Assembly (NCBI GenBank): GCA_965231215.1
Contig: OZ246423.1
Span: 1,120,001 to 1,184,000 of the forward strand
Reading direction: 5' to 3'
Length of the DNA: 64,000 bases
From: Candidatus Altimarinota bacterium
GTDB lineage: Bacteria > Patescibacteriota > Gracilibacteria > UBA4473
How positions within the stretch are numbered: position 1 is the first letter of the stretch; the number at the start of each line of letters is the position of its first letter. This document shows, piece after piece, positions 1 to 64,000 of this stretch. The position numbers and the translations under genes are program-made. The notes under the pieces were generated by a model that was not told the origin of the DNA, did not search any database, and saw only the letters and a program-made list of their open reading frames with translations.

Positions 1-23
1 TATTTTTTTAGACCTTCTAATTT

Positions 24-398
24 TTAAGATTTGTGTGCAATTATTTCTATTTCTACCTTCGCGCCTTTTGGGAGCTTACTGACTTCAACACAACTTCGAG
101 CGGGTTTGTGATCACCGAAAAAATCAGCATAGATGTCATTTACAACTGCAAAATCATTGATGTCAGATAAAAATACAGTGGTTTTCACGACCTTGTTTTT
201 TTCAAGCTGAGCGGCGTCTAAAAGAGCTGCAATATTTTTTAATACTTGTTTGGTTTGTCCTGAAACATCCGTATCCAAAAAATCACCCTCTGGAGTTAGA
301 GCAATTTGCCCAGAAAAAAACACCAGATTTCCGGCAGAAACCCCTTGGCTATAAGGTCCAATGGCACTTGGCGCCTGAGGAGTGTTTATTATTTTCAT
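24..398 (-). CDS. ridA: RidA/YjgF family reactive intermediate deaminase
   Basis: APSAIGPYSQ, SGQI, PARSCVEVSKLPKGAKVEIE motifs; start moved to the MKIINT ATG. Confidence 0.93.
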   Translation of the reverse strand: MKIINTPQAPSAIGPYSQGVSAGNLVFFSGQIALTPEGDFLDTDVSGQTKQVLKNIAALLDAAQLEKNKVVKTTVFLSDINDFAVVNDIYADFFGDHKPARSCVEVSKLPKGAKVEIEIIAHKS

Positions 399-523
399 TT
401 TAAAAAGGTAAGACTCATACATGATAGGGCGCAATAGGCGCCTCTACAACTAAAAAATAACTTGACTTGGATCGCGATAATTCTATATTTCTGCGGCTTT
501 GTACTTATCAAAAGTATTTATTC

Positions 524-781
524 ATGAAAAAAGACACTCACCCGAAAGCCCATCCTGTTATTTTTAGGGATGCTAACGCCAAAAAAGATTTTTTTATGAT
601 GTCTACCATGACATCAGAAGAAACAGAAACTCACGACGGTACACAATACTATGTAATCCGTGTTGATGTAAGTTCAGCTTCTCATCCATTTTACACTGGT
701 AAACAAAGCCTGATTGATACATCAGGTCGAGTTGAGAAATTTAAAGCGAAACAAGCCAAAGCTCAAACGCTTAGTAAATAA
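524..781 (+). CDS. rpmE: 50S ribosomal protein L31 (type B, Zn-free)
   Basis: MKKDTHP...[14 protein letters not shown]...GRVEKF. Confidence 0.95.
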
Positions 782-807
782 GTTCTTATACCTAATCTTT
801 AATTTTC

Positions 808-1983
808 ATGGCGACCAAAAAAACAACGGCTTCTCCCAAAAAGTCTACGGCCACTAAGGCGAAGAAGACTACCGCCAAAGCTAAATCTACCACAAAAGGA
901 GCGCTCAAAAAAGTCGCCCCAAAAAAGGCCGTAAAGAAGTCAGTAGCACCAAAGAAAAAAGTGCCAAACAAAAAATCGGTTGTCCCAAAAAACAGCCCCA
1001 AAAAAGCTACTCGGGCCAAAACTAAAGCCACATCAAGCGTAACTCAAAAAGCAACTTCAGCCCTTAGTTCTGACCAATGGAAAGGAGTTGTAGGCGCTAC
1101 TTTTTCAGCGTTTCCTACGCTCTGGTGGAGAGTGGGAATTGTTAATATGTTGGCCCTAGTATTAATGGTTGTCGGAGTCGGTTTAGCGACCGCTATTTTT
1201 ATTTTGATGTCAGGCGGTATTGGATCTTTAGAAAACCTTTTTGCCAATATGAGAGTAACAGGGGTTATGCCAGACTCTTCCGTGATATTCAGTTTTTCAG
1301 CAGCTCTTATATTTTGGATAGTTTGGGTCGTTGTTTTTGGGATTATTGCCAAGATTAGTAGTTTTATGATTGTAAAGTCTTACGCTCACAAAGCCGTAAA
1401 AAATCCACTCACAGTTTTCTTCCAAGAGAGCTGGTCTCTCTTCTGGAGTTGGGCTTGGCTTGGACTTAAAATCTTTTGGTATATAGTGTGGCCTTTGCTT
1501 CTATTCTCTGTATTTGTAGGTATTATTGGAGTAAGTGCAGGTATTGCTAGAATAGGTGAAGTTAATCAAGGGCTTGAGGTTGGATTATTAGCTGTTATTA
1601 TGGCACTAGTAGGGCTCTTTATTTTTGCAATTACATTTTATAGAGGCACTAAAGTTATTTTTTCTCAAGCAGCACTTGTACATGGAGGCGCTCCAGCTAG
1701 TAAAGCCATGAACACTTCCTTGAGTCTGCTAGAAGGGAATTGGTGGAGAGTCTTTGGAGGACTTTTGGGATTCTTTGCGCTGATTGCGTTGGTACAAGTG
1801 ATTATTAATATCCCAGCTATTATGGGAGATATAGGGAGGCTTCCAGAAGGGATGGAAGGACTTTATATTGCTTCAAGTCTGCTTGATTTTTTATTCAACT
1901 TTTTTATTTTGGCGCCGTTAGCCGTCACCTTTATCTATTTCCTTATGCTTCAAGTAGCAAAAAACAAAGGAATCAAAATTTAA
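808..1983 (+). CDS. Multi-pass membrane protein with a Lys/Ala-rich, histone-H1-like N-terminal tail
   Basis: ~85 aa K/A/T/P-rich N-terminus followed by ~6 hydrophobic segments; GNWWRVFG motif typical of GDPD-membrane/DUF975-like proteins. Confidence 0.75.
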   Translation: MATKKTTASPKKSTATKAKKTTAKAKSTTKGALKKVAPKKAVKKSVAPKKKVPNKKSVVPKNSPKKATRAKTKATSSVTQKATSALSSDQWKGVVGATFSAFPTLWWRVGIVNMLALVLMVVGVGLATAIFILMSGGIGSLENLFANMRVTGVMPDSSVIFSFSAALIFWIVWVVVFGIIAKISSFMIVKSYAHKAVKNPLTVFFQESWSLFWSWAWLGLKIFWYIVWPLLLFSVFVGIIGVSAGIARIGEVNQGLEVGLLAVIMALVGLFIFAITFYRGTKVIFSQAALVHGGAPASKAMNTSLSLLEGNWWRVFGGLLGFFALIALVQVIINIPAIMGDIGRLPEGMEGLYIASSLLDFLFNFFILAPLAVTFIYFLMLQVAKNKGIKI

Positions 1984-1995
1984 TAATTTTATCTT

Positions 1996-2235
1996 ATGTC
2001 TAAGAAACCAACGCCTAAAAAACAACTCGATAAATCTCGTAGTAGATCACGATCTAGTAAGTATGATTACGAACAAAGATCAAAACTGAGCAAAAAAATA
2101 CAACTCACTACTTGTAGTAACTGTGGAGCTAAACGAAGAATCCATTACGCCTGTGAAGCCTGCGGATTTTACCGAGGTCGTCAGGTACTGAATGTTAAGA
2201 CTAAATCAGCGCCAAAAGCTGAAATTGAAGCCTAG
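1996..2235 (+). CDS. rpmF: 50S ribosomal protein L32
   Basis: PTPKK..KSRSRSR...CSNCG...HYACEACGFYRGRQV. Confidence 0.93.
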   Translation: MSKKPTPKKQLDKSRSRSRSSKYDYEQRSKLSKKIQLTTCSNCGAKRRIHYACEACGFYRGRQVLNVKTKSAPKAEIEA

Positions 2236-2284
2236 TTTGAGATTTAGTGATCCTACCTTTAATATTAACCTATAAGGTTTGTTT

Positions 2285-2725
2285 ATGAGTGAAAAAAGAA
2301 AGCTTCGCCGTCAGAGTAGAGTCTTGGCGCTTGAGGCTCTTTTTTATTACCTAGAACGAGAAGGGAAAGCAAGCGTCGAAGATTGTTTCCAATATACCCT
2401 AGAACAAGTTGAAGAACGCAAAGAAGATACATTTGCTTGGGAAATTATGTCTACCGCCATTGAAAATATGGGAAAGATAAAAATAATCATCCATGCTTTT
2501 GCTCCAGAGTTCACCTTTGAAAAAATTGCGCCCATCAACAGAGCTTTATTGGTTTTAGGGATTTGCGAAATGAAATTTTTAGAAACACCACCGGTAGTGG
2601 TTATCAACGAGTATATTGAGCTGGCTAAAGACTTTGGTGAAGATAAATCACCATCACTTGTAAATGGAGTATTAGATAACTACCGTAAGAGCTTAGGATT
2701 AGATAGAACTAAAGACAACAGTTGA
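2285..2725 (+). CDS. nusB: Transcription antitermination factor NusB
   Basis: RRQSRVLALEALF, TPPVVVINEYIELAKDFG, VNGVLD. Confidence 0.95.
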   Translation: MSEKRKLRRQSRVLALEALFYYLEREGKASVEDCFQYTLEQVEERKEDTFAWEIMSTAIENMGKIKIIIHAFAPEFTFEKIAPINRALLVLGICEMKFLETPPVVVINEYIELAKDFGEDKSPSLVNGVLDNYRKSLGLDRTKDNS

Positions 2726-2806
2726 TACAATAATCATATTACAAGCGACGTCATATTGATTGGCTGAAATCTAGATTTTAGGGACAAATCAATATATACT
2801 TAGACT

Positions 2807-3526
2807 ATGTCAGCTATTCACAATTTATTTGAAACACTTAAAGTTAATTTTTTGGTATACGAGAATAATAAAGCCGTATTTGATGAGGCTTTTACTCACC
2901 GTTCTGCCGTAGGGGAAGGGCATGAAAAGTTAAACAATGAGCGGTTAGAATTTTTAGGAGATGCGGTATTAGAACTCGTCACTACAGAGTTTTTATTTAA
3001 ATCGTATGACAAGCCAGAAGGAGAACTTACCAATTACCGTTCAGCTTTGGTAAAAAAAGAAAATTTAGCACAAGTGGCTCGCAAGCTTCAGCTTGGAGAC
3101 TTAATTAACATGTCTAAAGGCGAGGAACGTTCTGGGGGGCGAGATAAGGACTACTTGCTGGCCAATACCCTTGAGGCCTTGATTGGAGCCTTATATTTAA
3201 GCTTAGGACAAGAGAAGACCGCTGAAGTGATTAAAACCTTTGTCATGATAGAGTTAGACTCCATTCTGCAGGCTGGTAACCATATTGATGCTAAATCGGC
3301 TTTCCAAGAATTTACCCAAGGTCAATTTGGGATTACCCCAGAGTACAAGGTCTTAACCGAAACTGGGAAAGACCATGAAAAAGAGTTTGAAATTGGAGCC
3401 TATCTAGAGCAAATATGTGTAGGCAAAGGCAAAGGAGGCTCAAAGAAAGAAGCTCAAACAGCCGCGGCCGCTGAGGCCCTGGAATCTAAAAAAGAGTGGA
3501 GAAATAACTTTTCTCTAAAGGTTTAA
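2807..3526 (+). CDS. rnc: Ribonuclease III
   Basis: NERLEFLGDAVLEL signature, EALIGALYL, C-terminal dsRBD. Confidence 0.97.
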   Translation: MSAIHNLFETLKVNFLVYENNKAVFDEAFTHRSAVGEGHEKLNNERLEFLGDAVLELVTTEFLFKSYDKPEGELTNYRSALVKKENLAQVARKLQLGDLINMSKGEERSGGRDKDYLLANTLEALIGALYLSLGQEKTAEVIKTFVMIELDSILQAGNHIDAKSAFQEFTQGQFGITPEYKVLTETGKDHEKEFEIGAYLEQICVGKGKGGSKKEAQTAAAAEALESKKEWRNNFSLKV

Positions 3527-4377
3527 ATTCTTATACCGCGGCGGATCTCATCGGCGAGGCCTAAAACGAGACTAAATCGATCGCTTTGGGGCCCAGAGCC
3601 TAATTCGTTTGGCGGACGATCAGTTATAGGGCTCATAGCTGTAGCCACTTTTTCCCCAACAGTTTTATCCTCTGGATCCGTCCTGACAGTAGCTTCACGC
3701 AACTCCAAAAGCACATCAGATAAAGTACTGGGGTTTGTAGTGCTGACTTCGTCTTTATTGCTTAATCTGGTGCTTACAATATTATTCATAATTTGAATAC
3801 TTGTGTGCACCCCAACCTTTTCTAGTATAAGGTCTCTCAGGATTATTCTTTCTGCTTCATCAAGTTCTGTGCCCACTTTTTTTCTTAACGCTTCTAAAGA
3901 AAATGTTTTGGTAGGGATCGATTCTTTCACACCAGAGTCTTTATTTTTGATATCTTCATATAATGACTCAAGTAGGTGAATAACTTTGCCACGAGTTTTG
4001 TGACTTAACCTTTTAAATAGAATTTTAAGTTTTTCTTCCGACTCTAAAGCTTCAATTTCTGTTTCTTCTAAATTTTGATCCTGTTGAATGCTTGGAAAAT
4101 TTTCGCTCAACATTTGCAGAACTTCAGCAGTGCCTAAAGAAATAATTTCTTGGGCTAACCCAATTATCTTATTCCTATCAAGTGGAGGACCTAAATGATT
4201 AAGGTTATTCGAAATAGCCCGGGCTAGAGTTTTTCTAGTGACTTTTTTTTGGCTTAAAGAAGCTTTTTCTAATTCTGCGTATATGGCTTTGGCTAAAGCT
4301 TGGTTTAATACCGCTCTAAGTTCTGGGCTTAAGTCTTCTAATCCAAGTTTATTACCTTCTTCAACAGCTAATTTCAT
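3523..4377 (-). CDS. Hypothetical protein (orphan)
   Basis: 284-aa ORF with TTGACT-16-TAAAAA promoter 7 nt before the ATG; no recognised motif. Confidence 0.7.
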   Translation of the reverse strand: MKLAVEEGNKLGLEDLSPELRAVLNQALAKAIYAELEKASLSQKKVTRKTLARAISNNLNHLGPPLDRNKIIGLAQEIISLGTAEVLQMLSENFPSIQQDQNLEETEIEALESEEKLKILFKRLSHKTRGKVIHLLESLYEDIKNKDSGVKESIPTKTFSLEALRKKVGTELDEAERIILRDLILEKVGVHTSIQIMNNIVSTRLSNKDEVSTTNPSTLSDVLLELREATVRTDPEDKTVGEKVATAMSPITDRPPNELGSGPQSDRFSLVLGLADEIRRGIRI

Positions 4378-4458
4378 TTATTGTTTTTTAGTGTTTTCCA
4401 CGAAAAAGTCAATAAAATCTTAACTTGAGTAACCTTGTATTCACGTTAGACTAATCCT

Positions 4459-5544
4459 GTGATAAAAGCATTTGAGGCCTTTGCTCATCATATTCTCTCT
4501 GGCAAAGAGGGGATTTTGTTTAGTATGAAAAATGATGTGGTGGGGCATAAAATCTATTTTGGGGTGGGGGACAGGGTTAAGGCTGATTTCAACAAGGGGC
4601 CGTTTCCATTTTTTTCAGTAGTAGACTGGCAAGGGGAAAAGTCATCTTTTTGGCATTTTGACCAATTTTATACTGATGAAGATGACTTTGACTCATATGC
4701 TGATCTAGAAAGTCTTAAAGCCACACTTAATATTAAAAACCTTGAGTCCTACGCCTCAGAAACTCAAGCAAGCTTTAAATCAAAAGTGGAAGTTCTCAAA
4801 TCCCTAGAACAGGATGGTGAATTCTGGGTCGCTAATTTCACTCAAGATATTACCGGAGATTTACCAAAGGCTATAAAACCAGAACAGGTAGCATTAAAGT
4901 GTTTTCATAATTTTTTGAAGTTAGGAAAAAACCATTGTGGTGGAGTCGTGCTCACTAAAGAACAAATTTTTTGTTCATTATCTCCAGAAACCTTTCTCGT
5001 ACAAAATGAAAACGTTATAAAGACTTTTCCGATTAAAGGGACAGGGAGCCAAAAATTTTTAGAAAATTCTGAAAAAGAAATATCTGAACTCGCTATGATC
5101 ACAGACTTACTCAGAAATGATTTGGGAGAGATCTGTACACAGGTCGAACTAAAAAGAGAAAGATATCTTACTGAGGAGCAAAATTTCTATCATGCTCGTG
5201 CAGAAGTGGAGGGAAAACTTTCAGAATCTGAAATTGTGTGGGATAAATACAAAGCCTTACTACCCGCTGGCTCTATCTCTGGAGCTCCCAAAAAAAGAGT
5301 TTTAGAAACTTTAAGCATACTAGAAAGTTTTAACAGAGATTTTTATACTGGGACTTTTGGTCTAAAATTAAAGCCTGAAAAGTCTATTTTTAATATTTTG
5401 ATTAGGACGCTTTTTATTGATCAAAAAAATTGTTCATTCAGTTTCCCTGTAGGAGCGGGTATTACTATTGATTCTAACGCTCAGTTAGAGTGGGAAGAGA
5501 CGTTTAGGAAGGCGCAGATACTTCTTGACTGCCTTAAACCATAA
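4459..5544 (+). CDS. Chorismate-binding enzyme, PabB/TrpE family (aminodeoxychorismate synthase-like)
   Basis: SPETFL, FPIKGT, SEKEISELAMITDLLRNDLG, PAGSISGAPKKR, ILIRT, VGAGITIDS. Confidence 0.88.
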   Translation: MIKAFEAFAHHILSGKEGILFSMKNDVVGHKIYFGVGDRVKADFNKGPFPFFSVVDWQGEKSSFWHFDQFYTDEDDFDSYADLESLKATLNIKNLESYASETQASFKSKVEVLKSLEQDGEFWVANFTQDITGDLPKAIKPEQVALKCFHNFLKLGKNHCGGVVLTKEQIFCSLSPETFLVQNENVIKTFPIKGTGSQKFLENSEKEISELAMITDLLRNDLGEICTQVELKRERYLTEEQNFYHARAEVEGKLSESEIVWDKYKALLPAGSISGAPKKRVLETLSILESFNRDFYTGTFGLKLKPEKSIFNILIRTLFIDQKNCSFSFPVGAGITIDSNAQLEWEETFRKAQILLDCLKP

Positions 5545-7015
5545 TCAAAGCTGCTCGGCTTCGTCTAATCTCTGGAAGACATTTTTCTTCAATGTAGGTA
5601 TCTATCTCAGCCCTAGTTTTTTGGTCTTGGGTGGCTTTAAACAGATTTTGACCAAATTGATTTGTCACTAGCGTAGACAATTCATCTATAACTGAAGAAG
5701 GTACGGAATCTATATCAATGAAGTCAAAAGACTGTCTATTATTGAATTCTTTAACTTTGTCATAGATAAATGTCCAGGCCATTTGTTCCATGCATTGCTG
5801 AGTTTCTCTGAATTCATCAGCTTCAATAATTCTATACCCACCTTTTATTTGCATGTCTTGGACTCTATCTTTGTTTGGTTTTGGGTACATTCTGATACCA
5901 GCAAGGTAGGTAGGGGGAAGGGATTCAGATGAAGTCTCTTGTACTACAAAATCGGTAATAATTGGTGAGGCTAGAGTTTGTAAAAAAGCAGTTAACTCTG
6001 GGTAATAAAGCCTGTAACTATAGGAGCTCACTACGCCATCAGAGATATATAAACCATGATGGGCATCCATAACTTGACTCATTGTTTTCATAAAGCTGTA
6101 TACATCTCCATGTAAAAATGCATCTGAGCGGGACCCTTCAATAAGCTGGAACCTTAAATCATCTTCTGGAGCAAAGTACTTAGCTACGTTTCTGAAGTCA
6201 TCACGAATTATGTTGTCGCAATTGGCAAGCATTCTCCTTAATCTTCCAAACATTACCTCTGATGCAGTCCTTGGGTCTCTAGGGAAGATTCTTTTTAAAC
6301 GGTTTCTTATATCCTTCATAAGTAATCTTTCATCTTCTCCAATAAGTTGAATTTCATGTAAATTTTTCCCTAAAGGAGAGATATGTCTTCTGAATTCGTC
6401 ACTTTCAGGCAAGAGTAATTCAGGACTTTCTGTTACAATGGATGTTAGGGTCCTTAAATTTCCAAAGCTTTCAGGTCTACCATGAGCCGCAGCTTCCGCT
6501 AGGTTTTTGGCCCGTACGCCTCTAATGAGACTGTCTTTTCCTGCAAATTTTGAAAACTTTAACTCCATACCTGCACCACTAGTAACATCATTAATACTAG
6601 CTGGGATTAGTAATTCACTTCTGAGAATAGCTGATACGGAAGCTGTAGTGTTATTACGCAATCCTAGCTCTCTTTCCATAAAAGCTTCAATCAAATCACG
6701 TGGGTCAATATAAACTTTGTCAGCAAAAGAATAAGAAACATGCTCACGAGCATGAGCTTTAAAATACTCATTAGCAGTACCATCTCCCATACCTAGGTGT
6801 AGAACATTAGGAGTTCCGGGGAGATTACTAATATAACGAACCAATTCTGAAGCTTCTACAAATGGTGGGGCAAGCCTATCAACAAGCCAGTCTTGTTTTT
6901 CAACCATAGCAGCAACTCCTCCTTGGATAAGGTTTTGGGTTAACTCTGCCGCCTCAACAGGACTTAACTGTCCGAAATCACTAGATCTAAAGTGTTTAAA
7001 GTTTGCCTTGTTCAT
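5534..7015 (-). CDS. Hypothetical protein, possible degenerate SAM-methyltransferase fold
   Basis: 493-aa ORF; VLHLGMGDG resembles SAM-binding motif I. Confidence 0.6.
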   Translation of the reverse strand: MNKANFKHFRSSDFGQLSPVEAAELTQNLIQGGVAAMVEKQDWLVDRLAPPFVEASELVRYISNLPGTPNVLHLGMGDGTANEYFKAHAREHVSYSFADKVYIDPRDLIEAFMERELGLRNNTTASVSAILRSELLIPASINDVTSGAGMELKFSKFAGKDSLIRGVRAKNLAEAAAHGRPESFGNLRTLTSIVTESPELLLPESDEFRRHISPLGKNLHEIQLIGEDERLLMKDIRNRLKRIFPRDPRTASEVMFGRLRRMLANCDNIIRDDFRNVAKYFAPEDDLRFQLIEGSRSDAFLHGDVYSFMKTMSQVMDAHHGLYISDGVVSSYSYRLYYPELTAFLQTLASPIITDFVVQETSSESLPPTYLAGIRMYPKPNKDRVQDMQIKGGYRIIEADEFRETQQCMEQMAWTFIYDKVKEFNNRQSFDFIDIDSVPSSVIDELSTLVTNQFGQNLFKATQDQKTRAEIDTYIEEKCLPEIRRSRAALIMV

Positions 7016-7122
7016 GTAATTCTTTTAAAATATAAATCTCATTTTGTAAAGTATTGACTTGTTTTTTTATAAAAGTTTGAAAAACTTTATTTTTTAGTTT
7101 AAAAGGAATTTAATCTAACAAG

Positions 7123-7582
7123 TTGGAGGTGTTGAAGGTTGTTGGAAGTGTCGGAAAAAGTACCCCCTCTGCAGGGACTCAAATCTTGCTTACAAAATGC
7201 GAGAATGTTGAAGATGTGGTAAATATTGGATTATGTGGTGGTGTTCAGCCAAATATTGATATCACCCTCAGATTTAGTTAATAGATTAAGAGAAAAGGGA
7301 CTTGAGACTCCTACAGCTCGAATTGCGATCGGAGTTTATGGCCTCTCCTCCTGTTAGTGATAGTGAATTTAGTATGGCTAGTATGTGGAATTTGGGATTC
7401 ATGAAAAGCCCTCGAAAAGAATATCATACTCTAGAAGCGGTTATTACTGAACTTCAAAAAGTATCAGACATTACTGAAATGGAAGCTCATACTATAGCTA
7501 GAGTTTGTAGCGAGCATGGTATTACTCCGCTTATGGTGTTAAAGCTGCTTCTGATAATGTAACGCAACTAGAGTTAAAGTAG
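7123..7582 (+). pseudogene. mtnN: Degraded MTA/SAH nucleosidase (PNP_UDP_1 family) remnant
   Basis: Three pieces in different frames: GSVGKS..AGTQILL..VEDVVNIGLCGGV, then EMEAHTIARVCSEHGITPLMVL, then frameshifted KAASDN. Confidence 0.65.
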
Positions 7583-7647
7583 CTGGAGTTTAGGGCATAT
7601 AACTTTGCCAAATATAAATCTTTTTTGTATAACTGCAGGCAAGACTT

Positions 7648-8538
7648 ATGAATACCAAGCCTGACGTATTTGAAAAATACATTTCACAATTTCCGGCAAA
7701 ATCTCAGCCGGAATTAAAACGCAGGCTCAAACACAAGAAAGCCCTTGAAGAAAAGGGGGATTTGGAGGTAACTAGTTTAGTATGGGAATCGTTTTTGGTG
7801 ACTTCTGATATTGCTAAAGACTCAAAGGTTAAAGTACTAAAAACTCAAGCTATTGAAATCAGAAACTCGCCAAAGAAGTTTATCAAAAGCGAGCATTTTG
7901 AAGCTAAAACACTATGTTTATTGGAGATTCTTTTTGATTTGAGTGAGGGGATAGTGATGTTTCCTTATGAAACTTATCAAGAATGGAGTGAAGTAGCTAA
8001 TGAATTTGGTTTTTGGAGATTAAGGTATGAACTTGAAGATGCAATTTTTAAGCATTTTGATCCAGAAAATTATGAACTCTTTAAAAGTGTTATTGGCAGA
8101 AAGATGAAGGCCGATGAAGCTCTACTTAGAGATATAAGATTTTTAATAGAAATATCAGCTACAAAGCAGTGTATAAAAAGCCTCAAAATCTATAACCGAC
8201 AAAAAAACATTTATGGAGTCTATAAAAAGATACAGATAAAGCAGAAAAATATTAATGATATCTATGATATTTATGGATTTAGACTTATTGTCGAAAGCCA
8301 GGCCGAGTGTTATGCGTTAATAGATATGATTCATAGATTATGGCCCCATTATCCTAATAGGTTTAAAGATTACATAAAACACCCTAAACCTAATGGATAT
8401 CAAAGTTTGCATACAGTGGTAAACTGCCTGCAAAAGAGTGTTATAGAATTTCAAATCCGTACGAACGAAATGGATGCTGTGGCTAGTTCAGGTATGGCAA
8501 ATCATGCCGCCTATAAAAAGAATACAGGAAAGAAGTAA
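7648..8538 (+). CDS. Truncated RelA/SpoT homologue with intact synthetase domain (small alarmone synthetase-like)
   Basis: RQKNIYG, DIYGFR, FKDYIKHPKPNGYQSLHT, EFQIRT; no HD motif and no TGS/ACT domains. Confidence 0.9.
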   Translation: MNTKPDVFEKYISQFPAKSQPELKRRLKHKKALEEKGDLEVTSLVWESFLVTSDIAKDSKVKVLKTQAIEIRNSPKKFIKSEHFEAKTLCLLEILFDLSEGIVMFPYETYQEWSEVANEFGFWRLRYELEDAIFKHFDPENYELFKSVIGRKMKADEALLRDIRFLIEISATKQCIKSLKIYNRQKNIYGVYKKIQIKQKNINDIYDIYGFRLIVESQAECYALIDMIHRLWPHYPNRFKDYIKHPKPNGYQSLHTVVNCLQKSVIEFQIRTNEMDAVASSGMANHAAYKKNTGKK

Positions 8539-9339
8539 TTATTTCTTCTTTTTGAGCTCAGCTCGAAGTATTGCATTTTTTTCATACATTTCAGCCATTC
8601 GCCAAGAGATATCAAAGACTTCTCGCATACTATCAGCAATCATGTTGCTTTTAACCACAACGGCTAATTTTTCATGAATAGAAAAATACGCGACTTTATC
8701 ATCATAGATGTTTAGCTCAATAGAGATATCTAGCATGTCTTTTGGGAGAAGGCGGCTGATCCGGAGTTCTTTATCGTCTAGTTTCTGTCTTTCACGAGAC
8801 ATCTTAGTGTCAGGAAAGAGGGCTTTAATCACAATATTGGCGGCTTTTCTCCTTTTGTAGTATTTAGGCACATAGTTTGGGAACAAAGATTCAGTATCAT
8901 CAATAGAGGCCATAGCGAGAATTTCAGTCTTTGTTGTTAGCGTGTCTTCATAGGCAGCAATCAAACCTTCACGTCCTTCATATAAAGCAATCTCAGGCTT
9001 AGTGAAAGCTGGGTTCATATAATCTTGGAATCGAGGAAGGTTTTTTTTGAACGTATCAATATTCTTTTCTAGTTTGAATTTGCTGTTTTCCAGTATTTTC
9101 AAAAGCACATCAGGTTGCTCAGGTGTAAAAAAGTCTTTTTCTCGTGCAAATTTACTCACAAAACCTCTATCAAGAAGGCTAGTCATGATCACACTTACAT
9201 CAAAAGTAGAAAGTTTTGTTTCCTCACTAAGAGTAGGAATATCCTGAGTTCCAAGCTTTAGTGAAGCCAAATATACTTCCGCTTCATTAGGGTTTAGGCC
9301 GATGTCTTCAAGGATTTTTCTGAGCATCTTGTTTGGCAT
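8539..9339 (-). CDS. TrmB-family HTH transcriptional regulator
   Basis: LEDIGLNPNEAEVYLASL wHTH; PEIALYEGREG; IYDDKVA. Confidence 0.88.
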   Translation of the reverse strand: MPNKMLRKILEDIGLNPNEAEVYLASLKLGTQDIPTLSEETKLSTFDVSVIMTSLLDRGFVSKFAREKDFFTPEQPDVLLKILENSKFKLEKNIDTFKKNLPRFQDYMNPAFTKPEIALYEGREGLIAAYEDTLTTKTEILAMASIDDTESLFPNYVPKYYKRRKAANIVIKALFPDTKMSRERQKLDDKELRISRLLPKDMLDISIELNIYDDKVAYFSIHEKLAVVVKSNMIADSMREVFDISWRMAEMYEKNAILRAELKKKK

Positions 9340-9368
9340 TTAAGCCTTGTTTGGACTTTATTGCAAGT

Positions 9369-12300
9369 TTATTTTCTAACAGAAGGACTAATACTTTGAA
9401 GTTGTTTTATTGAAATAATTCTATTACCCTTATTTCTCTTCCATAAGTTATTCATTTGAACCTCTCCAATAACCCTAAACAGCTCATCAACATTGGCTTT
9501 TTCATGAAGATAGTGAAATGAAATTCTTATAGAATGATCTTTATCTCCTTTTTCTTTTGTTTCTCCAGGTATAACACTAGGAGAAAAGTGTTCTACCTGA
9601 TATCCTTTGCTTTTTAGTTCTGAAACCAGACTGTTACCACTAATCCCAGGAACAGAAATAGTCAATATTCCAATATAGTCAGAGCGTTTTTGGTCTGAGT
9701 TGGGGGTTGTAATATTCCAATTTAGGATAGAGGCAACTTTTGGCATTTCCTCAGGCGATATTGTTTCTAGATCGCCCTCTTTGGGCTTTATGGGAATTGA
9801 ATTTTGAATAATATCTGAAAAAGCTTTTTTATGGGTTTGTGCGACTTCTAACCCAATACTTTGAACTTTTTCTATAGCATAAGTAGTCAGTTCTTGCATG
9901 TGTTTTGCCCATTTACCACGCATAGACATATGTTCACTACTTTCGTCTTGGACATATCCTTTCCAGAAGTCAAAACGGCTTCTTAAATATCTCATAGCTA
10001 TAGCAGAGGCTACAAAGTTTTCCACAGGCCTGGTCCCAGCTGTCCCTTGAAGGCCTTCACTTTTGATAATAGGTTTTTTTCTTTCAGGTGAAGGTTGTTG
10101 GTAAGCAATACATCCACATCTACCTGCGCCCATAGCTTTTCCAAAACTAAACAGTATTACATCTGATTTGTAGCCAGACTCTGGATTGTCTCTTCCTACA
10201 CTTTGTGCAGCGTCTGTGATAGTTACAATGTTTTCTTCAGGTATGCCTTCTGCAGTAGCTTTTGCCTTAACTTTTTCAAAAAAACGGTTTAAATCATCTA
10301 AATGTTTTTTGGTTGATGTTTTTCTACTCATCGGAGCCGTTCCAAATCTAGTGTGGCAACTGAGGATTACAATATGTTTAGCTTCTGGATTAGCTTCATA
10401 ATTTGCTATTATTTGATTAGCAAAATTTGTAGCCATTTCTTCTACAGGTTTGGTATTTCCTTGTTTATCAGCTATATAAATGGCTTGTCCAGGTTCTGCT
10501 CCAGCCTTAGTAAAAGCGGCAATGACATCTTCATACTCTTGGTTGGAAAAGTATACATGTATAGGAACATTCGGATTTTCCGCACTATATCTTCCAGCAA
10601 AATCTCCAATAGCTGCACTAGCACTAACATACCATTCAGGATCATAATTACTGGCTTTAAAATGTTTTTGAAATTCCTTATTTATAAAAGTTAAAGCTCC
10701 ATCATAACCAAGATGCTTGATAGTAGCTCTTGCAGCCCTATGTAAAAAATCACGAGTCATCCCCAATTTAGCTGTAGTAAAATTCTTTGGCTCCCAATTA
10801 AGACTATTAGTTTCTATTGGGGGTATTACAGACTGATCGAGCATTGGCTTCTTTCTTTCTGGGAAAAAACAATATGGACCATTAAGAAGCATTTCTTCAG
10901 GTAAAACATCATAGGCCAATTGAGCTACCGCAATTCGGATTGTAGCCAATCCTTTCTTTTCAAGGGGGACATCTAGAGCAGGGTTTGTATCACTTAAAAC
11001 TTCAAATATAGATCGAGCCAAGATAGGGTTGGCACATTTTTCAGGCAGGCCTAATTGATATCTAATTAAGTCTGCTTTTTTTTTGTCATTTACATTTTCA
11101 GCTTTTCGTAAGTCTTCCGTTAACTTCTTTTTTCTTTCTGGGTAATCTTGCTGATATTTGGCCGCTTTGGTTCGTATGATTTTTAACATCATCAAAAATC
11201 TTTGTTGAGACTCATGAGAATGAACAATATTTTCTGGCTCTATAGTTCGTAAAAGGGCCTCATATCCAATGAAAGCCATTTCACTTCCTTCTGGAGTAAC
11301 AGGTTGAATAAGAGCTTTATTATCAGATAGTACACGCCTTAAGTCTCCTAAATTAGTCTTAGTGGGAGGACCTTTCTGTTGTGCTTGTTTATTTTTTGTT
11401 CGAGGTATAACGTCTAAAGGTTCAGCTACTGCATGTAAAGTATTAATTTTGGATTTGGTTTTCGGTGGTATATTATCTTCGGTTTCTCGAGTTATGTTCC
11501 TATTTAGATCTTGAATCTGAGAGACTAGTATTGGAAGGGGATGTTTATTGATCATTAAAAGTGCATTGGCCAAGAGTTCCCTAGGAATATCTCTAGTGAC
11601 CAACTTTGCAAGACCTGCTCCAGAACCAAACATGGATTCAGTGCTATCAGGCATAACCCATGGGTGGTTTTCTGGGTTTTCAGCCCAAATTTGTCTATGC
11701 ACTTCGTGTAAGTTAACTTTTGGGTCTACTACTAAATTTGGATGCCTTAATAAATCTCTCAAAAACCCCACCATTCTTTCTGTTTGTTTTGTAGGATCTT
11801 TAAATCCCCCAGAATTTAAAAGTCTATTGCACACGTCAGCATAAATACCTAAAAATTTAGCTAACTGAATTAAAAAATTAGGGTTGTATTCACACTGAAA
11901 TTGTAGGAGTTGAGTCATTCTACGAAGACTTTCTTCACCAGGTTTTCTTTTTGCTCCATTATGTGCATCATCTTTAAAGAGAAAAAATAGAAAATCTACA
12001 AGGTAGGTTAGATTCTCTTCCTCAAAGGTTGTTATTTTTCTGTGGATTGATTGTTTTATAGTATGTTTTAAGAGTGCCAATTGATTTTGTAAATTGAAAC
12101 TTTCATCTTGAATGAAAGCATTCTTTACTTTTCCTTGCCCAGAAGCAACTACTTCTTGTAAAAAATTTTCACCTTTAAATTCTGTGCTTTTCCTAGTCAT
12201 GACAAAGCTTGATGAGGTAAAAGCCAGAGCTGATTTTCTTGTGTGAGTTTCTACATCTTGAGGTTTTAAATCTATCTCAAATGGAGGCTGCGCTAGTTTT

Positions 12301-12530
12301 TGCCTTAGAGCTGGACCAAGCGGAAATTTTAATAATAAATCCCCAACCATTTTCTTAGTGGTATTTACTTGTGTAGAGAGGGGTCGTAAGTTATTTTCAA
12401 GCTCTAATAGGCTTAAAGCTATTACTTCTCCAATGGAGTCACCTATAACTTCAGATATAGCAGTACTAAAGTCGCTAACTGTTTTGGATAGATCTTCTAT
12501 AGCTTCTTGACTCAGTAGAGGTTCTCGCAT
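9369..12530 (-). CDS. Large protein with a C-terminal PLP-dependent class V aminotransferase-like domain
   Basis: ITDAAQSVG, SDVILFSFGKAMG, GTAGT, IRISFHYLH..NVDELF; N-terminal ~570 aa unrecognised. Confidence 0.7.
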   Translation of the reverse strand: MREPLLSQEAIEDLSKTVSDFSTAISEVIGDSIGEVIALSLLELENNLRPLSTQVNTTKKMVGDLLLKFPLGPALRQKLAQPPFEIDLKPQDVETHTRKSALAFTSSSFVMTRKSTEFKGENFLQEVVASGQGKVKNAFIQDESFNLQNQLALLKHTIKQSIHRKITTFEEENLTYLVDFLFFLFKDDAHNGAKRKPGEESLRRMTQLLQFQCEYNPNFLIQLAKFLGIYADVCNRLLNSGGFKDPTKQTERMVGFLRDLLRHPNLVVDPKVNLHEVHRQIWAENPENHPWVMPDSTESMFGSGAGLAKLVTRDIPRELLANALLMINKHPLPILVSQIQDLNRNITRETEDNIPPKTKSKINTLHAVAEPLDVIPRTKNKQAQQKGPPTKTNLGDLRRVLSDNKALIQPVTPEGSEMAFIGYEALLRTIEPENIVHSHESQQRFLMMLKIIRTKAAKYQQDYPERKKKLTEDLRKAENVNDKKKADLIRYQLGLPEKCANPILARSIFEVLSDTNPALDVPLEKKGLATIRIAVAQLAYDVLPEEMLLNGPYCFFPERKKPMLDQSVIPPIETNSLNWEPKNFTTAKLGMTRDFLHRAARATIKHLGYDGALTFINKEFQKHFKASNYDPEWYVSASAAIGDFAGRYSAENPNVPIHVYFSNQEYEDVIAAFTKAGAEPGQAIYIADKQGNTKPVEEMATNFANQIIANYEANPEAKHIVILSCHTRFGTAPMSRKTSTKKHLDDLNRFFEKVKAKATAEGIPEENIVTITDAAQSVGRDNPESGYKSDVILFSFGKAMGAGRCGCIAYQQPSPERKKPIIKSEGLQGTAGTRPVENFVASAIAMRYLRSRFDFWKGYVQDESSEHMSMRGKWAKHMQELTTYAIEKVQSIGLEVAQTHKKAFSDIIQNSIPIKPKEGDLETISPEEMPKVASILNWNITTPNSDQKRSDYIGILTISVPGISGNSLVSELKSKGYQVEHFSPSVIPGETKEKGDKDHSIRISFHYLHEKANVDELFRVIGEVQMNNLWKRNKGNRIISIKQLQSISPSVRK

Positions 12531-12602
12531 CAAAAATATTTATAAAACTTATAAAAAAAATGTCAACTATTATTTGGCATATAAAAAAGTACATTATTAC
12601 CG

Positions 12603-13052
12603 ATGAGAAGAGGACTCTACACTGTTTTAATGACTATTTTTTTGCTAGTAGTTTTTGACCAGTTGTCAAAATACCTTTCGCGCCTTTATTTAGTCGATGA
12701 ATCATGGCAAATATTCCCGTATTTTAAGCTTGAATTGGCGTATAACACGGGGATCGCGTTTTCACTCCCAGTACCACAAATATTGGTTCTGTTACTTACA
12801 GTAGTGATTGTTACGGTTCTCATATGGCAGATGTATAAAATGGCATTAAGTAAATACCTTTTATGGGCCTATATGTTGATTGTGGCTGGGGCAATAGGGA
12901 ACTTCATAGACAGAGTGCTTTTTGGCAAAGTAACCGACTTTATAGCGGTGTGGGATTTCCCAATCTTTAACCTAGCCGATACCTGGGTATCCCTAGGGGT
13001 AGTATGCTTTTTGTATGATGAATTTTTTGGTAAAAAAAAGCCGAACCTTTGA
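12603..13052 (+). CDS. lspA: Lipoprotein signal peptidase II
   Basis: DQLSK, NTGIAFS, GAIGNFIDR, VTDF, FNLAD. Confidence 0.96.
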   Translation: MRRGLYTVLMTIFLLVVFDQLSKYLSRLYLVDESWQIFPYFKLELAYNTGIAFSLPVPQILVLLLTVVIVTVLIWQMYKMALSKYLLWAYMLIVAGAIGNFIDRVLFGKVTDFIAVWDFPIFNLADTWVSLGVVCFLYDEFFGKKKPNL

Positions 13053-13062
13053 GTCCGACTTT
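13032..13062 (-). terminator. Intrinsic terminator of rpsT
   Basis: Minus strand AAAGTCGGAC-TCAAAG-GTTCGGCTTT followed by a T run. Confidence 0.7.
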
Positions 13063-13087
13063 CATAGGTTCAGATTAAAGACCTAAA

Positions 13088-13429
13088 TTATTTTTCAGCT
13101 TTTTCTTCCTTTTTGTCTTTGGCGCTAGCTTTTGGAGCGGTTTTTTTAGGAGCGACCGCTTTTTTAGCTGGCTTAGCCGCGAGCATTTTAGCCAGATTAG
13201 ATTTTTTTCGGGCGGCGTTTCGTTTATGTAGTAAGTTTTTCTTAGCGGCCATATCAATAGATTTTTGTACTTGTGGAAAGAGTTTTTCAGCTTCGGCTGT
13301 TTTTCCGTCTTCAATAAGCTTTGTATATTCTTTGATAAGTTCTTTGTATCGGTTTTTTGCAACCTGATTACGTTTAGTTCGTCGAGCCTCCACTCGCATT
13401 CGTTTCTGTGCAGATTTGATAATTGGCAT
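13088..13429 (-). CDS. rpsT: 30S ribosomal protein S20 with Lys/Ala-rich C-terminal extension
   Basis: MPIIKSAQKRMR...IDMAAKKNLLHKRNAARKKSNL. Confidence 0.96.
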   Translation of the reverse strand: MPIIKSAQKRMRVEARRTKRNQVAKNRYKELIKEYTKLIEDGKTAEAEKLFPQVQKSIDMAAKKNLLHKRNAARKKSNLAKMLAAKPAKKAVAPKKTAPKASAKDKKEEKAEK

Positions 13430-13517
13430 GTTTTTAGCGTTTGAGCTTAATTTAGATCGAGCCGAGAATAGGAAAAAGTAGGGCTCCGTCAAGTTTTGAT
13501 CTATAATTTTTTCATAA

Positions 13518-13778
13518 ATGTCAAAATTCAGAACAATTAATGTACATTGTAGCTGCGGGTGTTTATTGGCTCGCTACAACAAAGGAGGGAAGGGGAGACT
13601 GCGTAAAATGTATTTTGAACGAATTGATAAAGATTTATTAGGGATTTTTTTAAAAGAACCACCCCTGCCACTCAATACGGATGTGTTTTGTCCTGGTTGT
13701 GGTAAGCGTGTTGGAACAGTACAGATTATGTCTGGAAAATATGTGATAAAAATAAATCAGGGAGTAGTTCGGGAATAA
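13518..13778 (+). CDS. Small zinc-ribbon protein
   Basis: CSCGC and CPGCG pairs; TATAAT upstream and terminator downstream. Confidence 0.75.
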   Translation: MSKFRTINVHCSCGCLLARYNKGGKGRLRKMYFERIDKDLLGIFLKEPPLPLNTDVFCPGCGKRVGTVQIMSGKYVIKINQGVVRE

Positions 13779-13807
13779 AAAAAACCGCTGAAATTTCAGC
13801 GGTTTTT
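13777..13807. terminator. Bidirectional intrinsic terminator
   Basis: AAAAACCGCTGAAA/TTTCAGCGGTTTTT inverted repeat between convergent genes. Confidence 0.85.
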
Positions 13808-13827
13808 AAAATACACAGAGTAAAAAC

Positions 13828-14418
13828 CTATTTACTGGTCATAAATTTGTGAACCCACATAGCACAGACAGCCCCAATGATTGGGCCAGCAATATAAGCA
13901 ACAGAAAGAGATCCAAGACCAAAGGCTACAGCAGGGTTAAGAATTCCATTAGAAACTCCAGCCGCGGCTAAAATCCCAACCAGTAATGAACTTCCGACAA
14001 TAAGACCACTGGTGTTGTCGTTTCCATTTTTTACGGCAGTGGCGACCCCAAACCCAAGCATAAACGCGCCTAGGATTTCAGCTCCCATAACCATATAACT
14101 GTTTTCTGCTACAACCATGACTTCTTTTCCAAACATGGCGAGAGCGGCCATCATAGCGAGTAAAGCTCCCAGTACCTGAGAAACGATATACATAACCGCA
14201 TCAAGTGGAGAGATTTTTTGGAGTGTGGCGAGGGCGACGGTAATAGCCGGGTTAATGTGAGCGCCACTCACACCACCAACCATATAAACAAAAAGCCCAA
14301 CAGTAAGGGCCGCAGCTACAGGGGTGGCAACAGGAAGATCACCTAAAAGCGTGGCTGATACAACGAAGGTGAGAGCGAAGGTGGCAATAAGTTCCGCCAG
14401 ATATTTTTTTATTGGCAT
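13828..14418 (-). CDS. Aquaporin / MIP family channel
   Basis: AELIATF, SGAHINPAIT, LNPAVA (two NPA motifs). Confidence 0.95.
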   Translation of the reverse strand: MPIKKYLAELIATFALTFVVSATLLGDLPVATPVAAALTVGLFVYMVGGVSGAHINPAITVALATLQKISPLDAVMYIVSQVLGALLAMMAALAMFGKEVMVVAENSYMVMGAEILGAFMLGFGVATAVKNGNDNTSGLIVGSSLLVGILAAAGVSNGILNPAVAFGLGSLSVAYIAGPIIGAVCAMWVHKFMTSK

Positions 14419-14676
14419 GACAATAAGGGTTAAGTGTTGGGGTAATTCTAAGGTAGATTTTAAAAAACACCAAATTATCATGGCTCTATGGAAGGAGTGT
14501 GTAATTAAATTTAGCTATAACTTTATATTTTTTTGATTGTTCTTAGAAGAGTCAGAACTCCCCAGAAATAAAGGGAACGCCTTTAGCGATTATGAGTAGA
14601 AAGTCGCATAGATTCTAGATCAACGTCGCTAACTCTATACCGAGAGGAAGTTCCTCAAAGTTCGGTTTCACAACTT

Positions 14677-15279
14677 TCACAGGAGGGCTTGTAAATGGAA
14701 AGCCATCATCATTAATCCTACCGCAAATAGCCAGCCGCCTAAGGTTCTGATTATGACCCAATGCCACTCCTGTTTGATAAAATCTTTAAACAGTACCGAA
14801 TAACTAAGAAAAGCAAAAATTCCAACTATCGCTCCCAGATAAAAGACCATATTTAGAGCTATATCTTGGCTCTCAGAAACGGTATCTACACCAATTAAAA
14901 ATCCACACAAAGCGAGTGGAAGACTGAGAATTTGAAAAGAAATCGGTTTATGAAGTGCCACAAGCCCTCCCCAAAGCACTAGACACAAACTGAAAGCAAC
15001 CTCAAGCGCCAAAGACGGGAGCAACCACTGCCCTAAAAATCCTGTAAGTAAGGCCCCCAGAAAAGTGCCTAAAAAGTGTTCTGGTTTTTTTTGAGAAAAT
15101 AGAGTGAGCCACAACGCTATTAACAATAACAAATGTGGAACTGTCAGGAAAGGGTGAGCCCCCCCATTAAGCAGTGGTTGAGTATCTCCAAAAAAGTTAT
15201 GGGCTTGCACTCTTGCAGGCACAACTGCACATATCACGCAAAAAAAGAACAGCACTCGTTGAAGATTGGCTAAAGCCAT
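14677..15279 (-). CDS. HupE/UreJ-like membrane protein, divergent copy
   Basis: Signal ..VQAH then NGGAHPFLTVPHLL (degenerate HPxxGxDH); start uncertain. Confidence 0.7.
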   Translation of the reverse strand: MALANLQRVLFFFCVICAVVPARVQAHNFFGDTQPLLNGGAHPFLTVPHLLLLIALWLTLFSQKKPEHFLGTFLGALLTGFLGQWLLPSLALEVAFSLCLVLWGGLVALHKPISFQILSLPLALCGFLIGVDTVSESQDIALNMVFYLGAIVGIFAFLSYSVLFKDFIKQEWHWVIIRTLGGWLFAVGLMMMAFHLQALL

Positions 15280-15851
15280 CCCATGAAAAAAGCTAGACCA
15301 CAAAGAGCAATCACGCCTCCCATAGCTCTAACCAAGTAAATACCTTTCGGCAGTTTCTCGGCAAACCCTAGACCAATACCCGCTAAATGCAGCAAGCCAG
15401 TTCCTAAGACGAAGCCTACAGCATAGGCTAACGGATTAGCCGCTTCGGGTAGCTCAGTACCATGAGCATGTCCGTGGAAGAGCGCAAAGATTCCCACCAA
15501 CACCATAGCTGCCCAGAGTGGGGCTTTCCAAGCCAGTAAAATGACGAGCCCCAGCACAAGACCTGACAAAGCAATACCGGGCTCTACAAAAGGAATTGGC
15601 ACTCCTAGGATACCAAGAACTGCCCCGAGAGCCATTACCATCGGAAAGGTGATGGGTAATACCCAGATAGCAGGGCGTAACAAAATGGCTCCCCAAAGCC
15701 CAACCGCAACCATCGCCACTAAGTGATCCCAACCCATAATGGGGTGTTTAAAACCACTTACAAATCCGCCCATAACCCCCTCTCCACTATGAGCAAAAAC
15801 AAGACTTGGTAGTCCCAAGGCTAACAAAAGTAGAAGTAAATTTTGTTTCAT
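15270..15851 (-). CDS. HupE/UreJ family Ni/Co transporter
   Basis: GFKHPIMGWDHLVAMVAVGLW, FALFHGHAHGTELP. Confidence 0.93.
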   Translation of the reverse strand: MKQNLLLLLLALGLPSLVFAHSGEGVMGGFVSGFKHPIMGWDHLVAMVAVGLWGAILLRPAIWVLPITFPMVMALGAVLGILGVPIPFVEPGIALSGLVLGLVILLAWKAPLWAAMVLVGIFALFHGHAHGTELPEAANPLAYAVGFVLGTGLLHLAGIGLGFAEKLPKGIYLVRAMGGVIALCGLAFFMGWL

Positions 15852-15985
15852 TTTGAAGTAAATAAAAAATTACCATAAGTCTATTCAAGTTTTTGTTTTT
15901 GTAAAAATTTAGTAACTGGACGGGAGGTATTAAGTTTTCTAAATACTTTATGGTTAGTGACGCACTAGTAATTTTCGGCTTCTTT

Positions 15986-16010
15986 AAAAACCCCTGCTAT
16001 ACGAGGTTTT
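15986..16010 (-). terminator. Probable terminator downstream of tmRNA
   Basis: Minus strand AAAACCTCG-TATAG-CAGGGGTTTTT. Confidence 0.55.
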
Positions 16011-16035
16011 AGATGGTTTTTTTGAGTTTTAAATA

Positions 16036-16470
16036 TGGTGGAGATGGCGGGAGTCGAACCCGCGTCCAAAGTGGAAAATATGTACCTTCTACGCTTATAG
16101 TGTGTTTTAGTACGATTGAAGCTATGAACACACAAACTACTTCAAAAGGTTCAGTAAGATTTTCGAATCAAATAGCACTGAGAACTATCTGACCTACACC
16201 GCTAAATAAGATGCATTACTTCACGGTAAAGTAATGCATCACCTAGGAGCAAAAGGCTCAACTAGGGTTTACCTATGAGCTCAAATTAAGCTACACGAGC
16301 GTAAGCTGGCATAGTCATAGCATCTGCGAAAGATCGAAGTGCTTTGTGAGCTCGAGCAAATGGTTTAGCATTTGTCTTTGTACCATCGTGGATAACTGCT
16401 ACGTCGGTACCTCAAGCAGAAACGCCAATAGATATTTTGCGAATCACCTTGTCGAATCCGGGACATCCCC
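16036..16470 (-). ncRNA. ssrA: tmRNA (one-piece, 435 nt)
   Basis: 5' GGGGATGTCCCGGATTCGAC; 3' GGACGCGGGTTCGACTCCCGCCATCTCCACCA; tag ORF 16369-16286 AKPFARAHKALRSFADAMTMPAYARVA*. Confidence 0.95.
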
Positions 16471-16751
16471 TTGTAAGCGCGGGTGGAAACCAGTTTCCCC
16501 CGTGAGCCCCCTTCTAAAATATGTGTTTGTTTCAGTTAAGGAAACCACGAGACCTTAACTTCACTCACTGGGATTGAATATCAAAGAACAAAAGGAGGAT
16601 TTTTATTTTAGCGGAAAATTGAACGTTTGTCGAGCGGGTTTTGTTACAGAAGTTAGACTTTTATTTTTAGTTAAAAAAATATATTTTTCATTTGACAAGT
16701 TGACTAAAAGTTAGTAAACACTACAAAAGAGTTATACACCATAAAATAACC

Positions 16752-18134
16752 ATGAAAGTAGATTCAGGACATGATACAGTAGAAAGTCCTAGTGGATTGG
16801 GAGATAATCCTAAATTTACTAAACTAGATAGACTTGTATCTGATGATGACATACGGCAATTTGTTTTTGAAGGTATACAAGAAGTAGCTGAGGGTTGGGG
16901 GGTTTTAGATGCTCCATTTGATAATGTTATGGAACAAGTGAGAGAAAATAGAGAAGAAATTAAAAAGGCAGTTATTACTCTATTGGGAAACGCCTCACAG
17001 AATAGATTAAGAGAGGATAAACCTAAACATGATTCGGGGGTTTTTGATATGTTGAGCTTGTTGATTAGGGAAAGGTATTCTAAAAACGATATATCTAAGG
17101 CAGTTCTGGGGTTTGCGCACATTACCTCTACAGAGGCTAAAAAAGTCTTAGAAAAGCCTATTGATGGTCTCAATAAATGGCTTGGAGGTCTGGCAAATAT
17201 TGGTGACACCGAAAAAATGTGGCTTATAGAGAATTATGGAACTTCTGGTATTAGAATGTTTTTACCTAAAGGAGAGCAACTTTTTGGTATTGAACCTATT
17301 ACTTATCAAGACCTTTACGAAAGAGGTACGTATCGTTTTACAAGGGAGGCAGAAGCTACCCCGTTTTCAAAGAAATTTGTAGAAACTGCAACAGAATTCT
17401 CTGAATCAGAAGAACCATTCAAAGGAAAGCTTGTTTTGACTCTTGGTGGAGGACTTGGAGGAGATGAAGCGTACTTCTTAGAACAAGGGGCACGTGTTCA
17501 CAGTATTGATAAAAGTAAATCAGCTCGTAATGCTCAAAAAGCCAAGTTTGGAGAAACCAAAAAGGGATTCAGAGCTCTTTTGAAAAGTAACAAACCAGGT
17601 ATCCATATAGAAAATAAGAATACAGATATACTGACTGCATTAGCTGATCTAGCAGAGAGAATAGAAGCTGGAGATATTGAACCTTATGACTATATATATG
17701 CTCATTCAGTATTTCACCTTTTCTCTTATGAGGATTTTAAAACCTTAATAGAGCTATGTAAAAGAGTTCTAAAACCTGATGGACAACTTGGGTTTACTAT
17801 GAGAACCCCTAGCCCAAATGGGAAAGGAACACACTATGAAACGGGAGTGCCATTAAGAGTACGATCTGAAAGTTTAGTGCAGGCTACAGGTGATGTTATT
17901 GGAGCTTTTAATTACGACACAGATACGACTTCTTATTCAATAGATGCTGTCTTACATAATTTAGATGGAATTGATCGAAGATTTACTGACGGTGCTGGTA
18001 TTCAACAACTTTTAAGAGCTAATGGTTTTGATGTTTTGGTAAATGACCAATTACCAGTAAGCTCTTATAGCGTTAAGGGAACAGAACAAAGACAGCTTAG
18101 ATTTATATCTCAAAAGCTAGATGTAAGGCATTAA
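16752..18134 (+). CDS. Protein with C-terminal class I SAM-dependent methyltransferase domain
   Basis: LVLTLGGGLGGD, VHSIDKS, YDYIYAHSVFHLF, KRVLKPDG. Confidence 0.8.
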   Translation: MKVDSGHDTVESPSGLGDNPKFTKLDRLVSDDDIRQFVFEGIQEVAEGWGVLDAPFDNVMEQVRENREEIKKAVITLLGNASQNRLREDKPKHDSGVFDMLSLLIRERYSKNDISKAVLGFAHITSTEAKKVLEKPIDGLNKWLGGLANIGDTEKMWLIENYGTSGIRMFLPKGEQLFGIEPITYQDLYERGTYRFTREAEATPFSKKFVETATEFSESEEPFKGKLVLTLGGGLGGDEAYFLEQGARVHSIDKSKSARNAQKAKFGETKKGFRALLKSNKPGIHIENKNTDILTALADLAERIEAGDIEPYDYIYAHSVFHLFSYEDFKTLIELCKRVLKPDGQLGFTMRTPSPNGKGTHYETGVPLRVRSESLVQATGDVIGAFNYDTDTTSYSIDAVLHNLDGIDRRFTDGAGIQQLLRANGFDVLVNDQLPVSSYSVKGTEQRQLRFISQKLDVRH

Positions 18135-18142
18135 GAGCCATT

Positions 18143-18904
18143 TTAGCTTAGGTTGTCCCAGTGGTTTTTGAAAATAGTTCTGAGCATTTTTGCGAATGTT
18201 TCACCTTCTACACATATCCCAATTGGATGGTCTTCTTGGAAGGTAATGAAAGCTATTTTATTACCGTAGATTCGCACTTCGGCATCAATTTTTAGGTCTT
18301 TGGTTAGTTTTACTTGTCGATTACGTTCTTTGTCATGAGCATCTTCTTTTTCATATTCATTTTCAGGCTTTATAGCATAGGTTCTTATACCTTTTTCAAT
18401 ACGCTTTGTAATAAATTCCTTAGTATAATCGTCTCCAAAGGTTGAATAAATTTTAGCTAAATCTGTCCAAGAATAAAGATCTTCTCCAGTCTTGAGCATA
18501 TCTTCGTAAATCTCCTTGATTCCTTCTTCCCCTTCAAAGAAAAACACCTCGGGTTGCCATTGTTCTTCCTCAGTCACATCAAAAAAGTTGCTCATATCTT
18601 TCTCCGCTTTTTCGTAGAGAGTATCATGCTTATGTTTTTCTTCTTCTATCCATTCAAAGAACTTCTCTTTTTTACACGCTTCGTAGGTGTCTTCCTCCCC
18701 TCCACTAAGGATTACAAGGTCTTTTCGAGAAAGGTTGGCCAAGATGGCTTGCACAAGGTTAAAAGGGACAAGCGCTTCACGACTGATACGCTTTACTGAG
18801 GCCTTTTTAACTCTAAATAAATACAATAGGACTTTCACCTCTTGTCGGGTAAATCCTAACATACGAAGAGTTTGTTCTAGTTGAAGACTTTTATCTGGTG
18901 TCAT
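18143..18904 (-). CDS. TrmB-family HTH transcriptional regulator
   Basis: LRMLGFTRQEVKVLLYL wHTH; PEVFFFEGEEGIKEIYED; IYGNKIA; paralog of 8539-9339. Confidence 0.88.
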   Translation of the reverse strand: MTPDKSLQLEQTLRMLGFTRQEVKVLLYLFRVKKASVKRISREALVPFNLVQAILANLSRKDLVILSGGEEDTYEACKKEKFFEWIEEEKHKHDTLYEKAEKDMSNFFDVTEEEQWQPEVFFFEGEEGIKEIYEDMLKTGEDLYSWTDLAKIYSTFGDDYTKEFITKRIEKGIRTYAIKPENEYEKEDAHDKERNRQVKLTKDLKIDAEVRIYGNKIAFITFQEDHPIGICVEGETFAKMLRTIFKNHWDNLS

Positions 18905-18905
18905 C

Positions 18906-19508
18906 TTATATTTTGTGAGCAGCTACCGCTTCAAATTCATCCATGATATCTAAGTACATGGAGTGATATCTGAACGATATTTTATGAAAGTACTCAGAGA
19001 GCAGGGGAAGGTAGTCTTCATGTAACTCTCGGAGCCATTTTTTTTGTTTTTCAGGTTTGAGGTATTCAATGCTTTGTAAGTTGTGCAGTAAGTCTGCAAG
19101 TTTTATAAAAAAGACGCCGATGTCTTGGTCAAAGGCGCTTTTTAATTGGTTCACAAATTGGTTGTGGCGATCATGGCTAGAGGTGTTTTGGGTATCTTTA
19201 CTGAGCGCATCTACCATAAAGAAAACGTACTTACCAAATTCCTGGATAATGGTTTGTGCTAAGGCTTCAGGATTATCTCCATCCTCTAAAACGTCATGGA
19301 GCAGGGCCGCACAGATCATATCTTCATCCCCTCCAAATTGAGCAATCAGGCAGGCTACTTCTACGGGGTGTTTAATATAGGGTTCGCCTGAGAGTCTTTT
19401 TTGATTTTTATGAACTTCAGCCGCTATTTCATAGGCTCTTTGTACTCGAGCTTGGTTAAAGCTTGAAGACTTAGATTTTAGGGCTTTTTGAAGGACTGAA
19501 AATTCCAT
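18906..19508 (-). CDS. Stand-alone RelA/SpoT HD domain (small alarmone hydrolase-like)
   Basis: HKNQKRLSGEPYIKHP, AALLHDVLED, IKLADLLHN. Confidence 0.9.
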   Translation of the reverse strand: MEFSVLQKALKSKSSSFNQARVQRAYEIAAEVHKNQKRLSGEPYIKHPVEVACLIAQFGGDEDMICAALLHDVLEDGDNPEALAQTIIQEFGKYVFFMVDALSKDTQNTSSHDRHNQFVNQLKSAFDQDIGVFFIKLADLLHNLQSIEYLKPEKQKKWLRELHEDYLPLLSEYFHKISFRYHSMYLDIMDEFEAVAAHKI

Positions 19509-19554
19509 GTTTGAATGTAAAACTTTCTACTATTTATTAAAAAATTTGTCAAAA

Positions 19555-21609
19555 TTATGAACTATTTTCTTTCAGTTTTGTGTAAACACCTTTTTCCTGG
19601 ATTTCAACGACTCCCTCAAGACTTCGAATTTCTTGTATAGCCTTTTTATAAGCTTTTTCATCAGGAATATTGACGGTGAATTTAGCCAATAGAACATTGT
19701 CTTTGAGTTTTTTGAAATCCACCTTCCAGATAAAAATATGCTTTGGAGTGAGTACTTCTGAATAATCACGCATAAGGCCGAGTCGGTCTTTGGCTAAAAT
19801 TGAGAAATGTTTTTGCATAATAAATTCTGCTTCTAGAGTTCTTTCTGGGTCTAAATTTTTAAAAACTTTACAGTTTTTTTCGTGAATTACAAAATCCTTT
19901 CCACGAGTATTGTAGGCGCAGACTTCTTTGCCTGGTTGCGGATTACAACATTTGGCAAATCTATGAGGAAGTCCAAACTCCCCCCCTATCACCATCTGAT
20001 ATTTTTTGAGATCTTCAGGAGTTTTTACTTCTGGAGGCATAAATTTAGGTCTCCGATGCGGACGTGCATATTTTTTAGCTTCGGGTTTTTCGGTTAGGCT
20101 ATTTTCGGTTTGTTGTTTATGGACTTGATTGAGGTAGTTTTGGATTTTATGTCTGGCACTACTAGACTTTACAAACTTGAGCCATTGAGGATTTGGGGCT
20201 CGACCTGTTTTAGACATTATTTCTACGACATCACCGGCTTTAAGTTCTTCACTAAGTGGCTTGATAACCCCATTAACTTTAGCGCCTACACATCCATGAC
20301 CTATTTGGGTATGGATTGCATAAGCAAAATCAATAGGCGTGGCCCCGGTTGGGAGGTTTTTAACATCTCCCTTAGGCGTGAGTACATGAATCCTGGTTTT
20401 TGAGAGTGATTCTGTGACGTGCTGGAAAAAATGATTAGAGGATTCAATCTGAGCTAGCTCTTCCATGTCCTGAGGCACCCAACCAGTGGTTTCTCTATAT
20501 TTTTCATCAAAGTGAGAATCACCACGGGCTTTATAGGCCCAATGGGCGGCTGGCCCTAGTTCTGCATCAAGATGCATTTGCATTGTCCGAATCTGTATTT
20601 CTGTGGGCACTTTACTCTGAGCCAGCCCTAGTACGGTTGTATGGAGGCTTTGATACCCATTCGGCTTTGGGACAGCGATATAGTCTTTGAATCGTCCAGG
20701 AATAGGTTTCCAATGAGCATGGATAAGCCCTAAAGCTCGATAACAATCAGTATCATCACTTACAATTATTCTGAGCGCTAGTAAATCATGAATCTCAGAA
20801 GCGTGTTGAAGGTTTTTCTTTCTTAGTTTTTGTCGTACCGAATAGAGGTTTTTATCTCTTCCCTCGACTTTTTCAAACTCAATTTTGGATTTAGTAAGGA
20901 GCTTTTGAATTTCTTTTTTGGCTTCTTGAATATATTTAATTCGCTCTTTTTTGGATTGTTTAATCTGCGTAGTTAGACGGTCATGTTCTTCCTTGTAAAG
21001 AGCTTTAAAACAAAGATCTTCAATCTGAACTTTAAATTCATTGATCCCAAGTCTATCAGCCACCGGCACATATATCTGTAAAGATTCTCGAGCAATACGA
21101 GCTTGTTTTTCTTGTTTTACATGTCTGAGAGTTTTGAGGTTGTGGATTCGGTCTGCTAGTTTTATAAAAACTACGCGAATATCTTTGGCCATTGCCATAA
21201 AAAGTTTTCTCAAACTTTCTAGCTCTCGTTCTTTACCTTTAAGACGAATCTTTGAAATCTTTTCAACCCCTTCACACAAAAACCGAATATTTGATCCGAA
21301 CTCATTTTCTATCTCATCAGCTGTAGTGGCTGTGTCTTCAATCACATCGTGGAGCAAACACGCACAAATAGTTTCGATATCTGGCTGAATTTGAAGCAGT
21401 ATCTTTGTAGCCGCTATAGGATGAGAAAAATACGGCTCGCCAGAAAATCGTTTTTGATGTTCATGCGCTTTTTTCGCCATACAAAAAGCTTTTTTAATGA
21501 GGGCTTCATCCTTTTTTTTGAAGGATGGATGGTAGTGATTAATCTCATAGATGATTTCTTTAAAATCATCCTCAAAATTACACTCGCAATTAGCCGTATC
21601 TAAGCTCAT
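19555..21609 (-). CDS. rel: Long bifunctional (p)ppGpp synthetase/hydrolase
   Basis: HD (LLHDVIED, KLADRIHN), synthetase (KDYIAVPKPNGYQSLHT, EIQIRT), TGS (ATPIDFAYAIHT), AKCCNP, ACT. Confidence 0.96.
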   Translation of the reverse strand: MSLDTANCECNFEDDFKEIIYEINHYHPSFKKKDEALIKKAFCMAKKAHEHQKRFSGEPYFSHPIAATKILLQIQPDIETICACLLHDVIEDTATTADEIENEFGSNIRFLCEGVEKISKIRLKGKERELESLRKLFMAMAKDIRVVFIKLADRIHNLKTLRHVKQEKQARIARESLQIYVPVADRLGINEFKVQIEDLCFKALYKEEHDRLTTQIKQSKKERIKYIQEAKKEIQKLLTKSKIEFEKVEGRDKNLYSVRQKLRKKNLQHASEIHDLLALRIIVSDDTDCYRALGLIHAHWKPIPGRFKDYIAVPKPNGYQSLHTTVLGLAQSKVPTEIQIRTMQMHLDAELGPAAHWAYKARGDSHFDEKYRETTGWVPQDMEELAQIESSNHFFQHVTESLSKTRIHVLTPKGDVKNLPTGATPIDFAYAIHTQIGHGCVGAKVNGVIKPLSEELKAGDVVEIMSKTGRAPNPQWLKFVKSSSARHKIQNYLNQVHKQQTENSLTEKPEAKKYARPHRRPKFMPPEVKTPEDLKKYQMVIGGEFGLPHRFAKCCNPQPGKEVCAYNTRGKDFVIHEKNCKVFKNLDPERTLEAEFIMQKHFSILAKDRLGLMRDYSEVLTPKHIFIWKVDFKKLKDNVLLAKFTVNIPDEKAYKKAIQEIRSLEGVVEIQEKGVYTKLKENSS

Positions 21610-21726
21610 GGTTGATTAATTCCGATTATGTGATAGGTCGTGGATTTTGTCTATTTTTATTTGGCATTTTTACCACGTCACAAAGACTTTGAAGTAAAGC
21701 TAAATTTCTATATATTTGTTCCACTT

Positions 21727-23916
21727 ATGTCCTCCAGCTTAGCCTTTAGAATTCGAGTAATAAAAATTTTAGCCCTGATTGTAGGGCTTATTTTTACCTG
21801 GAGGCTTTTTGATCTACAGATTTTAAATCACAACACTTATTACAATGAAGCTAAAGCGCAACATGAGAAAAGGTCTATCTTGCCAGCTCGTCGGGGGAAG
21901 ATACTGGCTAAGAAAAATTATTTTTCAGAAGAGCTCACGCCCCTGGCCACGAACAATACATTAAAAATGTTGTATGTAGACCCTTTGGTCTTAGCCTATC
22001 CCAAATACGATCCTCAACTCCCTTTAGAATCTCAAGAGCGGGGAAGCCCCCGAGAGGTCGCCAACTTGCTGGCACCAATATTGATTCACTCACACTGTGA
22101 ACGCATAGAGGGATGCATTATAGAAACAGACCCAGACCAATGGACAGAACCTGAGCGCATTGCCATTGAGGCGTATGCGCGTGAACTTGAATCCATCTTT
22201 ACCCAAATAGAACGAGTAAGAGTCATCATAGAAACCGATATTGCTGAAAGTCGTATAGAACAAATTCAGAGCATGAATTTAACCGGAATTAGAGCAGAAG
22301 GGACTTCAGTTATAGCCGATCCTACTAGAGTGACCGATATGGCAAGCACAGCTGATAGTTTGGCTCAGGTCCTTAATCTAGATTCTGGAAAACTGCAAAA
22401 ACTACTTCAAAGACGTCCTCGGCGTTACGTAGAAGTCGTGAACAAAATGGTGCCAGAAGTATCACAATATATTACAGATCTAAAAGGAAATCCGCGCTAT
22501 AGAGAAATGCTCAGAGGGGTGCGAATGAAAGACGAACACTGGCGGTACTATCCAGAAAGAAACTTAGCATCGCAGGTTTTAGGGTTTGTAGACTCACAGG
22601 GGAACGGACAGTATGGAATTGAAGGACGATTTGACATTGATCTGCGTGGGCAAGAAGGCTTTATTTATGGAGCGACCAATACTCGTGGGCAACGGATTTT
22701 GGGAAAAGGATCGGGAATCACTCAGGCCCGTGATGGGGCCGATGTTGTCATCTCAATTGATCGTATTATTCAGGGACAGATAGAAGAAATACTAGCCGAA
22801 GATCTTGAGCGTTTTCAGGCAGACTTTGGACAAATTGTCGTAGTAGAACCAAGCACCGGAAGAGTACTGGCAATGGTACACGCACCAAGTTTTGATCCTA
22901 ATGAATATGGGAAAGCCTTTTTAAAGTATGAGATTTCTCATGAGCAGTACCAAGCCGATCAAGAAGACGAAAATTTCAATAAGCGTATCCCGACAGAAAA
23001 CATTGAAGGCAGCCTTTATCGTTACTTTAATACCTGGGGGCCGCAGGTATTTAGAAACAAAATTATCTCAGATTCATATGAACCAGGGTCAGTGATGAAA
23101 GCTATTACTATGGCAGCAGCCCTTAACTCAGATGAAGTAACACCAGAAACTATTTACATTGATGAGGGTCCAATTGAGGTAGATGAGTTTAAGATTAGAA
23201 ATTCAGATCATACCTACGCCGGGCCTACCTCGATGATCTCTGTGCTTAATCGATCTCTCAATACGGGTATTGCTTTTATTACACGAAAAATGGGAGCGAA
23301 ATTAACCTATGAGTATCTGCATAATTTTGGATTTGGACAGTTTACCGATATCGAACTTCCGGGGGAAGAAGAGGGGAATTTAGAATTCTGGAAAGATTGG
23401 GCGGAATCTGAGCTTATTACTCGAGGGTTTGGACAAGGGTTACTAGCTACACCACTACAAATGACAATGGCTTTTTCTGCTCTAGCTAATGGAGGATATT
23501 TAATGAAACCCATTGTGGTTGAAGAAATTAGATACAAAGATGGGCAAGCCTCCAAAATTATTCACCCAGAACGTATCAGGAGAGTGATTTCAGATTCGGC
23601 ATACAACACCATTAAGTCGATGCTGCTGAATGTGGTAAATACAGGGACTGGCAGAGGCGCTAGAGTCTTTGGATATTCAGTGATGGGAAAAACTGGAACC
23701 TCACAAACTTATAAAAACGGAAAAGTTCTAGAAGGCGTAGGAACCACCATTGCGACTTTTGCTGGTTTTGGGCCTATCAAAGAACCCAAGTTTGTGATTT
23801 TAGTGAAATACGATTATCCCAAAACTTCTCAGTGGGGATCAGAAACAGCCGCAGTCACATTCAAAACAGTAGCAGAGTTCCTTTTTGACTACTTTGAACT
23901 ACCACCAGATCGGTAG
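21727..23916 (+). CDS. Class B penicillin-binding protein (FtsI/PBP2-like)
   Basis: N-terminal TM, ARRGKI, RYYP, YEPGSVMK (SxxK), SLN, KTGT. Confidence 0.94.
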   Translation: MSSSLAFRIRVIKILALIVGLIFTWRLFDLQILNHNTYYNEAKAQHEKRSILPARRGKILAKKNYFSEELTPLATNNTLKMLYVDPLVLAYPKYDPQLPLESQERGSPREVANLLAPILIHSHCERIEGCIIETDPDQWTEPERIAIEAYARELESIFTQIERVRVIIETDIAESRIEQIQSMNLTGIRAEGTSVIADPTRVTDMASTADSLAQVLNLDSGKLQKLLQRRPRRYVEVVNKMVPEVSQYITDLKGNPRYREMLRGVRMKDEHWRYYPERNLASQVLGFVDSQGNGQYGIEGRFDIDLRGQEGFIYGATNTRGQRILGKGSGITQARDGADVVISIDRIIQGQIEEILAEDLERFQADFGQIVVVEPSTGRVLAMVHAPSFDPNEYGKAFLKYEISHEQYQADQEDENFNKRIPTENIEGSLYRYFNTWGPQVFRNKIISDSYEPGSVMKAITMAAALNSDEVTPETIYIDEGPIEVDEFKIRNSDHTYAGPTSMISVLNRSLNTGIAFITRKMGAKLTYEYLHNFGFGQFTDIELPGEEEGNLEFWKDWAESELITRGFGQGLLATPLQMTMAFSALANGGYLMKPIVVEEIRYKDGQASKIIHPERIRRVISDSAYNTIKSMLLNVVNTGTGRGARVFGYSVMGKTGTSQTYKNGKVLEGVGTTIATFAGFGPIKEPKFVILVKYDYPKTSQWGSETAAVTFKTVAEFLFDYFELPPDR

Positions 23917-23983
23917 CGTGTGTCATAGTGAGGCTGGCTCAGTTTGTTGTTTTATACCAAGTGTTCTAGACTCAATACTAGTC

Positions 23984-25072
23984 CTATTTAGATTTTTTTG
24001 AGTATGGATTTTCTTCACCATCCCAAATAACTTTTTGAACCGGGTAGGCAATCTTGATACCGTTTTTTTCTAAAGCTTCTTTTATCTGAATTAGAACGTC
24101 CTCTTGAGTATTTACATAGTCATACCAATCATCACTACTTAAAAAATATACAAATTGATAGCGCATGTAATAATCTTCAAAAGATCTTAAAGCGCCAAAA
24201 TCAAAGCGAGCGTCCTTTTCTAACTCTACAGCTTTTTGCACGATTTCACTGACTTTTTGGAGTTTTTTATTATCCGTGTAGTAGTCAATCCGGAGATCAA
24301 AAGAGATTCTTCGTTCTTTAAGTTCCCCGTAATTATTAATTCGAGTTTCGGTAAGTTCTCGGTTAGAGATAACCAACTCCTCGCCATCGAGGCTTCTGAG
24401 TCTTGTGGTTTTAAGTCCGATTTTTTCGACACTTCCACCGTTATCGCCTAATTGAATCCAATCGCCAACTTTGAAAGGTTTGTCAAAGTAAATGGTAAAA
24501 CTAGCAAAAAGATCAGACAAAATGTTCTGAATCGCTAGAGCTACCGCAATCCCTAAAATCCCAAGGGAAGTAGCCAAAGCCGAAACATCAATCCCAATAT
24601 TAGAAAGAATTAGCACTAGAGCCAAGCTCCAGAGTAAAAATTTCAACATCATTTTGGTTCCCTGAACAGCGGTTCGGTTTCCATGATTTTCGGCATCAAG
24701 TAAAAAGAGCTCAGCAATAAGCTGGACAATGCGAGTGCCTTCAATAACGCCCCAAATTACAATAACCGGAATAAACACATAATTAAAATGAATTGGCATA
24801 TTAAGGGTTTGAACCGCTATAAAAACAGAAAGAAGTCTCCAAAAATTTGGAGAAATATTTTCTATAGCGATGATGAGTTTTTCGTCCCAATAATATTTGT
24901 TATGCCCACAAAGAGCTTTAATGCGAAGAATGATCACGGTTCTAAAAAGTCGGAATCCTAAAAAAAGCCCCAAAAACAAGAGCATCGCGTGAATATAGTC
25001 GGCACAACTGTTCCCCCACAAAATGGTATTTTGGCATTGAATATAGATTTCGGTGATAGATTCCCAAATCAT
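23984..25072 (-). CDS. MscS-family mechanosensitive channel
   Basis: ALAIQNILSDLFAS...DKPFKVGDWI...GSVEKIGLKTTRLRSLDGE. Confidence 0.93.
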   Translation of the reverse strand: MIWESITEIYIQCQNTILWGNSCADYIHAMLLFLGLFLGFRLFRTVIILRIKALCGHNKYYWDEKLIIAIENISPNFWRLLSVFIAVQTLNMPIHFNYVFIPVIVIWGVIEGTRIVQLIAELFLLDAENHGNRTAVQGTKMMLKFLLWSLALVLILSNIGIDVSALATSLGILGIAVALAIQNILSDLFASFTIYFDKPFKVGDWIQLGDNGGSVEKIGLKTTRLRSLDGEELVISNRELTETRINNYGELKERRISFDLRIDYYTDNKKLQKVSEIVQKAVELEKDARFDFGALRSFEDYYMRYQFVYFLSSDDWYDYVNTQEDVLIQIKEALEKNGIKIAYPVQKVIWDGEENPYSKKSK

Positions 25073-25167
25073 CCTGCTATTATAGCAGAAATAAGCGGTT
25101 TTTTCAAATACAGACTTTAAAAAAAATGAAATTTTTGGTATAATGCTCAGATTTATTTTGAAAAATC

Positions 25168-25479
25168 ATGGCTTGGGGAAATATTTGGAAACGAAATCCA
25201 GAAAAGAAAGAGACAGCTCCACACACAGCTGAACTTGGACAATTGCGTCAAGAATTAGCTCACAAAGTAACCTTTGATCAGGCTGCTGAGGCTCAAGACC
25301 GATTAGCAGAGTCTCGCGCAAAGCTTGAGTATTTGGAGGAAAAAACCAAGCGAGGCGAAGCTGTTCCAGATTCCTATATGAGCTACGCTGAAGCTCGGGT
25401 TAGGACGGATGAAGCATTAGTGGCTCAATATGGTGATCAATCGGCCTTAGCGGACTTGAGTAAAGAAGTCCAAGCCTAA
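25168..25479 (+). CDS. Hypothetical protein
   Basis: 103-aa helical ORF with TGGTATAAT promoter upstream. Confidence 0.65.
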   Translation: MAWGNIWKRNPEKKETAPHTAELGQLRQELAHKVTFDQAAEAQDRLAESRAKLEYLEEKTKRGEAVPDSYMSYAEARVRTDEALVAQYGDQSALADLSKEVQA

Positions 25480-25603
25480 ACCATTCGATTCCGAAACTCA
25501 TTTGACGCGCCTCAATACGGCTCCAGGGGGGTAGTTTTTCAGGAGTTCTAAGTGAGAGGAGAGGAGATGGTTCTATAAAGAGAATAGCCCTCCAGAAAGT
25601 TAT

Positions 25604-25802
25604 TTATACTGTGTAGTTATCAGTTCATTCCACCTTGAATTTAGTTTTTTTAATGAGGTTTTCCTTATTTTTTTGAGATCCAGCTTTTAATTTTTTTTCA
25701 AAATTAAAAGCCTCTTTCATGGAATCTGTTTCATCAAACCAACCCAATTTTAGACAATTGTATTGAGTCGTAAATCCTGGTTTTTCTTTAGATTTATGCC
25801 GA
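25604..25802 (-). pseudogene. GIY-YIG (YhbQ/UPF0213-like) endonuclease remnant, C-terminal half
   Basis: HKSKEKPGFTTQYNCLKLGWFDE...EAFNFEKKLKAGSQKNKENLI, then frameshifted NSRWNEL; N-terminal GIY/YIG motifs missing. Confidence 0.7.
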
Positions 25803-25894
25803 TTAATTTTGGCTTCGTGATTGAGTTTTAGCTTTTCAACATACCAAACTTACTTTAGGCACAGAGTTCAAAATGCCGCCTATCATATGGGCCA

Positions 25895-26728
25895 TTATTT
25901 AATGGTGTGTAAATGTACATCCCTTTGTGGGTAAGGAATAGAGATGCCTGCGGCATCAAAGGCTTTTTTGACTTTTCGGTTCATAGTGTAGGGAAGCGTC
26001 CAAGAGTCATCAGTTTTAGCGAAAGCTCGGACTTGTAAATTAACAGAACTGTCAGCCAGTTCATGTACAAAAAAGGTTGGCTCAGGGGTGTCTAAGACAG
26101 TTTTTTCTTTTTTGATGAGGTCTTTGAGGATTTTTTCAGCCTTATCAATATCGTCTCCATACCCAATCCCAAAGATCATATCTACCCGGCGCGTTCCTTT
26201 TTTAGAGTAGTTCATCATAGGGTTATTCGAAAGTTCTCCATTGGGGATTACTACAATTTCATTGCTTGGAGTTTTTAAAAGCGTGTATAGAATTTCAATT
26301 TTTTGGACGGTTCCATTAAACCCTTGAGCTTCAATATAGTCTCCAATTTTAAAAGGTTTAAACACCAAGATAAGTACCCCTCCAGCAAAGTTGGCCAGAC
26401 TTCCTTGTAGTGCTAATCCAATAGCAAGACCGGCCGCCCCAAACATGGCTACAAACGTGGTCATTTGGATACCCAACATTCCCGCCACGGTGATAAAGAG
26501 GACAATTTTAAGGGCAATGCTAATAAGGCTTTCAATAAATCCTTCTAGCGCTTCATCAAAATTAAGTTTCTCAAAAGCTTGATGAATGCCCCGAATAAGC
26601 TGATTAATAATTATCCACCCAATAATAAGCACCACCATTGCACCAAATACTCGAGGCGTAATTTCTCCTATTTTTGCTAAAACAATACTAACATAGTTAT
26701 TCCAAGGGAGGTTCATCAACAATTCCAT
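25895..26728 (-). CDS. mscS: Small-conductance mechanosensitive channel MscS
   Basis: GAAGLAIGLALQGSLANFAGGVLIL.FKPFKIGD; ISIPYPQRDVH. Confidence 0.95.
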   Translation of the reverse strand: MELLMNLPWNNYVSIVLAKIGEITPRVFGAMVVLIIGWIIINQLIRGIHQAFEKLNFDEALEGFIESLISIALKIVLFITVAGMLGIQMTTFVAMFGAAGLAIGLALQGSLANFAGGVLILVFKPFKIGDYIEAQGFNGTVQKIEILYTLLKTPSNEIVVIPNGELSNNPMMNYSKKGTRRVDMIFGIGYGDDIDKAEKILKDLIKKEKTVLDTPEPTFFVHELADSSVNLQVRAFAKTDDSWTLPYTMNRKVKKAFDAAGISIPYPQRDVHLHTIK

Positions 26729-26788
26729 AGATCAAAAAATTAAATTCGACCTTAGTGTAAAAAAATCCTTGAAGCTCTACAACCCAAG

Positions 26789-27313
26789 TTATTGCAAAAA
26801 CCCTTCCTTCAGTAGTTCTTTAGCAGTCAATTTATCAACCCCTCGTGATTGGAAGTATAGCACTTTTTCTTTATCCACTGGGGCAATAGAGGCTCCATGA
26901 CCGGCTGACTTTACTTTATCGGTTTCCACTCGAAGCACAGGGAGAGATTTACCCTTAGCCTGGTCAAAGAGGATGATGTTTTCTTCAATATGGGCTTCAG
27001 CATTTTCAGATTCACTTGTCAGAGTGCCAGACCCATCAAATTCTAAAAAGCTCTCACCTTCGGCCGTTCCTTTGAGCTGGATAGAGCCGATTTGTTCTTT
27101 TCCTTTGAAAATCTGTTTAATCTGCCAGGTTTTACGATCGGTTCCTTTAGATTGAGCTCGACCTTGGATATGGCATTCAGCATTCTCGCCTTCTAATTTT
27201 ACAACGAGCTGGAAATCTCTAGACCCTTCATCAAAATCTTCTAAAAAAATTTCTAAGCATTCTTGTGCCTTGAGGGTTATATTTTTTTCACCAGTGGGGT
27301 TGGTCAGTTTCAT
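26789..27313 (-). CDS. sufD: Short SufD-like protein
   Basis: SLPVLRVETDKVKSAGHGASIAPVD...YFQSRG; downstream of sufB. Confidence 0.8.
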   Translation of the reverse strand: MKLTNPTGEKNITLKAQECLEIFLEDFDEGSRDFQLVVKLEGENAECHIQGRAQSKGTDRKTWQIKQIFKGKEQIGSIQLKGTAEGESFLEFDGSGTLTSESENAEAHIEENIILFDQAKGKSLPVLRVETDKVKSAGHGASIAPVDKEKVLYFQSRGVDKLTAKELLKEGFLQ

Positions 27314-27500
27314 CAGTCACAAATGTAGTTAAAAGTCAGTAACAAGCAATTTAACTTTATTTATTAGATTATTATTAAGGTATTAAAAATGCTTATCCTA
27401 CATTGAATAGGCAAATGCAATGAGCAGGAGGAAGTTAGGGATTAGGCGGTAAGGAGAAGAAGACTTCGTGCGGAGTTTTGGTGCTTGAAGAATTGAATTT

Positions 27501-28913
27501 TTACCCCACACTTCCTTCCATCTCTAACTCAATTAATCGGTTTAGTTCTCCCGCGTATTCAAGTGGGAGGGTTTTTACAATTTCATTAAGGAAGCCATTT
27601 ACAATCATGCCTTTAGCGGTTTCTTCATCAATCCCTCGGGATTGAAAGTAGAGGAGTACCTCATCCGAAATTTTTCCAGCACTGGCTTCATGGTTTACTT
27701 GGGCGGTGTCATTTTCACAATTAATAAGCGGGATGGTGTCAGAAATTGACCCCAAATTATCTAGCATTAACGCATCACATTCTACAGTTACTATGGCGTT
27801 ATGAGCCGTTTTTTTGATATCTAAGAGTCCCCGATAGATAGAAATGCCACCTCCTTTGGATAAACTTTTACTCACCACAGAAGCGCGGCAGTTTTTTCCG
27901 GTAATGGTGATTTTGGCTCCAGTGTCTTGATTCTGATCTTTGTTAGCAAAAGCCACTCCTAGATGTTCGGCCCGGGCATTATCTCCTACTATTATAGAGG
28001 CTGGGTACAGCATAGTGGTTCCAGAACCGAGATTGCCCCCAACCCATTCCATTTTGGCGTTGTCCTGGATGATAGCTCTTTTTGTATTAAGGTTGTAGGT
28101 GTCTTGAGACCAGTTTTCTACAGAAGAGTATCTCGCTCGTGCCCCTTTCCCTACAAAGACCTCAACCCCTCCAGCATGGAGTGAGTTTTCTCCAAATTTT
28201 GGAGCAGAGCACCCTTCAATGTATTCTACATCAGCACTGTCTTCCACTACGATGAGGGTGTGTTCAAACTGACCCCCATTTTTGGCATTCATCCGGAAGT
28301 AGGCTTGTAGTGGTTGATCCACTTTTACTCCAGCTGGAACGTACAAAAAAGTACCGCCAGAAAAGATCGCATAGTGAAGCGCACTAAACTTATGGTCATT
28401 TATAGGGATACATTTGGTGAAATATTTTTGAACCAGATCTGGGTATTTTTCAATTGCCTGGTCAAAGTCTTCAAAGATTACGCCTTTATCAACCCATTCA
28501 TCCTTGAGATTGTGGTAGACAGTTTCACTATCGTATTGAGCGCCTACTCCGGCAAGAACGGCTCGTTCAGCTTCGGGAATTTTAAGCCGCTCGAAGGTTT
28601 GTTTGATTGCCTCTGGAACATCATCCCAAGATTTTTGATTTTTTTCACTTTCTGGAGAGGTAAAGTAGCGAATCTCACTCAGATCCAAATGGGACAAATC
28701 GGGGCCCCAAGTAGGCATTGGCTGAGACTGGAATTTTTTAAACGCTTTAAGGCGAATATTCAGAACCCATTGAGGTTCGTTTTTTTCTTTAGAAATAAGG
28801 CGGATTAGATTTTCAGAAAGCCCTTTTTCATACTTAGTCACATAGGACTGATCATCCGCATGATCTAGATCTTCCCGGGTAATTTTGTCGAAAGCCACAC
28901 TACTATCTGACAT
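27501..28913 (-). CDS. sufB: Fe-S cluster assembly protein SufB
   Basis: GVGAQYDSE, FSGGTFLYVP, GQFEHTLI, YIEGCSAP, LPLEYA.ELNRLI.LEMEGSVG. Confidence 0.97.
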   Translation of the reverse strand: MSDSSVAFDKITREDLDHADDQSYVTKYEKGLSENLIRLISKEKNEPQWVLNIRLKAFKKFQSQPMPTWGPDLSHLDLSEIRYFTSPESEKNQKSWDDVPEAIKQTFERLKIPEAERAVLAGVGAQYDSETVYHNLKDEWVDKGVIFEDFDQAIEKYPDLVQKYFTKCIPINDHKFSALHYAIFSGGTFLYVPAGVKVDQPLQAYFRMNAKNGGQFEHTLIVVEDSADVEYIEGCSAPKFGENSLHAGGVEVFVGKGARARYSSVENWSQDTYNLNTKRAIIQDNAKMEWVGGNLGSGTTMLYPASIIVGDNARAEHLGVAFANKDQNQDTGAKITITGKNCRASVVSKSLSKGGGISIYRGLLDIKKTAHNAIVTVECDALMLDNLGSISDTIPLINCENDTAQVNHEASAGKISDEVLLYFQSRGIDEETAKGMIVNGFLNEIVKTLPLEYAGELNRLIELEMEGSVG

Positions 28914-29671
28914 TAGGCAATAACGTTGAGTCCTGTTTTCTGGGGGAGGTGAGCATCAAACCCCTGGCTCTGAATTTCTTCAACTAGTTCTTTGCCTCCA
29001 GATTTGAGAATTTGTCCTTTGCTAAATATATGTACATGAGTGGGTTCAATTTCGGCTAAGAGTTTATCAGAGTGGGTTACAAGAATCAGAGCTTTTGAGC
29101 TATCTTCTGTGAATTTTCGTAGCGCTTTCCCAATTTTCCTAATAGTATCAACGTCAATTCCAGAGTCGATTTCATCTAAGAAAGCGATCTGAGGATCGAG
29201 AGTGAGCAGAGAAGCCACTTCAATTTTTTTTCGTTCCCCGCCAGAGAACCCTAAGTTGGTTTCTCTGTCAGCAAATTCGGCGGGTAATCGGAGATTTTCT
29301 AGGGTTTGGACGAGTGATTTTTTAAATTTAAAACTCGACGAAAATGACTCGTCATGAGCTTTTTTAGAGGCAAAAAGAAAGTCTTTTACACTGACTCCAT
29401 CAATCTCTGGTGGAGCTTGAAAAGTAAAAAAGAACCCAGCTTGAGCTCTTTCACTTGGTTCAAGTTCTAAAAAATTGACCCCCTCAAAGGTAATATCCCC
29501 ATCGGTTACTTCATATTTTTCGTCCCCTAAAATGACCCTTCCAAGAGTGGATTTGCCACTCCCATTTGGGCCGAGTAAAACATGAGTTTCTCCAGCTTTA
29601 ACAGAGAGGTCGACTCCTCGGAGTATTTTTTGGTCTTCAAATTGGGCTTTTAAGCCTTTTATGATGAGCAT
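28913..29671 (-). CDS. sufC: Fe-S cluster assembly ATPase SufC
   Basis: GPNGSGKST, GFSGGERKK, LDEIDSGIDVD. Confidence 0.96.
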   Translation of the reverse strand: MLIIKGLKAQFEDQKILRGVDLSVKAGETHVLLGPNGSGKSTLGRVILGDEKYEVTDGDITFEGVNFLELEPSERAQAGFFFTFQAPPEIDGVSVKDFLFASKKAHDESFSSSFKFKKSLVQTLENLRLPAEFADRETNLGFSGGERKKIEVASLLTLDPQIAFLDEIDSGIDVDTIRKIGKALRKFTEDSSKALILVTHSDKLLAEIEPTHVHIFSKGQILKSGGKELVEEIQSQGFDAHLPQKTGLNVIA

Positions 29672-29797
29672 TTCGGTATACCTAAATTTAGTAGAATAGT
29701 TTTAGAGGTTTGCAGGTAAAAGTCAAAGTGATTTTTTATATAAATATATTTAATCCGAATGCTTGATAAAAATGTCAATTTGTTGTAAAATAGTGGG

Positions 29798-31321
29798 ATG
29801 TTTTTATGCAAAAACGTACAAAAAACTGTGTCTTTACTCATCTTGAATGCCTTTTTAGCCTATTCTGTAGAGGCAGCGGTAGTGTTTACAACCGAAGAAA
29901 ATGGAACCCATGATCAGACTTTTTACATTGATTCTGGTGATATATCTACAGACTTCATCGACCTTGAGTTTGGGACCTCTATAGATGCCAAGTTACGGTA
30001 TGATGTGGTGAATGATAAATTTGAGTTGAATCGAGACTTGGGCATAGGCGATCCCACCCCAGATCACACGCTGGATGTAGCCGGAAATATCGGCGTAGAT
30101 GCTGGAGGATACTTTAATCTAGGAGATACCGATGGAGCTGCAGGATATGGTCTGCGTGATAATAGTGGGACGCTTGAATTTAGAGCCAACCAAACCACCG
30201 CGACTTGGAGGCCTCTTGGTACGGCTTTGGTAGATGCTGATGAAGATACAATGGTACAGGTAGAAGAATCGGCTAATGAGAATATGATTCGGTTTGATAG
30301 TAATGGGCTTCAGCGAATGGTAATTGATAACACCGGAAACATTGATATTAAAAATAGTACTGGAGCTACAGATGTAATAGTCATCAATGAAGGGAAGGGG
30401 AGTTCAGCAACTGCCCCAGATTTTCAATTTGATACAGATGGTTTGCTTTCAGCTACTTCAAATATGGTTTTAAATATTGATTCAGATAACAATGAAACGG
30501 GAGCCAATTTTAGAGTTATGCATAATGCCAATAACACGACGACCGCCACAGAACTTTTGCGGTTAGATGAAGAGGGGGATTTAGGTTTAGGGGGGGAAAC
30601 GAACCCTCAGCATAGTTTAGATATTGCGGGAACTGGTACTCAGATTGAGATAGGGGATGGAACGGCCAATGATCATATCATTAACTTTGATGAGGGGATT
30701 GACAGAAATTTTGGATGGGATGATTCTGATAGTACACTCTCTACCTTTAATAACCTTTTAGCTTTTAGAACCTATCAAAGCGCCACCCCTCCAGCGACAT
30801 GTTCTGCGACGGTAGCTGGGGCTCAGTGGATGGATACCGACACGGGGATATTGTATATCTGTGATACGAGTAATGGTCGAAACAAATGGTTATCGGTAAA
30901 CGAGTTCAATATCTTTGGGGATGAATCAGGCACTTGCCCTGCCGGACAAGATGCAAATTCTAATGCAAACTGTAATGTGGATTGGGGGAATGGACTTGGG
31001 CCAGATGGAGCAACCGATTTAGGGATTTATATTCCTCACAACACAACGATTACTGGGTATGGCTTTAGTGCGGACAATGATGCGTGTACTTCAGGTTCTT
31101 TTGATGTAGAAGTTTGGGGAACAAATTCTAATACAGATGATAACAATTATTCATTACTTCAGACCGTAGCGGCCGGACTGAATGGGGAAACCCATAATGG
31201 GAATAACCTCAATTTGGATTTGGTAGGTGATCAATATCTGGTTTGGGGGATTGATAATAATTGTGGGCAAAGCATTGATGACTGGAATGTAATTCTTTAT
31301 TTCCGGTATCGTCATAACTAG
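29798..31321 (+). CDS. Secreted modular fibre/adhesin-like protein (stand-alone member of the family at 48.7-60 kb)
   Basis: Signal peptide, then VFTTEENGTHDQTFYIDSGD..DFIDLEFG module shared with 51014 and 52774; Cys-containing C-terminal head. Confidence 0.75.
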   Translation: MFLCKNVQKTVSLLILNAFLAYSVEAAVVFTTEENGTHDQTFYIDSGDISTDFIDLEFGTSIDAKLRYDVVNDKFELNRDLGIGDPTPDHTLDVAGNIGVDAGGYFNLGDTDGAAGYGLRDNSGTLEFRANQTTATWRPLGTALVDADEDTMVQVEESANENMIRFDSNGLQRMVIDNTGNIDIKNSTGATDVIVINEGKGSSATAPDFQFDTDGLLSATSNMVLNIDSDNNETGANFRVMHNANNTTTATELLRLDEEGDLGLGGETNPQHSLDIAGTGTQIEIGDGTANDHIINFDEGIDRNFGWDDSDSTLSTFNNLLAFRTYQSATPPATCSATVAGAQWMDTDTGILYICDTSNGRNKWLSVNEFNIFGDESGTCPAGQDANSNANCNVDWGNGLGPDGATDLGIYIPHNTTITGYGFSADNDACTSGSFDVEVWGTNSNTDDNNYSLLQTVAAGLNGETHNGNNLNLDLVGDQYLVWGIDNNCGQSIDDWNVILYFRYRHN

Positions 31322-31363
31322 AAAAGATGGCTAAAAAACACTATGCTGTAAAAAAACAAATAA

Positions 31364-32191
31364 ATGGGAATTATAAGTGATATTATTGGGCACAAAATAA
31401 AAGCTTGGTTGTACGAAGCTTTTGAGAACCATGAGTCGAGAACGGGAAGATGTGTAGGGTATTTTTTGATGGGGCTTATTGTTGCCTCTATTGGACTTTT
31501 TATTTATGAAAGTACTCCAGAGGGAGCCCAGTACGCAGAGACGTTCCATAAATTTGATATTATAGTGGTTTCGATCTTTGCGATAGAGTATTTAGTCCGT
31601 TTTTATCTAGCCAACCGTAAATGGAGGTTTGTGGTTTCCCCCTTAGCTTTAATAGATCTGTTTGTAATTTTGACGTTCTATATTTCCGTTTCTAATTTCC
31701 TCTTTTTGCGAAGTTTTAGAGTGCTTAAAATCCTACAATTGCTAAAAATCTTTCGATACTCGGACGTACTTTTGGATTTCTTTAAGTCGTTCAAAAACTA
31801 CCATAATGAATTTAAGATCTTTGGATCGACCTTAATTGTGGCTTTGGTTTTGAGTTCAAGTGGACTCTATTATTTAGAACGGTATGAAAATCCAGATATC
31901 AATTCTATTCCTGATGCTATTTGGTGGGCGACAGTGACGATTTCTACCGTAGGATACGGAGACATTGTGCCGGTTACTTGGGGAGGAAAGTTATTGGCTG
32001 GATTCATGATGTTTATGGGCCTTGGAGTGATTGCGATATTTACCGCGATTATTACCAAGATGTTTATTGATCACTTCTTTGGAAAGAGGAATCATGTTTG
32101 CTATTACTGTCATTACCCACGACATGATTTCGATGCCAAATTCTGTAAAAACTGTGGTAATTCGCTGGATGTAAAGCTCGAAGAAAGTTGA
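31364..32191 (+). CDS. Voltage-gated-type potassium channel with C-terminal zinc ribbon
   Basis: WWATVTISTVGYGD filter; S4-like FLRSFRVLKILQLLK; CYYC...CKNCG. Confidence 0.92.
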   Translation: MGIISDIIGHKIKAWLYEAFENHESRTGRCVGYFLMGLIVASIGLFIYESTPEGAQYAETFHKFDIIVVSIFAIEYLVRFYLANRKWRFVVSPLALIDLFVILTFYISVSNFLFLRSFRVLKILQLLKIFRYSDVLLDFFKSFKNYHNEFKIFGSTLIVALVLSSSGLYYLERYENPDINSIPDAIWWATVTISTVGYGDIVPVTWGGKLLAGFMMFMGLGVIAIFTAIITKMFIDHFFGKRNHVCYYCHYPRHDFDAKFCKNCGNSLDVKLEES

Positions 32192-32289
32192 ATCTACCAA
32201 TATTTCACCTTCAATAAGAAACGCCTAAACAAAACGAGCTTTTTTTATACGCTTTTATGTTTAGAATGGTCATGATTTAGTAATTTTTT

Positions 32290-33357
32290 ATGGAAACTTT
32301 AAAAAAGAAAATTGATTGGTTCAAACTCACAAAGCCCTACCAAGCCCCAGAAAATTTAAAAAGCTGGTGGCAGATAGCCAGCTCCTTTATAGGATTTGTA
32401 GGAATATGGATTGTCGCTTTTTTTGCGCTGAAGATTCATTTTATTTTGATGCTGCCTATTGCTTTTTTAGCGGCACTGTTTGCCGTAAAAATTTTTATTA
32501 TTCAGCATGATTGCGGTCATGGATCTTTTTTTAAAAATAAGGTACTGAGAGATCATGTAGGCTCTCTCTGCAGTATTGTTACTATGGTGCCTTATGAAGA
32601 GTGGCAGTACAAACATGCTCAACACCATACCCATTTAGGAAAAGAAGAAAACCTGTGGAAAGATATAGGGGATATTGATGTACTTACAAGCAAAGAATAT
32701 CTACGACGCTCTAAATGGCAGAGAGCGTATTATTTGTTCTATAGAAATCCTATTATCCTGTTTTTGTTGGGGCCAGCGTATGTATTTTTTATTGAGTATC
32801 GGCTTCCACATCCAGCCTTGCGAAAAAAAGAAAACCTTAGATGGAGTGTGTGGAATACTAATATTGGCCTCCTCGCTCTATTTTTTTGGGGCAGTAGTTT
32901 TACGGGGGTTTATGCCTTTCTGCTAATTCATTTAATCACCCTTTATTTTGCGACAATAATTGCGGCTTGGCTCTTTTATATTCAACATCAGTTTGAAGAT
33001 CGTTATGTTGAAGAAGCTGAAAACTGGGATTATGCAGAAGCCGCTATCTATGGGAGTTCTTATTTTAAACTTCCAAAGCTTTTACAGTGGTTTACTGGAA
33101 ATATTGGCTTTCACCATATTCACCATCTCAGCCCTACAGTGCCAAACTATAAATTAGAGAAATGTCATAAGGATAATCCCGTGTTTGAGCGAGAAGTATA
33201 TACATTAACGCTGCTTAACTGTTGGGAAACCATGCGACTTAAATTTTGGGACAAAGACCTTAAAAGAATGATCACCTATAAAGAACTTTGTGAATTTTAT
33301 GGACATAAAGATAGGATTTTGAGCCGAATACTATCACTCAGATTAAGGCGTGTGTAA
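32290..33357 (+). CDS. Membrane fatty acid desaturase (Des/DesA-like)
   Basis: Three His boxes: QHDCGH, HAQHH, HHIHH; WLFYIQHQFE; WFTGNIG. Confidence 0.93.
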   Translation: METLKKKIDWFKLTKPYQAPENLKSWWQIASSFIGFVGIWIVAFFALKIHFILMLPIAFLAALFAVKIFIIQHDCGHGSFFKNKVLRDHVGSLCSIVTMVPYEEWQYKHAQHHTHLGKEENLWKDIGDIDVLTSKEYLRRSKWQRAYYLFYRNPIILFLLGPAYVFFIEYRLPHPALRKKENLRWSVWNTNIGLLALFFWGSSFTGVYAFLLIHLITLYFATIIAAWLFYIQHQFEDRYVEEAENWDYAEAAIYGSSYFKLPKLLQWFTGNIGFHHIHHLSPTVPNYKLEKCHKDNPVFEREVYTLTLLNCWETMRLKFWDKDLKRMITYKELCEFYGHKDRILSRILSLRLRRV

Positions 33358-33362
33358 AAAGT

Positions 33363-34223
33363 CTAAAACTGAAAGTTTAGTTTTTCAGCCGCCTCAATTG
33401 TGTTTTCAATTAAACAAAAAACGGTCATAGGGCCTACTCCACCTGGAACAGGGGAGATAGCTTTGGCTTTTTGTGAGGCACTTTCAAATTCTACGTCTCC
33501 ACAGAGTTTACCATCCTCTTTGCGATGAATCCCTACATCAATTACGGTGCAGCCTTCGGGAATTTGACTTCCCGTAATCATTTCAGGTCTACCAACAGCC
33601 ACGATAAGGATGTCGGCTTTAGCGATTTGAGCCTCAAGGTCTTTGGTCCGGCTGTGACAAATAGTAACAGTAGCATTTTTATTAAGGGCCAAAATTGAGA
33701 CGGGTTTCCCTACAATATTAGAACGCCCAATGACTACTACGTGTTTACCAGATAGTTCTTCACCAGATTCTTCAATCATCCGGATAACTCCTTTGGGGGT
33801 ACAACATTGAAGGCACGGTTCTCCCAGGAAAAGTTTCCCCACATTTTCTGGAGTGAACCCATCTACGTCTTTGGCTGGATCTATCGCTCGTAGAATTTTT
33901 TCCACCGAAATATGATCTGGTACAGGCAATTGAACAATCACGCCGTGAATTTCATCATCGTGGTTTATACGTTCAATTTCTTCTAATATTTTGGCTTCAC
34001 TCACGCTGTCTTCATATCGCCAAGTTTCAGCGACGATACCAGCCCTTTCTGCAAATTTTTCTTTTTGTCGTACGTAACTAGCTGAAGCTGGATGTTCTCC
34101 AATAAGGATTACAATTAACTTTGGGTGAACATTTTTTTTGTTCAATAATTCGACTTTTGGTTTAAGTTCATGATCCAATAAACGTTCTGCGATTTCTTTG
34201 CCAGAGATAATTTGAGCCGTCAT
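33363..34223 (-). CDS. folD: Methylene-THF dehydrogenase/cyclohydrolase
   Basis: VQLP, KDVDGF, CTPKG, GRSNIVGKP, PVPGGVGPMT. Confidence 0.97.
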   Translation of the reverse strand: MTAQIISGKEIAERLLDHELKPKVELLNKKNVHPKLIVILIGEHPASASYVRQKEKFAERAGIVAETWRYEDSVSEAKILEEIERINHDDEIHGVIVQLPVPDHISVEKILRAIDPAKDVDGFTPENVGKLFLGEPCLQCCTPKGVIRMIEESGEELSGKHVVVIGRSNIVGKPVSILALNKNATVTICHSRTKDLEAQIAKADILIVAVGRPEMITGSQIPEGCTVIDVGIHRKEDGKLCGDVEFESASQKAKAISPVPGGVGPMTVFCLIENTIEAAEKLNFQF

Positions 34224-34243
34224 GATTTTTATAAGAGTAAGAG

Positions 34244-34909
34244 TTATTTCTTTTGTAGCTTTTCTAAAACCAAATTCAAAATTTCTTCACCAATTTCTTC
34301 TCGTCGTCGGAGGTCTCCGTCATTGTCTACCGACATCTTGGTCCATTTGAAGTCATTATCACATCGCTCTAGGGCGACTTCGCGTACTTTTTTGAGATAG
34401 GTTTCGTCAGACTCATGTAAGTCAGCGGTTCGTCCCTTTGCGGCGTGGATTTTGGCACGAGCTTCTTGGCTGGCATCCAAAAAGATCACTAAACTTTCCC
34501 GAGGAAATCCAAAGAGTTCATATTCTAACTTTTCCACATATTTTTTCAGGTCTTCAATTTCGTCATTATTTTGTCCTCGAGCTGGAGTGTAGATCAGGTT
34601 AGAGGTAACCCCTCTATCAAAAATTACCACGTCATGGTCATTCCTCATTTTTTCCACATCCTCAATTTGAAACAACCTGTCAGAAGCATAAAGGCTCGCA
34701 ATCATCTTGGGGTCAAGATCATGAAAGTCCCCCAACTCTCCTCGGAGGTAAGCAGCAATTCTTACACCAGCTGGAGTAATTTCATAGCCGGGGAAACGTT
34801 TCCAACCGACAGCAATATTTTTGGCTTTTAGGTTTTCAAGCAGTAATTCGGTTTGAGTGGATTTTCCACACGCATCTAACCCTTCAAGAACAATAATAGG
34901 CGCTTTCAT
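34244..34909 (-). CDS. tmk: Thymidylate kinase
   Basis: IVLEGLDACGKSTQ, LYASDR, VIFDR. Confidence 0.92.
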   Translation of the reverse strand: MKAPIIVLEGLDACGKSTQTELLLENLKAKNIAVGWKRFPGYEITPAGVRIAAYLRGELGDFHDLDPKMIASLYASDRLFQIEDVEKMRNDHDVVIFDRGVTSNLIYTPARGQNNDEIEDLKKYVEKLEYELFGFPRESLVIFLDASQEARAKIHAAKGRTADLHESDETYLKKVREVALERCDNDFKWTKMSVDNDGDLRRREEIGEEILNLVLEKLQKK

Positions 34910-35169
34910 TCGTTTTTTCCGTACTTAATTTTGCAGATAATAATAGCTATGTAAGAGATTAGTAATAGCGCATTTACGAGGGTTATTGGCCAATCAGATT
35001 TTAGGTACCCATAAATGAGCCATAAAACCGCCGCGGTAGTCAGCATAGAATAAGTTTTCAGTGAGATGTCCTCAACAGATTTGGTGCGCCAAACCTGAAT
35101 AGTTTGCGGCACAAAAGCGACTCCAAGTATAGCGGTAGCAACGTATCCGAGAATATCAACATTTTCCAT
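34906..35169 (-). CDS. SemiSWEET / PQ-loop transporter
   Basis: AFVPQTIQVWRTKSVEDIS, LWLIYG, PITLVN. Confidence 0.9.
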   Translation of the reverse strand: MENVDILGYVATAILGVAFVPQTIQVWRTKSVEDISLKTYSMLTTAAVLWLIYGYLKSDWPITLVNALLLISYIAIIICKIKYGKNE

Positions 35170-35205
35170 TTGTGAGAGGGATTGCGTGCATTGTATTATC
35201 TTCAT

Positions 35206-35943
35206 ATGGAAAATAAACCCAAAATATTCGGAATTTTAAATGTGACACCAGATAGTTTTTCTGATGGTGGGCGATTTCAGGATATCGAAAAAGCTTTAGA
35301 TCAGGCTCAGAATTTATTTAATGACGGGGCTGACTTTATAGACATTGGTGGAGAATCTACGCATCCAGGAGCTCAAGAACTAACGCCTAAACAAGAGTGG
35401 GGGAGAATAGAAGCCATTGTCTCAAAGTGCCTTGACCTCTATCCAGGCAGAGTCTCACTTGATACCCGTAAGCCTGAAATAGCCAAAAATTTTTTGGAAT
35501 TAGGCGGCACTATTATCAATGATGTGTCTGGTTTCCAGGATGAGCGCATGATTGATTTGGCGGTAGAATATGATGCAGTGTGTATTGTAAATCACTTCCC
35601 TGGGACAACTATAGCTGAAGTTCATGAACAAAAAATTAGTTCATCTATGAAAGTTGTAGATGACCTTACTACCAGGGCAGAACAGATGATGTATTTAGGC
35701 GTAAAGAAATCCCAGATTATTTTGGATCCAGGGATTGGGTTTGGGAAAACGATGGAGCTTAATTGGGAGCTTTTGAAGTTTGCAGAATACGTGCCTGAAT
35801 TTAAGGTAATGATAGGACATTCAAAAAAGCGCTTCCTCGGACAAAATCGTTTTGAGGAAGAACCCAATAGAGAAGCCGCCAAAGTAGCAATAAATTCTGG
35901 AGCTAGTTTTCTACGTGTCCACCACCCGCAGTGGGTTGAGTAA
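35206..35943 (+). CDS. folP: Dihydropteroate synthase
   Basis: GILNVTPDSFSDGG, DIGGEST, LDPGIGFGK, SKKRF, LRVH. Confidence 0.96.
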   Translation: MENKPKIFGILNVTPDSFSDGGRFQDIEKALDQAQNLFNDGADFIDIGGESTHPGAQELTPKQEWGRIEAIVSKCLDLYPGRVSLDTRKPEIAKNFLELGGTIINDVSGFQDERMIDLAVEYDAVCIVNHFPGTTIAEVHEQKISSSMKVVDDLTTRAEQMMYLGVKKSQIILDPGIGFGKTMELNWELLKFAEYVPEFKVMIGHSKKRFLGQNRFEEEPNREAAKVAINSGASFLRVHHPQWVE

Positions 35944-36085
35944 CACCTACACTACGAGCTCGTACAAGGCAGGCTTGCACACCAATTTTAGCATCAGCTA
36001 GATTTAAGCCAGAAGGCAGATCAACATTGCCGCCTCCTTCTACTACTTCTTTGGTTCTTTTGAGAGCCAGTCCACTAGAAGCCAT
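35903..36085 (-). CDS. Small hypothetical protein
   Basis: 60-aa ORF with TTGACG-16-TATGTT promoter 6 nt before the ATG; overlaps the folP 3' end. Confidence 0.4.
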   Translation of the reverse strand: MASSGLALKRTKEVVEGGGNVDLPSGLNLADAKIGVQACLVRARSVGVTQPTAGGGHVEN

Positions 36086-36130
36086 ACAGCTAACATAACG
36101 GATTTTTAATACCCGTCAAATTTTTGTGAA

Positions 36131-37570
36131 TTAGGCTTCACTGATAGGGAGAGATTTATTATCTTTAATAATAGCTTCCAGTATAAAGTCCCAGGCTTTA
36201 CTACTAGGGAACTTACTTGAGTCAGATAAAAACGCTTCTAACGACCTTTTTTGAGCTCCATTAAGGGTAACTCTTAACTTGTTTTGAACGTAAGTAGTAA
36301 TCCGTGTAGCGTTAGTTAGCTCAAAGGTTTTTCTAATGTTTCCAATAAGGTTTTCTTTTTCTGGGTCTTTAAGTCTCCGCATGATAATTTCCTTGATATC
36401 CAATAGTTCATTTAGGTCGTTTTGGTTAATCAGTTCAGAAACTCCATCGACACTCGCATGCTGAGTGAGTTTGGCTTCTTTAGCCACTCTTTCGGCTTCT
36501 TTAGCGGAAGCACTTTCAGCTTTTTCTGCGGCTTGTTTTGCTTCAGCTTCCTCAGCCGCTCGGGCTTCGGCTTCAATGTCGTCCTGGGTTTTCCGATCCT
36601 CAAGTAATTTATCCATGACATCTTCTAGTACTTCATAAGCACTTTCTTCGTCTAAGTCGGTTGTTATGAATTTTTCTGGGAATATTCTTCCATTCATAAC
36701 TTGTTGGTAGATAAGTCTGAAAGCTTCTCGTTGTTCTTCATCTAGACCATTAAATCTTTGGATCAGAATGTCAGTTTCCACCATATCTTCAGAATTGAGA
36801 TCTTTTATGAGTTCGGCTGGAGCAGATTCAAATACTAAAATCCCAAAAATAAGGTCTTTGGCTTGTTTCCTGGTAATAACGTCTTGATTCCAGATAACTT
36901 TTATAGCTTCCAAACTCATACTTGTTTTAGCCATCATTTTTGGTGGATCGTTTCGTGGATCCATAGTTTCTTTTCCAATAAGGAACTTCAAAAAGTTTCT
37001 TCGGTCTTCTTTAGTAAGCTCACTACGAACTTTGTTTACTAGCCTTTTAAGTTCAGGCGTCTGGTCATCAAGTTCATCAAGGGGTGGAAGTGTGGCGATC
37101 TCTAGCATAACTTGCTCAAACTTTTCGAATCGTTGTTGTCTTTCAATGGCTATAGACTCTTCCTCACTTCTTAGGGCCGTTACAGTTCTTTCACTAAAGT
37201 CATCAATCGCACCCTGAACTTTTTCTTGATCCAAAGTAACATGAAGGCTTTCGCTCTTGTATTTACCTCTGAAGTAGAGCCGAATGTTTTTTTTCAGATA
37301 GTTATAGAGTGCTTCTACTTTTTCCGCGCTAATTTTTTCTGCATAATGTGGCTCACCTCGCAAAATCTTAATGAGTACAGTAATACTAATATTGGTGTCA
37401 TTGTCTTCATTAAAATCTCTTATGTGTTCTTGAATTTCTCTAATAAAACTAAAGTCCTCTTTGTTTTTTAAAGCTTTCTCTAGAAAGTCAGCTACGCTTT
37501 CAGCGTTATACTCTTTCCCTACAAAATCTTCGTAAGGAATATCCACAACCGTTGGTTTTTGTAATCCCAT
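36131..37570 (-). CDS. Hypothetical helical protein (orphan)
   Basis: 479-aa ORF with an EA/K-rich coiled segment; leaderless-type promoter. Confidence 0.75.
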   Translation of the reverse strand: MGLQKPTVVDIPYEDFVGKEYNAESVADFLEKALKNKEDFSFIREIQEHIRDFNEDNDTNISITVLIKILRGEPHYAEKISAEKVEALYNYLKKNIRLYFRGKYKSESLHVTLDQEKVQGAIDDFSERTVTALRSEEESIAIERQQRFEKFEQVMLEIATLPPLDELDDQTPELKRLVNKVRSELTKEDRRNFLKFLIGKETMDPRNDPPKMMAKTSMSLEAIKVIWNQDVITRKQAKDLIFGILVFESAPAELIKDLNSEDMVETDILIQRFNGLDEEQREAFRLIYQQVMNGRIFPEKFITTDLDEESAYEVLEDVMDKLLEDRKTQDDIEAEARAAEEAEAKQAAEKAESASAKEAERVAKEAKLTQHASVDGVSELINQNDLNELLDIKEIIMRRLKDPEKENLIGNIRKTFELTNATRITTYVQNKLRVTLNGAQKRSLEAFLSDSSKFPSSKAWDFILEAIIKDNKSLPISEA

Positions 37571-37673
37571 TAATTTATTATAACATAAAAATTAAAAATA
37601 TCAAAAATCTAGTTATGTGATTTAGACAACGGTCAATTCTTGCTAAAGTCTTTAATACAGATAGATTTGAACC

Positions 37674-38717
37674 ATGTTCGAAGCTTTTTCTAATATCGTT
37701 TTACAATTCGTTTTCTGGATTCAGGGAACCCCACTGCCCGATGGCCAAGCATTCGAGGTGGAAACTAAAATTCAGAAGGTTGAATTTAAAGAAGAACAGA
37801 ATGAATCTGCTTTGGAAGAAAAATTTACTGACCCCGATTTTTCTCGAATAGGGCTTAAAACCAATACCAATATTACCTCAATTCCATTAAGTGAAGTGTT
37901 AGGCGGAGGGCCGCACAAAGATGGTATTCCGGCTATTACCAATCCTCAAAACTGGGATAGTGTAGAGCAGGCCGCTTCATGGCTAAAAGCAGATCACTTG
38001 GGCGTGCTCTATGAATATGAAGGGGAAAAGCGTTTTTATCCCTATGATATTTTGTACTGGCATGAGATTGTAAATGATCAGATAGGGGATCATGCTTATA
38101 GCGTTACTTTCTGTCCACTTTGCGGGAGTGTGCTGATATTTGATCGATATCTAGATGGGAACCTCTACACCTTTGGGGTGAGTGGAAAACTCTGGGAATC
38201 CAACTTGTTGATGTATGACCAAACAACAGAAACTCTCTGGTCTCAAATCCGAGGGGAAGCGATGGTAGGAGATTTGACTGGTAAAAAATTGAATCTTCTC
38301 TCAAGCCAGGTTCTCAGCTTTACTCAACTTCAGTCTCATCATCCAAAAGCTATTGTAATGACTCCAGAAACGGGGCACAGAAGAGCCTATGGTAGTAGTC
38401 CTTATGGCGACTATGAAACTAATTCAGAGATTATGTTTGGGGTAAAAAATGAAGATAAAACCTTTCATCCAAAAGAACTATTTTATATCGTGAATTATCA
38501 AAGCTATTCTGTAGGATTTCATCTCAAAGACCTAAAACAAAAGAAATTGGCCTCACTTGAGGTTGACGGCAAAACGCTCACGGCTGAATTCACCCGAGAC
38601 AAAAAAATAATAATCCGAAGTCCAGAAAGGCACGTAATACCAGGATATTTTGCCATGTGGTTTTCATGGAAAACACATCAAGACTTGAATAAGTCTTACT
38701 GGTCTGACACTAATTAA
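37674..38717 (+). CDS. DUF3179 family protein
   Basis: GGPHKDGIPAI, WHEIVND, TFCPLCGS, FGVSGKLWESNLLMYD..TETLWSQ, WFSW. Confidence 0.9.
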   Translation: MFEAFSNIVLQFVFWIQGTPLPDGQAFEVETKIQKVEFKEEQNESALEEKFTDPDFSRIGLKTNTNITSIPLSEVLGGGPHKDGIPAITNPQNWDSVEQAASWLKADHLGVLYEYEGEKRFYPYDILYWHEIVNDQIGDHAYSVTFCPLCGSVLIFDRYLDGNLYTFGVSGKLWESNLLMYDQTTETLWSQIRGEAMVGDLTGKKLNLLSSQVLSFTQLQSHHPKAIVMTPETGHRRAYGSSPYGDYETNSEIMFGVKNEDKTFHPKELFYIVNYQSYSVGFHLKDLKQKKLASLEVDGKTLTAEFTRDKKIIIRSPERHVIPGYFAMWFSWKTHQDLNKSYWSDTN

Positions 38718-40297
38718 GGCGCCAGCGTGAGGATGAGCTCATCTACAGAGAATCCTGTTTTCTGAAAACTTACTTTTTTGTTGGTGTCTAGTACTACGAG
38801 AGTGTCTTGGGTAGTAACTCCAAATTTAGTTTTGAGTTCGCTTTCAGTATCATAATCAACCTTGAATATGATAGAATTCCCAACTATTTCGTTAAGTCGG
38901 TTTTCTATCTCTTTATTATGAGCTATGCATTTTGGGCACCAATCTGCGTGAAAAAAGAGCGCTACTTTTTGGTTTCCAAAAGCGGCATTCAAAGCCTCAG
39001 CTGTGAGGGGAACATATTCGGCTATTTCTTGTAAAACAAGAGAAGATCCTGCTACATTTTCGAGCGGAAGTTCAGCGCCAAAAAATTCACGACATTCGGG
39101 GAGCTGTTGTTGGAAACAAGCCTTTTGGGTACAGGCCATTAGTCCACCCGCTTCACCGCGGCTACAAGTATTACACCCATCATACCAAATTTTACAATTA
39201 TCTGGAGGTGTCAGAGGTGGGGTTGGAGTGTCAAAAAATTCACGACATTCAGGGAGCTGTTGTTGAAAACAAGCTCGCTTAGTACAGGCCATTGATCCGC
39301 CCGCTTCACCGCGGTTACAAGTATTACATCCATCATACCAGACTTTACAGTTTTCGGGCGGAGTAGCTGTACTCGGTGGGGCGATTTCAAAGAATTCTAA
39401 ACACCCAGTATCTTTAGTCTGACATTGCGTGAGGCTAGGGCAGATGAAAGGGCTATCTACTTCGATTCTTTCACATTTGGCACATCCATCAGCCCAGACT
39501 TTACAGTCAGAGGAAGCAAGATGGATATCTCCAGGGTTCGTTTCCGGAACTTTGGTTTGAGGTTTATTGGCTTTGATCATGAGTTTCCCATTGACAAAAG
39601 TTCGGCTCGATTTTTCAGTTATATTAGCTTTGATACGGTAAATTATTTCCGCCATTTCCCCTCTAGTGATACTTTTATCAAAGGTTTGAATACTCACAGG
39701 AATAGTATTGTTTTGACCTAGGTGAGTTACGTAGTTCTGATACCAGAGGTCACCTCCTTCTGCGATTTTATAGCCAAAGCTTTTGGTAATAATTTTTGAT
39801 GCCTCAACAAAATTTACATTTTGAGCCGGTCGGAAAGTCCCATCTGGATATCCGTTAATAACACCATTCTTTTTAGCCATACAAATATAAGGGGCAAACC
39901 AGGCATTTACTGGTACATCATCAAATCCGTATTGGTTTGGGCTGCACTGGCTAATTTCTTGAGTGCTAAAGTTAGCAGCTATAACAATTTTGGTGAGTTC
40001 GGCTCGGTTAATAGCCCTTTCTGGTTTGAAGGTTCCGTCATCATATCCTTTTACGATAGACTGATGTTTTACATAAGACACAGCATCATGGTTTTCATGT
40101 TCTAAATCTAAATCTGCAAAACCACTGGCAGCTACCGTACAGTACACTTCACCTGCCCATTCAGTAAATTCTCCTCCATTGGCTTCACAATCAGCTTTGT
40201 GATAAGCCTTTAAAAAAACCGTCCCTGGAGCAAATGAGAGAGCGTATACAGTTGAAAACAAAAATAAACCGAGAGCCGAAAATAAAATTTTTTTCAT
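38714..40297 (-). CDS. Secreted protein with SLH domains, Cys-rich repeats and a C-terminal thioredoxin
   Basis: Signal peptide; GYDDGTFKPERAINRAE SLH; 3x CKxWxDGCxxC repeats; FFHADWCPKC. Confidence 0.88.
   Translation of the reverse strand: MKKILFSALGLFLFSTVYALSFAPGTVFLKAYHKADCEANGGEFTEWAGEVYCTVAASGFADLDLEHENHDAVSYVKHQSIVKGYDDGTFKPERAINRAELTKIVIAANFSTQEISQCSPNQYGFDDVPVNAWFAPYICMAKKNGVINGYPDGTFRPAQNVNFVEASKIITKSFGYKIAEGGDLWYQNYVTHLGQNNTIPVSIQTFDKSITRGEMAEIIYRIKANITEKSSRTFVNGKLMIKANKPQTKVPETNPGDIHLASSDCKVWADGCAKCERIEVDSPFICPSLTQCQTKDTGCLEFFEIAPPSTATPPENCKVWYDGCNTCNRGEAGGSMACTKRACFQQQLPECREFFDTPTPPLTPPDNCKIWYDGCNTCSRGEAGGLMACTQKACFQQQLPECREFFGAELPLENVAGSSLVLQEIAEYVPLTAEALNAAFGNQKVALFFHADWCPKCIAHNKEIENRLNEIVGNSIIFKVDYDTESELKTKFGVTTQDTLVVLDTNKKVSFQKTGFSVDELILTLAP
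39081..39362. repeat. Intragenic tandem repeat, 153-bp period (51 aa)
   Basis: AAAAATTCACGACATTC.GGGAGCTGTTGTT at 39081 and 39234. Confidence 0.85.
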
Positions 40298-40392
40298 TAA
40301 AATTTAGATACATCACAAATATACCATAGTTAAACAATTTTGTGACATTGAGAGGTGGTTGACTTTTTATTGAAAAAAATTAAAAGACATTT

Positions 40393-41031
40393 ATGGCATT
40401 TAAACCGAGAGTTATTATGGGCGGAATGGATATAGGTCATCTCACTTTAATAAAAGGAGGGAGAGCTGGTGAACCGCCAGATTTTGAGGGAGATATTTTG
40501 GCTTTTGATTACAAAGCTGACAATTTCGCTAATCCAACTCTTAATGCTCGGCTGGATGCAGTTATGAATTTGTGTGAGGCTCGTAGGTTGGTGCATAAAC
40601 AAATTTGGCAAGATAGACGAGGATTATTTAATGCCCATATTTTGTCAGATCAAAGTTTAGTTGGAGCGGCTTTAGAGGGTGATTACAATGTTGTTAATCA
40701 ACACCCTCATAAATACATTTGTTTTGTAGGAGAAGCCGTTGAGAGAGCTTTGGGGAATGTTCCGCGTATCGAAGGCGAACTGGTTTTTCCTGAGGGAAAG
40801 AAAGCTATGGCTCAAGCCGAAGGGTGCTTTTTGTGGGAACCACTTCAAATTCGAGTTCAAGCCATGATGGCACTTGTAGAAGCTGAAGGATTAGAAATTT
40901 CTAATGGTGTAAAAATTGATAGGACTGACCAAAATTTGATTGAAGCTATAATGGATGGCCACATTGATAAAGATAACGTTGGTGGTTATCTTAACCTTGT
41001 TTCAAACCTATTAAAGAAGGTAGATAATTAG
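40393..41031 (+). CDS. Hypothetical protein (orphan)
   Basis: 212-aa ORF; TTGACT-16-TAAAAG promoter 6 nt before the ATG. Confidence 0.7.
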   Translation: MAFKPRVIMGGMDIGHLTLIKGGRAGEPPDFEGDILAFDYKADNFANPTLNARLDAVMNLCEARRLVHKQIWQDRRGLFNAHILSDQSLVGAALEGDYNVVNQHPHKYICFVGEAVERALGNVPRIEGELVFPEGKKAMAQAEGCFLWEPLQIRVQAMMALVEAEGLEISNGVKIDRTDQNLIEAIMDGHIDKDNVGGYLNLVSNLLKKVDN

Positions 41032-42929
41032 TATTGTTTCAAAACCTCGACAATAGCTTTTTCACCGATGTTAGCGCTATCATACAGTTCAGCTGGTTTT
41101 CCAGAGAGTTGGTATTCTTCAACCGCAATAGATTTAAAACTGTCTAGCGCAATGCCATTTTCTGCGGCATAGAGAGCCACCTGCGAGGCATAACCATTTT
41201 TACGATTGTGGTCTTCTACCACAATGACATTTTTGGTTTTTTCCAGGGAGGCCTTGAGGCCATCATCAAACTGCTTTGGGCTTGAGGCAATAAGGATTTC
41301 AGCGTCTGCTTCGCTTCCTTTAACCGCATTAAGCGCTTCAATCACCATTGGCCCTGAGGCCACAATGGTAACATCGCTTCCTTCTCGGAGGAGGTCAGTT
41401 TTTCCGTAGTAGTACTCGTATTTTTCATCAAAAAGGATTGAGCCATCTGCCTTAGTAAGAACTGGAATTTTGTGCCGCCCCATTCGTACATAGAAGTTTC
41501 CATAATGACTTCCGGCGTATCGGATAATTCGGTCACAGTGGTTTGGGTCAGCCGGTTCACATACATGTGTATTAAACATTCCAAGGAAAGAGCCCATATC
41601 ATCAATGGCTTGATGGGTTGGTCCATCTTCTCCTACAGAAAGTCCACAGTGAGTAGAGACCATTTTTACATTTGTTCCATTAATATCGTTAACTCGAGCC
41701 TGGTCTTTGGCTCTAGAACTCATAAAGGCTCCAAAGGTAGAAACAAAAGGGGTATATCCATTAACAGAAAGCCCTCCTCCAACACTCACCATGTTTTGTT
41801 CACAGATTCCAAATTCTAAATGTTGATCTGGGAGTTCAGCTTTTACAAATTTGGTCATAACCGACCCTCCAAGATCAGCGGTGCCAGCTAGAACCTTTTT
41901 GTTCGCTTGCGCTAGGCTGAGGAGCGCTTTTCCATAGGCAGACCGACAATCGGTCATCTCCTCAGCTGTATAGAGATTTGGAGTGCCTGGATTAACCTCT
42001 GTTTTTTTCAGATTGTCATGCCAGTGGTGAGTGTCTGGGTGGAAGTTTCGGTTCGCTCTAAAGTCATTAAGTACCGCTGCTTCTTCGTCACTGAGAGTGA
42101 GTTCGCTTAGACTTAGTTGCTCGTCAATTTGATCTGGTTTAGGCGCTTTCCCGTGCCAGTCAGCTTTGTCGTTGCGCCCAGCGGCTTCCATCATGGGGAT
42201 GCCTTTTCCCATAATAGTTTGCCCCACAATCATGAGGGGTTTGTCAGACTCAGTGTTGATAGCTTTCCAGATTTGGTTGTGGTCATGTCCGTCAATTTCA
42301 ATGACTTTCCATCCGTGTGCTCGGAACATTTCAGCCACATCAATTGGCATAGTGGCTTTGAGACTATCGGTGAGTTGGACTCGGTTGTAGTCACAGAAAA
42401 CAATAAAATTATCTAAGTTCTTTTTAGCAGCAAAAAGCGCCATTTCATGTACTTGGCCCTCTTGAGCCTCTCCATCTCCAAGTAAGGCAAAAACTTTTTT
42501 GTTAGACCCTTTTAATTTCTCGGCCACAGCAAAACCCGAAGCCGCAGAAACCCCAACCCCTAATGGGCCAGTTCCAAAATGAACTCCGGCTACATGTCGG
42601 GTTACATGCCCTTCATAAACAGATCCAATTTGTCTGAAAGTGTTCTTTACCTCTTGCGTGTCAATGGCTCCCATTTCGGCCAATACGCTGTAGACTCCTG
42701 GAGAAATATGTCCGTTTGAGACAATAACGGGCTCATGAGTTTCACCAATACGGAAGGCATACAGTACTGCCAAAAAATCCAAACAACTCAAACTCCCTCC
42801 AGGATGACCAGACTGAGAGGTTTTGAGCATTTCTAAAATAGAACGTCTGCAAGATTTGGTAAAAGTATTAAGAAAAGCACTTTGTTCTGGGCTCAGATGG
42901 TCTGTACTGGTAGGGGTGATGAAGTTCAT
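41028..42929 (-). CDS. tkt: Transketolase
   Basis: SGHPGGSLS, SNGHISP, TGPLGVG, LGDGE, IDGHD, GEDGPTHQ. Confidence 0.95.
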   Translation of the reverse strand: MNFITPTSTDHLSPEQSAFLNTFTKSCRRSILEMLKTSQSGHPGGSLSCLDFLAVLYAFRIGETHEPVIVSNGHISPGVYSVLAEMGAIDTQEVKNTFRQIGSVYEGHVTRHVAGVHFGTGPLGVGVSAASGFAVAEKLKGSNKKVFALLGDGEAQEGQVHEMALFAAKKNLDNFIVFCDYNRVQLTDSLKATMPIDVAEMFRAHGWKVIEIDGHDHNQIWKAINTESDKPLMIVGQTIMGKGIPMMEAAGRNDKADWHGKAPKPDQIDEQLSLSELTLSDEEAAVLNDFRANRNFHPDTHHWHDNLKKTEVNPGTPNLYTAEEMTDCRSAYGKALLSLAQANKKVLAGTADLGGSVMTKFVKAELPDQHLEFGICEQNMVSVGGGLSVNGYTPFVSTFGAFMSSRAKDQARVNDINGTNVKMVSTHCGLSVGEDGPTHQAIDDMGSFLGMFNTHVCEPADPNHCDRIIRYAGSHYGNFYVRMGRHKIPVLTKADGSILFDEKYEYYYGKTDLLREGSDVTIVASGPMVIEALNAVKGSEADAEILIASSPKQFDDGLKASLEKTKNVIVVEDHNRKNGYASQVALYAAENGIALDSFKSIAVEEYQLSGKPAELYDSANIGEKAIVEVLKQY

Positions 42930-42963
42930 AAATATTGAGAGGGTAAAATCGATTCTATTGTAT

Positions 42964-43005
42964 AAAAAAAACACCACTCGCCAAGTACTTCTTGGCAAGT
43001 GGTGT
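42964..43005 (-). terminator. Intrinsic terminator upstream of tkt
   Basis: Minus strand ACACCACTTGCCAAG-AAGTA-CTTGGCGAGTGGTGT followed by a T run. Confidence 0.75.
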
Positions 43006-43159
43006 AGGGGAAATTAAAAAAACTTTAGGGTCTAAGTTTAGGTTTATAGAGAGGTTGGTAATCATTTTTACTACAAGCAAAAGCGCCTAGGCCTGGCGCT
43101 GATTCTCTCTAAAATTAGGGAGAGAAGGAAAGCCTGAATAAAAGAGCCTCTATGAAAAT

Positions 43160-43187
43160 AAAAAAACACCAGTTTTGATGTTTTTTT
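43160..43187 (-). terminator. Terminator-like hairpin just beyond the distal att-like repeat
   Basis: Minus strand AAAAAACATCA-AAAC-TGGTGTTTTTTT. Confidence 0.55.
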
Positions 43188-43295
43188 ATAAATAGTTTTT
43201 TTCGTGGAGCTACTTATGGCGGCTTATTAGAGAATGAAATTTGACAAAAAATAGAATAGTGTGTAATTTTTGCAAAAAATTAGCCCAACCTAACT

Positions 43296-44591
43296 ATGGA
43301 ATCTAAAATCGATGTTTCGGAGATAGCGGAAGAGGATATTTTATATGGCTACGAGGAAAATGGTGAAGATAAAAGTTACTCTCCTGAGGTTAAAGTAGCT
43401 TACTGGAAGAATCAATGTGAGCGAGCTATAAAAAATTTTAGTGCGAATATTCCAGACGTAGGAACCCTTATGGAAGATTTTAGGAGTATTATGTCAGCGG
43501 ATCCTATGACAAAAATTATCCGATTTAATGAATTAGTGGATTTATGTCCTAATGAAGAATTTAAACAGAGGATGGGAGACCTAACGGCTGAAGTAGAGAA
43601 AATTTGCTGGGACAAAGGCTTTAGATATAGCGGAGCTTTACTAACTCCGAACGAACATGACCGTTGTGGTAGCACTAGAGGTAAATATGGAGATATAGCT
43701 CCTAATATTCCTTTCCCAATTATTGAAAGTATGATTCTAGAAGGAAAAATCAACGGTGATCTTTTGGCTGAGGAGCTTGAATATATAGAAGGAAAATCTG
43801 AAGATAGGAAAGGTTTAAGTCTAGAAGAAGTAGATAGAGCTCGTAGACTTAGTGGTAATACTCGCTTAAACCTAGAGACAGGAGAAGCCACTAAAGAGAT
43901 CGATGAGGAGGCGTCTAAAGATTCTTACTATTTTCTTAATGAAGACGAAAAGGCCTCTGTGGTAGCTAGAGAGTCCAAAGTTTTGACAGGTGTTAGCCAA
44001 ATAATGGCAGAAGTTTCAGGGAGCTTAAAGGGCAAACTATCGATCCTATCACAGAAGATTCAAGCCTACTCTAAAGGTGAAGTTTCAACAGCTAATTTAT
44101 TACAAGCTCATGATGATTTTTGTAGTGGGTTAGGTGATCGACAAGAATTTAACCTAAAAAGGTTTATTAAACATTTAAGGGCTCTTAATTTTGAGTTAGG
44201 ATACCGAGATCCTATATTAACCCCCCAAGAAATATTATTACGTTCTGGGGCTGAAGTTGGTGAAAATTTTACAGGTCAGCCTTACACGCCATTAGCCATT
44301 CAAGACAGATCATTAAGCGTAGAAGAAGTCCGAAGACTAAGGGATGGAGAATGTGGAGTTATGATTATAACAACCCAAGTTCAAGGTATGGGTGATTATC
44401 CAGATTCGACCTTCCGCCTAGAAACTTTGGATGATACTGGAAAGACAGTTACCAGTCCTAACCTAGTTGATAGAGATGATCCAGGGGCAGAAATGAGCGA
44501 ACAATACCGAGAAATGATAGCTCCTGAATTTGCTAAAAACTTCCCTTTTCCCAGAGACGACGATTGGTTTATGGTAAAAGAAAAAAGTTGA
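43296..44591 (+). CDS. Hypothetical acidic protein (orphan)
   Basis: 431-aa ORF; TTGACA-17-TAATTT promoter at 43241-43269. Confidence 0.75.
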   Translation: MESKIDVSEIAEEDILYGYEENGEDKSYSPEVKVAYWKNQCERAIKNFSANIPDVGTLMEDFRSIMSADPMTKIIRFNELVDLCPNEEFKQRMGDLTAEVEKICWDKGFRYSGALLTPNEHDRCGSTRGKYGDIAPNIPFPIIESMILEGKINGDLLAEELEYIEGKSEDRKGLSLEEVDRARRLSGNTRLNLETGEATKEIDEEASKDSYYFLNEDEKASVVARESKVLTGVSQIMAEVSGSLKGKLSILSQKIQAYSKGEVSTANLLQAHDDFCSGLGDRQEFNLKRFIKHLRALNFELGYRDPILTPQEILLRSGAEVGENFTGQPYTPLAIQDRSLSVEEVRRLRDGECGVMIITTQVQGMGDYPDSTFRLETLDDTGKTVTSPNLVDRDDPGAEMSEQYREMIAPEFAKNFPFPRDDDWFMVKEKS

Positions 44592-44605
44592 TTAATACCA
44601 AATCT

Positions 44606-45011
44606 TTAAGAGAAACTGGCTAAGAACTTAGCAAAGAGCTTGTTACTACTTTTAGGATTGTATACTACTGGCTCAATCCCATTCACCTTGGCAATAAACT
44701 CAGCCGCTTTATCAAACGGTACAGAGCTGAAGTAATAGCCACGTTGGACTTTGTCTCGTTCCATACACCACTTAAAGGCTCGAACATGATCGGTGTTAAT
44801 ATAGTCGAATTTGTTTTGGCCGTGTCATTCTGGGTCATAATGTTTACATTGAGCATACATCAAACTGCCATTGCTAAACTCAATGGTAATATCTACGCCA
44901 TTATCTCCACCGTGTGAACCGCCTTTATGCGTCACCTTAACCTCCTCTGCATTTCTTAAACTTTTTACGCAGAACTTCTGAGCAAGCTTGTTCGTATTCA
45001 TACCAATTCAT
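44606..45011 (-). pseudogene. Mrr-like (PD-(D/E)xK, QxK) restriction endonuclease pseudogene
   Basis: MNWYEYEQACSEVLRKKF, then frameshift to GGDNGVDI...YAQCKHY, in-frame TGA at 44825-44827, continuing HVRAF...RGYYFSSVPFDKAA. Confidence 0.72.
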
Positions 45012-45083
45012 CAAAATGTTATAACAAAAAGGTTATAATGTTCCAATTATTTTAGTTGAAACATTTACTACGCTTTAAATTAA

Positions 45084-45287
45084 ATGAAGCGCGAGTTAAA
45101 CGATCAAAAATTACTAGCCAGCGGCGATGTCCGAAAGCTTTTAGGCGTGTCGTACCAATTTATAGAAAAGTTGGTTAATGCTGGCCGTTTACCCTACTAC
45201 CAAACCTCTAGTGGTCGTATTTTCCGTGAAGCAGACGTACTAAAAATCAAAGATGAGCGTGCTGTACAATCTTGCGGCCAACCATGA
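45084..45287 (+). CDS. Excisionase/MerR-like HTH DNA-binding protein
   Basis: LLASGDVRKLLGVSYQFIEKLVNAGRLP....GRIFREADV (HTH_17-like). Confidence 0.75.
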   Translation: MKRELNDQKLLASGDVRKLLGVSYQFIEKLVNAGRLPYYQTSSGRIFREADVLKIKDERAVQSCGQP

Positions 45288-45762
45288 TGACCAAATGTAC
45301 TGTGACGCTGAGGTTCAGGCTCACTGGACTCCAATTGTTCAATCTGTATTTTATAAATATATGAAAAAAGTACTAAAGAGGTTAAAGCAGTTCAAAAAAC
45401 CTATCATAAGGGTTTCCGAGATGCTCTATGAAAAAGGCTTAGTAATTAAAGAAACTATAGATTTCACCGTTAAGTCTAGCCTTTATATCTATGCAGGTTT
45501 TTGGATATTAATTCTTATGTGGTTCGTGCACAGCAACCGAATAAAAGAAGAAGAGCTAGTGCTAAATATAAAACTAATACTCAAAGAGTCTGAATATTTG
45601 ATACCGGTAAGTACCTTTGGGGTTTTATTGTTTGTTTTCACTGTCTTAATTCCATTTTTTCCTAATCTTATTAAAAGTAAAACCGGACGTGTTTTTCTAT
45701 TTTCCTGTATATTAATGTTATCTCTCTTTACTCTTGTAAAAGTTGTTATAACTCTCTCTTAA
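45253..45762 (+). CDS. Hypothetical membrane protein
   Basis: Three hydrophobic segments; true start may be the ATG at 45361. Confidence 0.5.
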   Translation: MSVLYNLAANHDDQMYCDAEVQAHWTPIVQSVFYKYMKKVLKRLKQFKKPIIRVSEMLYEKGLVIKETIDFTVKSSLYIYAGFWILILMWFVHSNRIKEEELVLNIKLILKESEYLIPVSTFGVLLFVFTVLIPFFPNLIKSKTGRVFLFSCILMLSLFTLVKVVITLS

Positions 45763-45930
45763 GGAAAAAGTGCGTAACGAGAATCTTCTTATCTAAACAA
45801 AGTTTAGAACGAAGCCTTCAGTACCAAATTAAAATTTGGGCTTACCGTCGAACTCTTATCGTTCGATCCTCAGCCCTTTCGGGCTATACAAAAAATTTCT
45901 CAAACCTTATCAGGCTTAAGAAGTTTTTCG

Positions 45931-46006
45931 TGGAGCGCGTGATGGGAATCGAACCCATATCCGCGGCTTGGAAGGCCGAAATAATAAGCCATTATACTAC
46001 ACGCGC
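45931..46006 (-). tRNA. tRNA-Gly (TCC)
   Basis: GCGCGTGTAGTATAATGG...CGGC-CTTCCAA-GCCG...GGTTCGATTCC-CATCACGCGCTCCA; 76 nt with encoded CCA. Confidence 0.96.
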
Positions 46007-46073
46007 GCTTAGCGAAGATCATTCTAGAAATATTGGGTTGTCGGTCAATATTTTTTCCCTATTTTGGTAATGT

Positions 46074-46580
46074 ATGTTTCAGAAAGGTCAGATTTGGGCT
46101 TATCCTACCGATACAAGTTTTGGTCTTGGAGTGCGTGTTGATGACCCCAAAATGCTTTTAGCGCTCAAAACCCTAAAACGAAGATCTCCAGAAAAATATT
46201 TTTCTCTTATGGTAAAGGATTGGGATATGTTACAGGTCTTTGCTGAAATTCCTCACAATCTTTCAGTAGCCTTTTTTGAAGCCGATCCGGTTACCGTTAT
46301 TCTTACTCCTTCCTCCCATCTGCCGAAAACAGAATTTTGGCCTGAAGACAAAGTGGCCTTTAGGATTTGTACTATTCCTCAGATAGCCAAATACATCGAA
46401 TGTCCCATTACCGCTACTTCAGCCAATATTTCGGGACAAGACCCGCTTTATAATGTTAAGGATCTTAAAGCTAAATTTAAGGATGAAATACAGATTTGTG
46501 ATTATACCGAAAGCCTACCATTGATAGCCCCATCCGCTATTTGGGATTTTACTCAGGAGCCACCACAACGGCTTCGCTAA
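46074..46580 (+). CDS. tsaC: Threonylcarbamoyl-AMP synthase (Sua5/YrdC)
   Basis: YPTDTSFGLG, LKRR, PITATSANISG. Confidence 0.92.
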   Translation: MFQKGQIWAYPTDTSFGLGVRVDDPKMLLALKTLKRRSPEKYFSLMVKDWDMLQVFAEIPHNLSVAFFEADPVTVILTPSSHLPKTEFWPEDKVAFRICTIPQIAKYIECPITATSANISGQDPLYNVKDLKAKFKDEIQICDYTESLPLIAPSAIWDFTQEPPQRLR

Positions 46581-47043
46581 GAAATTCCCATAGACTCTGC
46601 CCAGAAATGGTGAGAAGGGCTATGATTAAAGCACTTCCAATCATGCCTAATCCTATAAGTATAAAAGCTTTCCAGAATTTTACCCCGAAGAGATAGGCGA
46701 GTAATGAACCAGAAAAAACACCGCTGCCTGGAATAGGTATAGCCACAAAAATAATGAGAAATAGCTCTCCCACAGTTTGCATTTTTTTGCTGTGTTTTTT
46801 GCGCGTCTTTTCAAATATTTTATGGAGTAGTTTATCTAGTGGAGGGCAATGTTTTCGAGTTAGATTAACCACTATAGGGAGTGCTAAAAGCATGCAAGCC
46901 GTAACCAAAAGCCCCCCTATACTTGAAATTAGTATGACGTCATACAGCGGCAACTTGTAGTGTAAATGCCCGACAGGAATAGAAGCTCTTAACTCTAATA
47001 TGGGAGTAATAGAAAGCCAAAATGTGTAAAAGTATTCTTTCAT
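46549..47043 (-). CDS. Small multidrug export protein family (COG2426)
   Basis: ITPILELRASIP, FVAIPIPGSGVFSG. Confidence 0.88.
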   Translation of the reverse strand: MKEYFYTFWLSITPILELRASIPVGHLHYKLPLYDVILISSIGGLLVTACMLLALPIVVNLTRKHCPPLDKLLHKIFEKTRKKHSKKMQTVGELFLIIFVAIPIPGSGVFSGSLLAYLFGVKFWKAFILIGLGMIGSALIIALLTISGQSLWEFLSEAVVVAPE

Positions 47044-47270
47044 ACTTGGGGCATGATATTGAGGACTTTTTTTTTGCCAAGTATTGAAGCTAAATCTGTA
47101 AAAAATGTGGAGAATAAAAAATTTGTTCCTTCTGAGTAAAAAAATGAAACATAAATCTTTGATTTTCAATTATAAACTACAAAAAAAGCTTGTATAAACA
47201 CATTTTTTGTTCTATATTTTGCTCAAACAAATGATTTCCCCTTTTATAGAGAGCCTTTTGCCTGTTTAGG

Positions 47271-47303
47271 AGTTTTGCACAGCTTGTACACAAGTTTTGC
47301 ACA
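47271..47303 (+). promoter_or_regulatory. Three tandem 11-bp units containing DnaA-box-like sites
   Basis: AGTTTTGCACA GCTTGTACACA AGTTTTGCACA; TTTTGCACA fits TTWTNCACA. Confidence 0.55.
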
Positions 47304-47327
47304 TTTACTTAAATTTTGTTCATCTTT

Positions 47328-48263
47328 ATGCCAGTAAAAAAGCCACTTCACGACCCTGTACTTCTCAATGAAATTTTGGATTTACTGGTTTTGGATCAAA
47401 CAAATGTGGTTTTTGATGGGACTTTGGGGTTGGGGGGACATGCCGAAGCTATTTTAACACACTGCCCAAAGTTAGATTTGTATGTTGGCTGTGATTTAGA
47501 TCAACAGCATTTAGATATGGCTAAGGAGCGACTCTCTCCTTGGGCCAAAAAGCTAAAGCTGTTTCAGGCTAATTTTTCTGAAATAGAGATTCTTCTGCCA
47601 GATGAAGTAGGGAATAAAGCGCTTAGTATTTTGTTAGATCTTGGAGTTTGTTCCAATCATCTAGATGATGGGGGGAAAGGGTTTTCATTTCAGTCTAATG
47701 GGCCGTTAGTGATGTCTTTTGATGGGACAGAAGAACCTAATTGCGAAACGATTGTTAATACCGCTTCTGAGGTAGAACTATCACAAATTTTAAAAGACTT
47801 CGGTGAAGAACCGCTCGCCAGAAAAATTGCAAAAAACATTGTGCAACATCGAACTCATAAAGCGATTAAAACGACTCAAGATTTAAGAGCTATTGTTGAA
47901 TCAAGCGTGTATCCCAAAGATAGAAAAAAAAGCCTCATGCGTGTATTTCAGGCGTTTAGAATTGCCACCAATGATGAACTTGGGCATTTAAAGCGAGTTT
48001 TGGAATCAAGTATTAAGTGTATGAAATCAGGGGATAGAATTGGAATTATTGCTTATCACTCATTAGAAGATCGTATCGTGAAAAAATTTTTTAAAGAAGG
48101 TTCAAAGCCTGAAACAATCAGTACCAAATTTGATTTACATCAAGAGGTAGCGCCTGCAAAGTTCAAGCTTATCACCAAGAAAGCCGTAACTCCGACTAAA
48201 ACAGAAATAAGTCAAAACCCTAGAGCTCGGTCAGCTCGATTGCGTATTGCTGAAAAAATCTAA
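47328..48263 (+). CDS. rsmH: 16S rRNA m4C1402 methyltransferase
   Basis: HDPVLL.E, DGTLGLGGH, LDLGVCS, FQAFRIATNDEL, YHSLEDRIVK, NPRARSARLR. Confidence 0.97.
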   Translation: MPVKKPLHDPVLLNEILDLLVLDQTNVVFDGTLGLGGHAEAILTHCPKLDLYVGCDLDQQHLDMAKERLSPWAKKLKLFQANFSEIEILLPDEVGNKALSILLDLGVCSNHLDDGGKGFSFQSNGPLVMSFDGTEEPNCETIVNTASEVELSQILKDFGEEPLARKIAKNIVQHRTHKAIKTTQDLRAIVESSVYPKDRKKSLMRVFQAFRIATNDELGHLKRVLESSIKCMKSGDRIGIIAYHSLEDRIVKKFFKEGSKPETISTKFDLHQEVAPAKFKLITKKAVTPTKTEISQNPRARSARLRIAEKI

Positions 48264-48268
48264 AAAAT

Positions 48269-48631
48269 ATGAACGTAACTTATATAGACACAACACAAAG
48301 TAATCCATTAGAAAATGGAGGCCTGTCTTTGCAGGGTGCTGATTTTCTCAAATATGGGTTGAAATGTGCCTGGGGGCTCAACGTAATACTGGGGATTGTC
48401 TACTTAATGTTATTAAATTCTTTAGCTACTCAGGGGTTTGATCTCGAGTCTATAAAAGCCGATCAATTAGCCTTACAAAAAACAATTGAAGCTTCAGATA
48501 TTTCCCTGGCTATTCCTTCAAGTATGTATGCTTTGGAAAGTAATGAAATAATTCAGGAAATGCCTTTGGCCGATTACAAGAGTTTCTTCGTGGTAAGAGA
48601 TCATGAGGTCGCTTTTTTAGAGAAATATTAG
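48269..48631 (+). CDS. FtsL-like bitopic protein
   Basis: Directly after rsmH; one TM then coiled coil (NSLATQGFDLESIKADQLAL). Confidence 0.6.
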   Translation: MNVTYIDTTQSNPLENGGLSLQGADFLKYGLKCAWGLNVILGIVYLMLLNSLATQGFDLESIKADQLALQKTIEASDISLAIPSSMYALESNEIIQEMPLADYKSFFVVRDHEVAFLEKY

Positions 48632-48713
48632 GCTCATTTTACATTCGTCGATCTTAGGCTTTTTTAGGCATTTTTTGGTTGAGTTTTAGGCCATTTTTTG
48701 GTATAATGCTCAG

Positions 48714-50915
48714 ATGATTTTGAACCTAAAATCTGCCTGTAGAACTGCGGTAAGCCGCACCAGGACAAGGAAAATGCTGATTTTATCAGTACTCATGCTT
48801 GTGCTTGGAGGTACGAGTTTTGCACAAAGTTTTCAGGTCAGAAATGCCGGAACCCTAAAAATTTTACAAACGAGACCTGATGCAGAGTCTGCGAGTTTTA
48901 TCGTTAGAGCGGATATGCGGATTGATCCGAATCACATGGTGATAATTGATGAACCGGTTACTACTACCCCTACTCCCACACCAACCACGCCTACACCTTC
49001 AGCGCCGGTTATCTCTAATTCAGGAGGAGGTTCTGGAGGTGAAAAATATGACGCTTCAAAGTGGATACTCGGGAGAGTGTATGACCAGCTGGTGAAAGCA
49101 AGAGAGGATGAACCTCTTTTGGCTTCAGCACCAGAAAGACCCGTGTTTCCAAAACATGGACCACCTGAAAATAGTTATATACCTGGAACGCAACTTCAGA
49201 CCAGTATAGTGCGAACAGAAACCATTGATCAATCAGATACTATTGATCAATCGGTTATTACAGAAGCTCCAAAACCTGAAAAAACAGTAGTAATACCGCT
49301 CAAAAAAGTGCTTAAAACGCCTTATGCCCCTGCCAGTAAAAAAGATTTTGTTATTCGGGAATCTTTAGAACTTGATTGGGATCAAGTGGATTTTCCTAGA
49401 GTTATAGAAGAGGATTATAAACTTTCGGCTTCTAAACCACTTAAAGAGGCTTGGAAGCCAGTATGCAAAACACTCTTTTATCATGGGGGTGACGAATTCT
49501 GGAAAATTATTGCTTCACTTCTTTTTTTCACACTTATAGGATTTACTCTTATCATTTTCCTTTTAGGTGTATTAGTACTGCTAATGCTTAAACATGAACG
49601 CGAAAAGAAAAGAGAGAAAAAGTGGAAAACAACGGCTAAAAGATGGCTTAAAAATATAGGGCTATTGAGTGCCATTATGATTAGTTTTTCCCATATTAAT
49701 ACGGTTTCAGCAACAACCACAACACCACAACTATTAATCTATGAAGGAGATCTTTTAAATAGCTCAGGAAGTCCACTGGGTGGTAGTTATGAGTTTAGAT
49801 TTAGTTTTTGGGATAATGCAGATTTTGAACCAACAGATGTGGTAGCCGGAGTACTCAATACGGCCGCTTCTGATTATCGTGGATGGACCGAAAGGCAAAC
49901 CGTAACGCTTGGATTTGATGGAGCTTTTTCTCATCAACTGGGTACCGTAACGGCCTTTACTACAGGGCTCTTTGATCAGGATTTTATTTACCTACAAGTC
50001 GAAGTTAAAGCGGCAGCAAGTCCTGACTCAAGCTTTGAAGTTATTGATGTAGAAACTTCAGATACGGCTATAGATCGTAAAATTATTGCCTCAGTGCCGC
50101 ATGCCTTCAATGCCAATAAATTGGACTACCGTAATGTGGGATATGGAACGGGGGAGATTCCTTATATTGATGAAGTTACCGGCCAACTTCCTGCGGGGAT
50201 TATTCCTGGAAGTGGAATCAGTATAACTGGTACGGATGCAAATACTTTTAGTATTGATCAAGATGGGGATGCTGGAGCGGGCGATACTCTTACATTAGAA
50301 TTTGGAAATACTATTGGTGAAACGCTTTCTTGGAACGGTATTACGGATCAATTTGAGTTGAGCGATGATTTTGACATTGCTGGAAATCTTATTGTTTCAG
50401 GGACGATTAATGGGGTAGTGGTAGGCACTCGAAATATTTCAGTAGTGCTCAGTCCTCGATATCCTAACTCAGCTTTTATCAAAGATGGGTCAGATAATCT
50501 TGGATCTATGTATGAAGAAAGTGATACCGTAAGTGGAAACGAAAAAAACATTCTGCGATGGGAAAGTCAGCAAGTAGGCACGCTGCAAGATTATGATACG
50601 ATTATTCGATTTCCGCTTCCTGGCAACTTTGATTCTTTTCAGGCTTCAGGTATTTCGCTTGACCTTAAAACCGATGGTGGTGGGCCAGTAGATGCAAAAC
50701 TTGATTTAATAGTAGAAAAAGAGGGAACAGCGGGGGACCAGCTTTCGGCTCTTGGGATAGGGCTTAACTCTCCAGGGGTTTGGGCTACACCAAACTACAC
50801 CATTGGTGGAACCTGGGTGGCAGGAGACATTATGGTGATCAAAATCAAAACCTACGCTCAAGGAACGAATTCAGTCCACCTTGGAGATATCAAACTTGAT
50901 ATGGTTACCAACTAA
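48714..50915 (+). CDS. Membrane-anchored modular fibre-associated protein (family member 1)
   Basis: Signal peptide, PT-rich linker, TM, second signal-like segment, YEGDLLNSSGSPLGGSYEFRFSFWD domain, GTDANTFSID module, YPN...QDYD head. Confidence 0.75.
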   Translation: MILNLKSACRTAVSRTRTRKMLILSVLMLVLGGTSFAQSFQVRNAGTLKILQTRPDAESASFIVRADMRIDPNHMVIIDEPVTTTPTPTPTTPTPSAPVISNSGGGSGGEKYDASKWILGRVYDQLVKAREDEPLLASAPERPVFPKHGPPENSYIPGTQLQTSIVRTETIDQSDTIDQSVITEAPKPEKTVVIPLKKVLKTPYAPASKKDFVIRESLELDWDQVDFPRVIEEDYKLSASKPLKEAWKPVCKTLFYHGGDEFWKIIASLLFFTLIGFTLIIFLLGVLVLLMLKHEREKKREKKWKTTAKRWLKNIGLLSAIMISFSHINTVSATTTTPQLLIYEGDLLNSSGSPLGGSYEFRFSFWDNADFEPTDVVAGVLNTAASDYRGWTERQTVTLGFDGAFSHQLGTVTAFTTGLFDQDFIYLQVEVKAAASPDSSFEVIDVETSDTAIDRKIIASVPHAFNANKLDYRNVGYGTGEIPYIDEVTGQLPAGIIPGSGISITGTDANTFSIDQDGDAGAGDTLTLEFGNTIGETLSWNGITDQFELSDDFDIAGNLIVSGTINGVVVGTRNISVVLSPRYPNSAFIKDGSDNLGSMYEESDTVSGNEKNILRWESQQVGTLQDYDTIIRFPLPGNFDSFQASGISLDLKTDGGGPVDAKLDLIVEKEGTAGDQLSALGIGLNSPGVWATPNYTIGGTWVAGDIMVIKIKTYAQGTNSVHLGDIKLDMVTN

Positions 50916-51013
50916 AACAATCAAAAAAATTTAAGTAAAGTTTTTTTTAGAAAAAAGGGCTTTTTTTTTTGAATAAAATTGTTGTTCTTAGTATAGTCTT
51001 ATAAGTCTTGGTT

Positions 51014-52687
51014 ATGTCCATCAGGATTATAAAAACGCTTACTTTTTTGGGTCTTTCTGTTGTGTTGTCGACGGGGGTTATTTGGCAGTCTCATGCGGCA
51101 TTAGTATTTACGACTGAAGACAATGGAGTTCATGACCAGGTATTTTACATTGATTCTGGAGACACTTCCTCGGACTTTATCGACCTTGAATTTGGGACGG
51201 CCGTAGATGCTAAACTTAGGTATGATGTAATAAATGATAATTTTATCTTTAACCGAGATGTAAATTTTTCAGGCAATGTGGTGGAAGATGTTCGAGTAGA
51301 AAATTTAGCAACGCCTCCCACGTGTGATGCGGGGAGTATTGGGAGAATTTATTTCAATACAACCGATGTACTGTCTTATGTGTGTGATGGAACGACCTTT
51401 AATCCACTCGAAAATGTTTTAGGAGCTACAGTAGAATTTCCAGTGGTACAAGCGCGAAGAACTAGCACCTACACACTCACAACCGCCTTTGCAGATATTG
51501 ACCTGGACACAACCGATTTAGAAAATGATACAGTCAGCCTAGACCATGATGATACCTTACGTGACAGAATTAATATTGGGGAAACCGCTATGTACCAGAT
51601 TATCTATGGATACACGGCCGGAGGAACGGCTACGGGAACCCATGAAGCTCGAGCACGAGTGAGGGTAAACGACACCACTGTATTACCTGGATCAGAATCG
51701 GTAAACCGAAATTATCAAGTAGAATTTTCGACCACTTCAGCGTCTTTCTTGGCTAATCTTACAGCCGGGGATTTTATTTCATTACAGCTCAACAGAGACG
51801 CCACAGCCGATAGCACTCAAGACGATATCTATTTTTCAATTGTGAAACTTGAAGGAATTAAAGGAGACAAAGGAGACAAAGGAGATCCTGGTATCCCAGG
51901 ATCGGCCGGAATAGGGACGGATGAAAATACTTTTATTTTAGACCAAGATGATACAGGGGGAGATGTAAAACTACAGTTTGGAGCCACCTTAGATGAAAGC
52001 CTTACTTGGAATAGTGCTCAGACGCGATTTGATCTTAGTAATACGCTTAGAACTCTGGGGAATTTAGAGCAAGACGGGAATGTGCTAACGCTAGATGCAG
52101 AAAATGCAGGCGCTGGAGCTGACGTGGATATTGTCGCGAATCAGGGCAGTGATAATGATGGAACCTTGCGTTATAATGCGACCCTCAACCAGTGGGAAAT
52201 TAGTAATGATGGAGGCGCCTTTGAGCCTATCTCAGTATTGACTTCAAACATAGCACAAGTCTACCAATCTGGGACGACTACCTTTAATGCTGCTACGCCT
52301 ATAACGTGGGATGGGACAAGTACTACTTTTAGAGTAATAGATTCACAATACGCTCATTCTACTACAGCCAATCCAAGCCGAGTAACGGTCAATGCCGATG
52401 GTATTTATGAAGTGAATTATTCTATTGCTTGGGATACAACAGCTAATGCTCGTCGTACGGCCACTTGTGCCTTCTTTGTAAATGGCTCAGCGGTTACCCC
52501 AACCGTAGGAACAAGTCATGATTATTCCCGTAATAATAATGATGATTTTGGGAGCAATTCGTCTAGTTTTTTCTATGACTTTACGGCCGGGGATTACTAT
52601 GAGATTTACTGTCAAAGTACTGGAACTGCTGGAAGTATTACAACCCTGGCCAATCAAAGCTCTACGAGTATAAAACTGATTAGATAG
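51014..52687 (+). CDS. Secreted modular fibre protein with collagen-like stretch and two C1q/BclA-like domains (member 2)
   Basis: FTTEDNG module; GIKGDKGDKGDPGIPG; LTAGDFISLQ and FTAGDYYEIY jelly-roll-like ends. Confidence 0.75.
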   Translation: MSIRIIKTLTFLGLSVVLSTGVIWQSHAALVFTTEDNGVHDQVFYIDSGDTSSDFIDLEFGTAVDAKLRYDVINDNFIFNRDVNFSGNVVEDVRVENLATPPTCDAGSIGRIYFNTTDVLSYVCDGTTFNPLENVLGATVEFPVVQARRTSTYTLTTAFADIDLDTTDLENDTVSLDHDDTLRDRINIGETAMYQIIYGYTAGGTATGTHEARARVRVNDTTVLPGSESVNRNYQVEFSTTSASFLANLTAGDFISLQLNRDATADSTQDDIYFSIVKLEGIKGDKGDKGDPGIPGSAGIGTDENTFILDQDDTGGDVKLQFGATLDESLTWNSAQTRFDLSNTLRTLGNLEQDGNVLTLDAENAGAGADVDIVANQGSDNDGTLRYNATLNQWEISNDGGAFEPISVLTSNIAQVYQSGTTTFNAATPITWDGTSTTFRVIDSQYAHSTTANPSRVTVNADGIYEVNYSIAWDTTANARRTATCAFFVNGSAVTPTVGTSHDYSRNNNDDFGSNSSSFFYDFTAGDYYEIYCQSTGTAGSITTLANQSSTSIKLIR

Positions 52688-52773
52688 TAATTTAAAACAA
52701 GTTTAGAATTATGCAACATTATTAGATTCTAAAAAATGTGTTTTTTTGGTATAATCCTTGGATATTTTTATAC

Positions 52774-54573
52774 ATGTGTAGACCTTATCTAAGGCAAATT
52801 TTAATCTTTATCTGGCTCAGCCTAGCGGGGAACCCGCTTGCTGAGGCGGCACTAGTATTTACGACTGAAGATAATGGAACTCATGACCAGGTATTTTATA
52901 TTGATTCTGGAGATACTTCAGCGGACTTTATTGACCTTGAGTTCGGGACGTCTGTAGATGCTAAACTTCGGTATGATGTGATAAATGATAATTTTGAATT
53001 AAATCGAGACACCAATTTTGGAGGCAATGAAGTCACCGATGTTCGAGTAGAAAATGCTGGCTCGGCCCCTACTTGTGATGGGACTCGCATTGGACGTCTT
53101 TATTACGATACAGGTAATAGCTCAATCTATGTGTGTGATGGAAGTAATTGGAATTCGCTCGATAAAAGTACAGTACTAATTGATGAGGATGACAATACCC
53201 AAATTCAAGTAGAAGAAGGCGTGGATGATAATACAATTCGTTTTGATACAGCCGGAGTTGAACGAGGTGTTTTTGGTAGTACTGGAAACTTCACCCTCAA
53301 TAATTCGGCTGGAACGGCTGAAGTTATAACCTTTAACCAGGGGAAAGGAAGTTCATCGAGTGCGCCAGATATCCAATTTGGGACAGATGGATTACTAGTA
53401 GCTGAATCGGATTTAGTTTTGAATATAGATTCAGATAATTCAGAAACGACTGCGAATCTAAGAATTATGCACAATGCGAATAATACCACTACGGCCACAG
53501 AGTTAGCTCGGCTGGATGAAGCTGGAAATTTTGGCCTAGGAGTAGACCCTACCTCTGATTTGCATATTCGAAAAGTTTCTGGAAATACTCAAATTCTTTT
53601 AGAAACCAATGTCGATATAGGATCGGGAAACGATACGTCGTTGTTCTTCACTAGTGATGCTGATGGGACGCCTAACTCAGCAGGGTTAGGGCAGTTTAAT
53701 GATGGAGCTTTACGCTTTACTGGAGCTGGTAACTTAGCCGTTCCCGATGTGATTATTGATGATGCTGGAGAAGTAGGAGTAGGCGGGTTAACTGATCCTC
53801 AAGCGCAACTTCATATTCAGCACAGTGGTAGTGCCCTTAGATTTGAACGTACAGGATATGATACATATGAATTCCAACAATCACTGGGGACTGGATTAGC
53901 CATTCAAAATATAACCGATGCCCAAAATGAACTCTTTTTCACCGGCAATGGAAGTATCGTTGTGAATGGTACAGCTGAAACCATTGATAGTGATGGTGGA
54001 GCCTTTGTATTGGATGGAGGAGATTTATTTGTGGCTGATGAACTAGGGGTCGAAGGAGCTATTTATACAGACGATACCGCTACTAAATACCAATTCGTAG
54101 AAATGCATGGATGTGTAAGAGGTTCGGCCAACGCAGGGACTGTGGCGGGGGGCAATGCTCCGGTGGTGCGATTTGATGGTACTAACAATAGTCAGATGCG
54201 ATGTAGTCTGCCGGTTCCAGATGATTGGGTTGCGGGGACTGATATTAATATTGAAACCTACTGGTCACCTTCAGATAATACGAGTGGAGCGGTAGATTTT
54301 GATTTAGAATACGCTTTATTTGCTGTAGGAGAAACCGTTGCGACAGGAAGCTTTGTTGATACTATTCTAGGAACTACTTACGAGACAGTGAACCTAAATA
54401 CACAGTTAGATATATATGAAATGGTAGCCAATATTCCATCAGCTGATATTGCCCTCGATGATATGATAAGCTTTAACCTTCACAGAACGCCAGCAGATGC
54501 GGGTGATACCTATGGAGGAGATGTGAATATTCATATGATTCGTATGGCTTATACGGGTAAAAAACTAAAATAA
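52774..54573 (+). CDS. Secreted modular fibre protein (member 3)
   Basis: FTTEDNG module; DEDDNTQIQVEEGVDDNTIRFDTAGVER; GxGxxxPxxxLHI tail-fibre-type repeats; PVPDDW head. Confidence 0.75.
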   Translation: MCRPYLRQILIFIWLSLAGNPLAEAALVFTTEDNGTHDQVFYIDSGDTSADFIDLEFGTSVDAKLRYDVINDNFELNRDTNFGGNEVTDVRVENAGSAPTCDGTRIGRLYYDTGNSSIYVCDGSNWNSLDKSTVLIDEDDNTQIQVEEGVDDNTIRFDTAGVERGVFGSTGNFTLNNSAGTAEVITFNQGKGSSSSAPDIQFGTDGLLVAESDLVLNIDSDNSETTANLRIMHNANNTTTATELARLDEAGNFGLGVDPTSDLHIRKVSGNTQILLETNVDIGSGNDTSLFFTSDADGTPNSAGLGQFNDGALRFTGAGNLAVPDVIIDDAGEVGVGGLTDPQAQLHIQHSGSALRFERTGYDTYEFQQSLGTGLAIQNITDAQNELFFTGNGSIVVNGTAETIDSDGGAFVLDGGDLFVADELGVEGAIYTDDTATKYQFVEMHGCVRGSANAGTVAGGNAPVVRFDGTNNSQMRCSLPVPDDWVAGTDINIETYWSPSDNTSGAVDFDLEYALFAVGETVATGSFVDTILGTTYETVNLNTQLDIYEMVANIPSADIALDDMISFNLHRTPADAGDTYGGDVNIHMIRMAYTGKKLK

Positions 54574-54574
54574 A

Positions 54575-56158
54575 ATGAAGAACTTCTATCCCCCTTTTTG
54601 GATCTTGATACTCACCTTCACCCCAACGGTGTGGGCGGATGATTTTGTACCTGAAGATCAAGAAAATGAGATTGTAGGAACCAGCTCCACCAATTTTACA
54701 ATTGATAGTGCCAATAGTGGAGGAGACCTTAAATTGCAGTTTGGGACAAACCTAGATGAATATTTGCAGTGGGATGCTACTAATCTTAGATTTAATCTAA
54801 GTGATACTTTAAGAGTAAGTGGTAATCTAGAACAAGATGGGAATATCCTGACTTTAGATACGGATAATACTGGAGCTGGAGCGGATATTGATATCGTGGC
54901 AGAACAGGGAAGTGATAGTAATGGAATACTCCGTTATAGTGCAGCTAATAACCGATGGGAAATTAGTAATGATGGGGGCCTCTTTAGCGGAATTGCTGCT
55001 GGGGGAACGATGTTAGTTTTTGATGAAACCTTAGCCAATAATGCTTCTACAGTCCTAACGCACTCAAGTGACTCAAATAATCAGAGAATCATTCAGGTAA
55101 AAGAGTTTATTACTAGTACTAGTGATACTGATACCTCTGTTGATTTTGATGAAGTAGATGAAGGGAATTATATCCAAGAAAATCCAACTACCGGTACAGA
55201 TTTCCTTGCTTCTTCGGTCAGACTTAGCGCTACTTTTGGAGGGACTGGAACCACTAATATGGCTTTAAATCAACCTAGTTCGGCTAGCAGTGAAAGTCAG
55301 CCATCAGAGGATGCTAACGACGGGGATGATGGAACTTTCTGGTATACCACTAATGGAGACTCAAATGGAGGCTGGTGGCAAGTAGATATAGGCCCCTCTG
55401 CTCCAGCGATAAACCAAGCTCAAATACGCTGGTTTAATGACACTGGAACTTATAATTGTAATCAATTAGATATTCAGGGGACTAACACCGATGGAAGTGG
55501 ATATACTACGGTTTATACAGCAGACACTAGTGGTGATGGGCAGGAAAATACTTATAACTTTACTCCTGCGGCCTATAGATACTGGAGATTTCTTTGTACA
55601 AATGCGGTAAATGCTAATTTCTATGTGATTCGGGAAGTAAGACTCTTTGAGGCTTTAGCTACCTACCCAACAACTCCGTTTTATGTAACCACCAATACCA
55701 ATAGCTTGACAACCAATAGCTGGGACGGGTTGACGACCCTAGACATAACTCAGACAACCCCCACTAGTACTTCAGTGCGGTATCTGGTATCTTTTGATGG
55801 TGGAACCACTTGGAAGTACTGGAATGGATCGGCTTGGACTAATTCAAGTTTGGCCAATCTTCAGACTCAAGGCATGACAGAAACGACTATCGAATCTATT
55901 TCTAGTGCACAGTGGTTTGCCGCTGGAGGCATTAATAGTGATGCTGCTGAGACTTTGGATTTTGCGATAGATTTAGACACAGATGATAATGCAGAAACCC
56001 CTTCAGTGGAGGGCATTTCGGTGACTTTTACGACCCCTAATTATTGGCAAGTGAATACTGAAAATTATGAAATTCAAGAATTTAATGATATAGAAACACA
56101 GGTTACCAATAAAACAGGGGCGAGCCAGACTGTAAAAATATCTATTATGGTTCCGTAG
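54575..56158 (+). CDS. Secreted protein with discoidin (F5/8 type C) domain (member 4)
   Basis: GTSSTNFTID..GGDLKLQFG module; NMALNQPSSASS..ANDGDDGTFW..WWQVDIG..YRYWRF..IREVRLF. Confidence 0.75.
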   Translation: MKNFYPPFWILILTFTPTVWADDFVPEDQENEIVGTSSTNFTIDSANSGGDLKLQFGTNLDEYLQWDATNLRFNLSDTLRVSGNLEQDGNILTLDTDNTGAGADIDIVAEQGSDSNGILRYSAANNRWEISNDGGLFSGIAAGGTMLVFDETLANNASTVLTHSSDSNNQRIIQVKEFITSTSDTDTSVDFDEVDEGNYIQENPTTGTDFLASSVRLSATFGGTGTTNMALNQPSSASSESQPSEDANDGDDGTFWYTTNGDSNGGWWQVDIGPSAPAINQAQIRWFNDTGTYNCNQLDIQGTNTDGSGYTTVYTADTSGDGQENTYNFTPAAYRYWRFLCTNAVNANFYVIREVRLFEALATYPTTPFYVTTNTNSLTTNSWDGLTTLDITQTTPTSTSVRYLVSFDGGTTWKYWNGSAWTNSSLANLQTQGMTETTIESISSAQWFAAGGINSDAAETLDFAIDLDTDDNAETPSVEGISVTFTTPNYWQVNTENYEIQEFNDIETQVTNKTGASQTVKISIMVP

Positions 56159-56546
56159 TTGAGGTTGAAAAGTTGTGCTGATCTTTTCTGGCACCATTTG
56201 GGGTTTTATAGATGAGGGAATGTAGAGATTTTTGAAGGGCTTTACTCTGTCCCATTTCAGGATGAAATTATATGAAATATAATACATATTTTTAATGCCT
56301 TTAATTTCTGTAAAAGCTTATTTTTAGAGTCTTGTATTGAGTAATTTTTTTATTCATTATTAAATTTAAGTATAATTTTTTTGTTCTTTTCTTTTGACAT
56401 TAATTTTTAATTAAAGTATACCGGTTTTGACCCCCCGCAAAAACAGTCTGGAAATCTTCAGAAAAATGGTTGAAACTTGCCATTTATTATGATACAATTT
56501 CCAGATTTTGTTTTATAAAAATCAAAACAAACCTAAAAAAATTAAT

Positions 56547-59500
56547 ATGAAACAATGGTTGAAACGGCAGTCGACGAGAAAGGGATTAAGTCTCTTAACA
56601 CTTGTAACGCTTAGTTATTCGATCTTTGCTCCTACCGCAGAGGCGCGCCTTATCTTTTCGACAGAAGATGATGGAACGGAATCTGACACTTATACTCTAG
56701 ACGTAGAAGGTGGGAATGCCGATGGAGCGAATGTGGATTTAGGAATTACCTTTGGGGGAGCGCTTAGCACTCCAGGGAGTCTTATCTATAATGATTCAAC
56801 CGGAGAATTTACTTTCAATAAAGCTGTGGATTTCGGAGGCAATGAAATTCAAGACTTTAGAGTAGAAAAACTCCCAACTGCTTCAGCTCCAACTTGTGCT
56901 GCCGCAGGTGATGCTGGACGAATGTATTATGATACAGACACTAATGAAATGATGGTTTGTACGGGAACGGTCTGGAATTCAGTAGAAGATCTTGATGGAG
57001 CGCTTACCGATGGGAACATCTTTGTAGGAAACGCCTCTAATCAAGCGACTGGAGTGACAATGAGTGGAGACGTAACGATTTCAAATACGGGCGTAACCAC
57101 GATTGGAGCGAATGCTATTGGATCAGCAGAAGTATCAAACAACACGCTTACCGCCGATGACCTAGCGACCGACTCAGTAGGAGCTGATGAGATTGCGGCT
57201 AACGCGGTAGGTTCAGCAGAGATTGCTACAAACGCCGTAGGAGACGATGAGATTGATTACACAAATGTAACGCTCTCTGACTTCACCAATGATCTATCAC
57301 TTACCTCTGCCAATATTTTTGTAGGGGATGGGTCAAACCAAGCGGCCGGAGTAGCTCTAAGTGGAGACGCGACCATCTCAAACACGGGAGTACTGACAAT
57401 CGGAGCGAATGCTATTGGATCAGCAGAAGTATCAAACAACACACTTACGGCTGATGACCTAGCTACTGATTCGGTAAACGCCGATGAGATTGCGGCTGGA
57501 GCGGTAGGAACATCAGAATTGAACGCTACAGGAGCGGGGAATGACAAAAGACTTACGACCAATGGAACTGGAGACATGGTATGGATAGATGATAATGCCC
57601 TTGATAATACCCTCACCTCCGCGAACATCTTCGTAGGTAACGGATCAAACCAAGCGGCCGGAGTAGCTCTAAGTGGAGACGCTACCATTGATAACACTGG
57701 TGCTCTAACTATTGCAGATAACGCAGTAGACGGAACCGATATTAGTGTAGCGGGTGAAGGCGCTGGTTCTGTAATGTACCATGATGGAACAGATTGGGTA
57801 AATCTAGGAGTAGGAACGGCCGGACAAGTATTATCGGTAAACGCTGGGGCTACAGCTCCTGAGTGGATTACAACCTCTAGCTCTTTAGAGGGGCTAACAG
57901 ATACAAATATTACAGGCGCTGCTGATGGAAACATCCTCGTATATGACAACACTAACTCTGAATGGGATAATGTAGCCGCTTCAGGAGACGCTACGATCTC
58001 AAATACAGGCGTCATTGATTTAGCCAATGGAGCTGTAGAAGCTTCAGAAATTGCAGACGGAGCGGTATCAGGAGGAACGGGAGGGGTCATTACCGACGAA
58101 TCTATTACCGCCGATGACCTAGCGACCGACTCAGTAGGTGCTGATGAGATTGCGGCTAACGCGGTAGGTTCAGCAGAGATTGCTACAAACGCCGTAGGAG
58201 ACGATGAGATTGATTACACAAATGTAACGCTCTCTGACTTCACCAATGATCTATCACTTACTTCTGCGAACATCTTCGTAGGTAACGGATCAAACCAAGC
58301 GGCCGGAGTAGCTCTAAGTGGAGACGCTACCATTGACAACACTGGTGCTCTAACTATTGCAGATAACGCAGTAGACGGAACCGATATTAGTGTAGCGGGT
58401 GAAGGCGCTGGTTCTGTAATGTACCATGATGGAACAGATTGGGTAAACCTAGGTATTGGAACCGCTGGCCAAAGACTACAAGTAAACGCTGGGGCTACAG
58501 CTCCGGAGTGGGTAACAGATAATGCACTTTCTGATACACTAACAGACGGAGATATCTTCGTCGGGAATGGATCAAACGTAGCGACTGGAGTGACAATGAG
58601 TGGAGACGTAACGATTTCAAATACGGGCGTAACCACGATTGGAGCGAATGCTATTGGATCAGCAGAAGTATCAAACAACACGCTTACCGCTGATGACCTA
58701 GCGACCGACTCAGTAGGAGCTGATGAGATTGCGGCTAACGCGGTAGGTTCAGCAGAGATTGCTACAAACGCCGTAGGGGACGATGAGATTGATTACACAA
58801 ATGTAACGCTCTCTGACTTCACCAATGATCTATCACTTACCTCTGCCAATATTTTTGTAGGGGATGGATCAAACCAAGCGGCCGGAGTAGCTCTAAGTGG
58901 AGACGCGACCATCTCAAACACGGGAGTACTGACAATCGGAGCGAATGCTATTGGATCAGCAGAAGTATCAAACAACACACTTACGGCTGATGACCTAGCG
59001 ACCGACTCAGTAGGAGCTGATGAGATTGCGGCTGGAGCGGTAGGAACATCAGAATTGAACGCTACAGGAGCGGGAAATGACAAAAGACTTACGACCAATG
59101 GAACTGGAGACATGGTATGGGTAGATGATAATGCCCTTGATAATACCCTCACCTCCGCCAACATCTTTGTAGGGAATGCATCAAATGTAGCTGCCGGAGT
59201 AGCGATGAGTGGAGACGCTACGATCAATAATACTGGAGCCTTGGATCTTGCTGATGATGCGGTAGAAGCCTCAGAACTTAACGCTGACACCGCTGGTCTA
59301 GGTATTACTCAAGCTGTTTCAGGAGCTCTAGATGTGAATGTAGACGATTCTACTATTGAAGTAGAGACTGACATTGTTCAGGTTAAAGATGACGGGATTA
59401 CCGCTGCTAAATTAAACGCTGATACAGCTGGAGACGGTCTGGTTCAAAATGGTGGAACAGGAGCTCTAGATGTAAATGTGGATGATACCACTATTGAAAT

Positions 59501-60014
59501 TAATGCAGATGTACTTCAAATTAAAGACCGAAACGTAACGCTGAATATGCCAGTAGAGTATCCTAACTTTACACTTGTAGCCGATGGATCAGCTAACCGA
59601 GGAACCTTTGAATCTGATCACGATGCTACAGCGGTGAGAAACTACTACCAATGGTCTACGCGAAGAGCCACTCAACAAGACTACGATCTAGTGGTTCAAT
59701 GGCCAATCCCAGATGATTTCCAAGAATTCCAAGCGACAAACCCAATTCAGTTCTTGTACCAAACAACTGATGCGACAGCTGGGGATAATGAAATTGATGT
59801 GATTAGTCTAAGTGATACGGCTGGAGCGGCCGTCACCCTGACAGGTTCTAATGTTGATCTTGTAAACACAGCTTGGACTACACACGATCTTAATTACTCT
59901 GGAACTCCAACCTTCACGGCTGGAGAGTACATTACCTTAACGCTACGTCTACACGCAGACAATGGAAATGTTTCACGGCTAGGAGAAATGATCTTCAATT
60001 ACGTAGCTAAATAG
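56547..60014 (+). CDS. Long repetitive secreted fibre protein (member 5)
   Basis: Signal ..AEA, IFSTEDDG module, repeats LTSANIFVGNGSNQAAGVALSGDATI and 10-aa (I/L)AxxAVGxxE; YPN...QDYD head shared with member 1. Confidence 0.8.
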   Translation: MKQWLKRQSTRKGLSLLTLVTLSYSIFAPTAEARLIFSTEDDGTESDTYTLDVEGGNADGANVDLGITFGGALSTPGSLIYNDSTGEFTFNKAVDFGGNEIQDFRVEKLPTASAPTCAAAGDAGRMYYDTDTNEMMVCTGTVWNSVEDLDGALTDGNIFVGNASNQATGVTMSGDVTISNTGVTTIGANAIGSAEVSNNTLTADDLATDSVGADEIAANAVGSAEIATNAVGDDEIDYTNVTLSDFTNDLSLTSANIFVGDGSNQAAGVALSGDATISNTGVLTIGANAIGSAEVSNNTLTADDLATDSVNADEIAAGAVGTSELNATGAGNDKRLTTNGTGDMVWIDDNALDNTLTSANIFVGNGSNQAAGVALSGDATIDNTGALTIADNAVDGTDISVAGEGAGSVMYHDGTDWVNLGVGTAGQVLSVNAGATAPEWITTSSSLEGLTDTNITGAADGNILVYDNTNSEWDNVAASGDATISNTGVIDLANGAVEASEIADGAVSGGTGGVITDESITADDLATDSVGADEIAANAVGSAEIATNAVGDDEIDYTNVTLSDFTNDLSLTSANIFVGNGSNQAAGVALSGDATIDNTGALTIADNAVDGTDISVAGEGAGSVMYHDGTDWVNLGIGTAGQRLQVNAGATAPEWVTDNALSDTLTDGDIFVGNGSNVATGVTMSGDVTISNTGVTTIGANAIGSAEVSNNTLTADDLATDSVGADEIAANAVGSAEIATNAVGDDEIDYTNVTLSDFTNDLSLTSANIFVGDGSNQAAGVALSGDATISNTGVLTIGANAIGSAEVSNNTLTADDLATDSVGADEIAAGAVGTSELNATGAGNDKRLTTNGTGDMVWVDDNALDNTLTSANIFVGNASNVAAGVAMSGDATINNTGALDLADDAVEASELNADTAGLGITQAVSGALDVNVDDSTIEVETDIVQVKDDGITAAKLNADTAGDGLVQNGGTGALDVNVDDTTIEINADVLQIKDRNVTLNMPVEYPNFTLVADGSANRGTFESDHDATAVRNYYQWSTRRATQQDYDLVVQWPIPDDFQEFQATNPIQFLYQTTDATAGDNEIDVISLSDTAGAAVTLTGSNVDLVNTAWTTHDLNYSGTPTFTAGEYITLTLRLHADNGNVSRLGEMIFNYVAK
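57045..59166. repeat. Near-identical intragenic direct repeats
   Basis: 57045-57630 recurs at 58581-59166 (offset 1536); 57621-57800 at 58266-58445 (offset 645); 57149-57304 at 58106-58261 (offset 957). Confidence 0.9.
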
Positions 60015-60072
60015 GGGACCTTCCACGAAGAAAAGTAGTTAGTGGAATTATCCTAGATAAAAAAATAAACAC

Positions 60073-60101
60073 AAAAAGGCCTCGCTTAGCGAGGCCTTTT
60101 T
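60073..60101. terminator. Intrinsic terminator after the fibre cluster
   Basis: AAAAAGGCCTCGC-TTA-GCGAGGCCTTTTT perfect inverted repeat. Confidence 0.9.
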
Positions 60102-60139
60102 GTTATAGGGGAGTTCTTTAAGCTCATTATAAATATTAT

Positions 60140-60175
60140 AAAAAAACACCCCCCACAGTGATCTGTAGGGGGCGC
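60140..60175 (-). terminator. Probable terminator of the SLH gene
   Basis: Minus strand GCGCCCCCTACAG-ATCA-CTGTGGGGGGTGT followed by a T run. Confidence 0.7.
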
Positions 60176-60240
60176 TTATTATTTTTGTTTTTTTTCCAGA
60201 AAGGATAGGTAAGTATAAAGTTCTTTTGTGAGATCGGTAA

Positions 60241-61230
60241 TTATTGTCCAGATTGCTCACGGGCTTTGGTGGCTATCTGGCTCGCAATGGTTTTAATTTT
60301 ATCTGTAAGGGTTTGGTTTTTATCATTTAAATTAAAGCTCTCATCGGCTAAATTCCAGGCCTGTTTGCTCGTAGCGATAACTTCTTCAATTCGTCCTTCA
60401 CTACCAGCGATATAAGCGCCAGTGATATTTTTAAGAGCTTTTACAACTTTATCGGCAGAAAGGACAATACTATTCTGGGGAAGAAGCTCTAAAGCATAGG
60501 TAGAAAACTTCTCAGCAATAGAAACCAGCACTGCAGCGGTTCCAATCTCTTGTTTTTCAATAAATTCAATACTTTTGATTAGGTGAATTTCGGCCAAATT
60601 AAGCAAGGTTTGAGGGTTAAGCCCTTTGCCTTGTCTCAGCATAGAAAAAATAAGGTCAGCAGCCTCGCCTCGGGTCAGCTCTTTGCCTGGATGTATATTG
60701 TTATCTTGATCTGGGGTGACGATCTTGTATTTAACCGCAAACTTTAGGTAAGGGGCAAACCAAATATCATCTGGTACATCACTGATAGGTACCTCTCCTA
60801 ATTCGTATTGAGTAGGATCAATTTCAAAGCTGAGCATAAGCATTTTTATAAACTCCGCTTTATTAACGGTTCTGCCTGGAGCGAAATTTCCAGTCGTAGA
60901 GTCACCAGAAACAATTCCTAGAGTGGCTGCATGATTTATGAAAGGCGCGAACCAAATGTCCTTTGGGACATCAGCAAATTTTGTTTCAGTAGCTTCCTCG
61001 GCTTCAATTTCCGCCGCAATAAGAATTATTTTAAGTGATTCAGCTCTGTTAATCAGCTTGTCTCGTCCAAAAGAACCATCGTCATAGCCTTTGAAGATAC
61101 TATGTTGTTCAAGATAGGTTGTAGCTGGATAAAATTCATCCTGAATATTAATATCAGTGAAGGCAAAAACACTGGTTGGAGAAACTAAAAAAGTGAAGAT
61201 TATGAGTTGTTTGAAGTAAGGCTTATTCAT
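60241..61230 (-). CDS. S-layer homology (SLH) domain protein
   Basis: Signal peptide; three SLH repeats (GYDDGSFG...INRAE, FADVP..WFAP, LTRGEAA); helical C-terminus. Confidence 0.9.
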   Translation of the reverse strand: MNKPYFKQLIIFTFLVSPTSVFAFTDINIQDEFYPATTYLEQHSIFKGYDDGSFGRDKLINRAESLKIILIAAEIEAEEATETKFADVPKDIWFAPFINHAATLGIVSGDSTTGNFAPGRTVNKAEFIKMLMLSFEIDPTQYELGEVPISDVPDDIWFAPYLKFAVKYKIVTPDQDNNIHPGKELTRGEAADLIFSMLRQGKGLNPQTLLNLAEIHLIKSIEFIEKQEIGTAAVLVSIAEKFSTYALELLPQNSIVLSADKVVKALKNITGAYIAGSEGRIEEVIATSKQAWNLADESFNLNDKNQTLTDKIKTIASQIATKAREQSGQ

Positions 61231-61361
61231 CTATTAACCATTTTTTAAATTTGGCTCACAAACGCAAGTTCTTTTGAACACAAAAATTGTTTGCGTTCCA
61301 AAAATTTGTACTACAAAAAAGTCTTTAATACAGTCTTAATCTGTGTTTTAGGCTTGTTTTT

Positions 61362-61390
61362 ATAATAAAAACAATATTGCCGTTTTGCAA
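61362..61390 (-). promoter_or_regulatory. Putative sigma70 promoter of the SLH gene
   Basis: Minus strand TTGCAA-17-TATTAT. Confidence 0.5.
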
Positions 61391-61407
61391 GTTGAATTTG
61401 TAAAGTC

Positions 61408-61435
61408 AAAAAACTCCATAAGTGTTTTATGAAGT
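61408..61435 (-). terminator. Intrinsic terminator closing the candidate ncRNA
   Basis: Minus strand ACTTCATAA-AACAC-TTATGGAGT followed by TTTTT. Confidence 0.65.
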
Positions 61436-61994
61436 CATAAAGCGAAGCAGGAGCGGATGGCTATCTGGTTCTCAGTTTATTTTGAGTGATAAGCTACCGC
61501 CCCCTACTTCTGTAGGTAACTAGCCTACAATAACTCTCGCCTTGCTTTGGTGCCAATAACCGATGCACCTCCGGGGTTCATAATGCTTTCTCCTTATTTT
61601 TGACTAAAAGTCAGAAATAGAGTAGAATGCGAACCAAGAAAATTTGAACCACACAAAACGTTAGTGGTTGGCATAAAAGGCATTTCATTCTGGAATGTCT
61701 TTAGTCTAAGACTAGCGTTTTATTCTCAACCGTTTTGTGAGGGGATCTTGTTCGTAGTTTCAGGCGAACAAAACCTCGTCGCAGAGCGGAGAGAGGGAAG
61801 AAAGCGTTGAAAGATTCTCGAGTAGTCCGATAAAAAATATATGTTTTGGACTTGAGAAGCTTTGTGCCACTTCCTTTCCTCTCTCCGGGGGATTAATCGT
61901 TTCTGTAAAAGATCTACTTCCTGTCTCGTTTTGGGCCGTTCCTTTCTGGTGTGAATCACTGCTTTTTTGTTTTGATTTGTGAAGCGAAGTGTTC
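61408..61994 (-). ncRNA. Candidate large structured non-coding RNA of unknown class (~585 nt)
   Basis: At least 8 adjacent hairpins in a gene-free, GC-enriched interval, bounded by a promoter and a terminator; strand taken from those signals. Confidence 0.6.
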
Positions 61995-61999
61995 AGAGC

Positions 62000-62028
62000 A
62001 TTTTATCCAGGAAGGGGGTTGTTGTCAA
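62000..62028 (-). promoter_or_regulatory. Near-consensus sigma70 promoter of the candidate ncRNA
   Basis: Minus strand TTGACA (62028-62023), 17-bp spacer, TAAAAT (62005-62000). Confidence 0.7.
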
Positions 62029-62309
62029 AACTTTTTATCTAGGAAACCCGAAAATGCCTTGTTTAAGCCGAAAACAATAAAAGACATTCTATCTTAAATA
62101 TTTTAAATATATAATTAAAAGCATGCTGGAACGTCGAATTTCAGCGTTAATTAAAAGCATTTTTCGAACGCGTACTAGGTTTGTACGCTTATCTCCACAA
62201 TTTTTTAATTGCCTTGAACTTCTTGTCCCAACTCACTTTTATTCTAGGAGGTCTTGTTATTTATTGTTAGGTTCTTAGAATTTTGCTAATTTTTGATTCA
62301 TAAAAATAT

Positions 62310-63047
62310 ATGGCTGGGCATAGTAAGTGGAAGCAAATTAAGCATAAGAAGGCGGCAAATGATGCGGCTCGAGGGAAAATTTTGACTAAACATGCCAAGA
62401 TTTTAGCAGTTGTAGGACGTAATGATCCTAATCCAGATACCAATCGGTCACTGAGAACCGCTATTACCAATGCTAAAGCTGATGGTGTCCCTAAAGACAA
62501 TATAGAAAGAACGCTTAAAAAACTTAGTGGAGAGGGGCCTGATGCGGTAGTCTATACAGAAAATGTATATGAAGGGTTTGGGCCTGATGGAGTGCCCTTT
62601 ATGGTGATGAGTCTTACCGATAACACCAATAGAGCTTATACCGATATCCGCAACGCCTTTAATAAAAATGGGGGAAATTTAGGATCTACTGGCTCAGTGG
62701 CTTTTATGTTTGATCATGTGGGAGTGATTTCATTCGATCTTTTAGGAAAGAACGAAGATGAGGTTTTTGAAATGGTAGCTTCAGCCGGAGGGGAGGACTT
62801 TGTGATAGAAGATAATATTGTGGAGGTTACGACTAGTTTTGAAGATTTGGGCAAGGTGCGTCAGGCACTAGAAGATCAGAAAATTGAGATTAGAAAATCA
62901 GAACCTATATATAAAGCTAAAGATCCGGTAAAGATTTCGGATACTACCGTACTGAAAAAAATAGAGGATTTTGTTGAGGCTGTAGAAGCGGTGGATGATA
63001 CCGATGAAGTTTTTGGTGGGTTTATTGTAGGGGATAATTTATTATAG
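62310..63047 (+). CDS. yebC: YebC/PmpR family protein
   Basis: MAGHSKWKQIKHKK, YEGFGP.G, TDNTNR, GSVAFMF. Confidence 0.96.
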   Translation: MAGHSKWKQIKHKKAANDAARGKILTKHAKILAVVGRNDPNPDTNRSLRTAITNAKADGVPKDNIERTLKKLSGEGPDAVVYTENVYEGFGPDGVPFMVMSLTDNTNRAYTDIRNAFNKNGGNLGSTGSVAFMFDHVGVISFDLLGKNEDEVFEMVASAGGEDFVIEDNIVEVTTSFEDLGKVRQALEDQKIEIRKSEPIYKAKDPVKISDTTVLKKIEDFVEAVEAVDDTDEVFGGFIVGDNLL

Positions 63048-63055
63048 AAATACAT

Positions 63056-63994
63056 ATGGAAAACCTATTTTTACAGATTTTTATTTTTATCGCTTGTACC
63101 TTTATTTTGGTGAAGTCTTCAGACTACTTTATTATTAATGCTGAAAAAATTGGACTTTCACTCAAGTGGCCACACTTTTTAACGGGAGTTTTAATTGTGG
63201 CCTTAGGGACGAGTTTGCCAGAACTGGCCACGAGTGTGGCCTCAGTGATGAAAGATAAAACAGATATGGTTGTTGGGAATGTGTTTGGGAGTAATATTGC
63301 TAACATATTTTTAGCGCTTGGGTTTATGTTTTTTATTGTCAATAAGACGGTTAAATTTAAGCATAATGTGTTTGATGTGCACTTTCCAGTGCTGATTATG
63401 GCTATGGCTTTGGCGGTGCTTACCGCTTGGGATAGAGTGATAAGTCCAATAGAAGCTTTCTTTTTTCTTGGCGTTTTAGGATCGTACTTATGGTTCTTGT
63501 TTTCAGAAGATCATGAACATCTGCATATTCCTCACGTAGCGCCAAAGTTTTCCTGGAATTATGTAGTGGGATGTGTTGCTGGATTGGTGGGTCTTATATT
63601 TTCAGCTAAGTTTTTGATTGATGCCATTATTTTGGTGGCGGTCTATTTTAATCTGGCGGAGACCGCTTTATCTGCCACATTAGTAGCGGTAGGGACAAGC
63701 CTGCCGGAGATGATGGTGGTCTACTCAGCACTGAAACGGAATAACTCAGAACTGGTAATAGGGAATATCATTGGGTCTAATATTTTTAACATCTTGATCA
63801 TTTTAGGAATAACCGGAATGATGGCTCCGATAGTGGTGTCAGAGCTTAGTTGGAACATAATTATACCCTTTGCCGTAGCGGCTACCCTCGTTTATTGGAT
63901 GATCTCTATTGACCGTAAAATCACTAAGCAAGAAGGCCTGGCTATGACCTTTCTTTATATACTCTTCCTGGGGAAATTATTTGGATATTTCTAG
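63056..63994 (+). CDS. Calcium/sodium antiporter (YrbG-like)
   Basis: Two GTSLPE alpha repeats; GNVFGSNIAN and GNIIGSNIFN. Confidence 0.94.
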   Translation: MENLFLQIFIFIACTFILVKSSDYFIINAEKIGLSLKWPHFLTGVLIVALGTSLPELATSVASVMKDKTDMVVGNVFGSNIANIFLALGFMFFIVNKTVKFKHNVFDVHFPVLIMAMALAVLTAWDRVISPIEAFFFLGVLGSYLWFLFSEDHEHLHIPHVAPKFSWNYVVGCVAGLVGLIFSAKFLIDAIILVAVYFNLAETALSATLVAVGTSLPEMMVVYSALKRNNSELVIGNIIGSNIFNILIILGITGMMAPIVVSELSWNIIIPFAVAATLVYWMISIDRKITKQEGLAMTFLYILFLGKLFGYF

Positions 63995-64000
63995 AGACGG

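Follow-up and report, generated by a model that had tools for sequence, protein, structure and literature searches.

A conserved, structured non-coding locus restricted to one family of Patescibacteria, with two predicted convergent and overlapping transcripts

Which RNA, if any, is encoded in the gap between a gene with a Pfam SLH domain (60241-61230, minus strand) and yebC (62310-63047, plus strand), and from which strand is it read? Both genes lie in the window analysed here, a stretch of 64,000 nt from a member of the Patescibacteria whose genome consists of one contig of 1.33 Mb, and they flank a single-copy element at 61408-62028. The initial annotation had proposed that this element is a stand-alone large ncRNA, encoded by one gene of ~585 nt on the minus strand, with the caveat that the strand was not settled. 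Our analysis supports the first part of this proposal, namely a conserved, stand-alone, structured non-coding locus that represents a new class of large ncRNA. The second part was not fully supported, and the picture of a single gene on a single strand is probably incomplete. The reading that we prefer, with a probability of roughly 0.5, is that 61408-62028 is a previously undescribed, family-restricted large ncRNA locus that would give rise to two convergent, overlapping structured transcripts. The caveat regarding the strand was correct, and the evidence now favours the use of both strands.

As the initial annotation had stated, no credible open reading frame was found in 61408-62028 under genetic code 11 or 25. 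The longest frames within 61231-62309 comprise 77 aa (code 11) and 104 aa from stop to stop (code 25). None of the frames in the gap is conserved across the homologues, as judged by eye, and the homologues are separated by many indels that are not multiples of three. A protein-coding gene, including one read in code 25, was rejected on these grounds. The G+C content is 0.41-0.44 across 61400-62000 and 0.28-0.33 in the flanks. The folding excess that had been proposed as a check is present on both strands of 61400-62030: the predicted energy is -215.6 kcal/mol (z -8.89) on the plus strand and -172.6 kcal/mol (z -4.45) on the minus strand, and neither value was matched by any of 20 shuffles. All of the helices listed in the initial annotation were found where it had placed them, and one of these, TTAGTC/GACTAG, gained no support from covariation and is not conserved outside the genome studied here (G000) and G018. 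The locus can be placed in a working category of 'large ornate ncRNA', which does not denote a homology family, as it is longer than 400 nt and non-coding, contains multiple covarying helices, is conserved across genera and has its own transcription signals.

Does the locus belong to a known class of RNA? A cmscan search of 60500-63000 against Rfam 15 yielded no match at E<=1 on either strand, and only a tmRNA and a tRNA were detected at the gathering score in the whole window. Among 17 homologous loci, no consistent Rfam 15 match was obtained; two unrelated sub-threshold matches were seen, to ncr1175 (E 0.0043) and MIR529 (E 0.19). Membership in any Rfam 15 family, including RNase P, SRP, tmRNA, 6S, T-box, group I and group II introns, OLE, ROOL, GOLLD, raiA and HEARO, was rejected for want of a covariance-model match, in agreement with the initial annotation, which had recognised no RNase P, SRP, tmRNA, T-box or group II RNA here. 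The RNase P RNA is located elsewhere in the genome (a full-length RNaseP_bact_a match of 168.6 bits at G000 C1:725861-726229), as is the tmRNA, and a 6S candidate lies at G000 C1:402334-402492, with a score of 42.3 bits that is under the 46.4 cut-off.

The families OLE, ROOL and GOLLD are included in Rfam. The locus resembles them in its size class (~600 nt), in its many covarying helices, in standing alone with its own promoter, in its narrow taxonomic range and in having a function that is not evident from the context. It differs from them in the absence of any sequence or structure match (cmscan, E<=1), in lacking any association with phages or with partner genes like oapA, in its Patescibacteria host and in possessing a second conserved promoter on the opposite strand, together with folded domains that differ in strand preference. 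In the published literature on Patescibacteria, Gracilibacteria and Peribacteria, to the extent that the texts were available to us, no description of such an RNA was found.

The signal recognition particle required separate consideration. Neither the small nor the large SRP RNA model matched the genome or the region, SRP_SPB and SRP54 domains were not found in the genome, nor were any Ffh or FtsY domains, and SRP RNA was found in none of 61 genomes of the class. Loss of SRP subunits in many CPR bacteria has already been published (PMC8080830). The idea that the element replaces SRP RNA was rejected because SRP loss is class-wide, whereas the element is confined to one family.

The initial annotation had suggested a possible new CPR class and a search for homologues in Patescibacteria genomes. 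Homologues were found, in only one family of the Gracilibacteria class of Patescibacteria. By blastn, the element was detected in 11 of 61 related genomes counting G000 (all 4 congeners, 10 of 36 genomes of the family and none of 24 from other families). A covariance model, R1, built on 61705-61796, matched 30 of 43 genomes of the same family, representing 18 of 25 genera. In a sample of the class, R1 matched 11 of 151 genomes, all belonging to family f1; apart from G000 itself, it matched 10 of the 15 family genomes sampled and none of the 135 from other families. The pattern matches belong to Candidatus Gracilibacteria, Peribacteria or Altimarinota. In metagenomes, five loci were confirmed by R1 among the 80 listed of 120 pattern loci, two strongly (100.1 and 90.6 bits) and three weakly, and these added nothing new. 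A search of sequencing runs listed four that contain the locus, none of them an RNA run. All counts in this study come from related genomes and are not independent. The near-duplicates G028b (of G028a) and G003 (of G002) were left out of the G-U counts for PA, domain C and H3 and of the V, GC-skew and P2 arm counts. L085 and L095, in which the core motif was not found, were also omitted; the match in L095, situated within a frame of 741 aa, is probably spurious. L083, L084 and L088 were additionally left out of the P2 arm comparison, and loci in which no V end or motif could be recognised did not enter the C1/C2, V, H2ext/H3 and GC-skew counts.

The element is present twice in G028, G019 and G013, whereas G015 carries a tandem core and G033 a partial copy. 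These copies, and the embedding of promoter hexamers in a hairpin (described below), would suit a feature that is mobile or acts at the level of DNA, for example an integration site, a mobile-element remnant or a single-strand origin with a hairpin promoter. We regard such a feature as very improbable: most genomes carry one copy with housekeeping genes alongside, no recombinase, transposase or replication gene adjoins it, and the conserved G-U pairs indicate RNA rather than duplex DNA. An origin from phages or plasmids was likewise rejected, as blastn searches of phage and plasmid collections gave no match and R1 confirmed none of 21 viral pattern loci. The neighbouring genes vary by genus (SLH, YebC, Dxs, LeuRS, P-type ATPase, RuvB, Lgt, methyltransferase and others), and the element is therefore a stand-alone unit.

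Which strand is transcribed? The minus-strand promoter recognised in the initial annotation was confirmed. This promoter, P_minus (62000-62028), is of the sigma-70 type and consists of TTGACA (62028-62023), a 17-nt spacer and TAAAAT (62005-62000), scoring 11/12. It is preceded by an A-rich stretch, and the predicted start is near 61993. Of 27 homologues, 25 have a counterpart scoring at least 9/12 at the corresponding end, with a spacer that is mostly 17 nt long and of unrelated sequence. Perfect TTGACA-N16-18-TAnnnT sites, which have the same architecture as P_minus, number only 52 in the 1.33 Mb. At the other end, the hairpin-plus-U terminator that had been read on the minus strand was also found. 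This terminator-like hairpin (61408-61435) has a 9-bp stem with one G-U (61435-61427/61421-61413), followed by a U run (61412-61408). The terminator scan gave the hairpin at 61413-61435 no score because it contains too few G-C pairs, and it was read from the sequence; a hairpin and U run on the minus strand were seen by eye at the same end in each homologue inspected. In distant genera, an A run and a T run flank the stem of PA, the adjoining hairpin, itself. Together, promoter and terminator delimit a predicted minus-strand transcript of ~585 nt, RNA-M (61408-61993). The two copies in G028, which are 95% alike, share a segment extending from ~25 nt beyond the terminator to ~15 nt beyond the -35 hexamer.

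The best-conserved folded core of the locus is assigned to the opposite strand. This core, domain C (61650-61795, plus strand), consists of P-LR (61652-60/61731-39; CACAAAACG/CGTTTTGTG), P1' (61659-65/61711-17), the main hairpin P2 (61676-87/61691-702; GGCATTTCA/TGGAATGTC), P5/P6 (61742-77) and the near-invariant AACCTCGTCGCAGAGCGGAGAGA (61772-94). The TTGTTCG/CGAACAA helix within the 61730-61789 hairpin is present as it had been listed. The mean segment energy of domain C in nine homologues is -63.8 kcal/mol (z -6.4) on the plus strand versus -38.6 kcal/mol (z -2.2) on the minus strand. In 16 distant sequences, 90.8% of the cells of P-LR and P2 are paired, compared with 34-52% when the partner is slid; both sides have changed in 6 of the 15 pairs, and the covariation score was reached by none of 500 shuffles. 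In P2, 15 of the 16 sequences have G-U at pairs 35:72 and 38:69, and the intervening pair alternates between G-C and A-U. A comparison of the P2 arms that favours neither strand gave 52 plus-type and 0 minus-type isolated transitions and 5 transversion mismatches in 21 sequences, ~21 of the 52 plus-type transitions being a consequence of hairpin seeding. In G022 (locus L091), the P1'-P2 hairpin contains, by eye, 6 G-U in 21 pairs on the plus strand. As a comparison of related sequences, these data show that P2 can pair only on the plus strand.

Bulk counts also point to the plus strand, internal G-U pairs numbering 68 on plus versus 7 on minus in C1 and 90 versus 32 in C2. Because the plus strand of the window has a positive GC skew overall, bulk G-U counts and energies on this strand can be raised by mutational bias. 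Of the plus-strand evidence, the invariant G-U pairs of P2 alone are exempt from this concern. Within the locus, the sign of the skew flips near the plus-strand promoter described below, from -0.10 in the A1/H1 block to +0.24 in H2H3 and +0.16 in C. In L086, L089 and L092, P-LR contains an A-C on the plus strand that corresponds to a G-U on the minus strand.

The initial annotation had also suggested that the complementarity of CACAAAACG and CGTTTTGTG reflects a pseudoknot or alternative fold. The pairing itself stood, as P-LR covaries together with P2; a competing pairing did not gain support. This competing helix, P4 (61730-40/61779-89), forms the base of the long hairpin originally described at 61731-61788 and is favoured by RNAalifold, but its covariation score was reached by 499 of 500 shuffles. 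P4 is therefore unproven; as an antiterminator-like helix it was rejected, and it is retained only as a possible alternative pairing.

A second promoter, unnoticed in the initial annotation, precedes domain C. P_plus (61600-61628, plus strand) is a sigma-70-type promoter with TTGACT (61600-05), a 17-nt spacer and TAGAAT (61623-28), scoring 10/12. Its predicted start is near 61636, ~15 nt ahead of P-LR, the first helix of domain C. A score of at least 9/12 was obtained at the same place in 24 of 27 homologues, compared with 9/12 in 4 of 27, and never 10, in a larger control region of the plus strand upstream of PA. The distance between the -35 and -10 hexamers is kept at 16-18 nt (mostly 16-17). 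Depending on the genus, the -35 hexamer falls within either the stem or the loop of hairpin H3, and its constant spacing in either position is the behaviour of a promoter and not of a pairing partner. Promoter motifs of this kind are consensus matches, not proof of firing. The locus shares with 6S RNA a stand-alone promoter of the abundant type and promoter-like hexamers within a hairpin, and differs from it in having no Rfam 6S match and in its size and fold.

With both promoters in hand, the single minus-strand gene originally proposed can be weighed. It would be one ncRNA of ~585 nt, the plus-strand promoter being incidental or serving a minor antisense RNA, and the central hairpins either bearing A-C mismatches or being unneeded. 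The conservation of P_minus, the minus-strand terminator in each homologue inspected and the extent of the G028 duplication, which spans terminator to promoter, are in its favour. The A-C found in P-LR on the plus strand in three sequences, the lean of V and H1 to the minus strand, and the position of H1, H2, PB and PA, for which RNA-M is the sole possible transcript (see below), also fit. However, P2 would then carry at least two conserved A-C mismatches in every genus, and the six G-U pairs of the P1'-P2 hairpin of G022 are on the plus strand. The low z-score of domain C on the minus strand and the conservation of P_plus, which equals that of P_minus, also weigh against it. We consider a single minus-strand RNA unlikely: the best-conserved central domain folds only on plus.

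The helices outside domain C show no such uniform preference. PA (61444-61510; arms 61444-56/61497-510) is a three-tiered hairpin with a conserved GAGTGA motif, in which compensatory changes between genera were recognised by eye (GAGCGG/CCGC.., GGATGG/CCATCC and GAGCAAC/GTTGCTC). It shows no strand preference, the summed energies being -818 on plus versus -854 on minus and the internal G-U pairs 33 versus 40. In PB (61511-61529), a covarying hairpin with a conserved 7-nt loop, TAACTAG, both sides have changed in 3 of the 5 pairs, and a minus-strand reading gives such changes in its 4 pairs. The invariant block AACTCTCGCCTTGCT and hairpin H1 (61531-61570, minus strand) make up the best-conserved block outside domain C. 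H1 (GGTGC/GCACC at 61550-70, loop ..ACCGA.) covaries, and its fifth pair is A-C on plus and G-U on minus in G028a, G016, L077 and L082. As H1 lies upstream of P_plus, it could be contained only by the minus-strand transcript or by plus-strand read-through. H2 (GGTTC 61575-79/GAACC 61631-35), with both-side changes in 4 of 5 pairs, encloses H3 (61595-61619; TATTTTTGACT/AGTCAGAAATA), which forms in all homologues from unrelated sequences; the whole unit spans 61575-61635. In total, PB, H1 and H2 exhibit compensatory changes in 11 of 19 predicted pairs in 11 sequences. The internal G-U pairs of H2ext/H3 number 68 on plus versus 16 on minus in 25 sequences, a plus-strand excess that is not explained by a model with a plus RNA starting at 61636.

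This excess would be accommodated if the plus-strand RNA, composed of domain C and V, were the sole working RNA, P_minus making a plain regulatory antisense RNA and the upstream helices being terminators of neighbouring genes or parts of plus-strand read-through. The plus strand folds better than the minus strand in all 10 homologues tested, by 27-58 kcal/mol, both neighbours are on the plus strand in many loci, and the A run and T run flanking PA in distant genera resemble a two-way terminator. Such an arrangement nevertheless appears rather improbable. A conserved plus-strand promoter upstream of PA or H1 was not found in 27 homologues, where the best candidates score 6-9/12 at varying places, and one upstream of PA was accordingly rejected. 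PB, H1 and H2 covary, and the invariant block at 61531-49 lies outside the plus-strand transcript. Moreover, in G000 the upstream gene is on the opposite strand.

Downstream of domain C lies V (61788-61886), the long hairpin originally described as a 17-bp helix, with a conserved base (GGAGAG/CTCTCC), a second tier (GAG.AAATG) and a variable tip; its total length among homologues is 58-304 nt. Isolated transitions in V give 24 G-U on minus, 10 on plus and 24 transversions (21 sequences), and the mean z is -7.45 on minus versus -5.69 on plus. These values weakly suggest that V leans to the minus strand. The V counts come from related sequences. The remaining stretch (61887-61999), which is T/G-rich on plus or A/C-rich on minus, folds poorly (mean z ~0 on both strands); it contains the conserved TGTAAAAGATC (61904-14) and GCGAAGTGTTCAGAGC (61984-99), and its equivalent spans 34-164 nt in homologues with a usable estimate. 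A conserved plus-strand terminator was not found, a T run after V being present only in L084, L091 and L092 (3 of 23 loci), and V as the terminator of a plus-strand RNA was rejected for this reason.

Could the locus instead act in cis on the gene that follows it? The downstream gene on the plus strand is yebC in G000, G004, G002 and G001, yebC is the second gene in G018, and ruvB is downstream on plus in all three distant-type loci tested. A leader or attenuator of yebC or ruvB, in which P-LR, P4 and the base of V would act as alternative states of a switch, would account for these recurrences, for the two possible partners of both CGTTTTGTG and GCGGAGAG and for the T run after V in three loci. 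Yet P_minus separates the element from the downstream gene and faces away from that gene. In many loci the gene that comes next is unrelated or is encoded on the opposite strand, covariation gave P4 no support, and in G000 yebC starts 280 nt past P_minus. A cis-acting role therefore seems improbable to us, and the recurrent presence of yebC (in genus g1 and G018) or ruvB may be a matter of old synteny.

We return to the preferred reading, that of two transcripts, which is the most economical explanation of these observations. Two conserved promoters face each other ~370 bp apart, and therefore two overlapping antisense transcripts are probably made from the locus. RNA-M would start near 61993 on the minus strand, pass through V, the antisense of domain C, H2/H3, H1, PB and PA, and end after ~585 nt at the terminator (61435-61408). 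RNA-P would start near 61636 on the plus strand and open at once into domain C (61650-61795), folding into a long-range helix that closes an extended G-U-rich hairpin; a near-invariant, purine-rich strand and V would come next. The two RNAs would overlap by ~360 nt, and each would carry a domain preferring its own strand near its 5' end, V in RNA-M and domain C in RNA-P. We infer that both promoters fire. Domain C of RNA-P is the likely working fold, which would probably bind a protein or a ligand. The level of RNA-P is likely to be set by convergent transcription and by pairing with RNA-M, possible routes being promoter occlusion, polymerase collision and duplex cleavage. The 3' domain of RNA-M (H1, H2, PB and PA) may have a separate role.

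A familiar arrangement of this type is that of ColE1 RNA II and RNA I, in which promoters face each other and a long structured RNA is overlapped by an antisense RNA that starts inside it. The two systems share the pair of face-to-face promoters and, as predicted here, an overlapping antisense start inside a structured RNA. The present locus differs in being chromosomal and single-copy, in controlling no replication origin or coding gene, in its predicted overlap of ~360 nt, in the apparent presence of a conserved fold in each partner, and in having no sequence relation to the ColE1 RNAs.

To our knowledge, few large bacterial RNAs with elaborate folds exist, and every such discovery to date has led to a new line of research. 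As far as the literature could be searched, this part of the Candidate Phyla Radiation has yielded no description of a large ornate RNA. It is unusual for a stand-alone ncRNA gene to combine two conserved convergent promoters with folded domains of opposite strand preference, and the two-promoter arrangement provides a clear prediction that can be tested by strand-specific mapping of transcripts. More tentatively, the locus may be a chromosomal RNA-only module in which both strands encode conserved folds, the plus strand an 'ornate' RNA and the minus strand a longer RNA, in mutual control by collision and pairing; it would then constitute a self-contained RNA switch that includes no protein gene, in reduced symbiotic bacteria that lack SRP. 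The family carrying the locus consists of tiny uncultured bacteria. As 18 of 25 genera carry the element, with strong promoters of the housekeeping type, in genomes of ~1 Mb that have little spare DNA, it likely matters to the cell.

Copies of the structured RNA element in related genomes differ in number and completeness. At one homologous locus (L056, positions 4300-5250 of contig C10 in genome G015), the core of the element is present as a tandem duplicate within a single promoter-terminator unit, and the duplicated core extends from the invariant CTCTCGCC block to V, the long hairpin with a variable tip (61788-61886 in the window). The tip of V is itself enlarged to an A-rich segment of ~300 nt in three other homologues, L057 (G028 C1), L044 (G065) and L063 (G013 C38). 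A partial copy is found at approximately 1380-1580 of contig C7 in genome G033 (L024/L060), where it is limited to PA, PB, H1 and the 5' arm of H2 (helices lying within 61444-61635 in the window), and the point of divergence is located immediately before the hairpin that carries the internal plus-strand promoter (61600-61628). A rearrangement, an att-like duplication or, given a contig of 2.3 kb, an assembly effect could account for this partial copy.

The SLH gene neighbouring the element (60241-61230, minus strand) is preceded by an inverted repeat, AACGCAA..(23 nt)..TTGCGTT, at 61258-61296, which is 30-65 nt upstream of the gene start. The block at 61261-61292 within this repeat shows 93% identity in two congeners, and the repeat may serve that gene as an operator or promoter element. 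The 1168-aa protein that adjoins the SLH protein (56508-60014, plus strand) yielded only weak, sub-threshold Pfam matches (Cwp8_D2 and Mtd_N) and is possibly located at the cell surface.

Neither the source genome (G000; one contig, completeness of 99.3%) nor 60 relatives from the class yielded a detectable SRP system. Across these 61 genomes the small SRP RNA model produced no match, and G000 matched neither the small nor the large SRP RNA model. Whole-genome searches of G000 found neither SRP_SPB or SRP54 GTPase domains nor a DTAGR-type motif with a P-loop. Published work on Vampirococcus (PMC8080830) describes many CPR bacteria as being without SRP subunits.

A candidate 6S RNA with a score of 42.3 bits, slightly below the Rfam cut-off of 46.4, is located beyond the window on the minus strand of G000 (C1:402334-402492).

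Perfect TTGACA-N16-18-TAnnnT sites number only 52 in the whole of G000. Many of these have a G+C-rich discriminator immediately downstream, of the CGCGCGGCT or CGGCCGGCT type, which suggests a stringent-type promoter class.
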